A stretch of 64,000 nt of DNA from Octopus vulgaris. Lineage: Eukaryota. The translations under genes were made by a program, and so were the position numbers. Below are positions 1-64,000 of the stretch, piece after piece (position 1 is the stretch's first letter; each line of letters begins with the position of its first letter). The DNA lies in contig OX597815.1 of assembly GCA_951406725.2 (NCBI GenBank), positions 82,088,001 through 82,152,000 of the forward strand, given 5' to 3'. The notes below the pieces were generated by a model. It was not told the DNA's origin, made no database searches, and saw only the letters and a list, made by a program, of their open reading frames with translations.

Positions 1-996
1 AAAAAGTGAACAGGTCTCACTGCAACAGAATCTTTAAAAAGCGATACCAAGAAATTAACAGAATCTGCCAACGTTGGATTACAGCCGAATAAATTATAAA
101 CACACACACACAGACACACACAAACACGTACACACGTGTGTGTTCGTGTGTTTGTGTGTGTGTGTATATATATATATATACAAATGTTGGCAGTACTCGT
201 AATGTTCTATCTAATTTATATCAAATTCTAGCTGTTAATTTAAAATGTGTTCGTATACATGCAAAATCTCCTTAAAGTAATACTTCGTTGTTAGAATATT
301 TATTCACTGGAAGTGAGTGGCTGATAAATTGTCTGCGATTGTCTGTGAGAAACATGTGGAGCTAAAATAAAGTTTTACTTTATGTCAGTAATATTTATAA
401 TACTTAAATAAAGCAATGGCAGGCATTATATAGCGTAAACGGTTAAATAGTCACTCGGTTAACCTTAGATGTGTTTTAAACCTCATCCATGTTCTGTTTC
501 AGTCTTAATCGGCCTTCAAGTGTTACAATGAAGTCTTAGTCGCCCACCGTTGTTTGTATATTTGAGGCAAATTCTTGTGATAAATATTGGATTAAAGTGT
601 GAAAGTATGCTTTGTAAGAATGGAATGCCTGTTTCTGGAGCTGTAGAATTATAATTATCTGAAAAAAAAAAAAAAAAATTGAAGAGAAGCTGAGCTCTGT
701 GGTTTTTATCACAAACATTTATTGTACTTAATGCGTCAGTTGTTGGTGTACTTTGGTAGGCTAAGCAATGCGGTTGGCCGTTAAGTGATATTAATGTGAT
801 TAGAATCCATTTTAGGATCCTGTTCTTTTCCTTAATATTCTGATCCAAATCGTTATTTATGATGTCGTGTCTCATTTCAGAGGTGTTGAGTGTTGTCATT
901 CCCTCAGTTTACTATCAACTTATATATATATCAGTCGCCATGATAGATCGTTAGCGACTACACATATTTTTTTCTCTCCTTGTTTTTTCTGTGTCC

Positions 997-1032
997 CTTT
1001 CTGTAGAAGAGCGTAGGCTCGAAACGTAAAAG
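997..1032 (+). ncRNA. Minimal type I hammerhead-like motif (core variant CUGUAGA) in a PLE-type terminal fragment
   Basis: CTTT-CTGTAGA-A-GAGC(GTAG)GCTC-GAAA-CG-TA-AAAG: stem I CTTT/AAAG, stem II GAGC/GCTC, very short stem III; A6 replaced by U. Confidence 0.6.
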
Positions 1033-1117
1033 ACTTTTTCTATTCCTGAGCGTTATACTAATAGATCTGTTTGTTTTGTACACCACCTGTTTTCGTCTTT
1101 TTTTTCGTAAACTCTCC

Positions 1118-1646
<529 letters not shown>

Positions 1647-2274
1647 ATATATGATACATATAAACATACAATGTATGTAGGAAACATATAACAAAACAGG
1701 GGATGTATTTCAACGCAGGAAAGATATAAAAAATATGTTGTTGAAAATGCACCTGAATTTGAAAAATTTGTAATTGTTTTTAAATATATGTATTCACATA
1801 AATACCAAACTCGTTTCAACAATATTTCAATAATGATAAAAATCTAGAATTGCGAAGTAAGAAAACATGTTTAAAAGATTCAATGTTTATAAAATTCAAT
1901 ATCAAATTTGATTTAAATGTTCACAACATTCAGTAATATAAAAAATGTGGATCATCTTGTTTAAATGTACAAAATTCAATAGTGTTAGAAATGACAGATG
2001 AGAAATGTGGATCACCAAACGTTCGGTCATTCTGAGTTAAGAGGGAGAAAAACAAGGGAGAAAGGGTTTTGTTACAGTTTCTGTGATTCTTTTCCCGTCG
2101 TGTGCAGGGATTTTCGCTTGTAACGGCGTCTTTTGGAATCCACTGTGTTTATAATTTTTTCCATGAACGGATCTGATTTTAAGAATAAAAGAATGTGTGT
2201 GTATGTATATATATATATACATATACATATATGTATGTATATATATGTATATATATGTGTGTGTGTGTATGCAT

Positions 2275-2445
2275 ATATGGGCACTGGACGTCACCAACTG
2301 TGTAAATAACATGAAGTACGAAAACAAACGAGTTAAATACGCAAACAACGAGAGAAACAATGGAAAATAGGAAAACTAACACAAAGAACGATCCTTCATC
2401 AATTATCGGCTGTCTATATACTCCTCGTTTCGAGAATTCAACCGA
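2275..2445 (-). repeat. Dispersed repeat, probable PLE terminal fragment; second copy at ~11655-11825 (+)
   Basis: Reverse complement aligns with 11655-11825 (GAGGAGTA.ATAGACAGCCGA.AA.TGATGAAGG ... CATGTTATTT.CAC.GTTG.TGACGTCC); both end at AT microsatellites. Confidence 0.6.
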
Positions 2446-2889
2446 CAATATGTGTCTTCAAAGTCAGTTGCTCCCATAAATTCCAAAATAAAATTTTGGA
2501 TTTATGGATAGTCAAACTTGGGACCAAAAACAGGATAGTGGAGAAATACAAGGAAATCAAACGAAAACAAATATGCAGGATCGTTAGACGAGAAGGAGTG
2601 GGAAATAGTGAACGGTGGGTGAAATATTTACTTTGAAAAGAGAAAAGATAGGAGAGTTAGAAGACGTCCAGTCCTTAGAACATCGTGCAGGAAAAGAAAG
2701 ATGGTCCCGTGAGGAAAAGAAAGATGGACGATGGTCACGTGTAAGCAACGAGATAGAAAAAGAGAAAGAAGGAGAGAGAGAAAGAGAGACAGATAGAAAA
2801 CGGTGAAGGGGGAAAAGGGAATTAGAGAAGGATGAAGGAGAAAATAGTATAGAGTAGAGATATAGGAAAAACAGAAGCTGAAAATGCAC

Positions 2890-5038
2890 TGCGAATAGTT
2901 AAAATATCTTTTATTAATATAGTTGATGCTTTAACCGGTTTCACAGTTTACACTGATTTTCAAAATGTTCAAATAGAAACACGTGGCCTATGTCGCAGCT
3001 GTTTTGCTTCTGACTAGAGTTTGAAAGTCTACCCTCATTTTATAGGGGAATCAGGGCTCAATTTAGTTTTTAAAAGGGTTTGATTGGTAGAGGATAGTCA
3101 CTTGACCGGTCTTAGAAATTTTTGTAGGTTCCCCGCTACGTCCGTGTGTTAGTATCAAGTGACATCGTAAGTTAAGGCTGACACATTTTTTCTTAACAGG
3201 TCCAAACAATCAATGATCTGAATGTTTTCTGTCAAGTGTTTGTAGAGAATGAACACGTGATTAAATTTATAACCTACTGTACGTTTCCCGCTACGTTCGT
3301 ACGTTAGTGTCACGTGGCAGTATATTTTGCGCCTAAAATGAAGGCCGACACGCTTGAGTGAACATGTTTAGTTATAATCAAAGAACTCCACATTTAATCT
3401 GCCTGATAGGAGAGTAGACAGGAGTCGTTTGTATGTAGTCCAATGGTTGAAATTTAGGTTGTTAGCTGTGTAGCTTCCTCATGATAAGTGGCAGAATGAA
3501 TTTTGTGTGTGAAGAGTTATTTGTGTATGTATTCTGTTAAAGTTTGTAAAGTCTTGGTTTGTGCTTTTGCACGAAAGTATTTTCTTTCTCTATCTGTGCT
3601 CCATCTGTGGTATTCGCTGAACATAGGTAGAGTGGGGACATCTGGAATTTGGGGGACTTATTTTTTGCACATATGTCTATGTGACCACTCGGTGGAATCT
3701 GTCTAGTACTGATGTCTCTTATTTGTTGTCGGTGAATGGTCAGTCTATTTCTTAGAGTAATCTTTGTTTGACCTATGTAATCTTCATTACATCCTTGACA
3801 TTTGATAGCGTATATTAAATTCCTCGAAGAACATGTAAAGTGATTTTTTACGGTAAAAATCTGTCCTGATTTTAATTTTTATGTTGTGTCCCACAATTGG
3901 GGCGGCCACACTTTTTGACTGTTGGTGTAGGAGTTGTGGAAGGTAATTTAGCACTTGTGAAGAATTTTTTGAGTGACTTTGATTGTCTTTTACTTTTGGT
4001 TATTTTGTGTAGTTCGAATGCTTGTTTCATTCTTCGGTCTTTTTTTAGTAGTGGGATGTTTTGGTGGATAATATTGCAAGCCTCTATATTTCTTAGGTTG
4101 TGTGTTGTATCAAAATGTCGATTATTGGATGTTTTTCGTTTTTCATAGTTCTTGGATATTTATTGCTTTGGCACGTTCTGTTCTGTTGTCTATTGTCTTT
4201 AATGGATATTGTCTTTTAAATAGTATTTGTTTTAGTTTCTGGAGCCTTTTATTGCGAGTTTCAGGGTTTGAGACAATTGTAATGATTCTTCTTCTTGTTT
4301 GGGATGGCATGAAAAGAACAGTAGGTATTGTTTAGAATTTTTTTGTTTGTAATTAATGTCTGTTTCAATGTTTTTATCTCGTTTGATGATTAGTATATCC
4401 AGAAATGGTAGTTGAGTTTTACTGTATTCCATGGCGAAGTTTATGTTATTGTTTATGCTGTTGACCAGGTTTTTGAAATTTATAAGTTGTTTAAATGTAT
4501 ACGTCCATAGAATTAGGCAGTCACCTACGTAATGTTTCCAACTTTCTAGTTAATATTTGTGGAAGTTCAAGCTATATTTTAATTTTGATTATTCATATAC
4601 CTGGACTTCCATGTAAGCCATGACTAAATTGGCGTAAATTGGAGCAACTTTTATCCCAATCGCAGTCCCGGATATTTGTTTGTAAATATTGTCTCCGAAG
4701 TCAAAAAAGTTATTTTCGACGATAAACTTTAATCCTTCAGTGATTAAACTTTTTAAAATTGTGTCTGGAATTTGATGAGTGTATTTCTCAAGCCAGAACT
4801 TTATTGTCTCTAGACCATACTGGTGTGGAATTGTGGTATAGAGGTTTACCACGTCAAAAGATACCATAGTAGTGTCATTGTTTATGGATTTTGGGAGGTG
4901 GTTTAACAGGTCCAGATCGTAACTTACAAGACTCGGTATGTATTTTAAAATAGGTTACAGAAATATATCTAAAACGTTGCTGAGTCTGTATGATTGACAG
5001 TTCGGGGCTGCTACAATTGGTCTAAATTTAAAGTCATA
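2890..5038 (-). mobile_element. 5'-truncated, decayed Penelope-like retroelement (RT + C-terminal GIY-YIG endonuclease)
   Basis: RT motifs VSFDVVNLYTTIPH, NNFFDFGDNIYKQISGTAIG..VAPIYANL, WKHYVGDC (YxDD decayed), LPFLDILI; GIY-YIG FTCSSRNLIYAIKCQGCNEDYIGQTKITLRNRLTIHRQQI at ~3840-3720; stops and frameshifts. Confidence 0.93.
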
Positions 5039-5039
5039 T

Positions 5040-5266
5040 AGTGGATATATAAACATATTCTTTTATTCTTCTATTCGTTTCAGTCATTTGGCTGCGGCCA
5101 TACTGAAGCACCGCCTTTAGTCGAGCAAATCGCCACCAGGACTTATTCTTTGTAAACCTAGTACTTATTCTATCGGTGTCTTTTGCCGAACCGCTAAGTT
5201 ACGGAGACATAAACACACCAACATCGGTTGTCAAGCGATGGTGGGGACAAACAGACACACAAACAC

Positions 5267-5334
<68 letters not shown>

Positions 5335-5866
5335 GACGGGTTTCTTTCAGTTTCCGTCTACAAAATCCACTCGCAAGGCTTTGATCGGTTCGAGGCCTTA
5401 GTAGAAGACACTTGCCCAAGGTGCCACGCAGTTGGACTGAACCCGAAACCATGTGGTTGGTAGGCAAGCTGCTTTCCACACACCGACTTCTATGCAAAAA
5501 ATAATTCTCCTAAATTCCAGGTCTTCCCACTCTACCTATGTTCAAAAGTACAAATCCAAACTTGACGAACTTTAACCAAGTACATACACAAATAACTATT
5601 CACACACAAAACTCATTCAGCCACTTATCATGAGGAACCTACACAGCTAACAACCTAAACTTTGGCCACTGGACTACATACAAACGACTCTTATCTACTC
5701 TACCACTAGACAGATTAAATTTGGAGTTCCTTGATTGTAACTAAACATGTTCACTCAACCGTGTCGGCCTTCATTTTAGACGCAAATATACGTGACGCTA
5801 ACGCACTGACGGAGCGGGAAACGTGCAGAAGGTGCTAGATTTAATCACGTGTTCATTCTCTGCAGA
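5040..5866 (+). repeat. Inverted partial copy (pLTR-like) of the 3' part of the Penelope element, split by a SINE
   Basis: 5495-5866 is the diverged reverse complement of ~3241-3670 (with a deletion); 5040-5057 continues the same alignment on the other side of the SINE. Confidence 0.85.
5060..5492 (-). mobile_element. tRNA-derived SINE, family A
   Basis: Matches the copy at 60711-61190: head, CCTTGGGCAAGT core, internal (TG)n, tail ending CAG..AAATGACTGAAAC. Confidence 0.9.
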
Positions 5867-6837
5867 TTTTTAATGGAATTTCGAGTCCTGCAAAAAATGA
5901 ATGCACTGCACTACTATTACAAAGGACGACACAATTTTGATATACTTGGTAGTATATTATGATTGCTAGACTATGTACGGTGTCGCTACGAGCAATTAGC
6001 GGACGCACACACACACACACACACATACCTCTCACACGTATGTATGTATGTTTATATATGAATATATAACAAGACAGGAGATTGTAAAGTTTTCGCTATC
6101 ATTTATTCACCAATAAATGTTTCATTTGCTAAATTGCCTTAAACATATGAAACACAGTGAATAAACAATATCAAAAACAGAAAGAAAAGAAAAGTGTCGA
6201 GTTTCCTGTTTTGTTGTTCAAGAACACTTCAAATAATATTTCAGTAATTCTCAGTTTTAAGCATATATTTAGCAATAATACACAGTACATATATTGGATT
6301 GTATCAATGGAATAAGCAGATGTGCTTCAAGAGCGAACAGCTGGAATTTACCCTAACTAGCCAACTAATTAGTAAGTATGAATGCTTCTTTGTATGTATG
6401 TATGGAATTATGTATGTATATATTTAAGTATGTCATTATTCAGTTTTATTTCAAGGTTTCATGCCAATACAGAAAGTACAACAGGGTATATTTGTTTGTT
6501 TGTATGTATCTACACAGATATGAAAGAAGTAAATAGACACCCTTATAATCATTAAAATTTATTTAAAACTGAAATTATACATTAAAATTATTTTTTAGTT
6601 GTTATAATGTGAACATTTAATATTCAGTAGACATACTCTTTGCATTTTTCAATGCAAGGGTCATATTACTGATCAGATGGTGAATATTCTCTTGCGGAAT
6701 TTCTTGCTGTTTCATGCAATTATCTCAAAAGATCTGGGCAAGTGTCTTCTACTATAGCCTCTGGCCGACCAAAGCTGTGTGAGTGAATTTGGTAGCCGGA
6801 AAGTGAAAGAAGCCCGTCGTACATATATATATATATA

Positions 6838-6882
6838 TTGGCTTTCACCCAGGTGGCCCGGGTTCGATTCCCGGCATGGGAA
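6838..6882 (+). pseudogene. 3' half of tRNA-Glu(TTC), fused upstream of a family B SINE
   Basis: TTGGCTTTCACCCAGGTGGCCCGGGTTCGATTCCCGGCATGGGAA = anticodon arm (TTC), T-arm and acceptor 3' strand of eukaryotic tRNA-Glu; 5' half absent. Confidence 0.8.
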
Positions 6883-6898
6883 CGGCATTTCTGTTTAA

Positions 6899-7130
6899 GG
6901 CGGCGAGCTGGCAGAGTTGTTAGCACGCTGGGCCGAAATGCATAGCGGTATTTCGTCTGCCGTTACGTTCTGAGTTCAAATTCCGCCGAGGTCGACTTTT
7001 CCTTTCATTCTTTCGGGGTCGATAAATTAAGTACCAGTTACGCACTGGGGTCGATGTAAAGGACTTAATCCCCTTGTCTGTTCTTGTTTGTCCCCTCTAT
7101 GTTTAGCCCCTTGTGGGTAGTAAAGAAATA
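6899..7130 (+). mobile_element. SINE family B (central domain resembling Meta/Sauria-type SINEs)
   Basis: GGCGGCGAGCTGGCAGA head, GAGTTCAAATTCC B-box-like motif, GGTCGACTTT.CCTTTCAT.CTTTCGGGGTCGATAAATTAAGTACCAG domain; other copies 9558-9975, 52988-53214, 61443-61650. Confidence 0.85.
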
Positions 7131-7385
7131 TATATATATATATGTGTGTGTGTGCGTGCGCGTGTGTGCGTGCGTGCGTGCGTGCGTGTTTGTGTGTCTG
7201 TATTTTCCCTCCAACGTCGCTTGATAACCGATGCTGGCGTGTTTACGTCCCCACAACTTAGTGGTTCAGCAAAGAGACTGATAGAATTAGTACTAGGCTG
7301 ACAAAGAAATAGTCACGGGGTCGATTTGCTCGACTAAAGGCTGTGCTTTAGCATGGCTGCAGTCGAATGGCTGAAACAAATAAAA

Positions 7386-7532
<147 letters not shown>

Positions 7533-7539
7533 TATATGG

Positions 7540-7750
7540 GGGGGGCGCGTGGCTTAGTGGTTAGGGTGTCAGCATCATGTTCGTAAAATTGTAGTTTCGA
7601 TTCCTGGACAAAACACTTCATTTCACGTTGCTCCAGTCCACTCACCTGGCAAAAATGGGCTACGCTGCGATGGACTGGCGTCCTGTCCAGCTGGGGAAGA
7701 CATACGCCATTGAAACCGGGAAACCAGGCTCATGAGCTTTAAAAAGGGCG
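7540..7750 (+). mobile_element. tRNA-derived SINE family D with V-SINE-like central motif
   Basis: A box TGGCTTAGTGG, B box GTTTCGATTCC, CTGCGATGGACTGGCGTCCTGTCCAG motif; related head at ~61670-61790. Confidence 0.7.
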
Positions 7751-8061
7751 CATTTATTATATATATTTGCATATAAATTATTCAATAACTCACGAAGCAG
7801 TTCATTTTACTTCAAATTCTTTTCATGGTGTGTGAAAATTTTCGTCACATAAGGGCGAGGTTTCCTCTGACGAAGTAATACTGTAATGATTAGGAAAGTT
7901 TAAAGGCAAATCCGACCACAGAGGTTTCTGAAATCAAAGCGTAAAAAAAAAAACAGAACGCGTACTTCAAGTCATGTTGTCCAACAGTCTAGCGTGTCTG
8001 CAAGTCTAGTTCTACACCACATTTGTCATTAGTCTAGCGCATTCCATCACAGTGATTAGAA

Positions 8062-8446
8062 CTGGAAGTGCTCCGTCGGTTACGACCACGAGGGTTCCGG
8101 TTGATTCGATCAACGGAACAGCCTGCTCGTGAAATTAACGTGTAAGTGGCTGAGCACTCCACAGACACGTGTACCCTTAACGTAGTTCTCGGGGTTATTC
8201 AGCGTGGCACTGAGAGTGACAAGGCCGGCCCTTCGAAATACAGGTACAACAGAAACAGGAAGTAAGAGTGAGAGAAAGTTGTGGTGAAAGAGTACAGCAG
8301 GGATCACCACCATCCATTGCCGGAGCCTCGTGGAGCTTTAGGTGTTTTTGCTCAATAAACACTCACAACGCCCGGTCTGAGAATCGAAACCGCGATCCTA
8401 CAACCGCGAGTCCGCTGCCCTAACCACTGGGCTATTGCGCCTCCAC
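8062..8446 (-). mobile_element. tRNA(Arg)-like SINE, family C
   Basis: Minus strand begins GTGGAGGCGCAATAGCCCAGTGGTTAGGGCAGCGGACTCGCGGTTGTAGGATCGCGGTTTCGATTCTCAGACC; partial second copy at ~50466-50630 (-); GATTAGAACT repeated at both flanks. Confidence 0.85.
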
Positions 8447-8709
8447 GATTAGAACTAAACAGGCTATTGATGTTGTTTCTGCTTTTCTATGTATTTCACT
8501 TATTGGCCTGCGCTGAGCAGGGGGGATATGCTGTACATGTATGTATATTAGTGTTCAGAGATGATCTTCCTGGTAATAGCATGGGACGGAAGACGAATGG
8601 AATTTTCTACGCCAACAAATTGTTACCTTAAAATGTTTAGCTGGACTTTTGATTTGATTTTTCTTTCGTTTTGCTATTTTTGTTTTAACATTCTTCTATT
8701 CCTTTATTT

Positions 8710-9545
8710 ATTTATTTTTTTTCATGTTTCAGTCATTTAACTGCGGCTATGCTGGAACACCGCCTTTAGACGAGTAAATCGATCCCAGGACTTATTCTTT
8801 GTAAGCCTAGTACTTATTTTATCGGACTCTTTTGCCGAACCGCTAAGTTACAGGACGTAAACACACCAGCATCGGTTGTCAAGTGATACTGGGGATGGAG
8901 TGACAAATGCACACACAAACATACCTACCTACCTACCTACCTACCTACCTACCTACCTACCTACCTACCTACATACATACATACATACATACATACATAC
9001 ATACATACGTACATACATACATATATAAGCATATACACGACGGACTTCTTTCAGTTTCCGTCTATTAAATCCACTCACAAAACTTTGCTCGACCTGAGGC
9101 TATAGTTGAAGACACTTTCCCAAGGTTCCACGAAGTGGGATTGAACCTGGAACGAAGTGGTTGGTAAGCTAAACGCAGACGTGGCTATGTGGTTCCGGCT
9201 CCAGTGTCTTCTACTATAGCCTTGGGTCGACCATAGCGTTGTGAGTGGATTTGGTAGATGGGAATTAAAATAAGTCCGTCCTATATACATATATATGTAT
9301 ATATTTACGTGTATGTGCTTCCTTGGTGTCTGTGTTTGTCCCCCACTATCGCTTGATAATTGATGTTGGTGTGTTTACGTCCCCATAAATTAGCGGTTCG
9401 GCTAAACAGACCGATACCATAAGTACCAGGCTTACAAAGAATAAGTTCTGGGGGTCGACTTCTTTGACTAAAACCCTTTAAGGCGGTGCTCCAGCATGCC
9501 GCTGTCAAATAATTGAAACAAGTAAAAGAATAAAAAAAAGAATAA
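8710..9545. mobile_element. Two family A SINEs head-to-head (8710-9170 minus; 9175-9545 plus)
   Basis: Both align to the family A consensus, in opposite orientations. Confidence 0.85.
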
Positions 9546-9557
9546 GAGTATATGGAT

Positions 9558-9975
9558 ACCTATTTCTTTACCACCCACAAGGGGCTAAACACAGAGAGGA
9601 CAAACAAGGACTGACAAACGGATTAAGTCGATTATATCGTCCCCAGTGCGTAACTGGTGCTTAATTTATCGACCCTGAAAAGATGAAAGGCAAAGTCGAC
9701 CTCGCCGGAATTTGAACTCAGAACGTAACGGCAGACGAAATACCTATTTCTGTACTACCCACGAGGCGTTAAACATAGAGAGGACAAACAAGAACAGACA
9801 TACGGATTAAGTCGATTAAATCGACCCCAGTGCGTAACTGGTGCTTAATTTATCGACCCCGAAAGGATGAAAGGCAAAGTCGACCTCGCCGGAATTTGAA
9901 CTCAGAACTTAACGGCAGACGAAATACCGCTGAGCATTTCGCCTGGCGTGCTAACGTTTCTGCCAGCTCGCCGCC
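9558..9975 (-). mobile_element. Family B SINE with tandem duplication of its 3' ~185 bp
   Basis: ATACCTATTTCT.TAC.ACCCAC...GACCTCGCCGGAATTTGAACTCAGAAC occurs twice (~9557-9745 and ~9740-9925). Confidence 0.85.
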
Positions 9976-10249
9976 TTGTAAGAGTTTATGGATACCGTGT
10001 ATGTTCAGTGTGTGATGAAAGAAAGCACACATTTTTGTATTCCTGTTGTGTTGCTGCGTTATTTATTTTAGAGCTTTAACTGTATTTATTTAGATCTGTA
10101 AGTGGATTATAATTTAGTGCTGTAACTTACACACACACACATGTACACGCACATACATACATACATACATACATACATACATACATACATACATACATAC
10201 ATACATACATACATACATACATACATACATACATACGTACGTACATAAT

Positions 10250-10575
10250 GATTTGGGACAGAGAAGCGAAACTGTACAGTTGAGGAAATTAGCTGCCCAG
10301 CGGATATTAGCATAAAGCTGAAGATCTATAAAAAAAGAGAACACCTATGCTGAGCTATTGAGAAATCTGCAGTTACTCTATCCAGATTACGTGTTCAGGT
10401 TTACATCTGTAATTATTGGAGCCCCTGGGATATGTAACACACTGCCTAAATACCAATCTTCAGAAATTAGATTTCTCAAAACCAGGAAGGAGAAAGCTAA
10501 TTCGAAGCCCACAGATCCAAACCATCACTGGAATTGTAAAACTCTGTAAAACTTTCCAGAAGTTAATCATTTTAA
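10250..10575 (+). mobile_element. 5'-truncated R4/Dong-type LINE fragment (restriction-like endonuclease domain)
   Basis: IWDREAK...EEISCPADISIKLKI..K..TYAELLRNLQLLYPDYVFRFTSVIIGA (read across frameshifts); preceded by (ATAC)n. Confidence 0.75.
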
Positions 10576-10949
10576 ATATATACGAGCATATATAGATATG
10601 CAACTATATGCATGAGAATACATATATAAGACAAAGCATACACATGTGCATGTATACATACATACATACATACATACATACATACATACATACATACATA
10701 CATACATACGTACGTACAAACGTACATGCAGTCATACATACATGCATACATAAACTGTTGTTGATGTTGAATTTCCAATAAAGGTGCCTTGGGACTAGGT
10801 AAGAAACTGGTTCTGCCTCTATGGCTAAGACATTTTTAAATAAAACTGAATAATGACATACATACATACATACATACATACATACATACATACATACATA
10901 CATACATACATACATACAAACATACATACATACGTACATATAGTATGTC

Positions 10950-11530
10950 ATGCTTCTGCGAAAGACATCACACATTTGATTAGCAGCTGCTCAAAAATTA
11001 TCATCAAGGTATTAGCTCCCTATGTGACATGACGTTGTCACAGAAGCAATATACAATGTCATTTAGCAAAAAGACTACCCTGGAGTAAATATAGAGAATC
11101 CTCCTGTTATAGCATACGCACACATGCACCAGCACAAAGAATACTGGAAGAGCATTCCCATCAAAACCTCTGTCTGTTAAGGGTAAATATAACAGACCAA
11201 ATATTGTTATTTGGGACAGTAAAAAAACGGTTTGTACCGTTATAGAGGTCAGTTGTTCTGGTTGTGTGAATATCTTTCAAAATCAAAGAGAAAGAAGATA
11301 GCTATGGACAATTGCTTCGAAATCACCAGCTTATATATGCAGATTATAAATTCACATTTATATCAATAATCATTGGTGTACTTGGTTTTCTGAGTATATG
11401 TCTAAGTGACAATCTGGTTAAGGTAGGGTTTTCAGTAACACAAAAATGAACCAACTCGCACATTTCAAATGCATTATGTAAGTGGAGCAGTAAAAATATG
11501 CAAGACTTTTCTCAAGCTTAGAATATGACT
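10950..11530 (+). mobile_element. Second R4/Dong-type LINE 3' fragment (zinc-knuckle remnant + RLE)
   Basis: DITHLISSCSK..., HDVVTEAIYN, HKEYWKSIPIKTSV, KYNRPNIVIWDS, VIEVSCS, IIIGVLG; preceded by (ATAC)n. Confidence 0.75.
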
Positions 11531-12524
11531 TTTTTGTTGTTATTTATATTCTAGTGATGGAGCTTTGCATCTTTGTTAGAAACCAACCCCTTCATCAAGA
11601 GATGAATTCATATAATTAAAAACAGAAGAGAACATATATATACATATGCGTATTGCTAGAAATGAGGAGTAAATAGACAGCCGACAACTGATGAAGGGTC
11701 CTTTCTCTGTCTTAACTTGTTCTGTTTCCCATTTTTTCTCGTTGTTTACGCATTTAACTCATTTCCCCCTCATTTGTGTACGTATTTCATGTTATTTGCA
11801 CCGTTGATGACGTCCTGTCCCCATATATGCATGTATATGTATATATTCATATATGTTAGTGAAAACAGACTTTATAGATCCAGTCATTTAAATAAAAGCG
11901 AGAGAGAATGAGAGAGACAGAGAGAAAGAGAGAGATACAGAATGGGAGAGGAGAGGGAGAGAAAGAGAAAGAAAGAGGGAGAAGAAAAGAGAGAAAGAAA
12001 AGGAGAAACTTGAGAAGAAAAAGAAAACTTGAAGCTTTTAGTTTCCAGTAAATAATCCGCCATTCTTTTCTCTTGTCTTCTATTTTTTAGACTTTCACAC
12101 TTTCAGAATGTCATTGCCAAATGATATAGTCTTGTATCCTAGCCTATCTTAGGAGGCCAATCAACTTGAGTGATTTCTTAGCTCGGAACTTATTGCGTAT
12201 TAGACAAAGGGCAACAACATATGACCTCACCATCTTGAATGTAGCGGATGACACAGAATAGAAAGTCTTCTGCAGGAGAGGTAAGACTTTTCTACAAATA
12301 AAAGATGAAAGTATTATCTCAAGAAAATGACAAGAATCGTGAAAACACATGCTGAAACACACACACAAACGCAGGCACGCAGGTACGCAAGCACGCATAT
12401 AATACATACATACGCTCACACATACACACACATACGCATATATATTATGAGTGCTCAAGTGTGTAAGAGAAAGAGGGAAAGAGAGAGAGAGAGGGGGAGG
12501 GAGGGAGAGAGAGATGAAGAGAGT

Positions 12525-12567
<43 letters not shown>

Positions 12568-13435
12568 TGTGCTTTTATCATTAATAGAAATGCAACACAG
12601 AGCGGGGGACTGGCAGAATTGATAGCGAGTCGGACAAAATACCTTGCGATATTACTTTCAACTCTTTTCACTCCGCGCTCAAATCGTTGAGGTCGACTTT
12701 GAGTTTTATCCTCTCAGAGGCCGCCAGAAACAAAAGTACCAATTAAATGTAGCAGACGATGTTAATGATTAATTCTCACCCGCAAAATTGTCTGAATTAG
12801 AAACAATTATTAAATGCACAATTAAAAGGGTCGTGGGTTTTAGAATCATTAGAAGATGGGGTAAAATGCGTTGCAGCATTTTCTTCCCGCTTTCAATCTT
12901 TGATTTGAAATCCCAATGAGGTCAAAATTTCCAGGGTCGATAAAATTCCGTATCATTCAATTAGTGGGGACGACACCATCGACGTTTCCTTTCGCACCAA
13001 ATTTCTGTTCTACTTCTAAATGTTAGAAACGCCTTTTGGTAACACAACTGTTATCTAGTTGTAAGCGTGGTATTTAAAAAACATTTTTATATGACTTTTC
13101 ACTTCTCCGTGTTATCCCCTTATATTTTGTGAAGTAACTTAAAAAACATCATTAACTTACCTGCGTTACATCCTCGATCTTACTTTCTGATAAAAAAAAA
13201 GCTCACAAAAATATTGCTATGTTAATGATAAGGGTACCTGTGGCTTTATATTTGAGTTAATTTATCGCTAAGGTCAAGGTTTTCATTTTTTCTTTTCATT
13301 AGAAATCAGGAACAGGTCCTAGTTTGTTGAACCTGAGAACTTAATTCACAAAAGTAAATTTTAAAAGACTCAAGAAAAGATTGAAAAAAAAACAATAAAA
13401 CAAATGAAGGATAAAAACTAGAGAAATGTCAGACT

Positions 13436-13530
<95 letters not shown>

Positions 13531-14075
13531 GCCTGTCTGTCTATCTGTCTGTCTGTCTGTCTGCCTGTATACGAAAATTAGTTCTCTATAATATACAGCA
13601 ATAAAGTGTATCCCAAATGTTTTGTTCAGGTTAAGCGACCCATTGCATTTGGAACATCAAATCCAGGGCTCCTAACAACGTCAATGGTGACACGTGCGCT
13701 GAAAAGACGATATATACTTGTACTTTTTATATATATATATATATAGTATTGAGTATAAATATAAATATACACATATATAGTATTAATTATAAAACAAATG
13801 ATAGAGACGAAAAATGGAATACACGGGTAACTACTGCTCATACCTATTGTTTCTACCGATCTTGCATCGATACCTCGCTGGAGGGAAACTATATAACTAG
13901 CTGTGGTGCATCCCTTGGTGCAGAAGCTTCTCCTCAGGTGACGTAATAAGAGCTATCTCGTTAAATGAACTCTGCTTCGCTCGGATTTGATACAGTATGT
14001 TGTTCGTGTCCGTAGGTTAAGGCTACTGGACAGGAATATATACATATACATATACATATACATACATACATAATA

Positions 14076-14674
<599 letters not shown>

Positions 14675-15394
14675 CATGTATGTATGTATGTGTGTATGTA
14701 TATATGTGTGTATGTGAGTGTATGTGTGTCTATGTGTGTGTTGTATATATATATGTGCATGTATATGAGTGCATGTATGTTCTTAACGAGAAAGTCTTTA
14801 TGCTATTGCTTGAGCAACCTGAAGTAATAACCACATGACTCTCAAGTCACGCAATACGGTCTTAAAATGAAGACCGGTTAATCAAGACTGGAACATTTTG
14901 AATCATAGGTCTGTTCTGTTCTGTTCTGTTCAGAACTGACGTCGGATTAAATAATAAAAACATTAAAAATGAATGCATCAACAGCAAAGTTAGCAGCAGC
15001 AGCAACAGCAGTAGCAACAACCAGAATTACATTGATGATGTCCACAAATGCAGCCCGGCGTGAAACAAGTGATGATAAGGATATTAATCACGATGTTGAT
15101 AATGATTATTGTTGCCAGCTAGCTTGAAACACACATCAGGATGACGAAGACGATAACCTCACTGACGACGACGACGACGACGACGACGATGATGATGATG
15201 ATGATGATGATTGATGTGGTGATGATACTAATTGCAGGAAGAGCCAAGAGGAGAAGGAGAAGCAATGCAGTGGAGGAGAAGAAGAAGCTAGCATGTCATT
15301 TTAATTACCATAACCTTAAGTCTCCTTCATTATACATCTCAAGAGAGATTAACTGCATTGCAACAACACACCTAATCCGTCTCCCTCCCTCCCT

Positions 15395-15438
<44 letters not shown>

Positions 15439-15885
15439 GACTATCGAAAACATCGTTTTATATGCATCAGCGATTAGATAACTTTTCGTTTCATTTTTGC
15501 TATCTTAGCACATGTGGTTTCAAGGCTCAGCGTGTTTGTCGATCTTATAGAAATACCAGGCAATCGTCTTCCAAGTCGCTGCATACCGTGTTCAAAACGA
15601 AGGACTCAATGGATAAGGGAGTTTCATATACATTATGTCTGAAAAGAAATACAAAACAAAAAGCAGAAACAAAAAGAAAAACAGTAAGGTCTCGTTTCAT
15701 AGTACTGGAGGAGAGCGGACATGGATTAAGCAGAAAAACTAAATCTAACAACAGTTTTACTGTCGAACCCACGAGGATGCCTCTACGCGGTTGCACGACT
15801 TGGATAGAAATAGTCACCACATCTCCTTCATATTACAATCTACTATCTTGTAGACGGAGAGAGCTTTGGAAAATATAGTTCTATA

Positions 15886-16154
15886 CTAGCTTAAGGTGAC
15901 CCGCTCTACGCGCGGGTAAGGGTGTGGTTGTTATTTTCTGTTGCTTCCTTTATGTTTCTTATCACCACGTTCACCCTATTTGTTTCTCTCTCATTTCTCT
16001 CTCACTTTCCCACTCTCTTACTCTTACTTTCTCTCGGCGACCTAGTCCAGTCGCTTCCTCGCCTCTCTTTACGTGTCTCTGTAATTTTGGAGCCAATCCG
16101 ACCCCATCTAATGAGACAAACAAATTTTTCGCATTTCAGCTTTATAGATATTGA
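15886..16154 (-). mobile_element. Short non-autonomous Helitron
   Basis: Minus strand starts TC (A|TC), ends with hairpin CCCGC-GCGTAGA-GCGGG 10 nt before CTAG|T; related 5' pieces at ~56330-56450 and ~56575-56712. Confidence 0.75.
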
Positions 16155-16657
16155 TATGCAATGTCCGAGATGGTACAATTGGCATAAGTGGGACGAAGTT
16201 AATAACAGATTTGCTTAGTTTGCAGTGACATCAAACAATTGCAACAACCATGTAGTCAGGTCACCCTATTTAGAGATCATCGGCTTGCATAAGCCTTCCA
16301 GTCATTTCCGACGTTTCAGCTTTGAACATTCATTGTCAAGAGTGAGGTCTGAAAAATTCGAAAGAGCATCATATATTTTTTTTCTCTTTTGCTTTTCCCT
16401 TTGTTTATTTCTGTTAGACACAAGTCATTGATATTGTGCGTTACCGATCGACTAACGTCAAAATGTTATTGTCATATGAGGAAGGTATTGCTATTTTATA
16501 GGTGTGTGACGTTGATAGATACATATATATGTGTATATATGTATGTATACATGTATGTCTGTATGCATGTATGCATGTATGCATGTATGTATGCGTGTAT
16601 GTATGAATGTATGTATGTATGTATCTATGTATATATATGTATATATGTATATATGTA

Positions 16658-16737
<80 letters not shown>

Positions 16738-17509
16738 TATATATTCAAATAAGGGCGGAGCTCTTCATCAGAAACATTAGAAAAGGAAAGATCCAAGGAA
16801 GGGATGACGGAGGAAAAAAATCGCGAACGATACGCACACAGTCACATTACACACATATACACGTGCACACACACACACACACACGCACACGCATATATGT
16901 AATATAAAATGTATGTATATGTGTGAGTGTGTGTGCTTGTGTAGTAAAGCATGGATTGCTTAATTTGTAACCCTAAGATCTCAAGTTCAATCCTACAGCA
17001 AGCGTCACCTCCGTAGCTTTGAGTTGGTGCCAATTCTCATGTCTGGAACTCCACACATCACCCCACTCGCATGGTTTGTATCTGCAATCCACAGGTCCAG
17101 CCCTCGTTACGTAGAGTACAGACGATTAGAATGGTACTTTATTTTATCGATTCCCGGAGAGATGAAAGGCGTAGTTGACCTAGGTGGTATTTGACCCCAG
17201 AACAGGAAGAGACGTAAATATTTTAGTAACGATTATTGGTGGTGTGCCAATTGGCAATTATTTTAGTAATAATTATTTTCTTATAATTTTGTTGATTGCT
17301 AATATCACGGAGATCAATTTTCCTCTGCCTACCACCCACCCCTTCGCTACATTACGAATGTTAGTTTTTGTTTTGTTTTTGGTGTGATGGTTAGCTGTTA
17401 GTTAGGTACTTCTGTAGGTATGTAGCGAAGGTCAGGCGGAGGGATGTGGTGAGTAGAGGTGGGTGGTTGATGGAAGTTTGTTTCGGAATGAGGTTGTTTC
17501 AACACCGCT

Positions 17510-18387
17510 TCCACCAACCACCACCAACCACCACCACCAACCACCACCACCAACCACCACCACCACCACCACCACCACCACCACGACCACCACGACCACC
17601 ACCACCACCACCACCACCACCACCACCATCACCACCACCGCCACTGCCACCGCCGCCGCCGCCACCACCACCACCACCACCACCACCATCACCAATTTCT
17701 CTACCTCCACCATCAATACGTCATTAATATCGCATCGACCGCTGCCGCCGCCAACTCTTTTGCTGCCACTACCATCACCACCACCAACAACAACAACAAA
17801 AAGAACAACAACAAAGTCACTACCGTCGTCGTCACTACCATCACCATCACCATCACCATAATTTCTGCAGCTGTTACTGCTGATGCTGCAACCTTATTTT
17901 TCTATCTAGGTCAAATTGGCTGACACACTTAACCTTCACCACCACCACCATCACCATCACCACTACCACTACTACCGCCGACGCCACCATCCTTCTCTAT
18001 CTTCCCTCCTGAGCCCGTGGCATAACCTCTGCTCCCTTACTCCTACAACTTCCCTCTTATATCACCACCATTACCAACACCACCACCACCACCACCATCA
18101 TCGACACGACACTCCCCACCGGCCTGTTAATCAATCGATAATTCTATCAATATATTCCCCACTATCCTGCCCCCCCCCCCCACCAATAGCCTACTACCAG
18201 CTTTTTCACCCCTCCCCCCATATATTGCGTTTACACCCCACGAAAGCATAGTCCCCCCCCCCGACCACGACCACCACCCCAGCCGATTCCTTCAGACCGA
18301 ATTAAACAAAATACTTTCCCTTCCAGTTCATTTCCTTGAATCAAAAGTATCAATCACTCACCACTCCCTACTCTACGCACACACGCT

Positions 18388-18456
<69 letters not shown>

Positions 18457-19860
18457 ATACACACATTTGCACGCATATATATATAAATATATATATATAT
18501 ATATGTATACATGTATACACACGCACACACACATATGCACGCATAAAAACAGAAATATACACAAACATAACCATACACACATACACATATATACACACAC
18601 ATATACACATACACACACTTACGCACAAAGGCAGATATTCGCTCATAGACATGCAAGCATACACACAGAGACGCACACAAATATACGGGCGCACACATGC
18701 ACACACATACATACAGACACACATATACGCACATAGACATACATAGACATATACACACACTGATACACATAAGCACATAGACATACACACACACATACAC
18801 ACATGCATATACGAACATATACACATACGTATGAATGCTGCTAATCTTCCCCAGCTTCCACCGACCTAAACACCCACTCCCCACTACACTTCCTCCTCGC
18901 AATACTAATCCTATAGTCACCCACCAACCCATACACCTACCTACCTACATATCTACCTATCTACCTACCTACCTACCTACCTACCTACCTACCTACCTAC
19001 CTACCTACCTACCTACCTATCTACCTACCTGCCTACCTTCCTATCCACCTATCGCCTCACCTATTTCCTCACCTATCACATTCTCATATTCATCTCAACC
19101 CATTCCCCTCTACTCACACCTGCACAAAATCGGCACCACATCGGCACCACACCGGCACCATACCTTTCAGGCTCAACCATCTCGTTCGCATCACTGATGC
19201 TCTGTTACGGGCAGGCACTTACGCGCGTACTCACACATCTACTTACCTGCACACGCACACACAAACACACACACACTGTGTATACACACATACACACATA
19301 CATGCATGCACATACACGCATGCACCATCATCATCACGACCACCACAACGACCACCACCATCACCATCAGCATCATCATCCCCCTACCACCAACATCACC
19401 ACCGACATTACCACGACAACCATCACCTCTAACACCTCATCTACTACAATAACTTAGCACCACCAATGTCACTACCGCCGCCACTACCACCGCTACCACC
19501 ACAACCACTGTTACCAACATCATCATCACCACCATAACAACCAATAATGCCAGCATCATCATTACCACCACAAGCATCACCCCTAACATAACTTATGAGC
19601 AACCCTCTATAACCAAACTCACCACCAAAACCAACCACCACTACAGCCACTACTGCCATCGCAACTACCACCATTAATACCACCGCAAATAGCACCTCTA
19701 CAACAAACATCACTACCAACAACAACGACAAGAACAACCCTATCATTATCACAACTACTGAAACCACCCCACCATCACCACCACCGCCGCCGCCACCACC
19801 ACAACCACAACCACCGCTATCAACCATCACCACTCTCACCACCGCCACCACCACTACCAT
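17510..19860. repeat. Compound low-complexity block: (CCA)n/(CAC)n/(CCG)n, (CA)n, (CTAC)n, (CAT)n
   Basis: Directly visible; source of the poly-P/T/H/V ORFs. Confidence 0.95.
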
Positions 19861-20206
19861 AGCGTTCTATCGTAGGTTTTTCACACGTCAGTAAGCTCTG
19901 CTGCATTCAACACCTATTGCCTCGACAGTGAGTGAGGTGCACCGGAAGTTATGTTAAGGTGTTTTAAGAATTCTGCAGCAAATGCTTTAGATGCCAAGAA
20001 GCCAGGATGTAACTACGAATGGAGGAAAGGAAGTTATGTATTTCTATATTTACTTTGCTGTGTTTGTTTCTATACCATTTGTTCGTGATATCCTTATCGT
20101 TGTAATCGTCGCCACTATTCTGCTACTGCACTTCCTTCCATTTTCCTTCTCTGCTTCAACATCATTTTTGCTCCTCAGAAAATAGCCTCCAACTACGAAC
20201 ATTGCC

Positions 20207-20269
<63 letters not shown>

Positions 20270-20575
20270 GTGTGCGTGCGCGAGCGTGTATAAAGGATCA
20301 AAAACGCATTCCTGAGCCATAGTATCTCAACCCCAGTTTCCAGAACTCAGTGGCGTAAATTCCCCACCCTACTCTAGACGGAACACCAGTTTATCGCAGC
20401 TGAGTGAATTGGAGCAACGAGATATAAAGTGCTTTCCTCAAGAACTCAAAGCATCGCCCAGTCCAGAAACGGAAACCGTAATCTTACAACTATAAGTTCA
20501 GCACTCTACCCAGCAAGCCACGTGCACAACCGCACCCCACCACACACAAGCACACACAAAAACACACACACACAC

Positions 20576-20622
<47 letters not shown>

Positions 20623-20844
20623 GACAGAAAACTAGGTTGTCTAGTCCTACTACAATTGCCTCATGAAATGCCTATACTATGACGTAAGCATGGTTCCGGG
20701 TGTATAGTATGCACAACAGCCACAAGAATATGTAATACGTTATGCAACTCCCAACTCATCAGGCTTACCAGATACAAAAACAAACAATGTCATGCTGATG
20801 AATCAACAGTTCGTCAACCATCGAACTTTTGAATCAGTAGTACC

Positions 20845-22884
20845 AACATTTCAGAAACTTAAAGCGGGTAGCAATATAATCAGTTAAGAGCGTAGATGAT
20901 AGAATAAGATTGTACGTTATAAAATAGTTAAAAGGCGTATTGAATCTAAACATGTCATTAAACTTAGCGACATCACTCATAAAAACTCGGACTGGCAAAA
21001 CAGGCTTATATACCAGCAGATTGAGTCTATCAAAATATTTTTGAAGTTTGTTGCCGACTTTGTTCTCAGAAAAAAGATATATACTGTGTTACATTGTTTA
21101 GTACATGAAAGGAGTGATATGATTAATAAATCCAAGCGTAACGTATTCATTTACTTAATTCTTATTTATTAAAGAGCACAGATTAATTATTGCAAGTTTC
21201 AGAGGGGAAGGGAGGAAAATTGAAGAAGAAAGGAAAAAGAATAAAAAATAATTAACATATTGAGATAGAAATAATCACGGTGTCAACAATCTTTACCAAT
21301 AAATAAATTGAAACTGAATAGCATAAATTTTATAGGGAAAGAGTACAGTACTTTTGTCAGGAATTCGGCGTTGGCATAAACAAATGTGTATATTAGACTA
21401 ATGACAATAGGTTACGCAATAAGTGTCAACATAAAAGATACCAGTCTATATTCTATACATCGAAATTTAGAGAGATCAGTTATATAGCTGTTATGAAGTT
21501 ACAAGTCTCAAGAATAGAGAAGGAAACGCAGATCTGACATTAAAACCCCCGAAAGCCATGAATTCCAACAATTCCATTAACCAATATTATCGCATTATAA
21601 TTGAGAATAAAGCAAATCAATTAAAAATCATAAAGGTTAAGTACGAGATAGGGCATATGACTACAAATAATAATTTGAATTATGGGGAGTATTAAGAAAA
21701 TGTTAATGGAATTTATAAGAATTATAAAGAATTACAATGCCATATTTGTTAAGAGAATTTATAAGGATTATAAAGAATTATAAAGGCCCTAGCCAAGGAG
21801 GATGAAACAAATATAAGATACTGCCTAAGGTTAGAAACAAAATAGTTAAAATTATTAAGTTGTAAATTATATAAAATTACAGTCATCGGTATATGTCGTT
21901 AGAACAAATGGTGCACAAAAGTAGCTTAAATATAAGTTATTAGTATTAATAGTATTAGAATACTCTAGTCAACCTAAATGTAACCCCATGAATCCTATTA
22001 CTAATACTTAAAGTTTATATTCTAGGGTTATAGATACGTATTTAGCATTGGAAAAAAGATTTTATAGAACATGTATAAAGTATAAGAAAATACTACAGAT
22101 AGAATGTGGGCATTTGGTCCTTAATTCATCAGATCTATTGATAATAGCTTCATCCGCACATTTTGATTTCCAACAATTCCAAACAACAGAGATTGGAATC
22201 ATATCTATCACTAACATAAGGCTTAGCGTATTTAGCGAAGTTACACGTTAGATGAAAATCTATACTTTTTCCTTTAATTCCTTCGGCCTTCGCAAAAAGC
22301 GATGTTGTTTTCGATTTACTTTCTAAATGTATGAAGATGATTATATAATCTTAATTTAAGAATAGATATGGAACGTACATAAGTGAAAGTATGTCGATTA
22401 CTTTTAGTATTACATTCATAAACAATGATTCTGGTCAGGTAACTATTTTCTTTGTATAATTATCCGGATCTATCTTAATTAAGGCAAACATTCTATTAGT
22501 TTTGCAATAACGAATCTGTGCATTTTAATCAATAGAAATTAAGTAAATGAATACGTAACTCTTGACTTTATTAACTATACCACTCCTTTGATATACTAAA
22601 CGATACAACACAGTAAATGTTCTGAGAACAAAGTCAGTAACTGTTTTAAAAATATTTTGATATCGTTAAATGTCATATTTGGCACGTACTATCTGCTGGT
22701 TTATAAACCTGTTTGCTAGTACCAGTTTTTGAGTGATGTCGCTAAATTTAATGATATCTTTAGATTAGATATGCCTTTTAACTATTCATTATTTTGTGAT
22801 CCACGATCTTCATTAACTGATTTTGCGATCTATGACCTTGATTAACTGATTAGTACCACCCGCTTTACATTTCTGGAAGTTTGC
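20845..22884. mobile_element. Old ~2-kb element with ~350-bp diverged terminal inverted repeats
   Basis: 20845-21196 is the reverse complement of 22501-22884 (e.g. TTAGCGACATCACTCA / TGAGTGATGTCGCTAA; GACTTTGTTCTCAGAA / TTCTGAGAACAAAGTC; TATTCATTTACTTAATT / AATTAAGTAAATGAATA). Confidence 0.75.
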
Positions 22885-23279
22885 AAGCTTGAAGCAGACT
22901 GTGGCAGGTATAGAAGGCAAAAAGTGGATGGTATACGATCCGGAACAATAATAATTTATTCGCGTCGAAAGCTACACACTTTTTCCCATAAGGAAGCCAC
23001 GAAGATAGTCGTAAGAATGAAAGTTTAACGGTTAGCAACTAGAGTTGCTATAAATGGGAATAAAAACTCAAATTGAGGGAGTGGAACAGGTAAAATCCAA
23101 AGTACATCTGGTGTAAAAATTACTCTGCGAGAGAAACTTAATTTAGCTAATCATCAGGCCGAGATTACCTTATTTACATGATTATATTGTCGCTTGGAAT
23201 TTCCAAATTAACTCACCGCAGATGTTACATGGAAAAACTTTATCCATTCCACTCCTTCCATTTGGATACATTTTGTATA

Positions 23280-23530
23280 TATTCGTTTATCAATTCGTTT
23301 TGCAAGATTCCTGATGTAAAATCGTGTTGAAATAGATATTGTTGTACTTCGGGACGGTCATTTTATTTATTAATTTTTTTTGCCGAAATAAATACACGCA
23401 CTATATATTTTATCTTCACTCGTTTATTACTGTTATTTTATTATTTTAATGCCTGTCCATTGTCCGGAAATCTTTCGTCACACATCTGTGATAGTTTCAG
23501 CGACACTTTTCGTTTCCGTGTGTGTTCTTG
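23280..23530 (-). repeat. PLE-type terminal repeat with degenerate hammerhead; same family as 47297-47604 and 57190-57360
   Basis: Shared GTGTTGAAA.AGATATTGTT.TA.TTCGG.A.GGTCATTTT and TCTTTCGTCACAC..CTGTGA segments. Confidence 0.65.
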
Positions 23531-23642
23531 CTCCACTCACTCATAAATAAAAAGACCACCCCGAAGTACAACAATATTTGTGTATGTGTGTGTGTGTGTG
23601 TGTATACGCATACATACATACATACATACATACATACATACA

Positions 23643-23673
<31 letters not shown>

Positions 23674-25067
23674 GTACATGAAGCATGCACACACTTCCCG
23701 GCATACGTATTATAATATATTCATACATGCGACTGAAATCACAAATATACAGTTTTGAACCATATTATCATACACTTACCAACATTGTTTTTGACATCTA
23801 TTTTCGTAAGAAATAGTCCAGAAAGTAAAAGATATCTGTATACTCACCACTCACTGACAATACACACTTTTGCTATTGGCCCCAATTCATATCAATGTTC
23901 GAGGCTTCACTAAACACTAAAGTAATCGAAAACAATCCCCGATTGAAACCACCCTAAAGAAATGTGGGCCAATGTGATGCCTGTGTATCTTTGCTTGGCC
24001 GATTGCTTGCTTGGGTAGCGGTCTTTCAAAATTTAAAATAAACGAATAATCCAACATTGAACAAGAGTGCCTGCTGTGCAAATTATTGATTATACGAAAT
24101 ATGGTTTCAAATTACATGTAAAATGAAATGCAAAGGAAATACATTCCTACATTCAGCAATATAATATTTAGATGTATTCTTGGCTATAACAGTTGATTTT
24201 TTTTAAAGATTTAGCACAAGGCCGTACAACGTAAAGAAAGTACGGTTGATTAAATGCAGATGTAAGTGGTTATACTGCTTTACATAATATTAGAATATTT
24301 CATACAACTGTGTAATGGACTGAGAAGTAGGCGTGCATATTAAAATATGTCTCTAATATTTCATACGTAGTACATAATCTTCCATGTAATATATACATTA
24401 TATAACGCTATCTATTATATAATCTTTTATATGAATTAATATTGATTCAAACGGTTGAGTGATGGTAAATGACAAAAGGTTCGAAACTGGCAAACTGAAG
24501 CTGCTTTGTGATTTCAAAACAAGGTTCAGTGGCAATAAAACTCCCACCAAAGAAAAAAAAAAGTTATTGAACGTCACATTCACGCGCCTCCTCTATGGAG
24601 ATTTAAATGAAACGATGCCGTTGTTGTTGACAGCCGGAACTTCTTTGATCATAAATCTATTGGATTACAGCTGACCTATGATCAATGACGTTCCAGCTGT
24701 CACCACTCCATCTGTCATTCTGATATAGTGTATCTAGAATTACAATACTGCATGTAAATTATTCTTACTTTTTAACGCGATAAAATCAAATTTGTGGAAA
24801 GTTTGGTTAGTATTTCTAGCACATCAAGTAACAGATTAGAAGCTTTGCGTTAACTCGAGATAATATTAGCTGATATAATATAATAGATGAGAGCCCAACA
24901 AGAGAGAACCGAAGGAAAATATTTTACAGTATATGGTCAGTTTAGAGAGGATAGTATATCATGCAGCCAGCCCAGAGACTACAGTTCATGTCTTGTTACA
25001 TATTCTGTCCTTAGCATCACTGAGCATCTTTCAAGAAAAATACTTAGCAGTAAGCATGAGTTCGGCC

Positions 25068-25325
25068 CAGTGGTTTTCAAACATTTTTTTGCCTATGGAC
25101 CCATTTGATTTCTATTTCATTCTACTGGACCCCTATTGACTTTCAGTGTTTTTTATAAGTCCTATTATATTTTTAATGTTAAATACTATTGGAAATTGTA
25201 TTTAAAAAATTTTTTAAATATTTTGTGTACTTTAGTTGTATAAGCAATTTACTTCATATATATTTTTAGCAATAAAATCTCATATAGACTCCAAGGGCCA
25301 TGTGGACCCCGTTTCAGAACTACAA
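25068..25325. mobile_element. hAT(Charlie)-like MITE
   Basis: Ends CAGTGGTTTTCAAAC ... GTTTCAGAACTAC with repeated internal TGGACCC(C) motifs. Confidence 0.6.
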
Positions 25326-25327
25326 GG

Positions 25328-25700
25328 GTAGACGAAGGAGAGTAGAGGTACTGGTAGAGAGAGTAATGCGGAGATGGAGAAAATGCTTGAGAGCACGGAG
25401 TCCCCCGTCGTAAGGGTGGATGGTGTAGAGGGATTTGATGTCCATACTGAAAATGAGGCGTGTGGGGATGGGGAGGGGATGAGGGAAGGGAGATGGGGAG
25501 GGATGGAATAAGGAGAGAAGGAGGGATGGAATGGAGGAGGGAATGAGGGGAAAATAGCTGCAAAGGTGGAGAGCAAGATTGGTATCCTGGATGCTTGAGC
25601 GGAGAGCAGTAACCAAAAATGCGGGAAGAATGTTGTGGTAGGCGGTGATAATTTCAGTGGCGGTTGCTACAAACAATGGCTCAACTAAAAGCACCGACAT
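25328..25700 (-). pseudogene. Penelope-like reverse transcriptase fragment (a different PLE family)
   Basis: SSIQDTNLALH...RLIFSMDIKSLYTIHPYDGGLRALKHFL...STSTLLRL matches PLE RT motif region xxFxxDxxSLYTxIPH. Confidence 0.85.
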
Positions 25701-25974
25701 CGATCAATCCGTGTGAGAGAGACTCCATCTCCTTTGCGGTCCGGGGCTAAGATGACAACGCCCCTGGCTAAGACGTCAATGAAGAGCTCCCAATGTCAGT
25801 AGGCCATACTGGTGTCCCGCAAATCACATTTCAGGGATCATACGATCGGATCTACCCCCCACGTTATTAATGGATATGTAGTTTCTAATCAGCTTTCTCC
25901 TTTCTAGTTTTGAGAAGCCTACTTTAAACAATATGTATGTATGTATATATATGTAGGGGTATATACATACACAC

Positions 25975-26026
<52 letters not shown>

Positions 26027-27236
26027 GCTCTCTCTCTCTCACACACACACATATATCATATGGCGAACGAGTAGCTAGGGCAACAGACTAAATGTAATAA
26101 TGATTTCTTCCACAGGCACAAGTCTATATATCTTGAGATAGAATTTTGACCTGGTGTTGGAGCTTCTAACAATTCCAGAAAAACTAAAGGTAAAGAGAGA
26201 AAATAAAAGACGACTGACGTATTTGCAAGCGTTGTATTATAATGCATGTTCTATATAAATGTGAGAGCTTAGACATTTTCTCACATGAACACGTTTTAAG
26301 ACCTTTTTAAAAGCAGACACTAGCTCGCTAAAACTCCTTGGCAAACATTTGTACATTCTGATAAGACAATAAATCACATTAAGACTAAAAATAGCACGTA
26401 TTCTGGGAATCTTTCGAAAAACATCACAAATGCATGCAGAAAAATAAACACTAGCATTTACTAGGAAATTAATAGCGAATAAGCATTCACAATACAAATT
26501 AAAACAGATAACAATATTGAATGGTCAGCTTCACGTAAACCCTATGCTACGTTAAAAGACCACTAGGATATTTTTACCATCCGATCCCAACAGTAGTTTT
26601 AGTGGTGGATCTACCATAAAACTAATGAAGCTTGAGCTTCAGGGATTCTAATCCCGGAGAAGCCCCTCTGAAGCAACTTAATGTTTTCATTCTGTCAATC
26701 TATGTATTTTAGTATTTTGCTATGCTGGCTGCTGTTAGCAGTCTTAGTGCTATGTCTAAACACTCAGAACCTAGCCACGAGTTGTTCACCTGCAGTTTCT
26801 GCCGGTGTGGAGTAGCATAAAAAATAAAAGTACAAACGACTCTCAGATAATTCGCTTCACTTGAATTATTTTGAAAACTTCGACCCTGTCCCTCCCATTG
26901 TCAAATTTGTCTGCTTCTACACCAGCACGGTAGAGATAAGAATTCTTATTTTCACACCATTATTTAATAACCAATGAAAGGGTTTGCCTCCTAATTTTGG
27001 ACTTACAAGCTGTTCAATAACAAAGCATTTCTTCTAATTCAAAAATTGTTGGAATATCAACTTGTACAAAATGAACAATTTTTCATTTATGACTATATAT
27101 TAAGTTGTGGACTCTTATCTTCATCGATCTCTCACTGTGGCCAATGAAAATATAACTCCAATTTCTTTTTCACAGAAGTCTGGTCCCCAAGAGGAATAAC
27201 AATGTTTTCACGACAGTACTTAAGCTGATACCAGAA

Positions 27237-29620
27237 ATGCCAACTCAAAGAAAAGCAATTTAAAGAAATTTCTAAATGTCAAAAACTATCAAATTATTTT
27301 ACAATAAGTAAAAGTTTGTCATCACCTGCAACTGAAACAGGCCATGCAAGCACCAGTGAAGTCAATGATAGTGCACAAGCCATGAGTACACTGTTTAGCA
27401 ATAATCAACCTAGTGTTGACAATTTTGGTGCAGATGATGATCACCGTGGTCAAGAACTTCAAGAAAAGATAGAGCAGAAACAGGAAGCAAATTTAGCGAT
27501 TTCAAAGAATACAGTGACCTGGCAAACTGGCCTGTAACAATTGATAATGATTTCGTAGAAAACTGTTTAATGCAAGACATCAGTTTTTTTCAAAATAAAA
27601 AACGAAATAATTTATATACTGAATCCAACAAGATTTACAAACAGCGAAATCGAAGTTTCTCAAACAAGTACTTTGAAAAAAAGATTGAAAAATAGTCATA
27701 CTGTTAGTTTATTCAAAGAACAAACTCTTTCTAAATGCCAAATATCACTTACAACGGGTGGGTTTTCTGATTGGATCAATATACTCAGAACTCTAGAAAA
27801 TCAAGAAGAGAGCATGGAATATAACAGGGCGATATTGAGCTGGCTAACACGAAAGTCAAATAAAAACATTTTGGATCAGCAACTTGAAGAATACTTGAGA
27901 AAAACATGCAGTACTATTTTGAAGCACTAAAAAGAGTTGTAGCAGTTATTAAGTTTTTAAGTGTAAGATGTTTAGCATTTATAGGCCATGAGGAAAAGTG
28001 GAACTCCCCAAACAATGGATATTTCATGGGAGTCATTCAGCTTATTGCGGATTTTGACCCATTTTTACAAGAACATTTAGAGAAATGTGAAAATTAAAAA
28101 GTGAATATTACTTACCTATTCAAATCTGAGTCTGAAGAATTGATAGAAATCATGGGAAAACATGTGAAAGATGAAGTGGCGAATCAGATCAACAACCTAG
28201 ACATCAAATGCTACTCAATTATTGTTGACTCTACACCTAATATGACACATGTTGACCAGCTGGTAATTGTGGTTTGATACTGTTATAATGGAAAACCCTG
28301 AGAGAGATTTTTAGCATTTTTGCCAATAGAAAAACATTCATCCACGACCTTGTTCAACAAAATAACAATTGCCGGGGGAGCATAAGCTTTCACTTGAAAA
28401 TATCCGCGGTCACTCGTATGATAATGCTTCCAACATGAAAGGCTCGGAGAAAGGGCTGTGAGCACTTCTTGAAAACATTAACAAGTATGCAGATTATGTA
28501 CCATGAGCAAGTCATTTACTAACCTTGTTTGGTAAAAGGCAATGTCTACTGTACCTGAAGTTGTTGACTATTTTGGCATCTTGCAGCAGCTGTATGTTTT
28601 CCTTTCTGAATCTCCTCGAAGATGAGAAATTTTGAACACACAGGGCAATCTAGCCTTTTCTCTAAAGAGCTTAAGTGTAACTAATTGGTCTGCACATTAT
28701 GAAACAGTCCGGGCAATTAAAAATGAATATATGGATATCTTACAAACTCTCAAACATGTTTGAAGACTTAGAAGAGAAGCCTGAATGTAAAGCGAGATGC
28801 AAAGAATTTATACCACAAATTGGTAAAATTAGAATATGCTATTTTGACAGTCGTTTGGGAAGAAGTTATGGTACAGATGTATTTGAAGATTACCTTCTGC
28901 TAGCATCTTTGTTTTCATTTGTTAAAGAACTACGAGAAAATTCAGTCAACAGGATTGCACACTATGCAACTGTAGCAAATGGTTTATCTGAATATATCAC
29001 CTCAAATTGTTCTGATGTTTCCAAACGCATTGTTACAAAGAAATTTGCAGATGGAACAAGTGATAAGGCTTCCTTGAAAGGGGCTGAAAAATTTAGAATA
29101 GAAGTTCTAAATCAAGTATATGACTGCTTGATAATCCATTTAAGCAAGTGGATGGACCCATATGAGCAGACTGCGAAAAAGTTCAAGTTCCTCTCAGAAT
29201 TGATGAACAATTCAAAATTTGTTGAGAATAGTATCAAACTTATCATATCGCATTACAAAGACAATATTGACCACAAATTAATAAATGAGTGTTATCAGTT
29301 CAAAGCGAATTTACACCTTAGGAAATCCCAGAACAGAAGAAAGCACACCATCTAAAATACAATGCACAAAAGTTCTTCAGCTTATTTATGAGCAACAATT
29401 TGCTGAAGTATCCCGTAATATTACCACCGCACATAAGCTGTACTTGACAATGCCTATCACGAGCTGTGAAGCAGAAAGGAATTCCTCAAGGCGTTACTTT
29501 GCAAATAATAAATTTCGCTCAGCCATGACTGAAAAGCGCTTACATTCCTTATGCATATTGTCTCTAGAAAAGGACATTGCAAAGAAGTTGTCATATGAAA
29601 AACTTTTGCTACAAAAAGAG
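27237..29620 (+). pseudogene. hAT transposase pseudogene (ZMYM1/DUF4371-like, C-terminal dimerisation domain)
   Basis: GFSDW, LKRVVAVIKFL...LAFIGHEE...NNGYFMG..LIADFDPFL, YSIIVDSTPNMTHVDQL, YDNASNM, LYLTMPITSCEAER...FRSAMTEKRLHSLCILSLE; many stops/frameshifts. Confidence 0.92.
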
Positions 29621-29828
29621 AAAAAAGAGTATTTCGTTATTTTCATATGTATATTAATGATGCATAGTACATGATATAACGCTTCCCTAATTTTCAACCA
29701 CCATGACTCTAAAAGTATAAAGTTTAACCTGGAAAATATTTGTAGTGATCTGTCATGGACAACCACATCGACAAAGATATCGGGGATTACCCAAACCTCG
29801 TTTCTAGTGGAACGAGGGCTCACTCTCA

Positions 29829-32318
29829 GGATCTTTTCAATTGTGTGGTCAGGAGCCCAGATCTTTCTACTTAACTAAATAATTTGAAACTTCGTATGCT
29901 GGTACAGTGTTTCAAAACAAGACACAGATTGGAACTAGTTTATTTGAGAAAAATCTATTTTATGACTTTAAACGTAGATTAAAACTGCGAATTTTAACCA
30001 ATGAGATTGCTTGTTTTCATATTTAATACGTTACTGCATTCTGTTAGTGTGACGTAGAAAGCAGTTTTGTGACATACACCGAGTAAAAAATTTCATCGTT
30101 ATTGTTTTCTTTACATGTTAATATAAAGCGTTACGCATATCAGAAAAAAAAAATGTGTGTAATAGGTGTAAAACAACTTCCTATGAACGAATATGAAAAA
30201 AAAATTCGCGCACGCGAAAGGGGGTGGGGGAGAGGCCTCGGAAAATTCACATCGGGAAGTTCCGAAAGCGTCTGAGGGGCTTACCCGGGCACCAAAACAA
30301 AAAATAAATAGTGTAATATGTGTAAAACAACTTGCTCTAAACGAATAGGACAAAAAAAATGCGCTCTCGCGAAAGAGGGGTGGGGGAGAGGCCTCGGAAA
30401 ATTTATATCGGGAATTTCCGAAAGCGTCTGAACCGGGCACAAAAACAAAAACAAAAACAGCGTAATAGGTGTAAAACAACTTGCTCTAAACGACTATGAT
30501 GAAAAAAATGCGCGCTCGCGAAAGGGGGTGGGGAAGAGGCTTCGGAAATTTCCCATCTTCAGTCCACGGCCTTTAAACTAAGAAAAAATAGTGTAATTGG
30601 TGTAAAACTACTTGTTCTAAACGAGTATCAAGAACACACACTCACACATGAATCATGAACTCCGTATGTTTGTACATATTTCGCAAAAAAAAAAATAAAT
30701 AAATAAAGAGAAGAAATTCTGGAAAAAGTGAAGAAATGTTGGATCTCCGCCATGTGAATCAAAATACGTGTCAGAAACATCTTGAAATACTACAGAAATT
30801 ATGTTACGAAAATGATAATGTATACATACCTCTTTGAGTGGTCCATCGACAATGATGATAAAGAAATGAGTTGGATTTGAACTCAGAATATTGACTAACA
30901 CAACTACATACTACAAGACTCAAAATATTCAGCCAAGTCACCACCCTTTAACTAGCAATAATAATAACATCAATAACATAACAGCCAAAAGATTTATTTG
31001 TTCTGAAAATAACAATCATAGTAAATAAATATGTTCTTTAATATTCACATTCATGTGCACAGTTAAACACACTTACATACAAACAGTCACGCATGCATAA
31101 TACAGAACGGAACACATAAATGAAGGATGCATTACTTAGTATATATTACATCTAGAGAATTTTGATTAATAAGTCAAATATGCAAATTATAAAGATAATT
31201 AATTGCTTTACTAAACAGTGTTGTAAAGGTGAAAAAATAAATTTGGAAAAAAAATACACGCCAAAACTAATTAATAAAGGATTGACACAAAATAATAATT
31301 TTTTCTGTCTCTTTTTTTCTGATAAATGCATCTTAATAAGTGAGAAGAATTGCATATATCTGAACTATTTCAAAGAAAAGCATAAATTTAATGTTTAAAA
31401 TAGCTTTAACCAAGGAATGAGATCCAACATTTCTTCACTTTTTCCAGAATTTCTTCTCTTTATTTATTTTTTTTTTTTTGCGAAATATGTACAAAAATAC
31501 GGAGTTTATGATTCATGTGTGAGTGTGTGTTCTTGATACTCGTTTAGAACAAGTAGTTTTACACCAATTACACTATTTTTTCTTAGTTTGAAGGCCGTGG
31601 ACTGAAGATGGGAAATTTCCGAAGCCTCTCCCCCACCTCCCTTTCGCGAGCGCGCATTTTTTTCATTATAGTCGTTTAGAGCAAGTTGTTTTACACCTAT
31701 TACGCTGTTTTTGTTTTTGTTTTTGTGCCCGGTTCAGACGCTTTCGAAAATTCCCGATATAAATTTTCCGAGGCCTCTCCCCCACCCCTCTTTCGCGAGA
31801 GCGCATTTTTTTGTCATATTCGTTTAGAGCAAGTTGTTTTACACATATTACACTATTTATTTTTTGTTTTGGTGCCCGGGTCAGCCCCTCAGACGCTTTC
31901 GGAACTTCCCGATGTGAATTTTCCGAGGCCTCTCCCCCAACCCCCCTTTCGCGTGCGCGAATTTTTTTTTTCATATTCGTTCATAGGAAATTGTTTTACA
32001 CCTATTACACACATTTTTTTTTTGATTTTCTGATATGCGTAACGCTTTATATTAACCCATTTGTTTACATACCATATGTTTACTACGTCACCAAATTGGT
32101 GGTCGAGACGGAGTAAATAATATGAAGCCGAAAGACGGAATACCATTGGTTAAAATTCTAATTATTAAACAATGTTAAACTTAGAAGTTACAATTCCGTT
32201 TTCATTCTGGTTTACAATTAAGTTTACTTTTGACACATTCTACCAGTATACGAAGTTTCAAATTGTTTGGTTCAGTAGGAAAAATTTGGAAAAACTGGCT
32301 TCACAAATGAAAAGATCC
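29829..32318. mobile_element. ~555-bp MITE with GG..CC termini and 8-bp TSD (Merlin-like), interrupted by a foldback element
   Basis: TIR GGATCTTTTCAATTGTG / CACAAATGAAAAGATCC; perfect TSD CACTCTCA at 29821-29828 and 32319-32326; imperfect inverted symmetry extends ~220 bp. Confidence 0.85.
30122..32051. mobile_element. Young foldback-type element: ~630-bp near-identical TIRs built of ~150-bp subrepeats, TTAA-flanked
   Basis: 30122-30747 is the near-perfect reverse complement of 31419-32051; TTAA at 30118-30121 and 32052-32055; 3.5 copies per arm of a unit with GTGTAAAACAACTT and CGCGAAAG.GGGTGGGG; AT-rich non-coding 670-bp centre. Confidence 0.92.
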
Positions 32319-32904
32319 CACTCTCAGACTAATTTTTAAGGACTCCACGTCACAACACCACCATTTGAGCTATCAGGGTCTCAAGCTAGATTTCTTTGCA
32401 AGGGCATGAAAATCCTGTGACCCTTGATGGATTTTGCCCAACTGTTTCTGGTGTTAAAGCACCCCCTCCATAACATTTTAAGCTTCAGGGCCCCAATATT
32501 GTAGATCAGCCACTGGATATGATTATCTTAAAAATTATTCAGACCCATAAATTAACCTGTAATTAATTAATAATAACTTCTCTGTAATTAACTGAATTAA
32601 GCGTAAAGATGATAAATAAAGACTTAGAGTCTAGCTGTGTTGTGGGGCGCGCGTGTGTAGTAAAATAAGGATTCAGATAAAATCAGGTACTTGATAAGAT
32701 ATGCACCAGGTAGAGTTGGATAAGCCTGTGGTTCCGGCCTATGATTGGTAAGTATCAAATAGGATATTCCCGTTGTGAGCACAAAGAAAACTAGCCCTAT
32801 GAGTATTTAGCATTTAGGGCCTGGTCCAAATCACGCGTTACTTTCAATAGTATATTGTTGGTATACTCTAGGGTGTCCGACAAGTTGTAGATTCCCTTGG
32901 TGTA

Positions 32905-33464
32905 TTATAATCAAGTGAGTAATAGCATACGATGGATAATTGTCAGCTCATTACAGCTGCTTCTTACGTATCATTTTTAATAAGAGAATGAGTCATTATT
33001 CCATTACAAAAAACCGTAATCATCAGATGAAACGTAATTTAACAAAAAAAAAGAACATCCCAAGAGCACAGCAGAGATGTAGCTGAAGTCTGTCGAAACT
33101 ATGAAATGGGAAAATGACCAACAAATTTATGTCAAATAGGTGATATTTTATTATAGTGTCACCTACACCCTACTCCAGTCTACCTAAAAACCAGTCTACC
33201 AGACTCCTATCTCACCCGAGCAGCTGACCTTAGATATCATATTACACGCTTTCAAGATCTATATTCTTAACTTTAACGGCCAACTTTGGTGGTGATTCTC
33301 CCATTTCATAGTTGGCATCGACAAACTTCAGCCACATCCCTGCTGTACTCTTTAGATATTCTTTCATTTGTAAAATTACATTTCATCTGATGATTACGGT
33401 TTTTGTAATGGAGTAATGGTCTCATGCTTCTATTAAAAATGATACGTATGTTATTATTCATTTG

Positions 33465-33470
<6 letters not shown>
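32905..33470. repeat. Diverged inverted duplication ending at a (TA)n tract
   Basis: ~32905-33126 vs ~33284-33470 (CCATTACAAAAAACCGTAATCATCAGATGAAA / TTTCATCTGATGATTACGGTTTTTGTAATGG). Confidence 0.8.
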
Positions 33471-33523
<53 letters not shown>

Positions 33524-33605
33524 AAATTTAGGGTAAAAATTGATATTTATCAATTAGAACCAGTGGTCTAGCATATTAAAGAAAGAATCCGAAGATTAAA
33601 ATATT

Positions 33606-33835
33606 TATATATACCAATTAAGGACTGAACACGAAAAGTGGACAGTCAACATGCTAGATATAGACGTCAAATCGCCATTCTCCACAAAAAGTCTATGTTC
33701 TCAGATCAAACTCAACACAAAACCAAAGCAATAAAAAAGTGAAAAATATACGAAATAAATATTTTGTGGAGAATGGCGATTTGACGTCTATATCTAGCAT
33801 GTTGACTGTCCACTTTTCGTGTTCAGTCCTTAATT

Positions 33836-33845
<10 letters not shown>
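33606..33845. repeat. Perfect 84-bp inverted repeat with 72-bp spacer, inside an insert bounded by (TA)n
   Basis: 33606-33689 is the exact reverse complement of 33762-33845. Confidence 0.95.
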
Positions 33846-33920
<75 letters not shown>

Positions 33921-36263
33921 ATATATATATGTGTATGTATAATGTATACACACGCGCGCACACATATCTATGTACATACATATGCATGCACACACGTGTG
34001 TGTTTGTGTGTGCGTGTGTGCGTGTGCGCGTGTGAGTACGTGTGCGTATGTTTGACACACCCTGGAGGAAGGTCAATTATATAGAACAATCATGGGCAAT
34101 TTTTTTCGAGAAATGGGCCACATGACACAGCACATCATCAGGTAGGCCGCACAACTGAAGATTTAACGCTAATTTTTCATTAAGCGTATTATTCAGAAGG
34201 ACCCGCTGGCTGCGAGTTGCCCGTGAGTGGTATACATCAAGTTTATAGTCTATTAATTTCCTGCCATGTGAACGAACATTTGCACGAAAGGCTAAGGAAG
34301 ACGTTACTAATGTATTTAAAAATTTTAACTGAAGAATTAAATTTGATATCGATGTAATTAATCGTTTTGATTTTAGACTTGAATGCAGCTAAGCATTCTA
34401 CTTTTAGAGTGTCAATTAAACAACTGCTATCTATTATTTCCCATACTCTTGGAGAATTTTGTCAATACCATAAGCCATCACAAACGGGGTTGATTTCGTT
34501 ACGTCTTGTATAAAAATATGTAAGCATGATAAAATTTGGAATAAACTTCTATTTAATTTGGGTGCGGTATCTAATAGAGTAACAATCTTTCTAGTCCATT
34601 AAAGAAATATTTTCATTGAGTCGTAAGTGCCATAAGATTTTCAACAAGAATTTTGAATGAGTCTGTTACAGTTGAATTAATAAGCTCAACAATTTAATCA
34701 CGAGTAACGAATTAAGAGATCATGGTTAGTTACGTCCTTCAAAGATTAAATGATAATAAAATTGAGATGACTATAACTCATATCCAATCAATCGCAAATG
34801 TTTTAAGGACAAACTGAGATCAGCTGGCTTCCATGAAATTATCCATTTAGGTTTAAACTGGACTTTTCCGTAAGAGTAGGTTTGTAAAAATACACATCCT
34901 TTAAGAACACAGTGTAAAATTGAAAGTTGTTAATACGACGAACTTTCAGATACTGTGGTCTGTGCTCGATTTTGCTAAACTATATTTCGATGGCTGTATA
35001 TAGTGTAACTCTTGCACTTCTGAGAACATTTTTATATTCAAGTTTCTTTTCAATTTATTAAATTCGAGAAATGAACTCATTTCAAAACGTCATTCAAAAA
35101 TGTAGCAGCTATGGAATATTATTCTACCTAACAGGTTGAATATATTGTTCCTCCATTAGCGGAATGTCTTTTAAATAATTCGGAAGTTTTTCGAAGTTCT
35201 TTGAAGTGCTTTGGATATACTTTAAATATTTGAATTATCCTCCCTAACTCATTTGTGTCAAAGACTTTCTGTTAGCCAAGTGTTGTCGAAGGCATATCGT
35301 CTATAATTTTGTAAAATTCATATTAAACTGGAATCTTCTTTTCTCAAAATTGAGAAAAAAAAAGGAGTTAAATTTCTTTTTCTTAATTTCACTTTGTATT
35401 TTCATTTTATTTTTATTATATTATCTAAATACTGATCCACTTTTCCTTTTGCACTGTCTTCACATTCATCTATTTCTCGATTCTCTTTCTCTTTTTTCTC
35501 TCCTTCTTTTCTTCGCATATTGTATCTCTTTTTTCGTTTCTTCTATTCAAACTTCTGTATATGAAGGCATCAGTTTATTCTCTCTACCTTGAATACTTAC
35601 ATAATTTTGCATTCTTACTTTTCCCAACAACTTTTATATATTTACTTGCCATGTATTCTCTTCTTTCTTTTGATACCTTATTTTTCCGTCCACTCACAAA
35701 AATATACCCTGTTCCTGTATAATGCATGGAAACTACAAAATGTTACATAGGCAAACATATATCACTCACCTCATATTTACTCTTATTTCTCTGTTTTATC
35801 TATTCTTTTTCTTTCGTTCCCTTTGCATTTATGCTTTCAATATTGTTCTTTTAAATTCTCCCGTTTTCACTTTTCAATGTTATCTTATTCTTTTACGTGT
35901 TACTCCTTGTCCTGCTACGCCATTCCATTTCAACGCATAGATGTAAAATTTCTTTTTGTACTTATTATTCACTACGATACATACATACATGCATACATAC
36001 ATACATACATGCATACATACATACATACATGCATACATACATACATACATACATACATACATACATACATACATACATACATACATACATGCATGCATAC
36101 ATACATACATACATAAATACATGCATACATACATACATACATGCATGCATACATACATACATACATAAATACATACATACATACATGCATACATACATAC
36201 ATACAAACATACATACATACATGCATACATGCATACATACATACATACATACAAACATACTAA

Positions 36264-36335
36264 TCCTCGGTAGTATAGTGGTAAGTATCCCCGCCTGTCA
36301 CGCGGGAGATCGGGGTTCGATTCCCCGCCGGGGAG
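36264..36335 (+). tRNA. trnD-GTC: tRNA-Asp(GTC) gene or retroposed tRNA-Asp head
   Basis: TCCTCGGTAGTATAGTGGTAAGTATCCCCGCCTGTCACGCGGGAGATCGGGGTTCGATTCCCCGCCGGGGAG, 72 nt, full cloverleaf, GTC anticodon; TTTTT at 36343-36347; followed by a SINE-type tail. Confidence 0.9.
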
Positions 36336-36525
36336 GCTCATATTTTTAAATGGCGGTGCCCCAGCATGGCCACAGCTCATGAGCTGAAACTAGAATCAAT
36401 CAATCATACATACATAATACATACATACATACATAAATACATACATACATACATGCATACATACATACATAAATACATACATACATACATACATACATAC
36501 ATACATACATACATACATACATACA

Positions 36526-36555
<30 letters not shown>

Positions 36556-36556
<1 letters not shown>

Positions 36557-37782
36557 TGGGTCATCCCATAAATAATGCTTGTTTTCAATTGCATGAACTA
36601 AAAGTTGGAGGGGTATAAACTACCTGCATCAACTTGCTATAAAAACAGGTAGTAATATTACCTTGTCCTTATTCTTAGAGCAAGTTTGAAGAACAGATCG
36701 ATTTTAAAAGTTATATTTTCAAAGTTATAATGGAAGTGACAAAGGAGCATATTCGGCATATTTTACTTTACGAGTTCAATAAAGGCAATAACGCAACAGA
36801 AAGTGCGAGGAATATTAATGCAGTATATGGGGGATCGGATATTAAGCGTAAGCCGGTGTCAACTACAGCTTAGAAGACGAGCCTCATCCGGGAAGATCTG
36901 TAGGGCTCGACGAGGACGTCCTGTAAATCCTCGTGGAACAAGATCCCATCGTAACTGTTGAGTAACTAGCAGAGACGTAGGATTTGGTCATTCAACCATT
37001 CATCGACACCTGTGTGCCATCGGAAAAGTCAGAAAATTGGGTCAATGGTTCCTCACAAACTTTCCGAGTCTAATCGCGCAGAGAGAGTGAATGTGTGCTC
37101 TTCTTTGCTGTCACGTCTCACGAATGAACCTTTTGTGGATCGAATAGTGGCTGGTGACGAGAAATGGGTTCTCTATAAAAATGTCAAGCACCGAAGACAG
37201 TGGGTAGGGAAAGGAGAAACCCCAGTACCCTAGGTTAAAGAACGTCTGTACCCGCGTAAGGTGTTGTTACTTGTTTGGTGGGATATGAAATGTTTAGTCC
37301 ACCTTGAACTTTAAAGCCCAAAGCAAGCGATAACAAAGGAGATCTACTGCAGGCAGCTTGAGCAGCTTAAGTCAGCGCTAGAAGTAAGACGACCATCTTT
37401 GATTTGAAGACGAAAGGTGCTTTTCTATCAAGATAATGCTCGGCCACATACAGCGAAGACGACATTCCAAAAGCTGGAGTAGTTTGAATGGGAAACGATG
37501 CCCCACAGACCATATTCGCTGAACATTGCCCATCTGACTATCATTTATTCCTTTGGATGGAATAAGATATATGAATTCTGTAGGCGAGGTCAGAACAATA
37601 CTAGAAGAGAATTTTTCATCACGAACAAGTGAATTTTGGAAGAGGGGCCTTGCATGTCTACAAGAGAGATGGAAGAACATTGTAGAAAATGAAGGAGAGT
37701 ATATTTCAGATTAAAAAGAACTTTGTTCATGTTAATTTTGAAAAATAAAAGTATAAAAAAAAGCCATTATTTATGGGATGAC

Positions 37783-37786
<4 letters not shown>
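36556..37786 (+). mobile_element. Near full-length mariner (DD34D), transposase pseudogene 36730-37714
   Basis: TIRs TTGGGTCATCCCATAAATAATG / CATTATTTATGGGATGACCCAA with TA TSD; MEVTKEHIRHILLYEFNKG, VPHKL, IVAGDEKWVLY, QDNARPHTA, PYSLNIAPSDYHLF; stops present. Confidence 0.95.
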
Positions 37787-37844
<58 letters not shown>

Positions 37845-37913
37845 GGTCCCGGGTTGATTCGGGGTTAACCACAGTAAGTAAGGTACTCAATACATAGCAG
37901 AGTAAAATTAATT

Positions 37914-38027
37914 TATTATATAGAAGGAGCTTCTACAGGACTAGTACTGTTTCATTCAAGAGAAATCTTCAGGAAGCCTGAAGATTTCTCTTGAATGAAA
38001 CAGTACTAGTCCTGTAGAAGCTCCTTC

Positions 38028-38036
<9 letters not shown>
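37914..38036. repeat. Perfect 60-bp palindrome with 3-nt loop containing hammerhead core boxes
   Basis: 37914-37973 / 37977-38036 exact reverse complements, loop AAG; right arm reads CTGAAGA-TTTC(TCTT)GAAT-GAAA-CAGTACTAG-TC; insert lies between (TA)n tracts. Confidence 0.93.
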
Positions 38037-38096
<60 letters not shown>

Positions 38097-38186
38097 ATCC
38101 AAACAAGAAAGCACAAACAATCACAACGCGAGGACGTGGAACAAATATAGTATTATTGGACGCCCAGGAAAGAAGGAAAGAAGGTG

Positions 38187-38222
38187 GTTTTAACGTTTCG
38201 AGCGGAGCTCTTCGTCAGAAAC
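38187..38222 (-). ncRNA. Minimal type I hammerhead motif in PLE-type terminal repeat (38092-38295); truncated relative at 16750-16845
   Basis: Minus strand GTTT-CTGACGA-A-GAGC(TCC)GCTC-GAAA-CG-TT-AAAAC with palindromic AACGTT stem III. Confidence 0.75.
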
Positions 38223-38457
38223 ATAGGAAAAGGAAAGATCCAAAGAAGGGAAGACGGAGGAAAAAAAATCGCCAACGGTACCCACGCGGTCACTATATAT
38301 ACATATATATCATAAATGAAAAAATGTATGGTAAATAAACAAACGACATACCGTATACTGAGTGTACGACCGGACGAGAGACAAACACTCACACATACAT
38401 ACATACATAATACATATATATATATATATAAACGCACAATGAGAAAGAGAAAGAGTG

Positions 38458-38504
<47 letters not shown>

Positions 38505-39219
38505 GTACACACATAATTATGTACAGACAGACGCACGTGAATCCCAGCATGTGTTTGTAAAGCAAATTAATTCCACAGGTGAAGTTTGTACTATTGTAGG
38601 AAGAACGTTGTTATCTTTAAAATAGATAAATTACTGCTTGTTGCAAAGACACTGGAACAATGGGGTGTCTTGTAAACATGGCGTACGTTTTCGACACCCA
38701 AACACTCACGCACACATGAACACGTAGAACGCATGCAACCACACACGCACTCACACACACACATTCTCACATCACAGACAAACAGACTGACACACACACA
38801 AACGTATATGTGATGTACATATGTATGTGTTATGTATGATATATGTATCATACACGCATTTCTGTATGTATGTATATATATATAATAAATTAATAAATAA
38901 AACATGCATATATACATACATATATGTACGTACCTACCTCTACATGTATATATACATGCATATATGGGTACAGGACACCAAACAAATGTCGAACACAATG
39001 AGAAACGAAAACATAAACACAAAACCAAGGAAATGGACATTTTTCTTAAACAACAAAATAAATAGACTACAGGACAAATAACACAAGGAAAATTCCCCTT
39101 CTTCAGTCGCCATGGTTTCATCTACTCTGCATTTCGAAGGTGAAGGCGATACGCATCTTCGATAGAAACTTTCCTTCCCGCGAAAAGCAAATTAAATAAA
39201 ATTTGAGATCTTTTTGCGG

Positions 39220-39294
<75 letters not shown>

Positions 39295-39413
39295 AATCAA
39301 GGAATGGCCATAATAGGCCATTCACCCACTAGAAATAACAGCCAAAGCTTCAACCGCAAAATAACATCAATTCCGCAAACCAGGAGAAAATTAAAAAAAC
39401 ATTTACCCTGTAA

Positions 39414-39518
39414 TTTCTTATACGATGCACCGTTTCATCTATTGTTTAATGGTAAACTAACCTGATTAAATTAAATCAAGCCAATCTTCCATAGGCCGAT
39501 AGATTCATCAGTAAGAAA
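39414..39518 (-). ncRNA. Type I hammerhead ribozyme (left-arm copy)
   Basis: Exact reverse complement of 40038-40142. Confidence 0.88.
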
Positions 39519-40037
39519 CAGCCAAGATCCGAGCAGATATTATCACGAGGCATCTCTATCCCTGCCTCGGCAATATCTGACCTAAAATTTTCAAATCATC
39601 GCACTCGCGCCAAATTTATCGGCAGCAAATATAAGCCGCCGATTCCATTACGGAATTAACCAGAAAATTCATAATTAATCAATATAGGGTGGCAAAAAAT
39701 TTCGTAGAATTTATTTGCCACCAGCGGCCTAGTGGGAAAAAATTAAATAGTCATAGACCATTTATAAGTTCAACATCACAATCAAGGAATGGCCATAATA
39801 GGCCATTCACCCACTAGAAATAACAGGCCGCTGGTGGCAAATAAATTCTACGAAATTTTTTGCCACCCTATATTGATTAATTATGAATTTTCTGGTTAAT
39901 TCCGTAATGGAATCGGCGGCTTATATTTGCTGCCGATAAATTTGGCGCGAGTGCGATGATTTGAAAATTTTTAGGTCAGATATTGCCGAGGCAGGGATAG
40001 AGATGCCTCGTGATAATATCTGCTCGGATCTTGGCTG

Positions 40038-40142
40038 TTTCTTACTGATGAATCTATCGGCCTATGGAAGATTGGCTTGATTTAATTTAATCAGGTTAGT
40101 TTACCATTAAACAATAGATGAAACGGTGCATCGTATAAGAAA
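40038..40142 (+). ncRNA. Type I hammerhead ribozyme with long stem II; predicted cleavage GUA| after 40135
   Basis: TTTCTTA-CTGATGA-ATCTAT...ATAGAT-GAAA-CGGTGCATCG-TA-TAAGAAA: 7-bp stem I, intact core, 68-nt stem II hairpin, quasi-palindromic stem III. Confidence 0.9.
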
Positions 40143-40362
40143 TTACAGGGTAAATGTTTTTTTAATTTTCTCCTGGTTTGCGGAATTGATGTTATTTTGC
40201 GGTTGAAGCTTTGGCTGTTATTTCTAGTGGGTGAATGGCCTATTATGGCCATTCCTTGATTGTGATGTTGAACTTATAAATGGTCTATGACTATTTAATT
40301 TTTTCCCACTAGGCCGCTGGTGGCAAATAAATTCTAAGAAATTTTTTGCCACCCTATATTGA

Positions 40363-40409
<47 letters not shown>

Positions 40410-40437
40410 CATATAAATATATATATATATATATATA

Positions 40438-40524
<87 letters not shown>

Positions 40525-40567
40525 ATATATATATATATGTATGTATATATATATATATATATGTATG

Positions 40568-40632
<65 letters not shown>

Positions 40633-40823
40633 TCCCGTATATATATATATATATACTAATTATGATAAAATCATAATTTAATGATTTATCAGTGGCCAGC
40701 ATACTAAAAATACCATAATGATTAATTTATATTAAAATTATAATAAGGGTATTTAATGATTGCAACACCAGTTTGCTAGAAATATACCCCAAATGGTCTA
40801 TTGTGTTTTCATGTTTGGATTAA

Positions 40824-40871
<48 letters not shown>

Positions 40872-41426
40872 CGATAGGTGAATGAATTATCCTATGTTTA
40901 CCGTCAACATGGAAAATTCGATGAACCGATACCAGGGAAGCAAATTCACGTCAGAAACACAGTTGAAGCGACCTGTCCAAGGATAGAAACTCCGGGTTCA
41001 TGTGCAGAAATTTGTGTGTTATATATGAATAAATAAATGAATGGAGTTGAACGAAGATGTTAATAAAATTCCTCTACTCTCGACCTATGTTTCGAAGACA
41101 ACATGATTTCATTCCAAAGGAATAAACGGTGCAAGATGCAATCTTCTCATCAGGAAAGAAAGGGAGCCTCTCACAACAAGACAAACAAAAATTGCGATGA
41201 CTGCCTACATGGTAAACAAAACGATAATAAGAGTTTTAAAAAAACCGTTAGTAGAATTGACGTCAAAGTTGGATAGTAGGAAGAGAAGGGTTAAAGGAAT
41301 AATAGGTGGGGAACAAGTGGAGAGGGTACGTTGATTAAAAGAATGTTCAAAGGCTTTGGAAAGAATTTCGCTATTGAAGTGGAGTGCACGTTAAGCTAAT
41401 TGTTCAAACCACAATGACTATCGTAA

Positions 41427-42025
41427 TCATTTATATGAGTAAAACGTATGTTTCTGCCAGTGTTTACATTTGTACGATTTCTCTATGAGTGTGTTTACAA
41501 GGGGAACCTTAGAGAAGAGAATATGGAAGAGTTCAGAGTTGCAAATGTTACAAAATCTCCTGCCCTTATCAAAAGGAAAGGATACAGACAGAATGAACCA
41601 ATCTAACTTAAAATCTATATTATTGTCTTTAAGACGCCAAACTAATTTACTTAGCCCTGTACTATGTCGTTTTTTACTATTTCTGAATGTTGAATAATGG
41701 TTTGAAATTCTCTTGGATAACTGGAAAGTGGACGCTCCTATATAGAAGAAGACATCGGTACCGGAAGAAATTCTACGCTGGTAAATAGAATTTTTAATCT
41801 TAGAATTACTAGACAAAAATTTAATTCTGTTGGGGTTGTCCTCCGAGATCGAAGCGAAGTTTTTATTGCTACGATTGTTGCTACTATTATTATTAGCACA
41901 ACCAACAACACTATTCCTATTATTATTAGTATTATTAATGGTAATACAACCAATAATACCATCAACAATAATACCGTTATTGTTATTACTATTAACATTG
42001 CCATTGTTATTAACACGACTATTAC

Positions 42026-42095
<70 letters not shown>

Positions 42096-42218
42096 GTTAT
42101 TATTATCATTGTTAACACTATCACTACTACCATTGCTATTACTATTAATACTATTCCTATTATTATGATTGTATGATGGGTTGGAATTAGCAAGATTAAT
42201 GCTGGAATTCCCGGGTGA
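41427..42218 (-). CDS. Truncated PLE ORF: Asn/Ser-rich linker plus GIY-YIG endonuclease domain
   Basis: NSIYQ...FYIGAS....KRISNHYSTF...HSTGLSKLVWRLKD...W.I...FCNICNSE...KCKH; frame stays open upstream through an (AAT)n-coded linker to the inversion junction; no start codon, so not independently expressed. Confidence 0.85.
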
Positions 42219-42328
42219 AGAACTTTGACGTCAATTCTACTAACGGTTTTTAAAACACTTATTATCGTTTTGTTTACCATGTAGGCAGTCATCGCAATTT
42301 TTGTTTGTCTTGTTGTTGAGAGAGGCTC

Positions 42329-42421
42329 CCTTTCTTTCCTGATGAGAAGATTGCATCTTGCACCGTTTATTCCTTTGGAATGAAATCATGTTGTCTTCGA
42401 AACATATGTCGAGAGTAAAGG
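42329..42421 (+). ncRNA. Type I hammerhead ribozyme in PLE pLTR (second copy 41071-41163 minus); predicted cleavage GUC| after 42410
   Basis: CCTTT-CTTTC-CTGATGA-GAAGA...TCTTC-GAAA-CATATG-TC-GAGAG-T-AAAGG; palindromic ACATATGT stem III. Confidence 0.88.
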
Positions 42422-42474
42422 AATTTTGTTAACACCTTCGTTCAACTCCATTCATTATATATATATATATATAT

Positions 42475-42512
<38 letters not shown>

Positions 42513-42791
42513 GTAAGAAGAAGAGAGAGATAAAGAGAGAAAAAGATAGATAGAAATAAAGATAGATAAATATATAGACAGATAGATAGATAAATAGATA
42601 GATAGATAGGCAGATAAATAGATAGATATATATGTGTGCATATAATCACCTACTACATAATGTTTTCAGAGACCAGGTTGTCATATATGCACCCATACAG
42701 ACGCGTAACATGATCCATACATATATTCATATTTAATTGTGTTATTAGTCAACATATTGAAGGTGTAAGACAATGTGTGCATGTATATACA

Positions 42792-43751
42792 CAAGGGTTG
42801 GACAAAATAATGGAAACACCTTAAAATTTCAAACAAATTTATTTTAATATGCGATAGGACCAACTTTAGCAGTAATTACGAATTCTACGAGGTATGGACC
42901 CGTACAAAGGTTGAATTGTTTCCAAAGGAATTTTTGCCCATTCTTCAACTAAAACAGTCTTCTGTTCTTGAAGTGATGATGATGGAGGATATCGACTCCT
43001 TACTTGTTTTTCTAAAATGCATCATAATTGTCCAATAATATTGAGTTCTGGGGACTGTGGTGGCCAGATAAGATGTTCAACTTCACTAGAATGTTCCTCA
43101 TGAGATTCAGTAACAATTTTAGCTGTGAATTGGTGCGTTATAATCCTGAAAGTTTGCGTTTCCTCCGGAAACAGTTCTGCAACCATAAGATGAATTTGAT
43201 CAGATAAAATGCTTAAATAATCTTGACTATTACCGTATTTGATGGCATATTAGACGCACTGGCATATTAGACGCACCCTCATTTCAGCAGGTCAAATTCA
43301 GGAAAAAAAGTTTTAAGCGTATTTAAGCATATATTGTTGAAAGCAGTCTAGCAGCACATTACAAAAGCAAAAAACATTGCTGTATAAAAGCAAGCATAAA
43401 AAAAGGAAAGCATACAAATTACAATAGTAATCATCTTTAATCATCTTTTTAACCAGAAAATTCTTCATCATCTTCTACACCAGAAAAGTCTTCATCATCT
43501 TCAAAACAAGGAACATCTTCATCACTACTGCTGAAATCACTGTCTTCAAATAATGCATCATCTTCTGTGCCATCAAGGGCATTGCTAATGCCACACTTCT
43601 TAAAAGCCTTCACAATGATTTCACCGTCAGATGGCATCGAGTTAGGGTTCCGATCAGCTGATATTAGTAAACGTGTCATGGATCGCAGCCTAACAATTTA
43701 CGGTAGATTGCTTTGATTTTTACGATAATTCGTATTTTAAAGTAATAATAC

Positions 43752-43822
<71 letters not shown>

Positions 43823-44837
43823 GCAATAAAATAATGAGGCATGAGTACGGAAAATATCATTAAGGCGTTAGCGTAGGTAGAAATACTTATCGTAAGCTAG
43901 GTTAGTGAGCGTCTAGGAGAAGATTAGCCTACGGGAGGGTCTTGACTTCGCATATTAGACGCAGGGCGATTTTTTGAGCCAAATTTTTTGGAAAAAAGTG
44001 CGTCCTATATGCTGTCAAATACGGTAATTCTGCTATGAAGGGAAACCATTGGGTCGGCAGATTTCCAAGATATAGTCCCCACCCCCCAGATCATCACTGA
44101 TCCTCCTCAATGTTTAACAGTTGGAAAAAGTAGTCTGGGTCATGCTTCTTTAGGCTGTCTCCACACGTATACTCGGCCGGAGGTCCGACATAAGGCTAAG
44201 AATAACTCGTCCGAGAAAATAACGTTCTTCCACTGCTCTAGGGACCAATTCTGTAGGTTTTTACACCACGCTAAATGATTTGCAACGCTTGTTTTTGAAA
44301 AGTAGTGGTTTTTTTGACTGCAGCCCTCCCATGAAATCCGGTTTTGTGCAGCTCCCGGCGAATAGTTTTTGTGGAAACTGGGTTCTCGAGGTGGTCATTA
44401 AGCTCTGCCGTAATTTTGGGAGCTGTACTTTTGTGATCCTTTCTAACAATTTGCGTATGAGTTCGACGGTCCGTATCTGAAAGTTTTTTTTTTTTTTTCC
44501 GGAGTTTTGTTTCAACGAGGAGGTTTTTCCCTCTTTCTCAAAGGCTGTCATTACTTTCAAGACAGTACTTCTTGATACACCAAACATTTCGTTATGCTAG
44601 AGCCTACCATACGAGCACCAGCAATTTGACCTCTTTGAAAGTCTGATAGATCTGTCATCTTAATGAATTTTAATTACTTTTTCTGATGATATCTGAAAAG
44701 AACAGCAATTTTAGCAAAACATATTAAGCAACACTAATAATAAATTAAAAAAATATAAAAATAAACAAGCTTTTGACGGTTTATAGCTATTTCAAAATTA
44801 TGATGCTAGGTGTTTCCATTATTTTCTTCAACCCCTG
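42792..44837 (-). mobile_element. Tc1-like transposon (decayed), interrupted by a pogo-like element
   Basis: TIRs CAAGGGTTGGACAAAATAATGGAAACACC / GGTGTTTCCATTATTTTCTTCAACCCCTG; MTDLSDFQRGQIAGAR, FGVSRSTVLKV, IFSDE, WPPQSPELNIIG. Confidence 0.93.
43233..44024 (-). mobile_element. Internally deleted pogo/Tc2-like element nested in the Tc1
   Basis: TIRs CCGTATTTGATGGCATATTAGACGCAC / GTGCGTCCTATATGCTGTCAAATACGG, TA TSD; C-terminal remnant EIIVKAFKKCGISNALDGTEDD plus acidic tail. Confidence 0.9.
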
Positions 44838-44838
44838 A

Positions 44839-44884
<46 letters not shown>

Positions 44885-44887
<3 letters not shown>

Positions 44888-45550
44888 TACGTAAGGCCGG
44901 TTTATGAGATTACACTGGATTTCCCGTCCATAAAGCGCTTAGCATTGAGGCAATTCACCAGATCCGTGACATGCTGGCACATGGCCTCTCTAGTGAGTGG
45001 CCTCTCTAGCCAATGGCTGAGGAAAGGACCTCGCTACACAATGTCAACAATAGGAGATTGTCTCCCTGTTATCTTCTGGATTTCAACAGGCCAGCAGGAT
45101 TTTCTGAAATGCAAGCACCGTTCTAAGATCTCTGTTCTGGATTTAAGAATGTTCCTCTGGTTTAGGGATCCCTTTAGTATCTTCGCCTGTTCCGCTATGC
45201 ACAATTTACAACACTTGGTCCCGCTTATGCAGTGGCCTGGATTTTCTAGGATTCTCCATGATATTGTGTGTGGATCCCATCGTCCTTCAGCTGCCCTACG
45301 TTGCTGGCTGAAAGAGGATCTGTAGTTGGAGAGGCGTTGCTTGAATGTGTTACCAGAGCAACCGATGTGACTCCGTGCTTGGGTGCTGGCCTATTGGAAC
45401 CCACTTACGATCGATAGCCAAAGGGAGACAATCCCCTGTTGCCGACATTGAGTAGCAAGGTCATTTCCTCCTCCATTTTCTTGAGAGGCCGCTCGCTATA
45501 GAGGCTATAAGCCAACAGTTTTGAGATCTGATGATACGCCGTAAAGCTAA
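44885..45550 (+). mobile_element. Possible decayed RTE-type LINE 3' fragment
   Basis: Higher-GC segment with weak remnants WPL, LMQWPG, WLKEDL in the order seen in RTE RT C-termini. Confidence 0.4.
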
Positions 45551-45729
45551 GTGTTTTCTTATTTAACTTTATATAAAATACTACTCTATAACTTAGAGTG
45601 TGCTTCTTTTTCGGATTTATGTTTTATCAACGATCGATATGTATGTATGTATGTATGTATGTATGTCTATGTATGTATGTATGTATGTATGTATGTATGT
45701 ATGTATGTATGTATGTATGTCTGTCAATC

Positions 45730-45881
<152 letters not shown>

Positions 45882-46288
45882 GCGTTGCGTTACGTGTGTG
45901 TATGTATATATATGTACGAATATGGGTCAGATACTTACATGTATACCTATATCCAAATGTGCGTACTTACACACACAGAAATTCGCAAAGCATTATTCGC
46001 ACGTTTATGCATAAGCATCACGTTTCCCCTATGTTATCAGTTGTCAGAATTTGAAACATGTATAAGTAACTGTTTGGCGCTAGGGACACGTTCAATATAC
46101 AATATTATTGCAGAAGGTGTAGATATATAATGCAGTTACATCTTACAAGATAGATGCACATTCAATATTGTTACATTTTTCAGTAGGGTGTGTATCTTCT
46201 TTCTGGTATATACATTCACTTCATGCATATTTAAATTCTCACACGTGTTCATTTATCAATATACGCGCATGTATAATATATATGTGTG

Positions 46289-46323
<35 letters not shown>

Positions 46324-46424
46324 TACAAAATATAAAGTTATACCTTGAGATCGCTAGTGACAACAACACTCAAAATATATAATAGACTGGAATAAGTAGT
46401 GCTCAAATGAGCTGAATACACTTT

Positions 46425-46710
46425 TTAATCCGAGGGGAGGCAATGTGAACAGCAACTAAAGGAACATTACAAAATCCACAGAAAGATCAAACACAAACAT
46501 ACATATTTATATATTTTTATGTGATGTTTATATTTTCATATGATATTTTTATATGATGTTTATATATTTATATATTACTATATTTTTAAACGTCGGACTT
46601 TATATCTGTTCTGTAGATATAAATGAATATATGACTATATGTATATGTTTGATCTTTCTGTGGATTTTGTAATGTTCCTTTAGTTGCTGCTCACATTGCC
46701 TTCCCTCGGA

Positions 46711-46714
<4 letters not shown>
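46425..46714. repeat. 76-bp inverted repeat ending at (TA)n
   Basis: 46425-46500 vs 46639-46714, about four mismatches. Confidence 0.9.
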
Positions 46715-46751
<37 letters not shown>

Positions 46752-47198
46752 GCACGTATGCATGTATTTCTGTGTGCTTGTGTGTATCTTCCATCTTTTC
46801 CCTTGTTTCAGTCATTAGACTGATGCGGAATTGCTAGTTTGTGTAAACAGACCAACACCGGTTGTCAAGCGGTGGAAGAGGACAAATGCAGATATAAAGA
46901 GACATACGCGCTCTCTTTTTCTGTCGGTCTCACACAAAAACACGCACGCACGCACACACACACACACACATACACACACACACACATATGCACGTACACA
47001 CATACGCGCACACACACGCATACACACATAAACATATATACTGACATAAATATACGTTTACACACAAAATTTCGTCTGGATTCTATAGAAGGTTGTTCGT
47101 TTGAGTGCGCGCCCATATGTGTGCGAATGTGCGAGCGTTCGAGCGCACTTATATGTATGCATGTATACACACACGCACGCACATACACACACACACAC

Positions 47199-47661
<463 letters not shown>

Positions 47662-48519
47662 CACATATGTTTGTATATGTGTGTGCATGTGTGTATGTAT
47701 AATAAGTAATTTGTGTACAATACTATCTCTATCAAAACTTCGAAGATTCATATACTCATCCTACATTACCTTTTGTAAATTTCTCCATATAACATAAACA
47801 GCTGTTAATACATTGTGACAATGTTTTACACAGACAAAACTATAGAAGATTATCTTGATATGATTCATAACTACATGGATACTCGTCAGAAAAGACGTAT
47901 CGCCCAACTATCTGACCATGAATGTAACTTACAATAGTCGCTATTTAAATTAAACACAAACCAGATTAATTTGAATACTCGGCATTACTGGTTGTCGTGA
48001 TTAAATAATTGGTGCTTTCATTAATGTAATTAACTTACGGCTTTTAGAGCTTTTGCAATAATATAAGCATGTATATCTTGTTAATCACTTGCAATGATCA
48101 ACCAAATTTGATAAATGTCGACAGAAAACTACGACGCACCGTTTATATATCATCATCGAAACTTTCTACTAGAACATTCCTTTTCTGCTTCTTTCTTCAT
48201 TTAGCCATTCTTCAATTTTTAATTCCTTCACTTTTCCTAATTTCCGCCATTTTACAATTCTTAACTTTCCCGCTACCACCCCTAACCACCGCCTTGCAAG
48301 AATGAGTCCTTACATTTTCACTTCCCCAATACTTGCAATTAATCATGGCTTTGGAATAAACCCCATTTCCCGATTAACTCAAAAGCAATTTTCATGCTCC
48401 TTAAAAATGTATATTGATTAACTACGAAAATTTTAAGCTTTTGAAGCTCATAAGAATGTGTACATTTTCACACACATAACTCATGTGCATCTACTTTTGT
48501 ATTATATATATATTTTCTT

Positions 48520-48965
<446 letters not shown>

Positions 48966-48974
48966 ATACTTATG

Positions 48975-49693
48975 TGATGGCTGAAACGAAGGAACAGCGC
49001 GCTTCCGAGAAGTGTTTTCTGCTGGGCAAAAGTGCGGCCGTTTTCATGCTATAGTTGTCATGCTTCAAACAGCATACAAGGTCGCTGCCACGAGCAAAAT
49101 ACAAGTTTACGAGCGGTTTTCACGCTTTAGGAATGGTCACTCCTCGCTTGATGATCAAACGGTTATCCTCGTTCAGGATAACCGTCGACCTCCCGAACAA
49201 AGGAAAACATCATGAAAATTCATGAACTGATCTTGGAGGACCGTCACTGAACAATTGACGAACTTGTTGATATAAGTGATTTGTCCTGGAGCTCCCGCCA
49301 ACGAATTTTGAGAGAGGGATTGCGAACAAAAAGAGTTGCAACAAAATTTGTGCCTCACTTGCTCACGGAAGACCAAAAGCAGTCACGACTGAATGAGTGC
49401 TGTCTTGAACTGAAAGAACAGCTGGAAGTTGATCTGAAACTCTTTTCGAAGGTCGTCACTGGTGACGAAAACTGATGCTACGGAATTTGCAGATGTGGAA
49501 GAGGTGAATAAAAGAACGACGGAATCATTAAAAGGCATCACTTCACAAGAGTTCCAGTACTGCTTCGAATAGTGGAAAACTCGTCTGGACCAATGCATTG
49601 CTTCAAATGGAGAATTCTTTGAAGGCGATAAAAGTGTAAACATGTAAAACTTAGTGAATAAAAGAACATTGCAAAATTCAGGTTTCCATTGTG

Positions 49694-49697
<4 letters not shown>
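48975..49697 (+). mobile_element. Internally deleted mariner transposase fragment
   Basis: MAETKEQRA, IQVYERFSRFRNG, KFVPHLLTEDQKQSR, KVVTGDE, ...RLDQCIASNGEFFEGD. Confidence 0.85.
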
Positions 49698-49740
<43 letters not shown>

Positions 49741-50271
49741 CACACACACACACACACACACAAACACATATGCACACAAATATGTAGGCACACATATACG
49801 CAGACACACATGTATGCACACACACATATAAATAGATAGATTAGATAGATAGATAGATAGATAGATAGATTAGATAGATCGATAGACAGATAGATAGATG
49901 AATTTACCCAAATAAAATAGATACTACAGAAACTCATTAATTCACTGGAAAGAACAAACAGCCCAAAACTTGCCAAATATTAAAATGAGTCTGTTAAATT
50001 TAGTTACACGTTTATTAATATTTTGAAATATAACTTCACAGTGGTCAGTTAGGTTTAGGTAATCGGTTTCTGACAAGAATGTAACGACAATTGAAATTAT
50101 AGCTCTGTTGAACCGTCTTTTACTAATTACATTAAAATTGCATAAATGTGACAGACATTTATGACTGTCTACTGTATCAAGTTTAATCAATTTAATTAAT
50201 TGATATATGTAATGACGGTTAAAAATCTAAGGTTTTTATCCCATAGGAAAGTTAAATACGTTTACGTCATA

Positions 50272-50356
<85 letters not shown>

Positions 50357-50362
50357 GCTATC

Positions 50363-50410
<48 letters not shown>

Positions 50411-50873
50411 TTTTTGTACTTGTTTCAGTCATTTGACTGCGGCCATGCTGGAGCACCGCCTTTAGAGTGGTGAAAGAGTACAGCAGGGATCACCACCTCC
50501 TGCCGGAGCCTCGTGGAGCTTTTAGGTGTTTTTTTCGCTCAATAAACACACACAACGCCCGGTCTGGGAATCGAAACCGCGATCCTCCGACCGCAAGTCC
50601 GCTGCCCTAACCACTAGGCCATTGCGCCTCCTATATATATATATATATATATTTTTTTTTTATTCTTTTACTGATTTCAATCATTTGACTACGGCCATGC
50701 TGGAGCACTGCCTTTAGTCGAGCAATTCGACCCCAAGACTTATTCTTTGTAAGCCTAGTACTTATTCTATCGTTTTATTTTTGCCGAACCGCTAATGTTA
50801 CGGTGACGTTTATACACCAGCATCGGTTGTCAAGCAATGTTGGGGTACAAACACAGACACACAAACATGTACA

Positions 50874-50983
<110 letters not shown>

Positions 50984-51739
50984 CATATATATACATATAT
51001 ATACACGTACATCCACACATACGCACACAAATACATAAACACACACATACGTATACACAAGCACACAGAGAAGGCACAGTGAACATGTCCTCTGCAGAGT
51101 TCCTAGTCTATATTAAGATTAATGCTACTGGAGCCTAGTTGTAAGTGAATTGTAAGTGAATAGACGGAGTAGTCCTGGTTGGGGAACATAGGAACATGTG
51201 ACAGAGTAAACTCCGCTAAATATGATGGCATGAAAACTAGTAGTGCTTTAGATATACTACCGAAAAGTTGAACCAACAAGTTAATATGTGGACATGTCTT
51301 CTTTTCATTTGTCATTAAGCTATATACGCAGAGTAAAAAAAAATTGTTTCTAAGTTATGAAATAATGAATTCGTGTATATATTTTTCTGTTCAACTTTAT
51401 CAAAACAACTCACTACATCTTTTAAGGGACTTTCCCTGGACAGAATACCACAATCTAAAAGCATTTAGAAATACACAAACATGAAATATGTTACATAAAT
51501 AAAAGTTTAAAGAACTGCTTCTAATTCAAAAATTTCAATTTTGTTTTACTTGTGAGGCACAGCTGCACATCAGTAGATAGATTTTATCCTGTCAGTTTAT
51601 ATTTCGCGCCAGCGATTTTCTTTCATCTCGAGGTGGGATTGAGAAAACAACACCAATGAACTAAAATAACAGCGAAATATCGATGTCTATCGTTCTCGTT
51701 CATCTCCTGGGCGATTCGTTTCGCCTGGCTTTGAATATA

Positions 51740-52087
51740 TACTCTTTTACTCTTTTACTTGTTTCAGTCATGTGACTGTGGCCATGCTGGAGCACCGCCT
51801 TTAGTCGAGCAAATCAACCCCAGGACTTATTCTTTGTAAGCCTAGTACTTATTCTATCGGCTGGGGGGCAAACACAGACACACAAACGCAAACACACACA
51901 TACATATATATACACATATATACGACGGGCTTCTTTCAGTTTCCGTCTACCAAATCCACTCAAAAGGCTTTGGTCGGCCCGAGGCTATAGTAGAAGACAC
52001 TTGCCCAAGGTGCCACGCAGTGGGACTGAACCCGGAACCATGTGGTTGGTAAGCAAGCTACTTACCACACAGTCACTCCTACGCCTA
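51740..52087 (-). mobile_element. Family A SINE (young, internal deletion)
   Basis: Near-consensus head and tail. Confidence 0.9.
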
Positions 52088-52987
52088 TAATTGTAGTTTT
52101 TCAGCACACGACGTCATTAAAGGGACTTTCCTTGGACAAAATACTGCTGCACAAAAGTGCTTAACAACACACATGCATTAAATATATGACATCGAAAATG
52201 CTTACTATTCAGTAACTTACACTGGATGTATATCTAAAACTACTGCTTCGTATATACTACTAAATATTTTTGAAATGAATCGAGATGTCAAGTAAATTTC
52301 GCGGTGAAACAATTTCGTATTTTATCTATAGTAGCACTTTTCAGATTTTATTTAATATCATATGTCAGTATTTTATTTTTGTGCTTTACACATGTTGGGA
52401 CAGATTTTCATACAACTTTATTTGTTTATTTTTAATACTATGATATCGTTCCGCTTACATTTTTTCTTTTTCATATGTTAATCCTCCTAATTAAAATACG
52501 CTTAAAATTAATGAGTTGTGAGCATTTGTCGATTTTAACTGTTTTTTTTTTTTAATTTAATTATAATTTTGTTCACCCTGCTACATTTTTCAAAGCGTGG
52601 TTTCGTCTGAAATATAACCCTCAGACATAAAACACATTTGTTTTTCTAATCATAAAGTAAAATGAGATTGAAGGAGAGATAAGGTTGATGTCTGAGACTA
52701 ATATATATTTTCTAATCCTTGGTGTAATTTGTTTAACGCAGGAGTTGACAACATGTGGGCCGCGGCCTACAAATGGGCCAGTGAGGCATTTATTCACTGT
52801 GGGTTTCGGACCTTTCTAAAAATTCTTCATATTAATGTTTGTTCTGAACCATTGAGTTCTTGATGGCTTTTAGATTGTCTTTTGCATACAAATTTGTGTA
52901 ACTTTTGCTAACATAAGCATTGCCGTTGAAAATGGTGAAACGCGGGATATTTTTGTATTTAAGAGCATGGGAGGTATGTCGTAAAGA

Positions 52988-53214
52988 GTGAGCTGGCAGA
53001 AACGTTAGCACGCCGGGCGAAATGCGTAGCCGTATTTCGTCTGCCGTTACGTTCTGAGTTCAAATTCCGCCGAGGTCGACTTTGCCTTTCATCCTTTCGG
53101 GGTCGATAAATTAAGTACCAGTTACGCACTGGGGTCGATGTAATCAACTTAATCCGTTTGTCTGTCCTTGTTTGTCCTCGCTGTATTTAGCCCCCTGTGG
53201 GCAGTAAAAGAAAT
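52988..53214 (+). mobile_element. Family B SINE with 16-bp TSD, inserted in the head of an older family A-like SINE
   Basis: AGGTATGTCGTAAAGA at 52972-52987 and 53215-53230. Confidence 0.9.
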
Positions 53215-53365
53215 AGGTATGTCGTAAAGAATCTCGATTCGCAACCACATGGTTTCGGATTCGGTCTTACTACATGGCATCTTGAGCAACCGTCATCTAC
53301 TATAGCTCCGAGTCGACCAGTACCTTGTGGATGAATTTCGTAGACGGCAACTCTGTGGAAACCAG

Positions 53366-53396
<31 letters not shown>

Positions 53397-54135
53397 AGCG
53401 AGTTTCTGTGTGTGTATGTGTATGTGTATGTGTGTGTATGTATGTGTGTGTGTGCATGTGTGCATGTGTGTATGTATGTGTGTGTGCATGTGTGCGTGTG
53501 TGTATGTGTGTGTGTGCGTGCGTGCGCGCATGTGTGCGTAGGTGACATAATCCAAGCTGTACCCTCGTGAAGGACATTTACATATTCACATTAATTAAAT
53601 GTATGTATGCAGGAGCTTTATCGTAAATAAGGAATAAGTAGCAATTGAATTTTCTAGTGTATTCTATTTGCAGAATAATTACGCATCAGACCAAAAGATT
53701 GGAGATATTTGGTATATTCCTAATTTCATGTTACATGTATTTCTTTGAAGGACAGGGGTTATGAAAGAGTATAAATGCAGAAAAACATGTATACAGTAAT
53801 TTTTGTGATTCTTCAAACAAAGATTTCTTGTGTGTCATAGTGCTTACGTTTATCCCCCATTACAGCCAGACAATAGGTTATAGTTTCTTCACGTTCTTGT
53901 AACTTGGCTGTTCGGCAAAAAAGACTGACGAAGTAAGGGCAAGACATAGAGTAAACACTAGGGGTCTATTCGTTCGACTAAACCTTTCAAGGTGTTGCCT
54001 CAGTATGGCCCTACTCCAGTGAAAGAAACAAATAGAAGATAAAAGACAAAACATTGTGTGGTAAGTAGCTTACTTCCCAGCCACACAGTTCTGGGTTCAG
54101 TCCCACTGCGTGACGCATTCGGAAAGTGTTTTCTA

Positions 54136-55224
54136 TTGGGTTGGCAACTAAGTTCCCACCGTTTCTTTAAATTTTGGAATCTATATTTGCAAGAATTCTA
54201 TTTTTGAGTCATTTTGAATCTATTTTGTTAATTTTTGTTTATTTTCAGATCAATAAAAATGAATGTCAAGTTAAGAAAAACGAACATTTTCGATACCTCA
54301 TTCTTTTTGCTTTTAATCAAAGTTCTAAGGCCGCAAAAACTGCTCGCGACATTTGTGCTGTGTATGGAGAGGGTGCTATAGCTGAAAGAACTGCTCGTGA
54401 TTGGTATACCGAGTTCAAATATGGAAAGTTTGACCTCAAAGACGCACCTCGTTCTGGCCGTCCAGTTGAGTTCGATGAAGAGCGATTAAACCAACTTTTA
54501 CACGAAAATTCTCGTCAAACGACAAGGGAACTGCCAAAGAAAATGGAACGTTTCCACACTGCTATAGAGAAAGAAGACTTCACTGCATGGGAAAGGTTCA
54601 GAAGTATGGAGCATGGGTTCCGCATGCTTTAAGTGACAACAACAAAAATCAACGAGCCAAAATCTCCGCTGGTTTGCTTGCTCATCACCGCTCAACTGAT
54701 GGACACAAGCAACGATTTCTTTACCGAATCGTTACTGGCGACGGAAAATGGTGCCTGTGTATCAATAGGAAGCAGCGTAAGGAATGGTTCAGCCCCGGTA
54801 AACAAGCGACAAGGCGCGTGAAACAAGATCTTCATCTGCGTAAAACGATGTTGTGCGTATGGTGGGACTGGAAAGGGATTATCCATTACGAATTGCTATT
54901 CAAGAGAAAAGACCTAATGGGCAGCATGGAGTTCTTCTGCTGCACGACAACGTCCGCCCTCATATCGTCAATATGACCAAGGAAGCCATTCAAACGCATA
55001 GCTGGGAAGTGCTGCCACACTCGCCGTACTCTCATGATTTGGCACCAGCGGAGTCGAAATCGGGTGATTTCTAACAATGAGGTATTGAAAATCTTGTTGA
55101 ACGTTCGGAAGAAGTTGTAAACAACAAGGGTGAATACATTAGTGATTAATTAGTTGTTATTTTTTATTAAACCTTTTAACAAATTTAAATTTAAAAAACC
55201 GTGGGAACTTAGTTGCCAACCCAA
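54136..55224 (+). mobile_element. Mariner element (internal deletions) inserted at TA inside a family A SINE
   Basis: TIRs TTGGGTTGGCAACTAAGTTCCCAC / GTGGGAACTTAGTTGCCAACCCAA, TA TSD; DAPRSGRP, WVPHAL, IVTGDGKW, LHDNVRPH, HSPYSHDLAP; SINE resumes CTGTAGCCTCAGG after it. Confidence 0.95.
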
Positions 55225-55528
55225 TACTGTAGCCTCAGGCTGACCAAAGCCTTGTGAGTGGATTTAGTAGACAGAAATTGAATGAAGCCCGTCGTATATA
55301 TATATATATATATCACCGTGATCACCGTGACAGACCAGGCTATCAGATGTTGTTACACATCGCTGGTCACAATGCGCTTCGCATTATTTTAGCCTTCAAA
55401 TGACGCCACCCCGCTGGCTAAGCGAGCAGGCCAATATATATGTATATATATATATATATATATAATAGAAATATTAAAATTACTAAGTCTCTCTAAAAGA
55501 GAACAACGGCAGCGTTCCCGGAAAATAT

Positions 55529-55926
55529 TAGTTATCGCCATACTAATATGGCATTCTTATAAAAATATGAATAAAGCTGACCGCTCATTAGCTCCATGAG
55601 GCCATCGCCTTAAGTTAGCTATTTGATACACAAACTGTATCCATATAACCTTCGAACAAGGGAGGTCAGTCGCTCCACACTACTTGACCGGCAGCTACAG
55701 ACACGTTTCGGGGTATTGCCCCTTTTCAATGCAGCGTAGCCAAACCAGTAGGTGTCGCTTCTGACAATCTCTGTTCAAAGGTTTTATTTACCTAGCATCC
55801 CTTGTTCGAAGGTTATATGGATACAGTTTGTTTATCAAATAGCTAACTTAAGGCGATGGCCTCATGGAGCTAATGAGCGGTCAGCTTTATTCTTATTTTT
55901 ATAAGAATGCCATATCAGTATGGCGA

Positions 55927-55932
<6 letters not shown>
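55529..55932. repeat. 135-bp inverted repeat (3 mismatches) in a (TA)n-flanked insert
   Basis: 55529-55663 vs 55798-55932. Confidence 0.93.
55694..55735 (-). ncRNA. Minimal type I hammerhead with U3-A8 covariant core
   Basis: GCTGCA-TTGAAAA-GGGG(CAATA)CCCC-GAAA-CGTG-TC-TGTAGC. Confidence 0.75.
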
Positions 55933-55997
<65 letters not shown>

Positions 55998-56709
55998 ATA
56001 TGTATGTATACATATATATGTATGTATGTATATATGTATATATATACGACGGGTTTCATTCAGTTTCTGTCTACTGAATCCACTCACAAGGCTTTGTATG
56101 TGTATGTATTTGTTTGTGCGTCTGTGTTTGTCCCCCACCCACAGCTTGACAATCAATGCTGGTGTGATTATGTCCTCGTAACTTAGCTGTTCGGCAACAG
56201 GGACCGATAGAATACGTACTTCACTTTCAAGAAATAAGTCCTGAGGTCGATTTGTTCGACTGAAACAATCAAAAGAATAAAAGAATACGAAATAAAGCAA
56301 TATAAAAACGTGAGCTAGCATAAAAGTTGTTAATCCTTGGCGCCAATCCGATCCCTTCTACCGCTTCTTAAACCGTTTCCATTCCAAAATGAGACAAACA
56401 ACAAAGAAATCAAACAACTTTTTCGCATTTCAGCTTTATAGGTATTGATGATGGAGGGAAGGAAGGAAAGAGAGCTAGGAAGATAGGGTGATATCGGAAA
56501 GAGAGAAACGACAAGCATTTGTCAAAGTCTGGGTTTTGTTACCCTAGTAACCACAGCTTTTGAGATAGCGGTTTTTAACCTAGTCCAGTCGCTTCCTCGC
56601 CTCTTTTTACATGTCTCTGTAAATTTTGGCGCCAATCCGACCCCATCTACCGGCCCTTGAACCGTTCCCATCCCAAAATGAGACAAACAAATTTTTCGCA
56701 CATCAGCTT

Positions 56710-56770
<61 letters not shown>

Positions 56771-57094
56771 TGTGTGTGTGTGTGTGTGTGTGTACATTTA
56801 CGTGTGCGTATGTATGCGCGCGCAAGTGTGTGTTTGTATCCCCCTACCGCTTAACAACCGGTGCTGGTGTATGTACATCCCCGAAACAGTAGTTCGGTAA
56901 AAGATACCGATAAAACAAGTACCAGGCTTTTAAATCTAAGAAAAAATAAACGGAAAAGAAATACCGGGGTCGATACGTTTGAGTAAAAATTCTTCAAAGC
57001 GGTGCCCCAGCATGGCCGCAGTCAAATGACTGAAACTAGTAAAGAATTAAAGAAAATATCTATCTATGTATGTATCTATCTATCTATCTGTTTG

Positions 57095-57190
<96 letters not shown>

Positions 57191-57927
57191 GGAATAAGCG
57201 GAGCAAGAGCACATACAAAGACGGAATGAGTCGCTGTAGAGGTCACAGATTTCCGGACAATGGACAAGAGTTAGAATGCGAAGAATAATGAAAGCGTGAA
57301 GAACGAATATATACTGCGTGTGTTTATGTTGGAAAAAAATGACCATCCTGATATACAATATACTGTGGCTTTGTGGTAAGTAACTTGTTTAGTAACCACA
57401 TGGTTCCGGGTTCAGTCCCACTGCGTGGCACCTTTGGAAAATGTCTTCTACTATAGCCTCGGGCCCATAGTAGATATGTATGTATGTATGTATGTAAGTA
57501 TGTATGTATGTATGTATGTATGTATGTATGTATGTGTTTATGTGTCTGTGTTTGACACTTGAAAACTGATGTTAGTGTGTTTACGTCCCCGTAACTTAAC
57601 GGTTCGGCAAAAGCCACTGATAGGATAAGTACTAGGCTTACAATGAATGTCCTGGGATTGATTTGCACCTGCAGTCCATAGGGTGCAACATGTATAAGAT
57701 AAAAGAAGCGATGTTTATATATATTCTTTTATTCTTTTATTTGTTTCAGTTATTTGACTGCCGCCATGCTGGAGCACTACCTTTTTTGTCGAAGAAATCG
57801 ACCCCGCGTCTTATTCTTTGTAATCATTGTACTTATTCCATCGGTTCATTTTGCCGAACCGCTATGTTACAGGGACCTAAACACACCACCATCGGTTGTC
57901 AAATGATGACACAGACACAGAAACATA

Positions 57928-57990
<63 letters not shown>

Positions 57991-58799
57991 TTATATGTTT
58001 CAATGTATGAATGTATATATCCATGTGTGTATGTAGGTGTATATGGATGAATGGATGTGTATGCGTGTGTATATGTATTCATCTGTGTATGTGTGTATTT
58101 ATATATGTATACGTATACAGACATATACACATATATATATATATATGTATGTATGTATGTATATATATATATACGACGGGCTTCTTTCAGATTCCGTCTA
58201 CCAAATCCCGAGGCTATAGTAGAGGACATTTGCCCAAGGTGCCACACAGTGGGACTAAACACGAAACCATGTGGTTGGGAAGCAAGTTTCTTACTACACA
58301 CCCCAGCCACGCCTGCGCCTATACATGTATATGCATGAGAGAAAGAGAAAGGAGTGTGTGTATGTGTGTATGTGTGTGTCTGTGCAATTTGAATTGCATA
58401 TGTACATTTCTGCTTTCTTGAGTGTCTGCACGTTGCATGGGCGGACGGTTCACCTAGTCTTGTTTTGCGGTAAGCATAAAGTGGGTGCATAAACACTTTG
58501 ATATAATTTTTGTTGAAATTGTTGTTGCTGTGGTAGTTGCTGTAGTTGTTGTTGCTGTTGTTGGTGGTGGTGGTGGTGGTGGCGTCGGCGGAGTGTCGTT
58601 GTTGAGGATCTTTAGCTTTAGGTCAGGCTTTGATGGAGCAGACCTATGGCACATACATTACAGTGTAACCGCACACCACGCTCTCACTTCAACCACACAC
58701 CCACTTCAGATATATGTATGAATGTATGTATAAATATATATACCTACGTACGTATGAGCGGGCGTAAATGTGGTCAGCGTGTGTGTGTGTTTATAAATG

Positions 58800-58961
<162 letters not shown>

Positions 58962-58962
58962 C

Positions 58963-59052
<90 letters not shown>

Positions 59053-59055
59053 ACA

Positions 59056-59086
<31 letters not shown>

Positions 59087-59914
59087 GTACATATATATTT
59101 GTGTGTGCATAAAAAGAAGGAAAGAAAGAAAAAAGAAAGACAAAAAGAAGGAGTGTAGGTATAGTGGCATGAATGTGTCCAGACAGTAGTAAAGAGACAG
59201 TAGTAACAATAGACGGTTGGTCAGAGATGGGCTGGCAGCAGTCTGGCACCAAAGTGGGTGAGTAGACATATTTGATATAGCAAATGGTAATTGGAAACAC
59301 ATACACTCATGTGTAAATGTGGTGTGTGAGTATGTGTATGTGTGTGTGCGTGCGCGCGATAACAATTGACTACTGGATACATATACATATAAACCAGCAT
59401 TGTGCTCTTATGTATGTATGTATGTATGTATGTATGTATGTATGTATGTATGTATGTATGTATGTATGTATGTATGTATGTATGTATGCATGTATGTATG
59501 CATGCATGTATGTATGTATGTTTGTATGTTTGTATGTTTGAATCCATGTATGTATATATCCATGTATGTATGTAGGTGTGTATGGATGAATGGATGTGTA
59601 TGCGTGTGTATGTATTCATCTGTGTATGTGTGTATTTATATATGCATACGTATACAGACATATGCATGCGCATACATATATATATATATATATATATATG
59701 TGCATATACATATACGTACATGTATTTAAGTATGAGTATACGGTACATGTATTTATACATATATACCTGTATATATGCGTGCAGGGACATATGTATCTAT
59801 ATATGCATGCATGGATATATGCATGTATGTAGACAGCAAGAAGACGTGCACAAGAAATGTATGTAAATACGTCTGTCTATATGTCTGTCTGTATGTATGT
59901 TATTTTTTTTTGTA

Positions 59915-60347
59915 ATTACTCTTTTACTCTCTTTACTCTTTTACTTGTTTCAGTCATTTGACTGCGGCCATGCTGGAGCACCGCCTTTAGTCGATCAAAT
60001 CGACCCCGGGACTTATTGTTTGTAAGCCCAGTACTTATTTTATCGGTCTCTTTTGCCGAGCCGCTAAGTGACGGGGACGTAAACACACCAGCATCGGTTG
60101 TCAAGCAATGCTAGGGGGACAAACACACACACACAAACACTCACACAAACACACACACACACATATATATATATACATATATACGACAGGCTTCTTTCAG
60201 TTTCCGTCTGCCAAATCCACTCACAAGGCATTGGTCGGCCCGGGGCTATAGCAGAAGACACTTGCCCAAGATGCCACGCAGTGGGACTGAACCCGAAATC
60301 ATGTGGTTGGTTAGCAAGCTACTTACCACACAGCCACTTCTGCGCCT
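59915..60347 (-). mobile_element. Full-length family A SINE
   Basis: Head to (TAAAAGAG)n tail intact. Confidence 0.92.
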
Positions 60348-60710
60348 AATTATTTGCTTTCTAATAATAAAGACAGTGCTGGTGTCTAACAAAGAAACAA
60401 AGCTTCACCGCTTGTTGAAGCAATACTTGAAGAAAGTTGTATGTTGGTTTTCGGAAATTTTTTCGTACTTCTTTGTTTCGCTTACAGATTGTGCCTGTAA
60501 ACTTCGTATAAAGTGGTAACATAAAGTGTCTAAAAGACATCACGTTTCCAATACTATGACTTAGAAAATTACTAACATATCCGAGTGGACCAATAATTAT
60601 ACATACAAATCGAAATTAATCATCTGGATTGATAAGCTATTGCTTTCGAGGTAGTTGTCAGCAAATATTCTTTTTCTATCTGAATTTGAAGGGAATGTTT
60701 TACATGTATA

Positions 60711-60872
60711 GGTGCAGGAGTGGCTGTGTGGTAAGTAGCTTGCTTACCAATCACATGGTTCCAGGTTCAGTCCCACTGCGTGGCACCTTGGGCAAGAGTC
60801 TTCTGCTGTAGCCTCGGTTCGACCAAAGCCTTGTGAGTGGATTTGGTAGACGGTAACTGAAAGAAGGCCGTC

Positions 60873-60926
<54 letters not shown>

Positions 60927-61190
60927 ATGTGTGTGTGTGTGTGTGTGCGTATGTGTGTTTGTGTGTGTGTGTGTGTGTATGTGTGTGTGTTTGTCCCCCC
61001 CCCAACATCGCTTGACAACCGATGCTGGTGTGTTTACGTCCCCGTAACTTAGCGGTTCGTCAAAAGAGACCGATAGAATAAGTACTAGGCTTACAAAGAA
61101 TAAGTCCTGGGATCATTTTGCTCGACTAAAGGCGTTTTTTCTAGCATATCGTAGTCAAATGACTGAAACAAGTAAAAGAGTAAAAAGAGT
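60711..61190 (+). mobile_element. Full-length family A SINE (reference copy); further copies/fragments at ~6735-7385, 50660-50870, 56045-56285, 57365-57665, 57725-58322
   Basis: A box TGGCTGTGTGG, B box GGTTCAGTCCC, CCTTGGGCAAG core, internal (TA)n(TG)n, tail GTCAAATGACTGAAACAAGTAAAAGAG. Confidence 0.92.
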
Positions 61191-63349
61191 ATGTATAGGG
61201 CAGCTGGCGTCTACAGCTTTATTTGGTTTCTTGACTTCTGCCCGAACAACTGTTTCTGGTCTCTTATTTCTGCATTCAGCAGAAGCTTTTTGATGCGTTT
61301 ATTCAACCGCTGCTCTGCTCGTATGTGTTGAAGCGAATGCATGAGTTCAGCAATAGAAGTAGTTTCGATATTTACCCCAAGTCAGTCATTTCTACGGATG
61401 GTATTGCATAGTGTTTGCAGTAATATGATACCGTGAAGGTGAAGGCGGCGACCTGACAGAATTGTTAGCACACCGGGTAAAATGCTTAACAGAATTTGTC
61501 CGACCCTACTTTCTGAGTTCAAATTCTGTTGACGTTGACTTTGCTTTTCATCCCTTCGTAGCTGCTAAAATAAGTACCTGTTGAACCCTGAGGTCGATGT
61601 AATCGACTTTCCCCTTCTCCGTGGTCGCTGGCCTAAGGCCAAAATTTAAAATCAATATCATATCGTAAAGGCGAATGGCTTAATGGCTAGGGTGTTGCAC
61701 TTCCGATTACTAGTTCGTGTGTTCGATTCATGGACCAGGCGGCGCATGGTATTGTAGAGTAAACCACTTCATTTGACGTTGTTCTCGGTCAGTGGCAGAA
61801 TTGTTGACCTGTTGGCAGAGATGCTTTAATAGTACAACTTCTGGCTTTGAATTCAAATCCCACCTGCCAGGAGAATGCAACGGGAAACAACTCTGGTGTT
61901 AATTCCAGGTGTAATCATGGTAAGCGAATTAGTAATCTACTTAATAGCGATGCGGGAGGGTACAGGCTCTCCCAGGTCGTATAGAAAGTGCTGGAGAAGG
62001 TTCACAGCTCAAGACTTACCTAAGAGTTCACAATCACTAGACTGGAATATCAGCCTATCTTAATAGGCAACTGCTGATCACATTTGCCATAACACCCACA
62101 TAAATGTAACATAATCAACATTTTTGGTCGCATCGCGGAAGGTTTGACAGCTTTGCTCTCTCTTTGGTTCAATGGATTTGTAGTTATCGCCTACTATTAG
62201 ATTGCACAACCTTTGGTAATGTCACGTGGCCTAACGCAGTGCAGTCTTAAGGCATGGATACACTGAGCAGTTGACCGGACGCTTCACAGGTGTTGGGACC
62301 CAATTCCGGTCTCCGTATAGTTTACTATCAAGAAATAAATATTGGTTTCAAATTTTGGCACAAAGCCAGCAATTTCGCGGGGAGGAGTAAATCGATTACA
62401 TCGATCCCAATGCTCAACTGGTACATATGTTATTGACCCTGAAATGTTGAACGGAAAAGTCGACTTCAACAGAATTAATACACAGATCATAAAGACGGAC
62501 GTAAAATAGCGTTCAGTATTTTAATCGTTATACTAATCATGCCTTGTCAAAGAAAAATTAGTGATTTCAAATTTTGACACTAGGTCAACAATTTCGAGTG
62601 TGAGGGTAAGTCAATTACACCGACCCTAGTTTTTCAACTGATACTTATTTGATCGTCCCCGAAAGGACAAGAGCCAAAGTCATGTCGGCAGAATTTGAAT
62701 TCAAAATGGACGATGTGCCTGTCACTCAGTATTTTCAAGAAGGACGAAATGTCACTCAGCATTTTCCCGCCGTGCTAACTATTCTTTCAGTTCGATTCAT
62801 TTGTCAATATATAAATATTAAAGGGCTCAATGCATTGATTTGCCCAAGGGGCTATAATGCTGCTAAGACATCCTGGTCTAAGAGAAGCTGCTCTACTTGC
62901 TAATGTTAGCATTGTTCTCAAGTTAAGAAGAAGCTCACCTATTTTTATTATGCAAACTGTTTATCTTCCAAGTTTTTGTCGAGGCACGTCAGTTCAGCAC
63001 CAGGAATAACATGGAAAGTTTATCAAAGAGAACTTATTGAAGGATTCATATGCGACTCGTAGGATGTTGTCTTGACTTATAAGCTTTTACATATTGCTTC
63101 AGATTTTGTTTCTGCTATTGTTTATCAGATACCATCTGAGAGATACTACAACAACTTTCGAAGTTGTTCCCCTCTCTTTTCTTCTGCGAGGAGTCTATCT
63201 GTATTACCATTTCTGTAGAAGCTTCTACATGATGAGCGGATTTTGTGGGTTTTAATTCCCCGAAATAGATTTCTTCTATTTAGGAAACAGTTTCTATGCA
63301 TCCTACTGTCAAATATGACCACTTATTTCGAATAAATTCCGTCCCTAAG

Positions 63350-63553
63350 GGTTGTCTCTAAACCTAGCTCTTTCTTAGTACTGAAAGCATTTCCTGCATA
63401 TATCTTAAACGTAATCGTATGAAAAATCTCTTTTTAGACACTCTGGGTGTAAACTACACTACTAGGCTATGAATGACGTCATAAAACCGTAGGACGCGAG
63501 CTCGCAGTGTTTACACCCATATTGTCTATAAGCGAAATTTCTTAGGAGACAAC
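63350..63553. repeat. Small palindromic MITE-like element
   Basis: Inner IR TAGACACTCTGGGTGTAAAC / GTTTACACCCATATTGTCTA; outer IR GTTGTCTC / GAGACAAC. Confidence 0.5.
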
Positions 63554-63740
63554 TTGAGCAGCATATTGTTTTCTCTGTCCAAATGTACAGGAACATATCA
63601 AATATGGCTAAAGATAATTATATTGTATTCAACGCTTAGTACACTTCTAATTAAGATGTATATATCTATATATATCTACACACACACATATCTATATATA
63701 TATATATGTATGCATGTGTGTATGTGTGTATGTATGTAAA

Positions 63741-63780
<40 letters not shown>

Positions 63781-64000
63781 TGTCTGTCTGTCTGTCTGTA
63801 TAGGCACAGTATGGTTGAATGGTTAAAAGGTTCGTTTCACAACCTCTAACTCCCAGGATCAACCTCACTGTGCGGTCTTTTGGGCAAGTGTCATTTTCCT
63901 CAGACGAACTCAGATCGAACTATACGTGTGAGTGAAATTGGGAAGACGGAAACTACATAGAAGCTTATTGGTTGGATCGCACTAAAATTCAAGAGATAAA

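What the first reader, a model, noticed from the sequence alone, without database searches (positions are those of the whole stretch)
39290..40367. Genomic footprint of a ~485-nt ribozyme-bearing circular RNA (retrozyme/viroid-like), integrated as two inverted over-length copies
Seen: between two (TA)n tracts lie two reverse-complementary arms of ~537 and ~543 nt. Each arm is one full 485/486-nt unit plus ~50-57 nt of terminal redundancy, and the two arms start at different points of the unit (circular permutation). The unit has no credible ORF and contains one complete hammerhead. It is packed with hairpins (39833-39867, 39912-39937, 39977-40022, 40233-40254, and CTAGTGGG 40224/CCCACTAG 40305). 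Both arms read straight through the predicted cleavage site and neither ends there. The arms are nearly identical, so the event is recent. Known: non-autonomous animal retrozymes with type I hammerheads yield small circular RNAs and are thought to be mobilised by Penelope-like RTs; described monomers are mostly shorter and in direct tandem arrays. Inference: a circular (or multimeric) RNA was reverse transcribed for more than one round from both ends of a break in (TA)n. This may be an undescribed, larger cephalopod circRNA family.
Basis: partly seen in the sequence, partly recalled or inferred. Interest (0 to 1): 0.92.

Follow-up and report, generated by a model that had tools for sequence, protein, structure and literature searches.

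The report
Ribozyme retroelement primed at two sites
This is one copy of a young, abundant jumping element made of a 485-letter non-coding RNA with a self-cutting ribozyme, and its copies show that it is pasted into (TA)n repeats from two fixed start points, one per DNA strand, just as Penelope-type retrotransposons do.

Summary
The anatomy is real: two inverted arms (537 and 543 nt) of a 485/486-nt non-coding unit with a complete type I hammerhead, set in (TA)n. It is one of well over 1,000 insertions of a young non-LTR retrozyme family. In 61 mapped insertions, 94 of 96 arms end at one of two sites about 104 nt apart (A, B); only 5' ends scatter. Of 35 inverted insertions, 33 pair an A arm with a B arm and none pairs A/A or B/B. 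An intact Neptune-type Penelope-like element in the same genome shows the same target and pairing (4 of 4) with a 40-nt tail. Both arms usually share one haplotype and read precisely through the cleavage site. Best model: a Penelope-type RT/endonuclease dimer nicks both strands of (TA)n and primes at A and B of one RNA, probably a monomeric circle (about 60%); an uncleaved linear multimer remains possible. Size is not unusual for retrozymes, and the equal over-length arms are chance. No RNA was demonstrated and the partner is not identified by sequence. New member of a known kind, with an unusually clear mechanistic footprint.

The parts
39228..39291 (.). Left half of the (TA)n target
   Evidence: TRF, 32 copies
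39290..39826 (-). Arm primed at site A: 537 nt, 3' end at unit position 131 (…GATTGTGAT|TA), 5' end at position 80; unit position 1 = window 40136
39414..39518 (-). Type I hammerhead, left copy; predicted cut after 39421
39825..39826 (.). 5'-to-5' inversion junction, 2-nt microhomology (AG)
39825..40367 (+). Arm primed at site B: 543 nt, 3' end at unit position 232 (…ATTGATTAAT|AT), 5' end at position 176
40038..40142 (+). Type I hammerhead, right copy: 7-bp stem I, CUGAUGA, stem II extended to 68 nt, GAAA, stem III with palindromic UGCA loop, GUA cut after 40135
   Evidence: core conservation; stem II covariation
40233..40266 (+). Hairpin followed by UUGAUU and priming site A (40266), read through in this arm
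40319..40367 (+). Hairpin followed by UUGAUU and priming site B (family ends at unit 228-239)
40366..40655 (.). Right half of the (TA)n target, degenerate distally
   Evidence: TRF

Best explanation
A non-autonomous, non-LTR retrozyme mobilised in trans by a (TA)n-targeting Penelope-like element (PLE). Shown in sequence: head-to-tail non-coding units with a conserved hammerhead; insertion into (TA)n; 3' ends at two fixed internal sites; inverted insertions use one of each; both arms usually share a haplotype; no stop or scar at the cleavage site. Inferred: tandem copies are transcribed, the hammerhead releases 485-nt monomers and a host ligase closes them. A PLE RT/GIY-YIG dimer binds the RNA around sites A and B and nicks both strands of (TA)n. 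Each nick primes at one site, both RTs run on around the template, and the two cDNAs are joined 5'-to-5' by short microhomology. If only one cDNA is kept, a single-arm insertion ending at A or B results. A-to-B is the retrozyme's version of the PLE 'tail'. My odds: PLE-type two-site priming 0.85; monomeric circle as main template 0.6; the sampled 781-aa Neptune-type family as the partner 0.45.
For: 3' ends: 50 B, 44 A, 2 other of 96 arms; pairs 33 A/B, 2 B/other, 0 A/A, 0 B/B of 35; 12 of 12 A/B in loci found by the two short queries. Junction pattern lists for C1 1-70 Mb: 7 of 7 inverted pairs A/B, 5 of them new. The best (TA)-like words of the unit (5 nt at positions 224, 277) are not used as ends, so choice is not microhomology alone. 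Same-genome PLE: ORF of 781 aa in 11 of 12 loci, RT then CxxxxCxxC then GIY-YIG, ends in (TA)n at two sites 34-40 nt apart, 4 of 4 inverted insertions with both ends visible pair them. In vitro a PLE cuts and extends both strands, initiates at two internal sites and is modelled as a dimer (PMC11167929). One template: 13 alleles private to a sampled locus are fixed in both arms (9 loci); common alleles agree between arms in 100 of 104 cases. 83 of 96 arms cross the cut site; 159 of 159 junctions have no indel. Ribozyme kept: 1 allele in 12 core sites against 6.1 expected, p 0.016, while N7 takes all four bases; an A-U to G-C swap in stem II in 7 of 100 listed copies, 4 loci. Alleles fixed within a locus are strand-biased (purine 24, pyrimidine 8 transitions, p 0.002) and singletons are not (42, 37).
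Against: No RNA, circle or cleavage was shown. The unit has no sequence likeness to the candidate PLE (best E 0.45) or to other GIY-YIG loci, and several PLE families exist. A/B pairing does not by itself need a circle. 5' ends are mildly enriched just 3' of the cut site (14 against 6.9, p 0.012 in one of 17 bins), as some linear templates would give. Long arrays show periodic partial alleles (L031 period 4, L069 period 5), so they also grew or recombined locally. In L065 the two arms differ in haplotype. Arms were closer to each other than to the nearest other locus in only 11 of 31 loci. 'Private' refers to 63 sampled loci of more than 1,000. In vitro, the studied PLE preferred uncleaved RNA, and 8 of 9 Xenopus retrozyme dimers did not cleave.
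Confidence: 0.7

Rival explanations
1. Same PLE two-site priming, but the template is an uncleaved linear multimeric transcript of a genomic array; arrays are homogenised and extended by local exchange, and circles, if any, are by-products.
For: Uncleaved RNA was the main substrate for a PLE in vitro. Mild excess of 5' ends at unit 1-30. Periodic alleles in long arrays. The preprint favours local amplification. A dimer bound to one A-B domain would pair A with B on a linear RNA too.
Against: Alleles are fixed across all turns and both arms in 185 of 197 cases, which needs a one-unit bottleneck in most generations. The hammerhead core is conserved. Only 1 of 96 arms stops exactly at the cut site.
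Confidence: 0.22
2. The unit is only the pLTR of a long coding PLE and the copies are its 5'-truncated ends.
For: Target, inversion and two 3' ends are all PLE traits. Xenopus retrozymes are related to pLTRs. One copy (L076) lies about 230 nt downstream of a decayed RT fragment.
Against: Arms longer than one unit continue into another unit, up to 9.2 turns, and none of 63 loci continues into a PLE body at a shared junction. The L076 fragment stops at aa 534, without the endonuclease end. Descent from an old pLTR is not excluded.
Confidence: 0.04
3. A DNA satellite or DNA-level mobile repeat spread by recombination, with a passive hammerhead.
For: Tandem arrays and signs of local exchange exist.
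Against: Fixed 3' ends with scattered 5' ends, strict polarity to (TA)n, A/B pairing, conserved core and strand-biased alleles are retrotransposition and RNA signatures.
Confidence: 0.03
4. The inversion is an assembly artefact.
For: No contig laid spans the whole locus; no long reads were seen.
Against: 35 insertions on many contigs have the same layout with different junctions and locus-specific alleles on both arms.
Confidence: 0.01

Closest known systems
Metazoan non-LTR retrozymes (coral, mussel, axolotl; PMC7229834, results and discussion read; bioRxiv 10.64898/2026.07.22.740005, abstract to discussion read)
   Same: Non-coding head-to-tail repeats, one type I hammerhead per unit, GC under 50%, structured monomer, no LTR, co-occurrence with PLEs; size within the 51-972 bp range of the preprint.
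   Different: In the parts read, neither paper describes fixed priming sites, inverted two-arm insertions or a (TA)n target; mobilisation by PLEs is proposed there, not shown. Stem II is extended to 68 nt. CircRNA is shown for those families and not for this one.
Endonuclease-containing Penelope-like elements (Neptune, Naiad, Poseidon; PMC8557442 passages; PMC11167929 main text)
   Same: 5' truncation, partial tandems, inverted 5'-truncated copy, a tail often at one end only, (TA)n bias, two internal RT start sites.
   Different: No ORF; tail about 104 nt against 30-40 nt; up to 9 turns; hammerhead with a full stem III. The in vitro study saw no difference in start site between strands and did not report one-site-per-strand pairing.
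Non-autonomous Chlamys elements such as MRC1 (PMC8557442 passage)
   Same: Non-autonomous PLE passengers with multicopy head-to-tail insertions.
   Different: Those resemble their autonomous partner at the 3' end; no such likeness was found here. They are from green algae.
L1 twin priming (recalled)
   Same: Two primers from one target break on one RNA, inverted product joined by short microhomology.
   Different: In L1 the second site is variable and the two segments do not overlap; here both sites are fixed and the arms overlap by whole turns.
Viroids and plant LTR retrozymes (search listing and recall)
   Same: Small structured RNA with a hammerhead.
   Different: Hammerhead on one strand only, type I; no LTR; a genomic retroelement with no sign of an infectious phase.

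Membership tests
Non-LTR retrozyme | Head-to-tail repeats of a few hundred bp | tested here: met
   485-490-nt units, up to 9.2 turns
Non-LTR retrozyme | One type I hammerhead in each unit | tested here: met
   856 core-pattern matches genome-wide; not detected by Rfam
Non-LTR retrozyme | No coding capacity, no LTR layout, GC under 50% | tested here: met
   longest frame in the arms 60 aa; unit 37% GC from base counts; PBS and PPT were not searched separately
Non-LTR retrozyme | Stable self-paired monomer | tested here: met
   z -5.3 as a circle; 5 of 8 common alleles at paired sites keep the pair, 3 break it
Non-LTR retrozyme | Self-cleavage | not testable with these tools
   only conservation and covariation; MFE fold forms stems I and II but not the catalytic fold
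Non-LTR retrozyme | Expressed as linear and circular monomer RNA | not testable with these tools
   only assembled contigs were available, which cannot show strand, ends or circularity
Non-LTR retrozyme | Target-site duplication, when present | tested here: inconclusive
   hidden in (TA)n
PLE-mobilised element | Fixed 3' ends at two internal sites (tail), variable 5' truncation | tested here: met
PLE-mobilised element | Inverted 5'-truncated partner copy and microsatellite target | tested here: met
   35 of 61 insertions inverted; ends in (TA)n
PLE-mobilised element | Sequence likeness to the pLTR or 3' end of an autonomous PLE | tested here: not met
   none in 42 GIY-YIG or full-length PLE loci; most of 6136 candidates were not examined
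Autonomous PLE | RT plus GIY-YIG ORF in the element | tested here: not met
Viroid (hammerhead type) | Ribozymes in both polarities | tested here: not met
   one hammerhead per arm, on the sense strand only
Viroid (hammerhead type) | RNA-to-RNA replication without a DNA phase | not testable with these tools
   genomic copies are abundant; RNA replication cannot be judged

The most novel reading that the evidence does not exclude
A monomeric ribozyme circle is the true template, and one PLE dimer primes both nicked target strands at two fixed sites of that single circle, each RT rolling for up to several turns. This would be a direct genomic record of rolling-circle retrotransposition of an animal retrozyme and would give one rule (one start site per strand) for the PLE tail and inverted insertions. 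The A-to-G skew among template-borne alleles would then be A-to-I edits of the circle written back into the genome.
Probability: 0.45. Interest if true: 0.75.

Novelty: new member of a known kind. Interest (0 to 1): 0.58.

Why it matters
How animal retrozymes move, and why PLEs leave tails and inverted copies, are stated as open in the papers read. This family gives more than 1,000 young insertions with a sharp rule, and an intact candidate enzyme sits in the same genome. A 485-nt RNA and one ORF are enough for an in vitro test of strand-to-site assignment and of circle against linear template. The element class itself is known.

Tried and rejected
Expression: no RNA holder listed. Four runs were laid as contigs; three are only guessed to be RNA. 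One contig of X1 bridges the predicted cut site, and X7, under a second organism label, covers 22 of 30 bins; none of this shows transcription, strand or circularity. Rfam found no hammerhead at either threshold. My first hammerhead regex missed the known motif and was discarded, then rewritten. Nearest-neighbour distance as a same-template test was weak, 11 of 31, and was replaced by allele sharing. No parent pLTR was found among sampled PLE loci. Equal arm length as a rule was rejected (Spearman -0.09). Three complex loci (L036, L038, L053) and short secondary fragments in L063, L073, L089 and L101 were left out of the counts, two adjacent fragments in L068 were merged, and L174 counts as two insertions; the outer ends of the three dropped loci are also A and B. 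The first 40 loci came from a query ending at B, hence the two further queries. The PLE control query ended at its first site, so it cannot give site frequencies. The reverse count (2777) is inflated by overlapping matches and was not used. Literature searches found no cephalopod retrozyme and no report of paired priming sites; subscription papers and repeat libraries were not searchable, and the supplements of PMC7229834 and of the preprint were not seen and may list such families. Earlier scan findings: none.

Full report
Observation. The two arms, their lengths, the 485/486-nt unit, the 52- and 57-nt redundancies and the (TA)n flanks are as described. I number the unit from the base after the predicted cut (1 = window 40136). 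The left arm runs on the minus strand from 80 round to 131; the right arm runs on the plus strand from 176 round to 232. The arms meet 5' to 5' with a 2-nt overlap, and both 3' ends face (TA)n. The hammerhead is type I with a 7-bp stem I, a 68-nt extended stem II and a short stem III with a palindromic loop (numbering recalled). Rfam misses it; my scan gave 0 hits in 10 shuffled windows.

Family. The genome (2.8 Gb) gave 1873 candidates for the unit, of which 40 were scored. Exact patterns gave 444 site-A junctions, 687 site-B junctions on the forward strand alone and 856 intact hammerhead cores, so there are well over 1,000 insertions. Sampled arms of 100 nt or more are 92-100% identical to the window unit. 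The window copy shares its haplotype with a 9.2-turn array on C8.

Ends. I mapped 63 loci from three queries (mapped in 13, 19, 32) and counted 61 insertions after the exclusions listed under Tried and rejected. Of 96 arms, 44 end at A (125-136), 50 at B (228-239) and 2 elsewhere. The 5' ends scatter round the unit. Of 35 inverted insertions 33 are A/B, 2 are B/other, none is A/A or B/B; independent choice would give about 1e-10 (ignoring ascertainment). The two short queries alone give 12 of 12. Pattern lists for C1 1-70 Mb hold 11 A and 33 B junctions and 7 inverted pairs, all A/B. Single-arm insertions end at A (11) or B (15). Each site lies just 3' of a strong hairpin and a UUGAUU word, inside one domain closed by a 13-bp helix. 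Better (TA)-like words elsewhere are unused. Inversion junctions overlap by 1-7 nt in 30 of 43 (BLAST ends).

Partner. A GIY-YIG search gave 6136 candidates. [quoted passage not shown] That layout matches Neptune/Nematis PLEs, whose linker is thought to direct microsatellite targeting (PMC8557442 passages). It ends in (TA)n at two sites 34-40 nt apart, and 4 of 4 inverted insertions with both ends in view pair them. A second hammerhead element beside the finding has the same asymmetry, about 165 nt. PMC8557442 notes that the tail is often at one end only. PMC11167929 (main text read) shows a PLE cutting and extending both strands from two internal start sites and models a dimer. The retrozyme therefore carries the PLE insertion signature. 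No sequence link to this or other sampled PLEs was found, so the partner family is unproven.

One template, and its form. Substitution distance is 0.68% within arrays, 0.85% between arms and 2.3% between loci. Thirteen alleles seen in one sampled locus only are fixed in both arms; common alleles agree between arms in 100 of 104 cases and across all copies of a locus in 185 of 197. L065 is an exception. 83 of 96 arms cross the cut site, one stops on it, and 159 of 159 junctions are free of indels, which argues against end-to-end jumping on cut monomers. Fixation of alleles over all turns is most simply a one-unit bottleneck followed by rolling synthesis (inference). Against a pure circle model: 5' ends are about twice as common as expected at 1-30 (not significant after 17 bins), and long arrays carry periodic partial alleles that point to local duplication or exchange. 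An uncleaved linear multimer would also give A/B pairing.

RNA-level signals. The core has 1 allele in 12 sites against 6.1 expected, while the free N7 position takes all four bases. Stem II shows an A-U to G-C swap in a subfamily. Among 50 alleles fixed within a locus, A>G outnumbers T>C 13 to 5 (p 0.006) and 9 of 13 follow a U (34% expected, p 0.01); singletons show no bias. The direct contrast between the two classes is borderline (p 0.058), the polarity of common alleles is uncertain, and selection on structure or RT error could also cause it. A-to-I editing (preference recalled) is a lead, not a result.

Comparison. Non-LTR retrozymes are described from coral, mussel and axolotl as 170-400-nt circles probably moved by PLEs (PMC7229834, results and discussion; PMC7761336 passages). 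The 2026 preprint gives 51-972 bp, links them to pLTRs and favours local amplification. The element meets every sequence criterion tested; cleavage and circular RNA could not be tested. Searches found no cephalopod family and no account of paired priming sites, within the limits of the library and unseen supplements.

Verdict. A real, young non-LTR retrozyme that works like a non-autonomous PLE. The class is known and the size is ordinary. The value lies in the one-site-per-strand rule, which ties retrozyme spread to PLE priming and can be tested with one RNA and one protein. Interest 0.58.

Noticed in passing
window 40870-42457: A second hammerhead-bearing element in (TA)n with inverted arms (cores at 41153 minus and 42339 plus, 94.5% alike); the left arm's 3' end runs about 165 nt further than the right, the same asymmetry. 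Relative in L046.
   Followed up: partly
window 3534-5035 (-): Remnant of a Neptune-type RT/endonuclease ORF, 45-51% identical to the 781-aa protein.
   Followed up: no
window 55700-55729 (-); L137, L139, L140, L154: Minimal hammerhead-like motifs with UUGANAA in place of CUGANGA, also near the 3' ends of Neptune-type copies; read as a U3-A8 core swap from recall.
   Followed up: partly
L168 oriented 870-2200: The full-length Neptune-type unit is about 4.7 kb and seems to carry an upstream reading frame and CCAAT/TGACGTCA-rich repeats in its pLTR.
   Followed up: no
window 40071-40083: The extended stem II of the hammerhead holds a CCAAT-box-like word on the opposite strand (motif recalled); a possible internal promoter element.
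   Followed up: no
L031 (C8), L069 (C4): Long arrays with period-4 and period-5 allele patterns, suggesting block duplication after insertion, a multimeric template or assembly error.
   Followed up: partly
L065: One arm carries a stretch of the other subfamily's alleles (388-409), a recombinant or second template.
   Followed up: no
window 30144-32029: Two arrays of a 149-nt repeat whose consensus units look reverse-complementary, like the ends of a foldback or MITE-type element.
   Followed up: no
window 38951-39227: The left flank is itself a dispersed repeat next to (TA)n, found in L060, L133, L146, L179.
   Followed up: no
window 36264-36335 (+): tRNA gene, GTC anticodon by my reading.
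   Followed up: no
L046, L138, L168, L183, L189 flanks: Several other type I hammerhead families, many with long stem II, lie in flanks of fetched loci; such elements are common in this genome.
   Followed up: no
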